A stretch of DNA of 28,401 nt from a virus (lineage: Duplodnaviria; Caudoviricetes): positions 1-28,401 of the IMG/VR virus record IMGVR_UViG_3300014202_000755. One strand, given 5' to 3'. This document shows, in pieces, positions 1 to 28,401 of this stretch (position 1 is the first letter of the stretch; each line of letters starts with the position of its first letter). The translations under genes were made by a program, and so were the position numbers. A model generated the notes under the pieces. The model was not told the DNA's origin and did not search any database. It worked only from the letters and a program-made list of their open reading frames with translations.

Positions 1-317
1 ATCAGCCCGCCGTCGGCCATCCTGGCGTGGCACAGGGCCATCCAGAGGGCGCTCCAGTGCAGGTAGGAGCGCTGGTCCTTGGTGTCGCCCAGGAAGTCCG
101 GGTATTTCGTCTGGCCGGAGTTGAGGTACTTGGCGCCGGTTGATCGCGCCCGGTCGCCTTTCGACTGCCCGCCGGAGCTGTAGGGCGGATCGGTGATCAC
201 GGCGCCAAAGGGGCCGGCCAGGGTCGGCAGCACCGCCAGGGCGTCGCCCCGGTACAGATCGGCGCCGCCGACCGTTAAATGATCCGAATTGTTAAGGAGC
301 TTTTTTCGAGTTGCCAT
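1..317 (-). CDS. DNA amino-methyltransferase (N6-A/N4-C, beta-class order), 5' part; runs off the window
   Basis: Not in the ORF track. Manual translation from ATG at 317 gives MATRKKLLNNSDHLTVGGADLYRGDALAVLPTLAGPFGAVITDPPYSSGG..., with an N-terminal DPPY catalytic motif. AAGGA SD lies upstream and the gene sits in the mom position after com. Confidence 0.92.
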   Translation of the reverse strand, partial: MATRKKLLNNSDHLTVGGADLYRGDALAVLPTLAGPFGAVITDPPYSSGGQSKGDRARSTGAKYLNSGQTKYPDFLGDTKDQRSYLHWSALWMALCHARMADGGL

Positions 318-477
318 CGGGCGTTTCCTTTCGGAGTGACGCTCGACGGCGCTCGGGTGAGAGGCTCTTGGCCTTCATCACGTTCAGCACCCCACACCTG
401 GGGCACTTGATGGCCAGGCGGCGGTAGTCCGCCTCGGCCAGTTTCCTGTTGCAGTTACCGCATCTGATCTCTTCCAA
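292..477 (-). CDS. com: Com-family zinc-finger translational regulator
   Basis: IRCGNCNRKLA...IKCPRCG, two CxxC pairs typical of Mu Com. TTG start with GAGG upstream. Its 3' end overlaps the MTase start. Confidence 0.9.
   Translation of the reverse strand: MEEIRCGNCNRKLAEADYRRLAIKCPRCGVLNVMKAKSLSPERRRASLRKETPDGNSKKAP
307..355 (-). promoter_or_regulatory. Translation-inhibitory hairpin burying the MTase SD and AUG
   Basis: In the mRNA, GCCGUCGAGCGU pairs with ACGCCCGAUGGC (one mismatch, one G-U) around an inner UCC-GAAA-GGA hairpin. AAGGA and AUG lie within the structure. Confidence 0.7.
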
Positions 478-494
478 TTCCCTCTACCCTGGCG

Positions 495-503
495 TGGTAG
501 GCT
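495..503 (+). promoter_or_regulatory. Putative extended -10 promoter (TGgTAGGCT) for a small RNA
   Basis: TGn-TAGGCT directly upstream of the structured 510-612 segment; no convincing -35. Confidence 0.4.
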
Positions 504-509
504 TTGGCC

Positions 510-612
510 CGCCGTGTACACGGTGGCGGCGCCTTGGCCCGACGCAGGCTCGTTCTGCCGAAGGCGGCCGGGCGGGGTGTTACCGCACCCTGTCCGGTCG
601 CGCCGTTTCTTT
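510..612 (+). ncRNA. Putative structured small RNA antisense to the com leader
   Basis: 16-bp stem 564-579/586-601 whose three non-WC pairs are all G-U on the + strand. Also a small hairpin GCAG/CTGC (544-558), a 12-bp palindrome CCGTGTACACGG (512-523) and a T-rich 3' end. Confidence 0.55.
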
Positions 613-831
613 TCATACCTGGTACGTCACGCTCGCCACGGGGGCGGGTTCGGCCCAGCCGTCGGTCACGGACACCCTGCCGCCCTTTGCCATCGATCCG
701 GCCGGGCGGGCGAGCACTGCCCCGCGCGCGGTGGCCACCACCACGAGCGCGCCCTGGAATCCGGTCACGACGCCCGTCAGCGTGCCCTTGTTCGTCAGCA
801 GCCCGGTCAGCTCGTTGAGCGGCAGGCTCAC
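613..831 (-). CDS. Small tail-module protein, 72 aa
   Basis: Last ORF of the coupled tail operon (ATGA overlap); beta-rich, no recognised family. Confidence 0.7.
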   Translation of the reverse strand: MSLPLNELTGLLTNKGTLTGVVTGFQGALVVVATARGAVLARPAGSMAKGGRVSVTDGWAEPAPVASVTYQV

Positions 832-1124
832 AGCGGCACCTCGATGTCGATCTTGTGCTCGATCTCGGCGCCGCGCCGGATGATGGATATCCCGGTCACC
901 TTGCCGCGATAGGGCGCGGCGTGCGCCGGGTCGCTGGCTTCGACGAGCTGGCCGAGACGGACGCCGGCGCGGTGCCTGATCGCCAGCTCGACGCGGTTCA
1001 GCTCGTGCGCGTTGGCGTCCATCTCGGCGCGGCCGCGATGGATCAGGGCGTCATCGGCGAGCAGCGGCTCGACGATGGGTGTGCCGCTGCGGTCGCCGGC
1101 GCCGCGATAGACTTCGATGATCAC
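828..1124 (-). CDS. Tail tip protein, 98 aa
   Basis: GTG start at 1124 overlaps the upstream TGA and gives VIIEVYRGAGDRSG.... The longer ORF-track N-terminus overlaps the previous gene. Confidence 0.7.
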   Translation of the reverse strand: MIIEVYRGAGDRSGTPIVEPLLADDALIHRGRAEMDANAHELNRVELAIRHRAGVRLGQLVEASDPAHAAPYRGKVTGISIIRRGAEIEHKIDIEVPL

Positions 1125-1633
1125 GCCGCCACCCCCTTGATGAGGACGAGGATCGGGAAATCGGTCTGGCCGTTGATGCTGGCCGGGGAATCGAGTTTGT
1201 ACACGTCGGCCGACACGTTGTAGGTGACGCGCGCGATCGCCACGCCGCTGGCCGGCGCCTCGACGGTCATCTTGTCGGCCTGCACGGTGAGCGCGCCCAG
1301 GTTGGTGCCGAACCATTCGACCGACGACAGGGCGGCGCCGGCGACCGGCCTGGACAGCGTCGCCGTGCGCTCGTCCTCGAAATTCAGTTCCTCGGTGACC
1401 GTGACGGTGACCGGCGCCTGGGCGGCGATGGTGCCGGCGCTGGCTTCGGCAGAGACGATCGAGACGTTGGCGGTGCGGTAGGCCAGGATGTAGACCGGCT
1501 GACCGGGCGTGAAGCTGGTCTGGCCGCCGTTGAGGCCGCCCTCGCGGCTATCCACCTCGGCCGACAGGTGCCCCGCCGCACCGCCGCCGGCGGCCACGCC
1601 GAAGTGCACGACGATGGTGGCGCTATCTGACAT
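1121..1633 (-). CDS. Tail tip/virion structural protein, 170 aa
   Basis: Beta-strand-rich A/T/V/S composition and position in the tail operon. Confidence 0.75.
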   Translation of the reverse strand: MSDSATIVVHFGVAAGGGAAGHLSAEVDSREGGLNGGQTSFTPGQPVYILAYRTANVSIVSAEASAGTIAAQAPVTVTVTEELNFEDERTATLSRPVAGAALSSVEWFGTNLGALTVQADKMTVEAPASGVAIARVTYNVSADVYKLDSPASINGQTDFPILVLIKGVAA

Positions 1634-1642
1634 AGCTCGGCA

Positions 1643-2962
1643 TCAGGCGTCCATGAGCACGAACTGCACCTGCTCGTCGGCGTCGAGGCCGACCTGCCAG
1701 TCTGTCGACTGCACCGTATAGGTGATGTCGAGCAGGCTGTAGCCGTCGGTCGCCGCCGTGAGTTCTGTGCCGCTTGCGGTGACCTCGCCGAGGTCGACGG
1801 CCTGCCACGTAGCTAAGACGATGGCCGCGACCGGATAGCGCGTCCGGGCGCGGCCGGAGACGAACTCGACGACCTCGCTCTCGTTGCGCGCCACCTCGCC
1901 CTGAGCCGCGATCGTCGTGGCCGGATTGCCGGTGTGCACGAGATCGACCGGCCGCGCCGGATTCGGGTAGGCGCGCACCGTGCCGCTGTGGTTGTCGGCC
2001 GAGATGTATTCGAGCGTGTCCGGCGAGCTGCTTGCCCCCGCCGAGGAGCGCTCGTTCGCCACGGTGACGCGGTTGAAGCCGCGTACGGGCGCGATGCGCT
2101 CCGACGACTCCAGCACCTCGCTGTCGAAGAACTGGTGTGCGACTGAAGCGGCGCCGTACTGCGGGACGGAAACCGGATGCCTTGGGCGACAGACCACCGA
2201 GCCGTCCGGCCTGCTCTCGATCAGCCCGCCGATCGCCTCGACAATCGCGCGCGCCGCCTTGAGCGGCGTCACGCCGTCGAATGTCAGTGCGGCGGCGGGA
2301 ACTATCCACGCCGGCAACTGCCAGTCGACCGCGCCGATGAAGCCTTCGACCGCCGCCTCGGCGAGCGCCGGCGCCGTTGCCTCGAAAGTGACCCCTTGGG
2401 CAAAGGGCGAATCGAGCAGCGCCAGCGGGCTCGATGCCGTGATCTCGCAGGCACGCGCGCCAGGCGCGGCGCGGCTCAGCGTCTTGCCATCGACCACCAG
2501 GGCGAAGGTCTCGGCGCCGACGGTCAGCGTGACGGCGTCGCCGAGGGCGACCAGGGCGAACTCGGCCAACTCCAGAAGGTCGATCCGCGCGATCCATAGC
2601 GGGCTGTCCTCGTCGCATGACAGCGACACGTCGCCGACGCGGATCTGTCGGCCGGCATGGATGAGTTCCGTGACCGCCGCAACCGTGTACGTCGCCTGCT
2701 CGGGCAGTAGGGCATAGCCGGTCTTCGCCGACCGCCCGACAGGATCGAGCACACTTAGATCGTAGGCAGCCTGCAGGCTGGCCGCCGCGCCCTGGAATAT
2801 CCCGTAGGGCGCGACCAGCACCTTGTCGATGCGCAGGCCGTACACGGCCTGGTGGCCGGCGGAAGTGGGCGCGTCGCCGTAGGGCACCTGGTGCGAGACA
2901 GCCAGCGGCGGCGGGAGCGCCCCGCCGAGCGCGCCGAGCCTGATGCGGAGCTCAAGAAGCAT
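1643..2962 (-). CDS. Tail tip (hub-like) protein, 439 aa
   Basis: Long ORF in the tail operon. The segment 'PLKAARAIVEAIGGLIESRPDGSVVCRPR' resembles hub-type tail proteins (inference). Confidence 0.7.
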   Translation of the reverse strand: MLLELRIRLGALGGALPPPLAVSHQVPYGDAPTSAGHQAVYGLRIDKVLVAPYGIFQGAAASLQAAYDLSVLDPVGRSAKTGYALLPEQATYTVAAVTELIHAGRQIRVGDVSLSCDEDSPLWIARIDLLELAEFALVALGDAVTLTVGAETFALVVDGKTLSRAAPGARACEITASSPLALLDSPFAQGVTFEATAPALAEAAVEGFIGAVDWQLPAWIVPAAALTFDGVTPLKAARAIVEAIGGLIESRPDGSVVCRPRHPVSVPQYGAASVAHQFFDSEVLESSERIAPVRGFNRVTVANERSSAGASSSPDTLEYISADNHSGTVRAYPNPARPVDLVHTGNPATTIAAQGEVARNESEVVEFVSGRARTRYPVAAIVLATWQAVDLGEVTASGTELTAATDGYSLLDITYTVQSTDWQVGLDADEQVQFVLMDA

Positions 2963-2968
2963 CTGCTA

Positions 2969-3829
2969 TCAGACCGGCGTGAAGGCCGCTGGCGCGCGGA
3001 ACGCCATATCCGCCGCCGCCGGATCATCCAGCGTGAACGTGATCCAGCCTGGCAGCGCGGTGGTGCTGAGGTGCGCGTAGGAATCCGTCGTCGCCAGCAC
3101 GTCATCGAGCTCCCCGTAGAGCGCTGTCGCCATGCCGCTGGCCTGCTTCGGGTAAATCGGCGCCGCGAGCGCGCCAATTGTCGCCGACAGCTTCATCGAG
3201 CCGTTACCGTCCGCGCAAACCGGCGACCACCAGCCGAGGGCCGCCGCCACGGAGGCGCCGTCGGCGTTCTTCGCGTAGGCAGGCGCGAAAACGCCAGCAT
3301 TGGTAAAGAGGCCATACCTTGACGCCATGCCGGCAGAGCTGTCCGCGGAGAGCCGGCGCGAGCGCGTGCCGACGACGACTTTGTGATAGGCCAGCATCTC
3401 AAGCTCTTCGACGGCGTTCCAGGCGTACTGCGTCGAGGCGATCCAGAACCACCCCTCGCGCCCGTCGGCCGCTGCGCGCAGCACCAGCGGCGAATCGATG
3501 TCGCCGACACCATCGTTGTATTGAATCGGCGTGTCGATGGCAATCTGCTGCGCCCCCGTCTTGATGCCCGCATCGTCCCACGCGAGGCCATAGAGCGCGT
3601 TCGCCACGATCTGATCCGTGCCGACCTGGTGGATCGTGAAGTGCGGCGTATCGTCATCCGTGTTCGCCGCCGGCGTGGTGCCTGCCGGCATGAACTCGAT
3701 GCGCGTTGCGGTGTTGGTGATGACGTTGAAACCGGCATCGACGATCATCTGTTTGACAAGGCCGAAGAGCGCCGTGATATCCGTCAGCGTGCCGGCCGTG
3801 TAAGCCTTCGATATTCCGACGCGTGCCAT
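2969..3829 (-). CDS. Virion structural protein, possible receptor-binding component, 286 aa
   Basis: ATG at 3829 in a TAATG overlap with the upstream stop gives MARVGISKAYTAG.... The ORF-track extension to 4672 is out-of-frame overlap with the upstream gene. Confidence 0.75.
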   Translation of the reverse strand: MARVGISKAYTAGTLTDITALFGLVKQMIVDAGFNVITNTATRIEFMPAGTTPAANTDDDTPHFTIHQVGTDQIVANALYGLAWDDAGIKTGAQQIAIDTPIQYNDGVGDIDSPLVLRAAADGREGWFWIASTQYAWNAVEELEMLAYHKVVVGTRSRRLSADSSAGMASRYGLFTNAGVFAPAYAKNADGASVAAALGWWSPVCADGNGSMKLSATIGALAAPIYPKQASGMATALYGELDDVLATTDSYAHLSTTALPGWITFTLDDPAAADMAFRAPAAFTPV

Positions 3830-4839
3830 TATGCGGACTCCCCGTGAATGGCCAGCGAGGCGTAGTCGCTGGCGAGGCTCGCCGCGCCGGCAGGGACCTC
3901 GCGGCGATACCACACCGGGACCGCCGCCGGCACAGTGGTGAATGAAACGGTGTCGCTGATCGCCCAGGTGCCGCCCCAGCCGGCAGACTTGATCGTGAAA
4001 TAGGGTGTTCCGGTAGCCGGATTCAACGGGGCGTAGTCGGCGGCGACGCTGCCCGCTGCCAGTGCGCCGACCGTGTCGCCGGCGGCGGTGAAGGCCGTCG
4101 GGCTGGTGAAGGTGAGCGTCCAGATCTGCTGGATGGCGCCCTTGTTGTGCGCCACCACGTTGCCGGCGCCGCCCTCGTTGTAGGTGCCGGCCGCCGAGGT
4201 TTCGACCCATCCGGAGAACGATCCGACAACATCGGCCGGCTTGAGCACGCTGCTCACCAGGGTGTTGCCTGTGGCGTAACTGTTGGCCAGCGGCGAGCCG
4301 GTGAACGAGAGCGTGGCGTAGCTGCCGCCGTAGACCACGGCGGTCAGCGTCTTCCATTCCTCGCTGCCCGAGCCGCCCACGCTCGGCTTGTCGGAGATCC
4401 TCACCTCGTCGCCGACGCGGAAGGGCTGCAGCGTGGTGTAGGCAGCGAGGTTCTCGCACAGCACCTGGATGCTCTCGTCGTTGGCGCTCGCCGCGACATT
4501 CAGCGTGCCGACGCCGTAGCCGCGCGCCGTGACCTGGTCCTCGGTGTCTGTCTGTGTGCCGGCGTGGACAGTCACGAAATCCTGGCCGGGCGTCAGGGCG
4601 TCGAGGAACAGGCGGACGTTCTGCAGGGCGACGTCGACGGCGCTGGCGACGTGGATGAAGGCCTTGCGCCACTTGATGGCGCCGGCGGCGCGCTCGGTCG
4701 CGGAAACGTCCGGCAGCAGGTTGTTCTTCACGCCGGAGACGATCTGCGTCGCGGCCATGCGGCCGCCGTTCTGCGCCGGCGTGCTGTCGGATACCAGCGC
4801 CGCGCGGCGCCAGACGAGTTCGTTGTCGAGTATGGGCAT
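3829..4839 (-). CDS. Tail tip structural protein, 336 aa
   Basis: MPILDNELVWR...SGVKNNLLPDVSATERAAGAIKWRKAF; G/T/S/A-rich virion-type composition; GAGGA SD. Confidence 0.8.
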   Translation of the reverse strand: MPILDNELVWRRAALVSDSTPAQNGGRMAATQIVSGVKNNLLPDVSATERAAGAIKWRKAFIHVASAVDVALQNVRLFLDALTPGQDFVTVHAGTQTDTEDQVTARGYGVGTLNVAASANDESIQVLCENLAAYTTLQPFRVGDEVRISDKPSVGGSGSEEWKTLTAVVYGGSYATLSFTGSPLANSYATGNTLVSSVLKPADVVGSFSGWVETSAAGTYNEGGAGNVVAHNKGAIQQIWTLTFTSPTAFTAAGDTVGALAAGSVAADYAPLNPATGTPYFTIKSAGWGGTWAISDTVSFTTVPAAVPVWYRREVPAGAASLASDYASLAIHGESA

Positions 4840-4848
4840 GCGATCCTC

Positions 4849-5229
4849 TCAGACGGTGATGAGCCGGATAACGGCGAGGTAGCGGTCGCCCGGCTGCGGG
4901 TTATGGAAGGGAAACAGCGCCACCGCCTCGAAGGCCGGCGGTGTGTGGTGGCGGAACATCACCTGGTAGGCGATGGCGCGCAGCGTGAGCGTGTAGACGC
5001 CGCCGGGGCTGTCGGCGAGCAGGCGTAGCGCATCGACCTGCGTCTTGGTGAGCCAGCCGGAGTCCTCGCGCGATTCGAGGGTAATCTCGCGGCCCTTCTG
5101 CAGCGCCGCGTAGGTCACCACCAGCGAGCCGTCGAGGGCGCGGCGCGCCGACTGCGCCACCGCCTGGGCGGCGTGTTCGTCCGACCAGATCAGGCCGGCG
5201 GGGAGCGTGGTGGTGTCGAGTTGAATCAC
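4849..5229 (-). CDS. Distal-tail-like protein, 126 aa
   Basis: LPAGLIWSDE...RRALDGSLVV...GREITL pattern, size and position downstream of the tape measure gene; GTGA coupling. Confidence 0.65.
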   Translation of the reverse strand: MIQLDTTTLPAGLIWSDEHAAQAVAQSARRALDGSLVVTYAALQKGREITLESREDSGWLTKTQVDALRLLADSPGGVYTLTLRAIAYQVMFRHHTPPAFEAVALFPFHNPQPGDRYLAVIRLITV

Positions 5230-7487
5230 AGCAGCACCATTTGCGGGCTGAGGTTGGACTGGCCCTCCGCAACGTACATGGCCAGGCCGGCCAGCGCCGC
5301 CCCATACGCAAACCCATCAGGCCCCATAGGAGTTCCGTTGAGCCAATACAGCGCCTCTTCGGTGACAGCGGGATTCGCTGGAGCCCCAAAATCGAACTCG
5401 GAAACAGCGAAGCCGCGGCCGGCCATGAAACAGGGGGTGCCGGAGTAGCCGCCAGATATCTCAGCCTTCGCATACAGGGATCCGGTGTCGAGCTTGATCC
5501 TGGTCTCGACCCATGTGTGCAGCGCGCTTGTGAAGCGATCGATCAGATAGGCCGCCAGTTCGGCCGGGGAGCCGTTGCTCCAATCAATGAACGCAGTGGT
5601 CTGCGCCCCCGCATCTCTCGCCGATCCTGCTGCGGCGGTGATCACCCATCCATAACGCAGCCACGCGCCATATTTCGTGAGCTGCAGGCTGATCGGGTTG
5701 AGGCTCTCCACGCCGTCGACGTACCACTTGTATCCATACGGAACGACGTTCTTGTAGGTGCAACGCGTCCAGTCCAGGTTGTTATTCGACACCGACGCGG
5801 TAATTTGAATGTCGATTGCCAATTGTTTGCACCCGGCAACCGATGTCCGCGCCGGGGTGAAATTGAACACTTCCGCCGTGCCGGCGATATCGCTGCTTCC
5901 AAGGTTTGACCAAAAGCGAGCCCCTGCGGGGTTGTAATAGCCCCATGCTTGAGCTTTTGTGGTACTGGTCGCCTGCAGAGCGGAGGCATCCGACGTGATC
6001 GAAGTGATCGTCAGCCGGTCGGAATATGTGCCGTGCGCACACGCGAAACCGTGCTGCGAAAAGCCCCCGCCGTTCAGCGCGTCATACATCACGTCGGAGA
6101 GTTTGTAGCTCACATTGCCGGTGGTCAGCTCGCGCAAAGGCACAATGAACGCGATCTCATTGCTCTCGGAATTCGCCGCCAGATTCCTCGCCAACACGAT
6201 CGTGACACCGCCAGCGGCATACCCGTTGCACTTGCTCAAATCTCCGAATGGCATCCTGGCGACGATACAGGCCGAGAAATTGAAGTCGTTGATGAGCTTC
6301 ACCCTCAGGCGGATGCCAACACTATCGACGATGTCAATGCCAGTCACCCGGTAGCACGCCTTGTACTGCCTGATCGTGCGCACCTCCACCGTCTCCTCGA
6401 AATACGCCTGCGGCGAGAGGAAGGCGGCGGTGCGCGGGTCGATGGCGCCGAGCGGATTGATGGAGCGGGCGGTTTCTGTGCAAAGCTGGCTGGCGTACAG
6501 CGTCTGCACCGCGATGTTGGTCATGGCGAAATCGATCACGCCGGACTGGTGCAGCCAGGTGCCGTCCGGGTCGAAGAAGGCGGGGTCGCCGTCGTCCGGC
6601 GCGACGAAGTCGTCGTGGGTGGTTTCGCTCGCGTGGGCGCGGCCGAACACCGCATCCGGCCAAGTGACGTTCTGGCTGTTGAGCACGGTTTTCCACTCGG
6701 AGAGGTAAAACCAGCGCCCGCTCTGCTGGTGCGAATAGCGGTGCACCACGAGCCAGCGTGGGCCGCTGGCGCCGTAGAGGCCGGGGAAATCCGGGTACTC
6801 GAACCTGAGCCGGCTGGCGTCGAAGGCCTCGCTGCGCGCAACCAGCTCCGCGCCGGGCTCGGGGTCGCCGGCCAGTTCCCACTCGGAATACTGGGCGAAC
6901 ACGCGCGGGCTGCGGATGCGCCAGGTGCCGCCGGTGAACACCTGGTGGATGTGGTTGCGCCAGGCGGTGTCGGCATTCACCAGGTCGAAGACGATGGTGT
7001 TGGCGAAATTGCCGGTGCCGTTCTTCGCCGGCGGCAAGGCGCTGGTCTCGAATACGGTGTTTTCCGGGTGGTAGCTGCCGCCGATCGCCTTGACGCTGTG
7101 GATTACTTGATAGGGGATCGAACCGCAGCCGATCGGCGTCGAAAAGTCGACATTCACCTGCGCACGCAGGCCCTCCTGCGTTTTGCCGCCACTGGCTGGC
7201 GCGGCGGGCAGCTTCGTCGATACCGAGACGGACACGCCGGTTTGCGGCGCGGGGTGGGAAGCGAACTTGCTGGCCTCGCAGGCCGCCTGCGCATCCACCC
7301 GCGCCTGCTGCACGGCGGCGAAGATGCGGATCTCCTCCAGGCGCTGCGGCGTCCAGTATGGGAGCGGCGGGTCGATGGAGACCAGCCAGTCGTAGAGCGG
7401 CTTGTCGCACTTCGAGATGGTGTCCTCGAAGCTCGGCACCGGGCACTCGTAGAAGCGGATCGGCACTGCGGCCCTGGTCGTGGTCAT
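5226..7487 (-). CDS. Large hypothetical protein (753 aa) between tape measure and distal tail genes
   Basis: Uninterrupted ORF coupled on both sides (ATGA, GTGA). Aromatic/Cys-rich. The C-terminal half (about 5230-6350) is visibly less GC-rich. Confidence 0.75.
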   Translation of the reverse strand: MTTTRAAVPIRFYECPVPSFEDTISKCDKPLYDWLVSIDPPLPYWTPQRLEEIRIFAAVQQARVDAQAACEASKFASHPAPQTGVSVSVSTKLPAAPASGGKTQEGLRAQVNVDFSTPIGCGSIPYQVIHSVKAIGGSYHPENTVFETSALPPAKNGTGNFANTIVFDLVNADTAWRNHIHQVFTGGTWRIRSPRVFAQYSEWELAGDPEPGAELVARSEAFDASRLRFEYPDFPGLYGASGPRWLVVHRYSHQQSGRWFYLSEWKTVLNSQNVTWPDAVFGRAHASETTHDDFVAPDDGDPAFFDPDGTWLHQSGVIDFAMTNIAVQTLYASQLCTETARSINPLGAIDPRTAAFLSPQAYFEETVEVRTIRQYKACYRVTGIDIVDSVGIRLRVKLINDFNFSACIVARMPFGDLSKCNGYAAGGVTIVLARNLAANSESNEIAFIVPLRELTTGNVSYKLSDVMYDALNGGGFSQHGFACAHGTYSDRLTITSITSDASALQATSTTKAQAWGYYNPAGARFWSNLGSSDIAGTAEVFNFTPARTSVAGCKQLAIDIQITASVSNNNLDWTRCTYKNVVPYGYKWYVDGVESLNPISLQLTKYGAWLRYGWVITAAAGSARDAGAQTTAFIDWSNGSPAELAAYLIDRFTSALHTWVETRIKLDTGSLYAKAEISGGYSGTPCFMAGRGFAVSEFDFGAPANPAVTEEALYWLNGTPMGPDGFAYGAALAGLAMYVAEGQSNLSPQMVLL

Positions 7488-9889
7488 GCGGCCCTCGACA
7501 GCTCGCGCAGGGAATCGACGAGATCGCGCGCCGTCTCGCGCGAGGTGCGCACGCGGTGGTCGCGGCCGCCGATGGCCAGATTGACGGTGATCTCGTCGCC
7601 GCCGCCCGGAGAGGCGGAAGAAGGCGCGGAGGCCGACGGCAGCACCAGACCGCCGGCGGCGAAGCGCGGCAGGCGCATGGCGTTCAGCGCGAAGAGCTTC
7701 TCCAGGCCCCAGTGGCGCACCGCCTCCTTGCGCAGGATGAATTCGCCGGCCTCCAGCATTGCCGGGATGCGATCGCCGCCGCCGTATCCCGGCAGCTTGC
7801 CGCCGGTTGCATAACCCTTGATGCCGACCGGCCCGCCGGCGGCGCGTTCCTCGACGGTGCGGTGAACGGTGGTGATCTCGATGGTCTTGTTCTGGAGGGT
7901 GTCCAGCTCGGAGCGAATGCGGGCAATGTTCGCCATCGCCGCGTCGATCTTGGCGTCGATTTCGACGTTGCGCTTCTTCTTCTCCAGGGCGTCGAGGTCG
8001 GCCGCCAGCTTGGCCAGCTCGACCTTGAGGGTGCCGACCTTCTGCGCCGCGCCTTCGGCCGCGCGTTCGTTGGCCTGGCCGGCGGCCGTCGCGGCGGCGG
8101 CGGCCACCTGGCCGGCCTGTTCGACGATGCCAATGGCCGCGCCAGTATCTTTGATCCCGGAAGCGATGCCTTCGGCCGCCTGGGCGAACTTCTCCGCGCC
8201 GGCGGCGGCCTTCTCGGCGGCGCCGGCATCGCCGCGCGATGCGGCGGCTTGCGCCTCGGCGAGCATGCGGTTGGCGGCGGCGATCTTCTCCTGCGCCTGG
8301 GCGGCGAGGTCGGCCTGCTGCTGCTCCTCGCTCATGTCCTTGCGGCGCAGCTCGCGCACGCGGTCTGCGGTGGAGAGCCGGATGTCGGCGGCGCGAGCGT
8401 AGGCGGACTCGGCGGCCTGCTTGTAGCGGTCGAGATCTGCGATCGCCTTTTGCAGCTCGGCTTGCTTCGCCTGCTGCAGGCGCTGCAGCTCGCGGATCTG
8501 CGCGTCGACGATCTCCTTGGCGGTCTGTTTCTCCTTTTCGGCGCGGAGCTTGGCCAGCGCCTCCTTCGCATTATCCAGCGCTTCGAACTTTGCGTAGACG
8601 GCCCTGACGTGGTCCTGCGCGGCGACCAGCGACCTATCGAGGTCGGCCTCGGGCGCCGCCAGCGCGGCCAGCTTAAGCGCGCGCAGCTTCTCGGCGAGTT
8701 CCGGCAACCCGGCCTGGTTGGCCTTGTCGATCGCTTTGGCGAACTCGATGTGCGTGTTCGAGACAATAGCGAGGCGCTTGCTGTAGGCGTCGAGTTCGTC
8801 GCCGCCAGCGACCTTTCTGTAGAAAAGGCTCATGAGGTCGGAGCCGATCGAGAGGCCAGCGCCGAGAAGCGCCAGCGCGGCGGTGATATACCGCAGCGGG
8901 CCGGCAGCGACTGCGGCAGCGAGCGCGCCGAGAGTCGTGATGTTCTTGCCGAGCATAACGACTCGCGCGCCAACCGCCAGCAAGCCGGTAGTCGCAAGCA
9001 AATTCGCGGCGGTCGTAACCGTATCCATGTTCTTCGCCAGGTAATCGAGTCCCGCAGCGATTTTCCCGGTGGCGTTGTGCGTTTTGTCCCACTCGCTCAC
9101 CACCTGGGAGAAGGCGTTCTTCAGGCGCTGGCCGGCCTGCTCGACGGTGGGCGGCAATTGCGCCGCCTCTTCACGCAATTTGGCCAGCGCCTGCGGCAGC
9201 ACGCGCGCCATCACGTCGGCCGTGATCTCGCCGTCGGATGCCATCTTGCGCAGGGCGCCGATCGGCACGCCCATGCCGTCGGCCAGCGCCTTCATGAGGC
9301 GCGGCGCGGCCTCGTTGACGGCGTTGAACTCCTCGCCGCGCAGGACGCCGGAACCGAAGGCCTGGGAGAGCTGCAGGATGGCGGAGGCCGACTCGGCCGC
9401 GCTGGCGCCGGAGACCTTCAGCGCCAGCGCGGTGACCTCGGTGATCTCGGCGGTCTCGCGCTGGCTGACGCCGAGCGGCTTCAGGGCGGTGGCGAGCCGG
9501 CCGTAGAGGGTGCCGACATCCCGCATGCCCTGGCCGGTGTCATCGGCGATGCGGCGCACGTCCTGCATGGCGACGCGGAAGCTCGCCGCGCCGTCGGTGG
9601 CGAGCTTGAGCCGGCCTTCGAGCTGCTTCATGGCGTCGGCCTGGGCGATCAACTGCTTCGCCAGGTCGATGCCCTTCCAGATGCCGACGTAGCCGAGGGC
9701 GAGGCCTTTCAGGCGTTCGAGATGGGCGCCGGTCGACTCGGTGCCCTCGCGCATCGAGCGGCTGGTCTTGCCGATCTCGCCGCGCGCCGCCTCCTGGGCG
9801 GCGGCGAAGTCGCGGCGGAACTGCTCGACGCCGGCCTTGGCCTTGCCGCCGAGCAGCTCGATGATTACGGAAACCTTGAGATCGGCCAT
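7484..9889 (-). CDS. Tail tape measure protein, 801 aa
   Basis: Tape-measure N-terminal domain (LSQAFGSGVLRGEEFNAVNEAAPRL), long Ala/Gln/Lys helical body, and a C-terminal YATGG...GDRIPAMLEAGEFILRKEAV motif. Confidence 0.95.
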   Translation of the reverse strand: MADLKVSVIIELLGGKAKAGVEQFRRDFAAAQEAARGEIGKTSRSMREGTESTGAHLERLKGLALGYVGIWKGIDLAKQLIAQADAMKQLEGRLKLATDGAASFRVAMQDVRRIADDTGQGMRDVGTLYGRLATALKPLGVSQRETAEITEVTALALKVSGASAAESASAILQLSQAFGSGVLRGEEFNAVNEAAPRLMKALADGMGVPIGALRKMASDGEITADVMARVLPQALAKLREEAAQLPPTVEQAGQRLKNAFSQVVSEWDKTHNATGKIAAGLDYLAKNMDTVTTAANLLATTGLLAVGARVVMLGKNITTLGALAAAVAAGPLRYITAALALLGAGLSIGSDLMSLFYRKVAGGDELDAYSKRLAIVSNTHIEFAKAIDKANQAGLPELAEKLRALKLAALAAPEADLDRSLVAAQDHVRAVYAKFEALDNAKEALAKLRAEKEKQTAKEIVDAQIRELQRLQQAKQAELQKAIADLDRYKQAAESAYARAADIRLSTADRVRELRRKDMSEEQQQADLAAQAQEKIAAANRMLAEAQAAASRGDAGAAEKAAAGAEKFAQAAEGIASGIKDTGAAIGIVEQAGQVAAAAATAAGQANERAAEGAAQKVGTLKVELAKLAADLDALEKKKRNVEIDAKIDAAMANIARIRSELDTLQNKTIEITTVHRTVEERAAGGPVGIKGYATGGKLPGYGGGDRIPAMLEAGEFILRKEAVRHWGLEKLFALNAMRLPRFAAGGLVLPSASAPSSASPGGGDEITVNLAIGGRDHRVRTSRETARDLVDSLRELSRAA

Positions 9890-9898
9890 GAGAGACGC

Positions 9899-10096
9899 TT
9901 ACCTTTTCCTAGCCATCTTCTGCGCGGCCTGGAAGACCCGCCAGGGGTAGTCCCACACCATCGCATGGCCGCGCTCGATGAGGACGAGCGCGGCCTGTTC
10001 CAGGGCCTTCAGTCCGCGTTCTGCGGCGGGAGATCCTGCTCTGCTGCCAGCACCATCTCTCCCAGCCGCTCCAGCCGACTCCGCATCGAAAAAAAA
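9899..10096 (-). CDS. -1 frameshift extension of the tail assembly chaperone (GT-like product)
   Basis: The -1 frame from the T8 run is open to TAA at 9899-9901: FDAESAGAAG...LKALEQAALVLIERGHAMVWDYPWRVFQAAQKMARKR. It fills the gap before the tape measure ATG. Confidence 0.7.
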   Translation of the reverse strand, partial: FFFDAESAGAAGRDGAGSRAGSPAAERGLKALEQAALVLIERGHAMVWDYPWRVFQAAQKMARKR

Positions 10097-10353
10097 TCCC
10101 GGTTCACCGCCTTTACCGATTCGCGCAGCGCCGCCAGCTCGGAAGGCGCGGCCGCGGCGATCTCGTCGGCGGTGATGTCGGTCATGCGCAGGAGGTCGGC
10201 CAGCGTGACCTCTTCGAAGAGGGCCACGCTCACCACATCGCCATCGGATGCGCCGGCCGAGGCATCGGCCAGCCAGACGCGGATCTCGCCGACGGTGAGT
10301 TCCTTCACCGTTACATCGCGGCCGAAGGCGGGGATGGTTTTAACGACTTTCAT
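10009..10353 (-). CDS. Tail assembly chaperone, 114 aa
   Basis: Lies between tail tube and tape measure. VTVKELTVGEIR...VNRDFF with slippery GAT TTT TTT TCG. Confidence 0.85.
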   Translation of the reverse strand: MKVVKTIPAFGRDVTVKELTVGEIRVWLADASAGASDGDVVSVALFEEVTLADLLRMTDITADEIAAAAPSELAALRESVKAVNRDFFSMRSRLERLGEMVLAAEQDLPPQNAD

Positions 10354-11087
10354 CAGCTCGCCATCCGCGCCTTGAAGTATTGCGACAGGCCGGTGCCGGT
10401 GATCGTCTCGTCCTTGAGCACGTCGGCCTCGATCTCCAGGGTGGCGAAGTCGTCGCCGATCAGGCTCCAGCCCTTGGTGGCGCCCGGCTTGACGCGGAAG
10501 GCTTCCACCAGCATGGGCTTGCCGTTGGCCTCGTTGACGCCGTCGAAGACCAGGCGCACTTCCTCGCCGACGTTGGTCAGCGCCTCGACCTTGACGGCGG
10601 CGAGCGCGGTGTAGTCGACCTTGATGGTCGAGTCGTCGACGATGGTCGAGCCGGCGGGGATCTCCAGGCCGGCGCGGCGCACGATGTAATCGGTGCCGAC
10701 CGTATAGGTGGTGGTGCCGGCGTTGTCCGTCACGACGTAGGCAATGGCGGTGTCCGGCGTCTTGTCGAAAACCACCAGGCCGCCGACCTGCACGTTGGCG
10801 TGCGCCTCGTCGGTCTGCGCGCCGCCGGCGACGACGGCGGAAGCGCCGCGCAGCGCTGTCGCCAGGTTCTCGGCCGAGAGCTTGTGCACCGAGAGGGCGA
10901 GCTTGACGCTCTTGATGCGCGTGACCGAATCGGCGACGCCGCCGCCGGGGTTCTCGTAGTCCATCAGCTCCTTTTTTTCCTCCTCGATGGCGAAGTCGAG
11001 CTTGGAGGTATTGCCGATCTTCAAGAGCGGATCGCCGGCCTTGGCGAGGTAAACGCTGCCTTTTCCGATGTAGCTTTGCGTGGTCAT
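10353..11087 (-). CDS. Major tail tube protein, 244 aa
   Basis: SYIGKGSVYL...IGN...EEEKKEL...LIGDDFATLEIEADVLKD tube-like pattern; AAGGAG SD; first gene after a late promoter motif. Confidence 0.88.
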   Translation of the reverse strand: MTTQSYIGKGSVYLAKAGDPLLKIGNTSKLDFAIEEEKKELMDYENPGGGVADSVTRIKSVKLALSVHKLSAENLATALRGASAVVAGGAQTDEAHANVQVGGLVVFDKTPDTAIAYVVTDNAGTTTYTVGTDYIVRRAGLEIPAGSTIVDDSTIKVDYTALAAVKVEALTNVGEEVRLVFDGVNEANGKPMLVEAFRVKPGATKGWSLIGDDFATLEIEADVLKDETITGTGLSQYFKARMAS

Positions 11088-11133
11088 GTCAGTGGGCTCC
11101 TTGGTGAGTGGGAGTTCGGGCTATCGTGGCGCC

Positions 11134-11182
11134 AGACTACGCGCGCGCGCGGGCGGGGCGCAGGGGGATGCGGGTCGGGGGT
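11134..11182 (-). promoter_or_regulatory. Late promoter copy 1 (tail operon)
   Basis: ACCCCCGACCCgcaTCCCCCTG-N21-TAGTCT; same motif and spacing as at 17817 and 27515. Confidence 0.85.
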
Positions 11183-11466
11183 CAGCCTTCATGCCCCGCC
11201 CCGTAGAAACAGTGGATCAGCTCGTGACCGAGAATCTGCAGCGCGCCCTCGTCGTTCCAGTCGACAGGCTCCGGCGAGCGAATGGTGCAGGCGTCGCGCC
11301 CGCCTTCCTTGAAGCGCGCGCAGGCCGCAGCGCCCCCGCAGCCGGCGGCGGAGCGAATCCATGTCACCTCGACGGTGCGGGCGCTGAATGTCTTGATGAT
11401 GGGCGCGGGCGGCAACGAGGCGCAGCCGGTCAAGACCAGGCAGCAGAGGCAGGCAAGCGCGCGCAC
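11182..11466 (-). CDS. Small lipoprotein with HExxH zinc-peptidase motif, 94 aa
   Basis: GTG at 11466 two bases after the upstream stop. VRALACLCCLVLTG-C is a lipobox, and the C-terminus reads ILGHELIHCF. Confidence 0.75.
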   Translation of the reverse strand: MRALACLCCLVLTGCASLPPAPIIKTFSARTVEVTWIRSAAGCGGAAACARFKEGGRDACTIRSPEPVDWNDEGALQILGHELIHCFYGAGHEG

Positions 11467-11468
11467 GG

Positions 11469-12209
11469 TTACGGCACGGCGGACAGGAGAAGGAAGCCGG
11501 TCGCACCGCTGGCGCTGGCGCTGTTGGTATGGCTCCACGCGGGGGCAACGCTGCCGCTGCCGGCCGTCACGGGGATCGTGTCGATCACGCTGCGATGATC
11601 GCGGCCGGAGACCACGGCGTAGCTCTGCCTGTTCTCTCTTGTCCCGAAAGTAATGCCGGAGGCACTCACGTTCTGCGCAGACTGCGTCGCGGTATCGGTG
11701 TTTTGCGCCGTGAAAACACAGAGAAGCTGGCCGGCCTGAAATGTCAGCGCATCCCCTCCTGTCACGGACCAGCTTGTGCCGCGCGTGTCGTCGCTCCCCG
11801 CGCTCCACTGATGCCCGACCGAAAATCCCGCAGTCACTTCAAAACGCGCTATGACGCTGCTGTATGTCCCGCTATTGGCGTAGTTGCAGGTGATGGTTCC
11901 GGACTCACTTCCGGTGACGGTGTCTTTCCGGAATACAAGAACTCCGCGCGGCCCCAAGTCATTTGTTCCATAAGAGCCGCCGCCGCCAATAAACGAACCG
12001 ACTTTTGTCCACCCGCTTGGAGGGGAGGGCTCCGCATTTCCTATATTCGCAAATACCTGGAAACAGAAAAGCTCCGACGCGGATGTGATACCGGAGGGGT
12101 AGCTCGGCGTCGTTGTGGTGGTCGATTCAGACGGAGTGCCGAGAGCGCCAAAACTGACACTGCCGGCAATCGCGGCAACGGCCGACGCAAGAATGCCGAA
12201 GCGCATCAT
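11469..12209 (-). CDS. Fibre tip/adhesin-like virion protein, 246 aa
   Basis: ATGA-coupled start MMRFGILAS; S/T/G-rich beta composition (PPSGWTKV); lower GC than neighbours. Confidence 0.7.
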   Translation of the reverse strand: MMRFGILASAVAAIAGSVSFGALGTPSESTTTTTPSYPSGITSASELFCFQVFANIGNAEPSPPSGWTKVGSFIGGGGSYGTNDLGPRGVLVFRKDTVTGSESGTITCNYANSGTYSSVIARFEVTAGFSVGHQWSAGSDDTRGTSWSVTGGDALTFQAGQLLCVFTAQNTDTATQSAQNVSASGITFGTRENRQSYAVVSGRDHRSVIDTIPVTAGSGSVAPAWSHTNSASASGATGFLLLSAVP

Positions 12210-12571
12210 GCCGCGAGGTCTCCGACGATCAACCACTCGTCGGTGGCGATCTTGATTGCCGTCGCACCGCTGTACTGCGCGCGGAGTTTTGTTCCCGGTG
12301 TGGCGCGCAACGTCACGCCCGATCCGGGCGCAAACGTCACCTGTCCTGCGCCAAGCTGCGCGAAGTCAACCGACTTCCCGACCGAAATCCCCACGCCGCT
12401 GTTCGGCGGGATCGTGACGGTAATCGCGGCGGCGTTGTTCAGTGTGACCAGGGTGCGCGGCACGGCATCGCTCGCGGCGACGGTGTAGGTAGTGCCCGTC
12501 TGCACGTTGATTGGCTGGTTTTCAGCCAATCCTGCGAGGTGCTCGACGACGGAAAGCTGCTTGCGTGACAC
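12206..12571 (-). CDS. Fibre-associated protein, 121 aa
   Basis: INVQTGTTYT...LNNAAAITVTIP...QLGAGQVT...LRAQYSGATAIKIATDEWLIVGDL, a module I recognise from phage fibre proteins. Confidence 0.75.
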   Translation of the reverse strand: MSRKQLSVVEHLAGLAENQPINVQTGTTYTVAASDAVPRTLVTLNNAAAITVTIPPNSGVGISVGKSVDFAQLGAGQVTFAPGSGVTLRATPGTKLRAQYSGATAIKIATDEWLIVGDLAA

Positions 12572-12575
12572 AGCT

Positions 12576-13367
12576 TTACGCCATCACCACGACGCGATAG
12601 GCGTTGCTCGCCGGCGCCGCCGCGAAATTCAGGCGGGCAGTGTTCGTGTTCGGCAGGCTCACGTCGCAATTGACCTGCTCGTAGTTGCCGCTATTCTGGT
12701 AGACCTGCACGATCACGTCGCGGGTATTGAAGTTGTGCGTCACATCGATCTGCGTGGCGCTGCCGTCGCCGATGGTGCCCTGCGCGCGCCTGGTGCGGCC
12801 GCTCCAGGTCGCCAGCTTGAGCGGGGTGACGATGCGGGCGTCGTCCGTGCCGGCGTCCGTCTCGGCCTGCGTGGCCAGCTCGGCGATGCCGGCGGAAGTT
12901 TCCGAGGCCGCGCCAGCGCCCGTGCCGAACGGCGTCCACGCCACGGCGCCGCTATCGAGCGTGAAGTTCACCGAGGTCTGGCGCCAGGAGGTGCCGGCGC
13001 TGGTGCCTTCCTCGACTACCGTGACGGCGGCCTCCAGTTCGGCGGCCGTCGAGCAGTCGGGCGCGCGCGTCATCGGCACGGCATCGCCGTTCCAGACGTA
13101 GATGCCGTTCTCGCTGGTGGTGGTCTGCGCCTTCACCAGCACGCGGTCGCCGCTCGCCATCGTGATGGCGTCGATGGCGGCGCCGGGGCTGGCCAGCGTG
13201 ACGTTCACCTGCGATGCGACGCGGCAGGAGTCCTTCCACGCCACGCCCTCGATGGCGCTGTTGAGGTCGGCCAGGCGCACCGGCTCGTCGGACGCCACCG
13301 GCGTCGGCAGGTTGCGGATGCGCGCTACGCTGTTGAAATCCAGATCCGAAAGCTGCTTGCGGCTCAT
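12576..13367 (-). CDS. Phage fibre protein (COG5301-like), 263 aa
   Basis: WKDSCRVAS...GDRVLVKAQTTTSENGIYV and ASETSAGIAELATQAETDAGTDD fibre motifs; AGGAG SD. Confidence 0.8.
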   Translation of the reverse strand: MSRKQLSDLDFNSVARIRNLPTPVASDEPVRLADLNSAIEGVAWKDSCRVASQVNVTLASPGAAIDAITMASGDRVLVKAQTTTSENGIYVWNGDAVPMTRAPDCSTAAELEAAVTVVEEGTSAGTSWRQTSVNFTLDSGAVAWTPFGTGAGAASETSAGIAELATQAETDAGTDDARIVTPLKLATWSGRTRRAQGTIGDGSATQIDVTHNFNTRDVIVQVYQNSGNYEQVNCDVSLPNTNTARLNFAAAPASNAYRVVVMA

Positions 13368-13380
13368 GGTGATGCTCCTC

Positions 13381-13695
13381 TCAGGTCAGCCGGGCGAAGC
13401 CGGCGGTCGGGGTGACGAAATAGATGCGAAGCTGATTCACGCTCATGTGCAGGACGGCGGCGTCCAGCTCGTTGCCGCCGGTGTCGATGACGGCCACGGC
13501 CGGCCGCACGCCGAGGTTGTGGTTGACGATCCACTCCGCCTCGGCGGAAGGCTGCGAGTGCACGAAGCCGGCGCCGGGGCTGCCGGGGATGCCGGGCGGG
13601 CCCTGGAAGCCGACGGAGATCTCGACCGGCTCGGGCGGCTCGACCGTGACGGTTTCGACTTCCACTTCATGAATGACGAGCACCTCATGCGTCAT
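13381..13695 (-). CDS. Fibre-associated protein with short collagen-like stretch, 104 aa
   Basis: GFQGPPGIPGSPGAG (Gly-X-Y) followed by a WIVNHNLG..P.V.V.D..G domain. Confidence 0.78.
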   Translation of the reverse strand: MTHEVLVIHEVEVETVTVEPPEPVEISVGFQGPPGIPGSPGAGFVHSQPSAEAEWIVNHNLGVRPAVAVIDTGGNELDAAVLHMSVNQLRIYFVTPTAGFARLT

Positions 13696-14026
13696 GCGCC
13701 CTGTCCTCGGTGACGATCAGGACGTTCTGCTCGTAGGTTTTACGGCTGCCTGAAGCGTAAGTGAGCTCGTAATCGAACTTGTAGCTGCCCGGCGCGACCG
13801 CGGTGACCTCCTTCGGCATGACCATGACGGCGGTGCCGGCGACGCCGCCGAGCACGATGCGGGTGTTGTCGGTCGAGGCTTCCATGACCAGGTTGCCGTC
13901 GGCGTCGCGCACATGCAGGCGCGCCGAGGCGCCGGTGAGGTCGATCGGGGTACCGTCGGGAGCCTTATGCGTCCATTCGCGATCCCATGTATCGCCGGCA
14001 ACGATTTTCACTTGTTTAACGGCCAT
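13685..14026 (-). CDS. Fibre base/adaptor-like protein (BppU-N-like), 113 aa
   Basis: ATG at 14026 (TGATG overlap); GDTW...GTPIDLTGASARLHVR...GSYKFDYEL pattern. Confidence 0.72.
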   Translation of the reverse strand: MAVKQVKIVAGDTWDREWTHKAPDGTPIDLTGASARLHVRDADGNLVMEASTDNTRIVLGGVAGTAVMVMPKEVTAVAPGSYKFDYELTYASGSRKTYEQNVLIVTEDRAHDA

Positions 14027-14463
14027 CAATCCTCCTCGACGCCGGTGAATGCGGCGCGCGTGGTCACGGCCACCGGCAGCAGATACAGGCCGCGCTCGCG
14101 GTCCCACAGCGGGCCGCCGGGATCGGCGGCCTTGCAGGGGGTGCAACCTGTCGCGGGCCGCCAGCCGACCAGCCCCTGGAGCAGCGTGGCGGCGATGGCC
14201 AGGGCGGATTGGCGCACGGCACGCACGCCGTCGCGCTGGCGGGCTGTGGAGACGGCGACGGCGACGATCCAGCGCGATTCGAGCAGGCCGTCGGCGCCGG
14301 CGCCGTCGGCGACCTTGTAGCCGTCGTAGGCGACGGCGAGCGCCGGCGTGGCGGGCTTGTCCTTGGCTTCCATGAGGTCGCCCAGGGAGACGATGCGATC
14401 GCCGACCTCGGGCACCAGCGTCTTGACGCGCTCGACCAGGGCGGCTTCGACCACGTCAAACAT
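14026..14463 (-). CDS. Mu gp37-like tail terminator/completion protein
   Basis: 145 aa, directly after the gp36-like gene; VEAALVERVK...PALAVAYDG...LVGWRP pattern. Confidence 0.75.
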   Translation of the reverse strand: MFDVVEAALVERVKTLVPEVGDRIVSLGDLMEAKDKPATPALAVAYDGYKVADGAGADGLLESRWIVAVAVSTARQRDGVRAVRQSALAIAATLLQGLVGWRPATGCTPCKAADPGGPLWDRERGLYLLPVAVTTRAAFTGVEED

Positions 14464-14464
14464 G

Positions 14465-14505
14465 CCCTCTCCCCCAACCCCTCTCCCGCAAGCGGGAGAG
14501 GGGGG
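14465..14505 (+). repeat. REP-like palindromic element CCCTCTCCCCCAACCCCTCTCCCGCAAGCGGGAGAGGGG
   Basis: Perfect inverted repeat CCCCTCTCCCGC (14478-14489)/GCGGGAGAGGGG (14492-14503) with a C-rich leader. Resembles a widespread bacterial intergenic repeat type. Confidence 0.75.
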
Positions 14506-14529
14506 CGTCGCGGCGGCACAGGGTATCCA

Positions 14530-14946
14530 TCAGTAGCTTTCGAAATCCGCGTTGCGGTCGCGGGTGCGCACGGCGCTGCCGCCGAGGCCCGTGGCGGGGC
14601 TGCCGGCCGGCGGCAGGGGCAGGGCCATGAGGCCGTCGCCGATGGCCTTGAGCTGCTTCATGGCGGCGTCGTAGCGGCCCTGCACCACCTCCGGCATGGC
14701 CGAGGTGTAGAGGGCGTGGCGGGCGAGGTCGCGGGCGATGCCGGCGAGCAGCGGCGGCACGCTGGGCAGCGGCAGGGCGTAGCGGCCCGCCAGGTAGCCG
14801 TCGATGACGGCGCCGGCGCGATCCAGCGCGCCCTGGGCGACGGCCTGGTCGATGACGCCGATGGGTGGCTCGAAACGATCGGTGAGCTCGATCACCTCGC
14901 GCTCACCGAATTCCGCCACCAGGTCGGCGACCGTGGCGTAGGCCAT
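14530..14946 (-). CDS. Mu gp36-like (DUF1320) head-tail adaptor
   Basis: MAYATVADLVAEFGEREVIELTDR...IDGYLAGRYALPL...RYDAAMKQLKAI signature. Confidence 0.92.
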   Translation of the reverse strand: MAYATVADLVAEFGEREVIELTDRFEPPIGVIDQAVAQGALDRAGAVIDGYLAGRYALPLPSVPPLLAGIARDLARHALYTSAMPEVVQGRYDAAMKQLKAIGDGLMALPLPPAGSPATGLGGSAVRTRDRNADFESY

Positions 14947-14949
14947 GCC

Positions 14950-15123
14950 TTACTCGGCGGCGCCGGAGGCGATGAGCGGCTCGGCCTGGGCGACGGTCAT
15001 GACGATCTCCTCGCTCTCCGCGTAGTCCACGCCGTTGTGGCGGATCGGCGTCTTCGCCCTGACCGTGACCTCGTCGGTTTTCTTCGCCCTGGGCTTCTCT
15101 TCCTTGCTTTCCTTGCCTGCCAT
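14950..15123 (-). CDS. Small head-associated protein, 57 aa (gp35 position)
   Basis: Below the ORF-track cutoff. MAGKESKEEK...PIRHNGVDYAESEEIVMTVAQAEPLIASGAAE; AGGAGG SD. Confidence 0.8.
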   Translation of the reverse strand: MAGKESKEEKPRAKKTDEVTVRAKTPIRHNGVDYAESEEIVMTVAQAEPLIASGAAE

Positions 15124-15144
15124 GATGGCCTCCTGTTCGATCGT

Positions 15145-15182
15145 AAAAAGCGGGCCGGCGTGTCGTTACCGATGCCGGCCCG
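15145..15182 (-). terminator. Intrinsic terminator after the major capsid gene
   Basis: CGGGCCGGC...GCCGGCCCG 9-bp stem followed by CTTTTT on the minus strand. Confidence 0.75.
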
Positions 15183-15209
15183 AAACCCCTCTGGAGATGC
15201 GTCGACCGT

Positions 15210-16283
15210 TTAGGCGACCGCGGCCGAGATCAGGTAGCCGGCGTTGATCGCGGCGGCGACCGGCTGCAGCTCGTCGGTGACCGGGTAGATCCAGCTCTTG
15301 GCGTTGCGGTCCTGGTAGGGCTGCTCGACGATCGGGAAGCCGCGCAGGCGGTAGGTGTAGCCGTAGCTGGGCAGACCGGCGTCCTGCAGGCTGCCGAGTT
15401 CGGTGTAGGCGACCACCACGTACTTGCCCCAGACATCCAGGACCGCGCCGGCGGCGTCCTCGTAGATCGCATCACCGACCACCACGCGCTTGACATCCCA
15501 CAGCGTGGCGAGCATGTCGAGCGTGACGGAATCGCGGCCGGTGTACTTGATGCGGTCGATGATGGCCGGGTGGGTTTTCAGCGACGCCCACACCTTCGGG
15601 CCGAGCACCACGGTATTGGGCCGCTTGCCGACGGCCGCGCGCACCGCCTCGATGGCGGTCTGGATGTCCTTCGACGGATTGGAGACGCCGGAGGTCTGGT
15701 CGGACCACTGGCTGGTGCCGGCGAGCGTGGTCTTGTTGGCGGCCTGGTAGCTGGCGGCCGTAGTGGCGAGCGCGGCAGCGGCGACCTCGTTGGCGAGCTG
15801 GATGATGTTCTGCGTCTTCATCACCGCGACGCGGCCCATATCGATGCCCGGCACGGCGCTGGCTTCCTGCATGTGCTCGAAGGGCACCTGGCCTTCGAGA
15901 CTGAACTGCGCCAGGGAGAAGGGGGTGCCGCTGTAGCCGAACTGCACGCGCTTGGTGGCGGCGCCCGGCGCGCGCGCGGTGTTGTAGAGGCGGAAGTCCT
16001 CGCGATTGAACTGGATGATCTTGCCGCCGCGCTGATCGACCGGCACCACCGGGAAGAGCACGGGAAAGATCAGCTCGCTGTTCTGATAGCCCTGGGCGAC
16101 AGTGGAGAGGATCGGGTCGATGACGCGCGCCTGGGCGTTGGACATCTGCGTCATGCCGATGGCGCCCAGGAGCAGGTGCTCGGGGCCCAGGGTGTCAAGA
16201 GGGCCGACGTAGCCGAGGGCGGAAGCGATGACCAGCGCAAACGCGGCGAGGGTCATGAAGAGGTGCTGGCGGGACAGTTTCAT
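15210..16283 (-). CDS. Major capsid protein (resembles B3-type Mu-like capsids) with hydrophobic N-terminal leader
   Basis: ARVIDPILSTVAQGY...LFPVVPV...YNTARAPGAATKRVQFGY; follows protease and cement genes; AGGAGA SD before Met1. Confidence 0.9.
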   Translation of the reverse strand: MKLSRQHLFMTLAAFALVIASALGYVGPLDTLGPEHLLLGAIGMTQMSNAQARVIDPILSTVAQGYQNSELIFPVLFPVVPVDQRGGKIIQFNREDFRLYNTARAPGAATKRVQFGYSGTPFSLAQFSLEGQVPFEHMQEASAVPGIDMGRVAVMKTQNIIQLANEVAAAALATTAASYQAANKTTLAGTSQWSDQTSGVSNPSKDIQTAIEAVRAAVGKRPNTVVLGPKVWASLKTHPAIIDRIKYTGRDSVTLDMLATLWDVKRVVVGDAIYEDAAGAVLDVWGKYVVVAYTELGSLQDAGLPSYGYTYRLRGFPIVEQPYQDRNAKSWIYPVTDELQPVAAAINAGYLISAAVA

Positions 16284-16335
16284 TGAAGTCTCCTGGTGGC
16301 GAAGGGGGTTGTGTCTGGCGCGAAGGGGCTGGCGC

Positions 16336-16680
16336 TTAGGCGACGTTGGGGATGAGCAGCACCTCGATCAACTGGCCCGCAGCGCCGGCCGCCTCCAGGG
16401 CGAGGCCGACCTTGGCGCCGGCGGATGCCCAGGTGATGGCGCGGCCGGAGGCGTCGGACTTCACCGTGGCGCCGGCGGCGACTGCCGCGCCGGCCTCGAC
16501 GATGGCGGTGCCGAGGACATCGACGGTGATCTTGTCGGCGGCGACGGCGGCCTGGCGGCAGACGCCGAGCGTGTTGGCGTCGGCGCCGGCCTGGGCGGCG
16601 GCGGGGGTGACGAAGCGGTTGGCGGCGATGGCGCCGGCCGCGACGGCGGTCAGGGACAGGACGGGGATGGACTGCTGCAT
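16336..16680 (-). CDS. Capsid cement/decoration protein (DUF2190-like)
   Basis: 114 aa, Ala/Gly-rich: LGTAIVEAGAAVAAGATVKSDASGRAI...ALEAAGAAGQLIEVLL; AAGGAG SD. Confidence 0.85.
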   Translation of the reverse strand: MQQSIPVLSLTAVAAGAIAANRFVTPAAAQAGADANTLGVCRQAAVAADKITVDVLGTAIVEAGAAVAAGATVKSDASGRAITWASAGAKVGLALEAAGAAGQLIEVLLIPNVA

Positions 16681-16690
16681 GAGCGGCTCC

Positions 16691-17185
16691 TTAGCTGTTG
16701 AGGGAGACAGCCTTGACGGCCGTCAGGTAGTCGGTCTTGTGCTGCGCCTGGTGCGCCAGCGCCTTGCGGTGCGTCGCGGCCGAGGCGCCGTCGACGGAGT
16801 AGCCCACCGGCGCGGCGAATTCGGCCGTGGCGGCAGTGCCGGCGCCGGCGCGCGCCTTGGTGGCGGCCTCGGCGAACTCGACCTGCACGGGCAGCGCGGC
16901 GAGGAGTTCCTTGAAGGCCTCGGCGATCGGTTTCTTCGCGTCGCCCTCGCCGAACTCGACCGGCGCGTCGGCGAGCGCATCGAGCGCGGCGACGGCCACG
17001 CCCTGCTGGGCAGGAGTGAGGCGGCCGGCGGCGACCTGCGTCTCGGCGAACGAGGCGTGGGCGGCGTGGCGGGCGGTGGCGGCGGCCGCTCGCTTTTCAC
17101 TTTCGGTGCGGGCGGCGCCATCGGCGAGTTGCTGCTTGAGCTGGGCGTTCTCGGCCTCCAGCGCGGCCTTCTGTTCAGGGGTCAC
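16691..17185 (-). CDS. Nested in-frame scaffold protein (Mu gpZ-like), 164 aa
   Basis: Perfect AAGGAGG SD ahead of an in-frame GTG at 17185 (VTPEQKAALEAENAQL), at the protease/coiled-coil boundary. Confidence 0.75.
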   Translation of the reverse strand: MTPEQKAALEAENAQLKQQLADGAARTESEKRAAAATARHAAHASFAETQVAAGRLTPAQQGVAVAALDALADAPVEFGEGDAKKPIAEAFKELLAALPVQVEFAEAATKARAGAGTAATAEFAAPVGYSVDGASAATHRKALAHQAQHKTDYLTAVKAVSLNS

Positions 17186-17809
17186 TGCGGCCTCCTTGGT
17201 GAGGGGTGGTTCGGAAAAAGCGGAAATCGGCGCGGCGTCGGCGCGGGCGGCGTCTTCGAGCGTGCCGATGGAGTAGTCGGGGATGACGGTGTCGGCCTTC
17301 TCCAGGCCGAACTGCGCGATGAGGAAGTCGCGCATGCGCCGCCACAGGCCGGCGTTCTGCTGCGCGGCCCAGTCGGCGAACTCGACGACGCCCTCCTCGT
17401 CGGCGGCGAACTCGGGCGAGCGCAGGCCCTTCACGGCCGGCGGCACGGCGCCGAGGAAGCCGATATGGCGCAGGTACCACACGCCGGGCACCGGGTTCTG
17501 TGGCGAAGTCGGCGAAAAGAAGCTGGCGGAAACCTTCTTGAAGCGGCCGGCGGCGACCATTTCGCCGAAGGCCGGCTCGACCTGGTGCGGGGACGCCTCC
17601 AGGGCGCCAGCGAAGGCAAGCGACTTCGCCCAGCCGTAGGCCGGGGCATCGAGCTTCGGGTGGCCGACGACGATGGGCGCCTCGTGTTTCGAGGGGTCGT
17701 AGGCGGCTGCGCAGGCGGCGAGATCGGCCTCGGTGAAGTCGAGCACGTCGCCGCTCATGGCGACGTGCCGGCCGGGCCGGAAAATCTGGATCGGTTTCGG
17801 ATCGTTCAT
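16691..17809 (-). CDS. Prohead protease/scaffold (Mu gpI-like)
   Basis: IQIFRPGRH...YDPSKHEAPIVVGHP...PAYGW...FKKVSASF...YLRHIGFLGAVPPAVKGL followed by a helical C-terminus. Start placed at 17809 from promoter spacing. Confidence 0.92.
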   Translation of the reverse strand: MNDPKPIQIFRPGRHVAMSGDVLDFTEADLAACAAAYDPSKHEAPIVVGHPKLDAPAYGWAKSLAFAGALEASPHQVEPAFGEMVAAGRFKKVSASFFSPTSPQNPVPGVWYLRHIGFLGAVPPAVKGLRSPEFAADEEGVVEFADWAAQQNAGLWRRMRDFLIAQFGLEKADTVIPDYSIGTLEDAARADAAPISAFSEPPLTKEAAVTPEQKAALEAENAQLKQQLADGAARTESEKRAAAATARHAAHASFAETQVAAGRLTPAQQGVAVAALDALADAPVEFGEGDAKKPIAEAFKELLAALPVQVEFAEAATKARAGAGTAATAEFAAPVGYSVDGASAATHRKALAHQAQHKTDYLTAVKAVSLNS

Positions 17810-17816
17810 GCCCGGC

Positions 17817-17865
17817 ATGCTGCCGGGCGCGCGCGACCCGCGTCAGGGGGACGTGGGTCGGGGGT
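17817..17865 (-). promoter_or_regulatory. Late promoter copy 2 (head operon, PI equivalent)
   Basis: ACCCCCGACCCacgTCCCCCTG-N21-CAGCAT-N7-ATG. Confidence 0.85.
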
Positions 17866-18573
17866 CTAGCGGAGAGCGGACTTGCCGAGGTTTTCTGGCA
17901 GCAGCAGGGCGCCACGCGGCACGAACGCCGCCGCTGATGTAGCCCGCTCGGCAACGCGATTCATGGCGGCATTGTAATCGCTTGCCGCCTGGTCGAGCGC
18001 GGCACGCGCCGCCTTGGCCTCGGTAACCAGGTTGTCGGCAATCCCGGTCTGGATCGAGGCGGCGCCGGAGGCGCCGAGCGCGGAGACGTAGGCGGCGTCC
18101 CCGCCACGGCCGGCCGCGATCCTGTCGCGCTCAACCTCCATGACGCCGACGGAACGCTTCGCGGCGTCGGCCATACGGTTGGCGCCCGCAATGGCCGCGT
18201 TAAAAACCGCGCGGCGCCGCAGCATGTTTTGAACCTCGCGCAACGCGGTCTCGGCGGCATCGAGGTAGCCGGAGACGGCGGCCATGCGTGCTTCGTTGCG
18301 CGCCGGCTTCGCCATCCTGATTTGCAGCCTGAGCTTGCCGACCTCGGCGGCATGCCCGGCCGCCTTGGCGATCAGGTCGCCCTGCGTGATGCCCTTGTCG
18401 TCGGAGAAGTAGCCAATCGCATCGAACAGGCGCTCCGTTGCTTCGCGGGCGACCTTTTCGGCCAGCTTCGCCTCGGCGCGGTCCTCGATGTACCAGTTGC
18501 CGGCAAAAAGCAGTCCGGCCACGGCAAGGGCCGCGGGGATGAACCATTTCAGACGATCGAGCCAAGCGTTCAC
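17866..18573 (-). CDS. Accessory membrane-anchored helical protein, 235 aa
   Basis: One N-terminal hydrophobic helix (WFIPAALAVAGLLFAGNWYI) then Ala-rich coiled coil. GTG at 18573 lies 7 nt after a -10 box. Confidence 0.72.
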   Translation of the reverse strand: MNAWLDRLKWFIPAALAVAGLLFAGNWYIEDRAEAKLAEKVAREATERLFDAIGYFSDDKGITQGDLIAKAAGHAAEVGKLRLQIRMAKPARNEARMAAVSGYLDAAETALREVQNMLRRRAVFNAAIAGANRMADAAKRSVGVMEVERDRIAAGRGGDAAYVSALGASGAASIQTGIADNLVTEAKAARAALDQAASDYNAAMNRVAERATSAAAFVPRGALLLPENLGKSALR

Positions 18574-18580
18574 GGGCGGG

Positions 18581-18609
18581 ACATTACACGCCCGACGGCG
18601 ACTTGACAA
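18581..18609 (-). promoter_or_regulatory. Sigma70-type promoter TTGTCA-17-TAATGT
   Basis: -35 at 18609-18604 and -10 at 18586-18581, pointing at the membrane protein gene. Confidence 0.65.
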
Positions 18610-18631
18610 CGCCATGATGTCCGCGCAGAAT
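18603..18631 (+). promoter_or_regulatory. Sigma70-type promoter TTGACA-17-CAGAAT
   Basis: Consensus -35 at 18603-18608, 17-bp spacer, -10 at 18626-18631. Confidence 0.78.
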
Positions 18632-18684
18632 CGTCGACACTAAATCTCAGCGGAAGCCGCACCCGTCAGACACGCGGCGTCTGC

Positions 18685-18711
18685 CGCCCCATTTAGGGGC
18701 GTTTTGCTTTT
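18685..18711 (+). terminator. Leader terminator/attenuator
   Basis: CGCCCC-ATTTA-GGGGCG followed by TTTTGCTTTT, between the promoter and the cloverleaf RNA. Confidence 0.6.
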
Positions 18712-18713
18712 AA

Positions 18714-18791
18714 GGCGGGCCGAGAGCCGGGAATACAACACCCTTCGGGGAAACAACGGCCGGGCTCCTGAGAGCCCAGTTGAGGCCCGCC
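18714..18791 (+). ncRNA. c4/CI-like antisense RNA (cloverleaf)
   Basis: Closing stem GGCGGGCC/GGCCCGCC; arm GCCG..CCC-TTCG-GGG..CGGC; arm GGGCT-CCTGAG-AGCCC. CTCCTGAGA is complementary to TCTCAGGAG at 18809-18817 and partly to TCTCAG at 18645-18650. Confidence 0.75.
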
Positions 18792-18822
18792 ACCCACTAC
18801 AAACTTAATCTCAGGAGATAAC

Positions 18823-19107
18823 ATGGCTACGAATCAAAACCTCGCAACACCCGCAGCACAAGCCACGGAGAAGCCCTCGGCCGTGGAAATCCTCAACCTG
18901 CTCTCCCTGGCGCTCTCCAAGGACGTCCCATCGAGCGACCATCAAGTTCTCATCCACGCCCACGTGGCCCTGGATCAGGCCTGGCACCGCGGCTACAAGC
19001 GCGGTCGCGAAGAGGGTTATCAAGCGGGTCTGATTGCGGCCGGGCAGGCCGAGACGGTCGCCGCGCTGGTGATCGAGGGGATGTGCCGGCGCGAAGGGGG
19101 GCGGTGA
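18823..19107 (+). CDS. Hypothetical protein, 94 aa; first gene after the c4-like RNA
   Basis: AGGAGA SD; coupled to the next ORF by TGATG. Confidence 0.78.
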   Translation: MATNQNLATPAAQATEKPSAVEILNLLSLALSKDVPSSDHQVLIHAHVALDQAWHRGYKRGREEGYQAGLIAAGQAETVAALVIEGMCRREGGR

Positions 19108-19277
19108 TGAAGCCCACCACCGTCATCCGGATGCTTTCCGGCATCATCGCCCTTCTGCACGCGGCCGTGCTGGCCGCCCCGGCCCCACGGGCGACAGCGG
19201 CCGCACTAAGGGCGCTGGCCGCCGAGGCGCAGCGCGTCGCGGCGAAACTTGAAAGAATCGCCGGAGGTGCGATATGA
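19107..19277 (+). CDS. Hypothetical protein, 56 aa, hydrophobic N-terminus
   Basis: MKPTTVIRMLSGIIALLHAAVLAAP...; TGATG and ATGA overlaps on its two sides. Confidence 0.6.
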   Translation: MKPTTVIRMLSGIIALLHAAVLAAPAPRATAAALRALAAEAQRVAAKLERIAGGAI

Positions 19278-19468
19278 GCGCAACCGTCATCCCCTTCCCC
19301 GCAAAGCCTGACGTGGCCGAAGACGATCCGCGCCTTGCCCGCGTGCGCGAACTCCTCGCAGAGGCGAAACCGGCCGTCGAGCCGGAAATGCTCAAGATAT
19401 TGCGCCGCATCGACCGCCGCCTGGCGCGGCTCGGCACATTTGAAATCGGAGATCAACATGGAAAATGA
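19274..19468 (+). CDS. Hypothetical protein, 64 aa
   Basis: GGAGG SD; MSATVIPFP N-terminus of a kind common in small phage proteins. Confidence 0.7.
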   Translation: MSATVIPFPAKPDVAEDDPRLARVRELLAEAKPAVEPEMLKILRRIDRRLARLGTFEIGDQHGK

Positions 19469-19760
19469 CGAGAGCAGCAAGACGCGGCTGACGCCGCGCG
19501 AGAGGGCGGCGACCCGCCCCAAGTCGGCGCAGCTTGCCATCGCCGCGTATTGCTATCACGTGTGCATGGGCGAAGAAGCGCAGAATTCACACACAACCAA
19601 GCTCATGATCAAGGAGTGTGCGAAGACAGATTGCCCGCTTTGGCCGCACAGGGGGTGGCGAAAAATAACCGGCGGGAATGTCGGTAAAAAGCATTGGAAG
19701 CACAAGCAGCCGGATAGCCCATTAGCGCAAGGCCCAATACCCGGCGTTAAAAAGCCGTAA
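19458..19760 (+). CDS. Putative zinc-binding protein, 100 aa
   Basis: GGAGA SD and ATG at 19458; AIAAYCYHVC...ECAKTDCPLWPHR (Cx3C...Cx4C). Confidence 0.72.
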   Translation: MENDESSKTRLTPRERAATRPKSAQLAIAAYCYHVCMGEEAQNSHTTKLMIKECAKTDCPLWPHRGWRKITGGNVGKKHWKHKQPDSPLAQGPIPGVKKP

Positions 19761-19843
19761 AAAACACCGTGGCGCGGCTGTAGCGCCCCAAGGTATAGCA
19801 CGGTAGCACAAGGCTATCAAAACCCGCCCAGGAGGCCTGTAAT

Positions 19844-19879
19844 GCGGCCGGAGCCAAAAGCTCCGGCCGCTTGTTTTTT
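19844..19879 (+). terminator. Intrinsic terminator closing the + strand island operon
   Basis: GCGGCCGGAGC-CAAAA-GCTCCGGCCGC 11-bp perfect stem then TTGTTTTTT, convergent with gene G. Confidence 0.85.
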
Positions 19880-20399
19880 ACCCCCCGGCCAGGAAACCGG
19901 CCACGGTTTCGAGGATGTCGGCCTTGTCCTCGGCCGAAACACCAAGGAAGGGCCGGGCGGGGATGGCGCCCCAAGGGGCCTTGCCGAACTGGCGGGCGGC
20001 GGCGCCGAACTGCTGCACGGCGGCCTGGATGCGGTTGGAGCCGATCTGCACGGCGTTGCCGCCGGCCTGGTAGACGATCTGATTGCCGAGCAGGCGGGTG
20101 GCGCCGACGAGGGGCTTCTTGGCGCCGGCGAGCGTGGCGCCTTTCTTGCTGAGGCCGCCGCCTTTTTTGCGCGTGCCGGATCTGGCAGCGAGATACCGCG
20201 CGATGGTCACCGGGCTGTTCGGCGCCCAGGCGCTGCCGTCTGGCGCCCGGCTCGTTTCGAACCGCCGCCGGGTGCTCTCGGCCAGGCTCTCGCCGATGGC
20301 CTTGAGCGCGGGGCTCGGGCTGCCGGCGCGTCGGAGCAGGCGGGCGAGCGCCGCCTGCAGCTCGGCGTCGTCGATGCGGATCGAGAGCGGCTCCGTCAC
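19878..20399 (-). CDS. Virion morphogenesis protein (Mu gpG-like)
   Basis: GTGA-coupled start; STRRRFETSRAPDGSAWAP...AAVQQFG...IPARPFLGVS signature. Confidence 0.92.
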   Translation of the reverse strand: MTEPLSIRIDDAELQAALARLLRRAGSPSPALKAIGESLAESTRRRFETSRAPDGSAWAPNSPVTIARYLAARSGTRKKGGGLSKKGATLAGAKKPLVGATRLLGNQIVYQAGGNAVQIGSNRIQAAVQQFGAAARQFGKAPWGAIPARPFLGVSAEDKADILETVAGFLAGG

Positions 20400-21190
20400 T
20401 TGAGCACCTGTGCGGCGTAGGCGGCGAGCGCGGCGCGGATCTTCGGCGTGAGGCGCACGAGCTTCTCGCGCACGAGATCCGCCAGGCTGCGGTCGGCGCG
20501 GTCGCCGGGCATGTAGTCGAAACCCTTGTCGATGCCGGCCGGCAGGCCGGTTTTCGGGTCTTCGCCATCGTCGGGGGCCTCCTCGACGATGCGGGCGCCG
20601 AGACGCTCGGCCTGGGCGCGGCTGACGGCGATGACGCGGCATTGGCAACCCCAGCCGTTGGGCGGGTAGTGCTGCCGGAACCATTCGTGGTCGGCGGGCA
20701 GCGTGAGCCGGTTCCAGGAGACGTGCAGCGGGCGCGGGTGCAGGACGGAATCCGAGTGCTTGTACATCCAGTAGGGGCGCAGGCGCCGGAGATCCGGGTC
20801 GCGCAACTGCTTGAGCCGGCCGGCGGCATAGGACGTGGCGAGGTTGGTCATGTAGATGGTGCGCGTGCGCCAGGCGCGGCCGGCGTCGGTGTCTTCGCCG
20901 GTCCAGCCGTGCCAGCCGTGGCGTTCGACGATCTCGTCGAAGTCTTCACGGAAGCGCTCCAGGGTGGTGCCGTCGGCGATGGCGCGATCGACGGCGTCTT
21001 TCAGATCCTGCAGGAGATCCGCCTTCTGGGCGCCGGCGACGATGAAGGCGCGGTCGTGGGCAGACCGCTGAATGTCGTCCCAGCGCCCGCTGGGCAGGTT
21101 GTGTTTCCTGCGGAAGAAGTCGACCTGCTCCCGGAAAGGCAGGCGCGCGCTGGTGACGGCCTGGCCGTCCGGCGTGAGGTCAAGCGCCAC
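20396..21190 (-). CDS. Head morphogenesis protein (Mu gpF-like)
   Basis: PFREQVDFFRRK...HDRAFIVAGA...TIYMTNLATSYAAGR...YPPNGWGCQCRV. Confidence 0.93.
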   Translation of the reverse strand: MALDLTPDGQAVTSARLPFREQVDFFRRKHNLPSGRWDDIQRSAHDRAFIVAGAQKADLLQDLKDAVDRAIADGTTLERFREDFDEIVERHGWHGWTGEDTDAGRAWRTRTIYMTNLATSYAAGRLKQLRDPDLRRLRPYWMYKHSDSVLHPRPLHVSWNRLTLPADHEWFRQHYPPNGWGCQCRVIAVSRAQAERLGARIVEEAPDDGEDPKTGLPAGIDKGFDYMPGDRADRSLADLVREKLVRLTPKIRAALAAYAAQVLK

Positions 21191-21383
21191 GGATGGCCTG
21201 CCTTACCCGCGCCGGCGGGTGGCCGAAATGGAAGCCGTTGCAGAAGGCGCAGCGGTAGGGCGTGAGCCAGTCGAGCACGCCGCGCCGGCGCAGCGCGAGG
21301 ATGCCTCGCCGCGCGGCCGCTTCCGTGTCGTAGCGCTGCTTGCCCTTGCAGGCCTTGCGGCGGATGGCGCGCCTGGAGGCCAT
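21180..21383 (-). CDS. Small basic zinc-finger-like protein, 67 aa
   Basis: CKGKQRY...YRCAFCNGFHFGH; ATG at 21383 just after the portal stop. Confidence 0.65.
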   Translation of the reverse strand: MASRRAIRRKACKGKQRYDTEAAARRGILALRRRGVLDWLTPYRCAFCNGFHFGHPPARVRQAIRGA

Positions 21384-21384
21384 C

Positions 21385-22914
21385 TCACGCGGCCGATTCG
21401 TCCGCAGCCGACTCATCCCTTACATCGCTCACGCCGGCCAACTCGGCGGCGGCAAAGGCGATCTGCATGACGCGGGTGAGTTCGGCGGTGTCGAGGTCGG
21501 AGAAGGCGGCCTGGATGGCGTCGGCCAGTTCGCGCAGGCTTTTGGCCTCATGCACCATGCCGCGCACCTGGTCGAGCATCGCGTTCCAGGCGGGCGCGGC
21601 GGCGCGGCCGAGGGTGTCGGCGGCGCGGTCGGTGTAGGTGGGGGACTGCGTCGGGTCGGCGAAGCTGGGAGAAATCCCCCCCGGCCCCCCTTTTACAAAG
21701 GGGGGAGATAGGGAAGGAGGGGGCGCGGAGGGCTCGGCGAGATCGCCTTCCAGGTAGTCGTATGCGCGCAGCCAGTAGGCGTTGGTGAACTTCGCGCCGG
21801 CGCCGCTCACCGACTTGTCGCGCTCGGCGCGCATCTTGTCGAGGGCTTCCTGGTCCCACAGCTCCCACACGGGCGCGTCGGCTCCTCCCCAGTTGATCTC
21901 GACCGTCCAGCGGATGAGCTGGTTGATCGCGGCGGCGACGATGGCGGCGTCGCCGTCGCGGATGTCCTCTGCCACTTCCAGGCCGGAGGCGCTCGATGCG
22001 CGGTTGGCGTCGGCTTCCACCGTCTGATTGGTGCCGGTGAGCGCGATGCTGACTTCGCTGCGGCAGTACAAGACCAGGCGTTCGTAGAGGTCGGCCGAGG
22101 CGGACTTGCCGGCCGCTTCGACGATGTCGACGCTGCCGTCGTCGGGGATGACGGCGACGGCGTCCTGGATCATGGCATCGAGCCGGTCGGCGAGCGCGTC
22201 CATTTCGCCCTGCGGCGTGCCGCGCGGCACCTTGCCGATGGCCCAGGGCGTGCCGTATTTCTCGGCAAAGCCGATCCAGAACTTCACGCCGCCCTTCTTG
22301 AACACCAGCGGCCAGAAGCACATCGAGAGATCCGGGAAGCCGTAGGGGTTGGCGTAGGTGGGCTCTTGGCGCGGCAGGAGGAACTTCTTCGGCGGCACCT
22401 CCTCGCCTTCCATCGGCCGGTCGCGCGTCTTGAAGCGCAGCCGGTTGTCGGTGTCGAAGCAGAACCATTCCGGCGGCTTCGCTTCCAGATTGACGGGCAC
22501 CACCAGGCGGCCGACGCGCGCCCATGTGATCTCCATCGGCTGATAGCCGTACAGCACCGCGTCGAGGATCTCGCCGACGATGCGCTCCATGTCGAGATCC
22601 GCCAGCACGGCCTCGATCTCGCGCGCCAGGCGCTTGCGGGCGCGCGAGCGGTCGAGCCCGCGCTCCAGCGCCTTGACGGCGCTCTTGCGCCGGCGCACGC
22701 AGCCGCCGACGTGGGCGTCGGAGCGCAGATCCCGGTAGACGCGGAGATCCTCGCCGCGCGCCTTGAGGATCGGGTCGGGGTTCGGCAGCACCAGGTTCAG
22801 CCCCATGTAGTCGATGGAGCGGTCGCGCGTGGCGATCTGGTCGGTGAGCTTCACGCGCGGATCGGCGAAGCGGACGAACTGGCGGTCGTTGATCCAGATG
22901 CCTTTGGTGGTCAT
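21385..22914 (-). CDS. Portal protein (Mu gp29/DUF935)
   Basis: LPNPDPILK...DAHVGGCVRRRK...DAVLYGYQPMEITW...FAEKYGTP; follows TerL. Confidence 0.94.
   Translation of the reverse strand: MTTKGIWINDRQFVRFADPRVKLTDQIATRDRSIDYMGLNLVLPNPDPILKARGEDLRVYRDLRSDAHVGGCVRRRKSAVKALERGLDRSRARKRLAREIEAVLADLDMERIVGEILDAVLYGYQPMEITWARVGRLVVPVNLEAKPPEWFCFDTDNRLRFKTRDRPMEGEEVPPKKFLLPRQEPTYANPYGFPDLSMCFWPLVFKKGGVKFWIGFAEKYGTPWAIGKVPRGTPQGEMDALADRLDAMIQDAVAVIPDDGSVDIVEAAGKSASADLYERLVLYCRSEVSIALTGTNQTVEADANRASSASGLEVAEDIRDGDAAIVAAAINQLIRWTVEINWGGADAPVWELWDQEALDKMRAERDKSVSGAGAKFTNAYWLRAYDYLEGDLAEPSAPPPSLSPPFVKGGPGGISPSFADPTQSPTYTDRAADTLGRAAAPAWNAMLDQVRGMVHEAKSLRELADAIQAAFSDLDTAELTRVMQIAFAAAELAGVSDVRDESAADESAA
21672..21706 (+). 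repeat. REP-like palindrome lying in frame within the portal gene
   Basis: AAATCCCCCCCGG-CCCCCCTTT-TAC-AAAGGGGGG-A; encodes SPPFVKGGPGGI on the minus strand. Confidence 0.7.
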
Positions 22915-22915
22915 G

Positions 22916-24673
22916 TCAGTACCTCGATGCGATGCCGCCGGCGCCGCTGCGGCGGGGGCGCGAAGTGACGGGGGCGACGCCGATGCCGCGCGTGCTTGCG
23001 ATCTTCCACAGGATGTACAGCGCGCACAGGCCGTCGTAGTCGTGGCCTGGCTGTTTCTCCGGCCAGGTGTCCAGCTCCGCCAGCAGCAGGATGAGCGATG
23101 GGTCGAACAGGATGCGCGGGTCGAACGCGTCGGTGATGAAAGGCTCCAGGGAGTCGATGCGGACTTCGCGGTCGACCGTCTCCGTCAGGCCGACGAGCGG
23201 CAGCGCCACACCCTGGGCCAGACCGGCCGTGATGAAGGTCTGACGGGAATGCTCGTAGGCATTGTTGTTCTCGAAGCCGATGGCCTGGCAGCGGAACTCG
23301 CGCTGGAACGCGATCAGGTCGGCTTCCAGCTTGCTGGGCACGCGGCGCTTGACGCGCGCGTCGACAACGTGCAGCCGACCGCGATCCCTGTCCCAGGCGC
23401 CGGCCACCAGAGCGCTGGGGTGGGACGATTCGCCCTTGCCCATCGAGGGGTCGCAGGCGCCGAACATGATCCAGTGCGTCAGGCGCGAGACGAAGAAGCG
23501 GACGGGCGTGAACACCTTGTCCTCGTCGCTGCGCGGGTCGCCCTGCATTTCCGTGGCGAAGGCTCTGGCGTTCTTTGCGCGCTGGCGCATGAGCCAGTAG
23601 AGCGATCGCACGCCGGGCCAGGATATCTCCGCGCCCTCGTCCATCTCGGCCTGGTGCTCAAGATAGTACACATGGGAGGGCAGATCCTTCTCCTGCAGCA
23701 CCTCGCCAGCGCCGGAGGCTTCCTCCTCGGCGGCCTTGTCGCGGTTGAGCATGATCGCCTGGCACTCTTCCCACAGCTCCATGTGCGTCGGCAGCTTGAT
23801 CAGCGCGCGGAAGTGATGCACCAGGTGGCCGATGGCGCCCTTGGCGTGGCTGATCGGGTCGTTCTTGTTGAGCACGGTGCCGACGCCGAGGAACTTGACG
23901 TTGCCCTCGGGCGGGCCGAGGTAGTCGATGGCCTTTTCCAGCCAGTCCCAGCGGTTGGTGCATTCCGTCGGGCTCTTGGCTTCCTTGTCGGTGATGAGAT
24001 CGTCGCCGGCCAGCAGCTTGGGCCGGCTGGCGCCGTGGAAGGTGCCGCGAATGGCCTGCTCGGCGCCGAAGGATTCCCACTTGACGCCGAGCCGGGTGAC
24101 GAATTCGCCGATCTTCCACAAGTCGCCGCGCCCGCAGGCTTCGGGGAAATCCAGCGCAAGCGCGGCGTTCAGCGTCAGCTCGGCCTTGACGACTTCGAGC
24201 AGCTTGGACGGCAGCTTCGTCTCGGCGCCGAGCAGCACGCCGTAGTCTATGAAGAACGGCGGCGGGCCTTCCCATTCCAGCTCGTCGTGGAACGCCGCGT
24301 CCTGCAGGATGGCGCGCACCGAGCACCAGCACGGCACGATCTTGGTGAAGATCGAGGACTTGGCCTCGCCGCGCGGCGCCACCCACCATTCCTTCGCGCC
24401 GGCCTCCTTGTCCAGGATCAGCGGGATGCGCCCGAACGCATGCCGGTGGAACTGCGAGGCCGGCGGCCGGATGTGATGCGGAAAATAGGTGTAGGCGAAG
24501 AACTGGAAGTCGCTCTGGGTGAGCACGCGCCGGCGCCGCTCGCGCCGCGCTTCCGGCGAAGGGTCGAGGCCGATGCGCACGGCCGCCGCCTCGGCGCGGG
24601 CGGAGGCGACGATCTTGGCGATCTCGTCGCGGAACTCGCGCTCGGTGACGTAGTCGTGGGCGCCGATGGCCAC
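22916..24673 (-). CDS. terL: Terminase large subunit, 585 aa
   Basis: Walker A-like APRGEAKS, Walker B-like LLAGDD, nuclease GACDPSMG...HDYDGLCAL. GTG at 24673 just after the TerS stop. Confidence 0.93.
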   Translation of the reverse strand: MAIGAHDYVTEREFRDEIAKIVASARAEAAAVRIGLDPSPEARRERRRRVLTQSDFQFFAYTYFPHHIRPPASQFHRHAFGRIPLILDKEAGAKEWWVAPRGEAKSSIFTKIVPCWCSVRAILQDAAFHDELEWEGPPPFFIDYGVLLGAETKLPSKLLEVVKAELTLNAALALDFPEACGRGDLWKIGEFVTRLGVKWESFGAEQAIRGTFHGASRPKLLAGDDLITDKEAKSPTECTNRWDWLEKAIDYLGPPEGNVKFLGVGTVLNKNDPISHAKGAIGHLVHHFRALIKLPTHMELWEECQAIMLNRDKAAEEEASGAGEVLQEKDLPSHVYYLEHQAEMDEGAEISWPGVRSLYWLMRQRAKNARAFATEMQGDPRSDEDKVFTPVRFFVSRLTHWIMFGACDPSMGKGESSHPSALVAGAWDRDRGRLHVVDARVKRRVPSKLEADLIAFQREFRCQAIGFENNNAYEHSRQTFITAGLAQGVALPLVGLTETVDREVRIDSLEPFITDAFDPRILFDPSLILLLAELDTWPEKQPGHDYDGLCALYILWKIASTRGIGVAPVTSRPRRSGAGGIASRY

Positions 24674-24675
24674 GC

Positions 24676-25176
24676 CTACCCCTTGGCCTTGGCCAGCCGG
24701 GCGCCGAAGCCTTCCAGTATCTCCGCGAACGCCTGCATGTGGCGCGGGTGGTCGGCGCGGATGAACCCGGTGAGATCCTTCAGGACTTCCATCGCGACGG
24801 CCAGGCGGTCGGTCTCTGGCATCAGGCGCTTGGCGACAGACATCAGCTTGTTGTAGGCATCGGCGAGGCTGGAGAGCAGCTTCACCTTCGTCACCGGGTC
24901 CATGTCCGGCTCTCGCTGGATCTGTTCCACCGTGGCCTGCACCTGCTGCACCACGACGGCGAGCGTCTGGCGCACCACGTCTTCGATGCCGCCGCCGGCG
25001 ATCATCTGCGCGCCGCGCGCGCGCTCCCAGTCGTCGCCGGCATCGAGCGCCTCGCGCTTCCAGCGGCGGGCGGTGGCGATCGGCACGCCGGAGTTGAGCG
25101 CGGAGACCTCCAGCGTGAGTTGCTGGAAGATGAAAGCCGCGCGCACGGCGCGGCGGATGTCTCCGCTGTGGGCCAT
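24676..25176 (-). CDS. terS: Terminase small subunit (DUF1804-like)
   Basis: MAHSGDIRRAVRAAFIF...TARRWKREA...GDDWERAR HTH pattern, directly before TerL. Confidence 0.88.
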   Translation of the reverse strand: MAHSGDIRRAVRAAFIFQQLTLEVSALNSGVPIATARRWKREALDAGDDWERARGAQMIAGGGIEDVVRQTLAVVVQQVQATVEQIQREPDMDPVTKVKLLSSLADAYNKLMSVAKRLMPETDRLAVAMEVLKDLTGFIRADHPRHMQAFAEILEGFGARLAKAKG

Positions 25177-25182
25177 GACCAG

Positions 25183-25419
25183 TTAAAAGCTGTCCGGACG
25201 CGCGACGGATCGAACCAGCGCCATGAACCCCTTTTGCAGGTCGGTCTTGGCGATCGCGATCCACCTTGCGTCGATCTGGCCGCGATCCTTTGCAGCCTTT
25301 TCGAGCGTCTCGACCAGGGCGCCGACTTCAGCCGCCTTGTTCTTGACCTCGTTCATCAGCGCGATCTCCTCTTGCGAAAGATCACGATAGCCCTTGATAT
25401 GCTTGTGCTGGTTTTCCAT
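25183..25419 (-). CDS. acb2: Anti-CBASS cyclic-nucleotide sponge Acb2 homolog, 78 aa
   Basis: [23 protein letters not shown] and [27 protein letters not shown] match both conserved blocks of Acb2 as I recall them; GAGGA SD. Confidence 0.9.
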
Positions 25420-25428
25420 GTCGATCCT

Positions 25429-25731
25429 CTACGGTTGAGTCCTCGCCTCGCCCGGCCCAGGCCGGCGCACGCCGGGCGTCTGCGTGCGCCCGGTGGCCAC
25501 ATCGGCGCCGCGATCGGTGAGGCGCACGGCATCGAGCTCCAGGGCCTCGACCAGGCCCTGCTCGGCGAGCCAGGCGAGGTCGGTGGCGAGGCGGTCGGCG
25601 CTGACGAGATAGCCGGTGAGCTCGACCTGGCCGCGCAGCGCGGCGCGCGCCAGCGTGTAGCCGGGCGCGAAGAACAGCGCGAGAAGGATGGTCAGGCGGC
25701 GGGCGGATTCGACGCTCTGCGCGTAGCTCAT
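25429..25731 (-). CDS. Mu gp26-like winged-helix protein, 100 aa
   Basis: RRLTILLAL...DLAWLAEQGLV...LTDRGADVATGR...PGVRRP; ATGA-coupled start. Confidence 0.85.
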   Translation of the reverse strand: MSYAQSVESARRLTILLALFFAPGYTLARAALRGQVELTGYLVSADRLATDLAWLAEQGLVEALELDAVRLTDRGADVATGRTQTPGVRRPGPGEARTQP

Positions 25732-26054
25732 GACTTGCCTCTGAGAAGGTGTTCGTGGATGGTGCTGAGCAGGTTGCGCACGCCGCGGAACTCGCCGGCC
25801 AGCTCCTTCACGCCCTCGCCGACCTTGTTGACCTTTTCGTGCAGGGCGGAGAGGTCGTCGTGCGTGGGCGCGCCTTCGGCCTTGGCTTCGAGGTGCGCGA
25901 GCTGTTCGCCGTGGCTCTGGAGCGTGCCCTCGACGGTGTCGATGCGGGCGTTGGTCTTGTCGCTGCGTTTCTCGATGTACAGCCAGGCGCCGATGCTGAA
26001 GGTGCCGACCATGTTGATGACGACCAGGCCGGTCTTGATGACTTCGAAGTCCAT
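25728..26054 (-). CDS. Mu gp25-like (DUF2730) single-pass membrane protein
   Basis: N-terminal hydrophobic helix, coiled coil, PTHDDLSALH motif; precedes the gp26-like gene. Confidence 0.78.
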   Translation of the reverse strand: MDFEVIKTGLVVINMVGTFSIGAWLYIEKRSDKTNARIDTVEGTLQSHGEQLAHLEAKAEGAPTHDDLSALHEKVNKVGEGVKELAGEFRGVRNLLSTIHEHLLRGKS

Positions 26055-26060
26055 GCGCTC

Positions 26061-26291
26061 CTATCCGGGGCTCGGGGCCCGCTCCAGTTCCGTTTGACAT
26101 TCGATGCAGGTCTGCACGCCCGGCACGGCCCTGCGCCGCTTCATCGATATTCCGCCGCCGCACACCCGACATTCATCGGCGGAATCCCGCCAGGTCTTGC
26201 CCGTTAACCCGGCGCGCCGCGCCTGGGCTTTTAACGCATCCTCGCGCAGTTGCTCTTCGCGCTCGGTGGCGCGGTCGTAGATGTCGGTCAT
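26061..26291 (-). CDS. TraR/DksA C4 zinc-finger protein, 76 aa
   Basis: MTDIYDRA (DxxDxA), CRVCGGGI..RRRAVPGVQTCIECQ. Confidence 0.9.
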   Translation of the reverse strand: MTDIYDRATEREEQLREDALKAQARRAGLTGKTWRDSADECRVCGGGISMKRRRAVPGVQTCIECQTELERAPSPG

Positions 26292-26920
26292 GATCGAAGG
26301 GAATCCGCGTGGCGCGCCTCGATGCGTGCGCGGATCCGCTCTCCCTGCCAATGCCCCCAGGCCGCGAGCGCCGCTTCCGTGAAAAAGTCCGTATGCCCGA
26401 GCACCTGCGGCAGGCCGGCGGTGTCCGCGCGGTCGAGCCGGCGCTCGTCGGTGTAGAGGTTCTCGATGCGCGCATCGGCCGGGCCGACGTAGCCGTCGCG
26501 GCCGAGGCTGCCCCACATGTGCCCGAGCAGCAGCGCGCTGACGGTGACCCAGCCGTCGTCGCTGTTGGCGATGACGTCCACCCACGGCACCTGCGGCGCC
26601 CAGGGGCGGTCGGCGTCGAGCGCGCCCTGGATGGCCACCACGCCGCCGACGGGCGCGCCCATGTCGCAGATGAGCGCGGCCAACGCCACGCCGTTGGAGT
26701 GCCCGACGATGATGTCGCCCGGCGCGATAGAGTCGGCGAAACAGGCGGCAAGCTTGTCGTTGGCGAAACGCGCCTGCCACCACTTGAGCTTGCCGTAGCT
26801 GCGCACGCGCACCTTGAGGCCGGCGGCCTGCAGGTATGGCGCCAGCAGGCGCGGGTTGCCGCCGCGCTCTTCGGCGTGGATGCCGTGCAGCAGGTGGATG
26901 GTGGGTTCGTCGCGCGTCAC
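26288..26920 (-). CDS. Alpha/beta-hydrolase (serine esterase/lipase-like), 210 aa
   Basis: LLHG oxyanion strand, IIVGHSNG nucleophile elbow, NSDD acid candidates, GHTDFF His. GGAGGAG SD and GTGA overlap with the lysin stop. Confidence 0.85.
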   Translation of the reverse strand: MTRDEPTIHLLHGIHAEERGGNPRLLAPYLQAAGLKVRVRSYGKLKWWQARFANDKLAACFADSIAPGDIIVGHSNGVALAALICDMGAPVGGVVAIQGALDADRPWAPQVPWVDVIANSDDGWVTVSALLLGHMWGSLGRDGYVGPADARIENLYTDERRLDRADTAGLPQVLGHTDFFTEAALAAWGHWQGERIRARIEARHADSLRS

Positions 26921-27507
26921 GGCGACTCCTCCAGCAGGTGGTCTTTCGGCGGCACCATGTCGCTGCGCAGCCATGCGGCCACGTCGAAGCCGGGGCAGGT
27001 CTTGAGCCATTCCCACGGCTCGACCAGGCCGTCGTTGTCCTTGTCAGGCGAGAGATCGCGGTGGCCGGTGACGCGGGCGTCAGGGAACTCCTTGCGCAGC
27101 CGATCCACCAGGGCGGCCAGGCTGCTCCATTGGGCAGCGGCGTATTTGTCCGTGCCGGCGACACAGATGCCGATGGAGTTGCGATTGTTGCCGGCGACGT
27201 GGGCGCCGATCTCGCCGAGGTGACGGCCGGTGGCGATGGCGCCGTTGGTGTAGATCGCGAAGTGGTAGCCGATGTGCCTGAGTTGAGAATTCTGCCGGGC
27301 GCGCCAGGCGCCATCGCGGAGGAACTTGTGCTCGCGCACCTTGACGCCATCCTTGAACACCGGCTGGCCGTGCCAGTGGTCGATGTCCAGCGTAGAGACC
27401 CAGCGGCCGTTCGGTGTGGCCGAGCAGTGGATGACGATCAGGTCGATATTGCGCCCGCCGGCGGCGGGCGCGGGTGCGCGAAGGGCGGATGAGGATGCGT
27501 GGGCCAT
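26917..27507 (-). CDS. Endolysin, N-acetylmuramoyl-L-alanine amidase (T7 lysozyme-like)
   Basis: IVIHCSAT, IGYHF, GAHVAG.N.NSIGIC, GHRDLS and KTCP zinc-amidase motifs. Confidence 0.95.
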   Translation of the reverse strand: MAHASSSALRAPAPAAGGRNIDLIVIHCSATPNGRWVSTLDIDHWHGQPVFKDGVKVREHKFLRDGAWRARQNSQLRHIGYHFAIYTNGAIATGRHLGEIGAHVAGNNRNSIGICVAGTDKYAAAQWSSLAALVDRLRKEFPDARVTGHRDLSPDKDNDGLVEPWEWLKTCPGFDVAAWLRSDMVPPKDHLLEESP

Positions 27508-27514
27508 GCGCGCC

Positions 27515-27563
27515 AGTTTCGCGCGCGCGCGGCCGGATCAGCAGGGGGAGCCGGGTCGGGGGT
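27515..27563 (-). promoter_or_regulatory. Late promoter copy 3 (lysis/packaging operon, Plys equivalent)
   Basis: ACCCCCGACCCggcTCCCCCTG-N21-GAAACT-N7-ATG. Confidence 0.85.
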
Positions 27564-27596
27564 TGCCGCGGGCGCGGATGGCGCCGCGCAAATATA

Positions 27597-28064
27597 TCAG
27601 AACAGGGATTCCTGCACAGCCACTGGCGCGGCGTCTGGACGATCGACGACCCTCTCGACCTGGCGGTAGACCATGCCGTATTTGAGGCCGATGATCTGCA
27701 CGGCCTGGGCCTTGCTGGCGCCTTCCCGCATCGTCAGCGCGTCGAACTCGGCGCGGATGACGCGGTGGCGCAGCTCGTCGCGCGCGGCGCGGCACATCGG
27801 CACCTCGAGGATGTCGCCGCCGATCCAGGCGGCGAGCGCCTCGGTGGCCTCTTCGCCGATGATGCCGGCGATGATCTTCCACTTTTTGGCGCCGGCGGCG
27901 TTGGCGTCCGGCCGGCGCGGCATCTGGAACTGCACACCGGGCCAGGCGTTGAGCAGCGCCAGCGCCGGGCCGACGCCCAGGCGCTTGATGAGATCGTGCG
28001 CCGAGCCGGGCAGAAGGTGGCCGACGATGTCGAGGTCCTCGGCGGTGAGCGGCTTCATGGTCAC
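27597..28064 (-). CDS. Mor/C-family late transcription activator
   Basis: LLPGSAHDLIKRLG...IGGDILEVPMC...RHRVIRAEFD...LKYGMVYRQVERVV HTH; position just before the lysin. Start is GTG 28064 or ATG 28058. Confidence 0.88.
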   Translation of the reverse strand: MTMKPLTAEDLDIVGHLLPGSAHDLIKRLGVGPALALLNAWPGVQFQMPRRPDANAAGAKKWKIIAGIIGEEATEALAAWIGGDILEVPMCRAARDELRHRVIRAEFDALTMREGASKAQAVQIIGLKYGMVYRQVERVVDRPDAAPVAVQESLF

Positions 28065-28294
28065 GGCTTTGGCGCCTTCACCTTGAAGTCGATGCCTTTC
28101 GGCTGCCACACCAGGCCGCGCGAATTGAGCCAGCCCATGACGATTCGTTCGTCGATCTGCCTGGCCAGCTCCTTGTCGATGACGATCTTGATCTCGCGCG
28201 GCCGGCCGCAGCGCTCGAACCAGGCCCAGGCGACCACCGCGCCGAAGCCGGCGCCGGCGAGGAAGGCGAAGGCGAGCATGGCGTGGCCGCTCAT
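28061..28294 (-). CDS. Small single-pass membrane protein, 77 aa
   Basis: MSGHAMLAFAFLAGAGFGAVVAWAWF...; ATGA and GTGA coupling. Confidence 0.68.
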   Translation of the reverse strand: MSGHAMLAFAFLAGAGFGAVVAWAWFERCGRPREIKIVIDKELARQIDERIVMGWLNSRGLVWQPKGIDFKVKAPKP

Positions 28295-28401
28295 GCGCGT
28301 TCCCTCTGCCGCTGCAGGTGCGTGTTCAGTGCGGCGACGATGCGCCACAGCTCGGTGTAGCTGCACAGCTCCAGCGGCTTGACGACGGAGCCGCCGCCGA
28401 G
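28291..28401 (-). CDS. C-terminal end of a probable GemA/gp16 (DUF1018)-like protein, truncated by the window
   Basis: LGGGSVVKPLELCSYTELWRIVAALNTHLQRQRERA*; only 36 residues are visible, so the call rests on pattern and position. Confidence 0.5.
   Translation of the reverse strand, partial: LGGGSVVKPLELCSYTELWRIVAALNTHLQRQRERA

Follow-up and report, generated by a model that had tools for sequence, protein, structure and literature searches.

A probable c4-like self-silencing RNA on an sRNA-Xcc1-type scaffold ahead of four small coupled genes in a Mu-like phage

The C4 and CI RNAs are processed by RNase P. Another structured RNA, sRNA-Xcc1, is reportedly the subject of a 2011 paper by Chen et al., known through the papers that cite it. 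In the available portions of the literature, the Xanthomonas member of the sRNA-Xcc1 family is described as a discrete 88-nt RNA (PMC2996969), and a copy situated upstream of an ORF6N gene is interpreted as virulence-related (PMC7313666). According to the accessible part of a further study, CI acts by premature termination ahead of the replication genes and IsrK by activation of translation, which shows that leaders of this type can also activate (PMC4825925). Within the literature covered, which included few subscription journals and many papers in part only, no paper has sRNA-Xcc1 acting on its own transcript and no such cassette as the one presented here is described in Mu-like phages; the available parts of two other papers (PMC10884400, PMC13551039) contain nothing on RNA control of operons of this kind.

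The DNA analyzed here, termed the window, is a viral record of 28,401 nt, in which the Mu-type portal, F, G, protease, gp36 and Mor genes all lie on the minus strand. A 1.27-kb cassette is located on the plus strand, opposite to the surrounding Mu-like head genes (gpG-like, Mu F, Mu portal and protease). A preliminary description, made from the sequence, had proposed that this segment is a c4/CI-like antisense-RNA operon inserted antisense in a Mu-like head region, and the setting is borne out by the matches to PF05069 and phrog_976 and by the Mu F and Mu portal genes on the opposite strand. The features of the region are as follows.

16691..17818, minus strand: flanking Mu-type head maturation protease gene (phrog_976, E 4e-127)
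17866..18615, minus strand: additional accessory ORF between the cassette and the protease gene, a frame of 249 aa (stop at 17866)
18603..18631, plus strand: sigma-70-type promoter, TTGACA-17-CAGAAT; a similar promoter is aligned in L229 and L203
18639..18653, plus strand: upstream target copy (b1-a1), which extends into the leader hairpin at its base; 11/12-nt repeat of 18803-18814
18650..18684, plus strand: predicted leader hairpin with a conserved ACCCG loop, in the position of a c4-a1b1/seqA/IsrK-type leader
18685..18711, plus strand: leader intrinsic terminator (core 18685-18701), conserved in siblings
18714..18791, plus strand: sRNA-Xcc1-type structured RNA (RF02221), measuring 78 nt from one end of its 8-bp closing stem to the other
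18732..18753, plus strand: invariant family motif arm (AATACAAnACCC-loop-GGG-AA)
18762..18777, plus strand: variable antisense hairpin (a'), including the 9-nt complement at 18765-18773
18778..18783, plus strand: second antisense segment (b'), as read from the sequence and the sibling alignment
18803..18817, plus strand: downstream target copy (b2-a2) over the AGGAG Shine-Dalgarno (SD) sequence of ORF1
18823..19107, plus strand: ORF1, 94 aa, predicted all-helical, of no known family
19107..19277, plus strand: ORF2, 56 aa, hydrophobic in its N-terminal half, coupled to ORF1
19274..19468, plus strand: ORF3, 64 aa, with an MxxVIPF start and an EMLKxLRRIDRRL end; in the icd position in relatives
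19458..19760, plus strand: ORF4, 100 aa, helical, with conserved cysteines, of no known family
19844..19879, plus strand: end terminator (core 19844-19870), adjoining the stop of the converging gpG-like gene
19878..20399, minus strand: flanking Mu gpG-like virion morphogenesis gene (PF05069, E 1e-26)

A relative, L122, is 84-86% identical on either flank, but the match ends at 18609 and restarts at 19875, so that the segment 18610-19874 is missing; in addition, the gap between the G and protease genes is at most 450 nt in 40 of the 49 Mu-like loci in which the two adjoin. Therefore, the cassette is an accessory insert. The minus-strand accessory ORF at 17866..18615, which has a hydrophobic N-terminal stretch and is also found in the cassette-free L122, probably has its true start near 18573. 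The cassette is uncommon: none of 79 other loci chosen by their protease gene, 68 of which include 1.5 kb or more of upstream sequence, was found to contain the RNA. The slot between the gpG and protease genes, in which Pseudomonas Mu-like phages hold acr-aca, contains unrelated inserts in other loci (RES-like, DUF2158, Rha, MqsR/MqsA), and sibling cassettes also occupy other junctions (F/portal); one sibling-type locus lies in a Rhodocyclaceae genome. A gene with an Acb2/Tad1 domain is present elsewhere in the same phage. With respect to further copies of the locus, L111 is 100% identical and hence not an independent sequence, and a 1,523-nt contig (run X3, from the same study as a possible source sample) covers 18302-19824 with one difference from the window. 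Among the public runs, none of RNA is listed as carrying the locus, and the single run presumed to be RNA is probably DNA.

The promoter at 18603..18631 is the sole promoter-like site within 18000-20500 (0.1 ± 0.4 in shuffled sequences), and it is present as the preliminary description had placed it, as are the leader and end terminators. The stems of the leader hairpin are retained despite altered sequence in L201, L203 and L114, and no match to isrK was obtained in the window leader with the Rfam covariance models. The leader terminator is likely leaky. An anti-terminator of the "domino" kind was weighed for the leader but set aside, since what the siblings keep is the long hairpin.

A search of the whole window against Rfam at the gathering cut-off gave no match. 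The window RNA nevertheless matches RF02221 over the full model length with 48.8 bits (E 7e-8), under the gathering cut-off of 53, and the sibling RNAs score 55.8-65.2 bits (L114, L116, L118, L203, L223 and L225), 52.7 bits (L229) and 50 bits (L201) against the same model. The invariant AAUACAAnACCC/GGG arm within a closing stem of ~80-88 nt is present in the window RNA. The RNA had previously been described as c4-type, with a cloverleaf bearing an SD-complementary arm, and both statements hold in part: the anatomy is c4/CI-like and the 9-nt complement is perfect, but the scaffold is of the sRNA-Xcc1 type and its predicted fold comprises the closing stem and two arms, not a four-arm cloverleaf. 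The proposed comparison with the Rfam C4 models turned out negative, with 15.8 bits for C4 (RF01695; cut-off 45) and no match to c4-2 or c4-a1b1 at E ≤ 10 within 18550-18900. The weak Rfam listings of UCA1, RF_site5 and Hammerhead_II are regarded as chance. In the window copy, pairing of the b' segment is reduced to 3-4 bp, and it is longer in siblings. A covariance model of our own (R1) gave 55.6 bits for the window RNA, which is itself part of the model. When a MAFFT alignment was folded with RNAalifold, the closing stem was not recovered, as two subtypes of the RNA are out of register; R1 consequently includes just 8 pairs and may overlook diverged copies. An nhmmer profile failed to recover L113. 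The closing stem is followed by ACCC, an arrangement compatible with RNase P-type processing.

The repeat AATCTCAG has exactly two plus-strand copies in the window, at 18643 and 18807; the earlier observation that the second runs into the AGGAG SD was correct, and the repeat extends beyond that first report to 11 of 12 nt (18639-18650 versus 18803-18814). The loop sequence CTCCTGAGA (18765-18773) is a perfect complement of 18809-18817, SD included, and this 9-mer is unique in the window; of 20,000 shuffled RNAs, 8 attained a complementarity of 9 nt to the SD region. The target at 18809-18817 contains the AGGAG, 5 nt ahead of the ATG at 18823.

Covariation of the loop with its target sites in homologs, which the preliminary description had suggested looking for, was found both in a broad set of 52 homologs and in a set of eight closely related RNAs. 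For the broad set, viral contigs were scanned for the invariant arm, which yielded 110 loci from 7 of the 64 parts of the collection; 113 motif matches including the window were reduced to 84 with a closing stem (29 dropped), 75 distinct sequences, and 52 after dereplication of the variable segment at 80%, with loci without visible targets retained among the 52. Of these loci, 20 were picked by hand for a check against Rfam; all match RF02221, and in 19 a copy exceeds the cut-off. The longest perfect complement was 7.0 nt with the RNA's own downstream target versus 5.1 nt with foreign ones, and 7.1 versus 5.6 nt with the upstream (leader) target, differences that were reached in 0 of 100,000 permutations each, in a test that ignores phylogeny. 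The corresponding controls with the opposite strand and the constant arm were null (47,653 and 96,381 of 100,000), and one energy-based control was marginal (4,241 of 100,000), indicating that base composition contributes to the energy signal. In the smaller set, consisting of the window and seven siblings of the same sub-scaffold, which were chosen by the analyst with conserved letters as the sole anchor, each of the 8/8 RNAs matched its own SD target strictly best, and 7/8 matched their own upstream target best (1 of 40,320 permutations in either case). In L229, a change of one loop base is accompanied by a change of the corresponding base in each of the two targets.

Some observations on the window copy itself speak against the switch. 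In equilibrium co-folding, neither own target brought the window RNA a net gain, and only 3/8 siblings gained on their SD target; because the program cannot model loop-loop kissing, this counter-evidence is weak but real. The variable end of the window RNA has a duplex energy of -18.8 kcal/mol with its own target, versus -23.3, -22.6 and -19.4 kcal/mol with the targets of L114, L116 and L113, and among the 52, the rank of its own target by duplex energy is 12th for the downstream and 22nd for the upstream copy. Besides its reduced b arm, the window copy lacks ~20 nt behind the RNA that are present in five siblings, and its spacer is shortened.

Searches based on the cargo proteins and on a single leader pattern identified 8 loci in which an RNA of the same type precedes at least one homolog of a window ORF. 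Homologs of all four ORFs occur in such sibling cassettes, mainly in Mu-like head regions. The RNA is followed by ORF1, ORF2 and a doubled ORF4, all in intact frames, in L229; by ORF1 and ORF4 in L118; by ORF3 (weak in L114) and ORF4 in L114, L116 and L223; by ORF3 and another gene of no known family in L225; and by a Bro-N+HTH gene, a small ORF and ORF4 in L201 and L203, which have the closest leaders. The first gene is of the ORF1 or ORF3 type, and not an antirepressor, in 6 of the 8 siblings, a proportion that is biased because the siblings were found via these genes. In L113, the RNA precedes a Rha gene and lies in the G-to-protease slot. In L222, a C4 RNA (61.4 bits, above the cut-off), isrK and a sub-threshold c4-a1b1 precede an ORF3 homolog, the stop of which overlaps the start of a Rha gene, an arrangement that places it where icd lies in P1. 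Five sibling records searched for HTH_3 revealed no repressor targets.

Across the RNA family as a whole, 36 of the 43 SD-led first ORFs behind the RNA carry Rha, AntA, P22_AR_N, KilA-N, Bro-N or ORF6N domains, and none of the 17 second or third genes matches an anti-defence Pfam model. In view of the covariation and the prevalence of antirepressor-type first genes, the RNA family behaves as a c4-like lock on antirepressor operons. The cassette belongs to a set of modular operons, some of them with Bro-N or Rha antirepressor-type genes in the equivalent slot; it is thus a variant of the antirepressor operons rather than a free-standing new system. ORF4 homologs adjoin Mu head genes in 21 of 31 loci and lie on the opposite strand to them in 19, although some of the 31 loci are duplicates (L112/L202, L117/L207, L208/L219, L210-L213). 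Several ORF4 homologs were found without a detected RNA (L112/L202, L115, L117/L207, L119, L205 and L206), indicating that gating of ORF4 by the RNA is not obligatory.

The four ORFs overlap at TGATG (19105-09), ATGA (19274-77) and over 11 nt (19458-68), in agreement with the coupling noted previously, and by sequence comparison all of them look like real genes, each with intact-frame homologs. ORF1 homologs are the first gene behind the RNA in L229 (39% identity) and L118 (30%); the structure model of ORF1 is of low confidence (pLDDT 58.6) and too poor for a fold search. ORF2 homologs were found in only two other loci, L229 (64%) and L227 (66%), and ORF3 homologs in L204, L116, L222, L223 and L225, with a weak one in L114. 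In a variant contig, 6/6 changes in ORF3 fall at third codon positions, five of them silent, and ORF2 has two silent and two amino-acid changes. The ORF4 family comprises 103 representatives at E ≤ 0.001; C32, C54 and C59 are invariant in 57 rows and C36 in the 12 closest, and the protein probably binds zinc. No Pfam match was obtained for any of the 57 rows, and ORF4 has no sequence match in the PDB or among annotated GenBank phages. Its structure model is helical (pLDDT 73.9), and Foldseek searches of PDB and BFVD with it returned nothing at E ≤ 0.001; the best VIA Z was 3.0 (rmsd 4.5 over 63 residues), and a new fold is not implied. ESM Atlas matches of ORF4 were to unnamed clusters only, mostly viral.

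For ORF1-4 together, there was no Pfam match at E ≤ 0.01 (HTH included) and no PADLOC match, PHROGs gave only weak rows of unknown function (best E 0.005), and an NCBIfam FliH row (12 bits versus a cut-off of 192) was rejected as a glycine-repeat helix. These searches confirm that the cargo does not match ant, icd or kil, as had been stated at the outset, and that ORF1-4 carry no domain that would make them ordinary antirepressor or icd fragments. Known Acr proteins gave no sequence or fold match either, in families too diverse for this to be an exclusion.

The anatomy of the locus, the pairing, the covariation of the loop with both targets, the conservation of the four ORFs and the absence of the segment from a close relative can be read together as an RNA switch that silences four small coupled proteins after infection, as c4 does for icd-ant, and we assign this complete reading a probability of about 0.6. 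The antisense switch itself, c4-like on an sRNA-Xcc1-type scaffold, is considered very likely, the anatomy and covariation having supported the c4/CI-like operon of the preliminary description. By analogy with P1 and P4, read-through of the leader terminator would yield the RNA, which would be freed from the transcript by processing; its loop would then bind the ORF1 SD and block translation of ORF1, and polarity would silence the coupled ORFs. The upstream target copy may serve as feedback or decoy. On a newly entered genome, where the RNA is still absent, a burst of the small proteins would be produced, and the accumulating RNA would subsequently shut the operon off; a lysogen with the same loop could silence a superinfecting phage in trans, and phages with diverged loops would escape. 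Most likely, the cargo plays the part of the small genes in antirepressor operons, acting briefly on the newly infected cell or on resident prophages in favor of the incoming phage, and would be harmful if left on, a role that is read from gene position only.

A different purpose for the same switch would be the delivery of anti-defence proteins (anti-CRISPR or similar), with the RNA replacing the Aca repressor as a timer. The cassette lies where Pseudomonas Mu-like phages have their acr operon, with the Mu G homolog on one side and the protease gene on the other, in the available parts of PMC3993853 and PMC8027618; the cassette has a strong promoter of its own, small swappable ORFs and no HTH repressor gene, the phage carries the Acb2/Tad1-domain gene, and ORF4 has the recurrent antisense position beside Mu head genes described above. 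This slot, however, also takes the unrelated inserts, sibling cassettes occupy the F/portal junction, the protease gene of DMS3 is downstream of acr-aca (PMC8027618, as far as available) whereas the window cassette points away from it, and neither ORF1-4 (in Pfam) nor the 17 second and third genes (in anti-defence Pfam models) gave a match; we therefore regard this explanation as unlikely. Its more specific form, in which a c4-like RNA in place of Aca times an anti-defence burst from the anti-CRISPR slot in betaproteobacterial Mu-like phages and ORF1-4 are four new inhibitor families, is speculative to the same degree; a fast-changing loop would then keep the RNAs of resident prophages from silencing an incoming copy, and, if true, small genes behind sRNA-Xcc1- or C4-type RNAs would constitute a new guilt-by-association marker of anti-defence genes. 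A type I toxin-antitoxin or abortive-infection unit, in which the RNA restrains a toxic product until another phage infects or the prophage is lost, appears quite improbable. In the accessible parts of the respective papers, sRNA-Xcc1 is found upstream of the toxin gene symE in Xanthomonas integron cassettes (bioRxiv 2025.06.18.660453) and P1 Icd blocks cell division (PMC8201110), and ORF2 is short and hydrophobic; but ORF2 is not the gene directly targeted and occurs in only two other loci, the gated first gene varies among siblings (ORF1-like, ORF3-like, Bro-N, Rha), PADLOC gave no match, and ORF4 homologs stand alone without the RNA.

The degenerate b arm and shortened spacer of the window copy, the Bro-N genes gated by the closest leaders and the failure to find the RNA in other protease-selected loci (0/79, 68 of them reaching 1.5 kb or more upstream) might instead point to a decaying remnant of an antirepressor operon that has lost its main gene. 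We consider this very improbable, as an antirepressor-free arrangement, RNA-ORF1-ORF2-ORF4, is found again in L229 with 39-64% protein identity and intact frames, the order RNA-ORF1-ORF4 is present in L118, the a arm pairs perfectly over its 9 bp, and the ORF3 variant shows changes at third codon positions exclusively (6/6, five silent). A regulator acting mainly in trans on host mRNAs, with incidental local pairing, is the published reading of sRNA-Xcc1, derived in the available parts of PMC2996969 and PMC12189769 from target predictions and from control by HrpG/HrpX; the covariation of the loop with both flanking targets in the 52 homologs and the 8 siblings would be needless for a host-directed RNA, and this explanation is hardly credible for the present locus.

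A self-silencing switch of this type would recast sRNA-Xcc1, studied so far as a virulence-linked trans-acting sRNA, as a phage-type element, and would widen the range of c4-type control to include Mu-like phages and operons that lack an antirepressor. The analysis also defines four small conserved protein families, the expression of which the phage seems to ration tightly, and which, being located in a slot known for anti-CRISPR genes, could be screened at little cost for toxicity and anti-defence activity. The loop/target pairs found in nature offer a ready panel of orthogonal translational switches.

Among the known systems, the acr-aca operons of Pseudomonas Mu-like phages, as described in the accessible parts of PMC3993853 and PMC4378225, resemble the cassette in being accessory operons of small variable genes with their own promoter, placed at the junction of the Mu G homolog and the protease gene (PMC3993853); unlike them, the window cassette has the opposite orientation, no Aca/HTH gene, no Acr homology and RNA-based control. 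P4 CI with seqA/seqC and Gifsy-1 IsrK share with it, in the available part of PMC4825925, a leader hairpin and terminator before the small RNA, and a small RNA complementary to sites on either side of it. sRNA-Xcc1 (RF02221; Jiang et al., 2010, PMC2996969, seen in part) agrees in length, closing stem and invariant AAUACAAnACCC arm (E 7e-8); the window copy differs in scoring 48.8 bits against a cut-off of 53, which several siblings pass, and in that its loop matches targets in its own transcript, whereas the family is described in that source as trans-acting and virulence-linked. The c4-icd-ant operon of P1/P7 immI (RF01695, RF03163) is similar, in the available portions of PMC12197685, PMC8201110 and PMC7313666, in having an RNA with two antisense segments in its own leader, of which the second retains only 3-4 bp of pairing in the window copy, target copies on both sides with one over the ribosome-binding site, and loops that differ between related phages, and the ORF3 homolog of L222 has a true C4 RNA on one side and a Rha gene on the other. 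In contrast to P1 immI, the window cassette has another RNA scaffold (15.8 bits with C4), cargo without an Ant or Icd domain, and a location in a Mu-like head region rather than an immunity region. Overall, this comparison supports a cassette that works like P1 immI while lying outside Rfam C4 and just short of the RF02221 cut-off.

The slot between the gpG-like gene and the Mu protease gene, which in the window holds the RNA-led operon (the cassette), is an accessory hot spot in general. Varied inserts other than the cassette lie 5′ of the protease gene in further loci (numbered L), where they include a MqsR/MqsA pair, RES-like proteins, Rha and DUF2158:

L189, 3474-4194
L153, 3582-4436
L158, 3529-4437
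L144, 3930-4286
L173, 4213-4398

Two further genes of the window were noted:

17866-18615, minus strand, second accessory ORF sharing the cassette's slot, its product hydrophobic over an N-terminal stretch and helical in its body
25183-25419, minus strand, Acb2/Tad1 hairpin domain gene, 78 aa (PF24729, E 2e-19)

No family was found for the former, a 79% identical homolog of which is carried by L122, a close relative lacking the cassette; its product could, as a guess, be a membrane-anchored exclusion protein. The latter likely encodes an anti-defence sponge. Among the 79 other Mu-like loci, selected by their protease gene, 13 carry a homolog of it (45-52% identity) downstream of that protease gene.

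The domain of ORF4, the fourth cassette gene, is duplicated within two cassettes:

L223, 2613-3275, tandem two-domain protein
L229, 1214-1861, minus strand, tandem two-domain protein

Cassettes with differing loop specificities occur in tandem in L014, L084, L100, L101 and L102, and those of L101 and L102 combine sRNA-Xcc1 with C4 or c4-2.

Around the motif match in L001, L009, L024, L033, L044, L049 and L108, the last scoring above the Rfam cut-off, lies a subgroup of sRNA-Xcc1-like RNAs; neither an SD-led ORF behind the RNA nor flanking targets are visible in these loci, and the targets may lie elsewhere.

Other leader RNAs were also observed:

L120, 2940-3015, leader RNA
L227, 920-990, leader RNA
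L222, 2257-2731, c4-a1b1/isrK leader and C4 RNA, immediately 5′ of a homolog of ORF3, the third cassette gene

The first two, which have no Rfam match and in which a two-target layout like that of the cassette was judged by eye, are likely further scaffolds of c4-like switches. In L222, the ORF3 homolog behind the C4 RNA overlaps a Rha gene, and the upstream-leader role is taken by IsrK.
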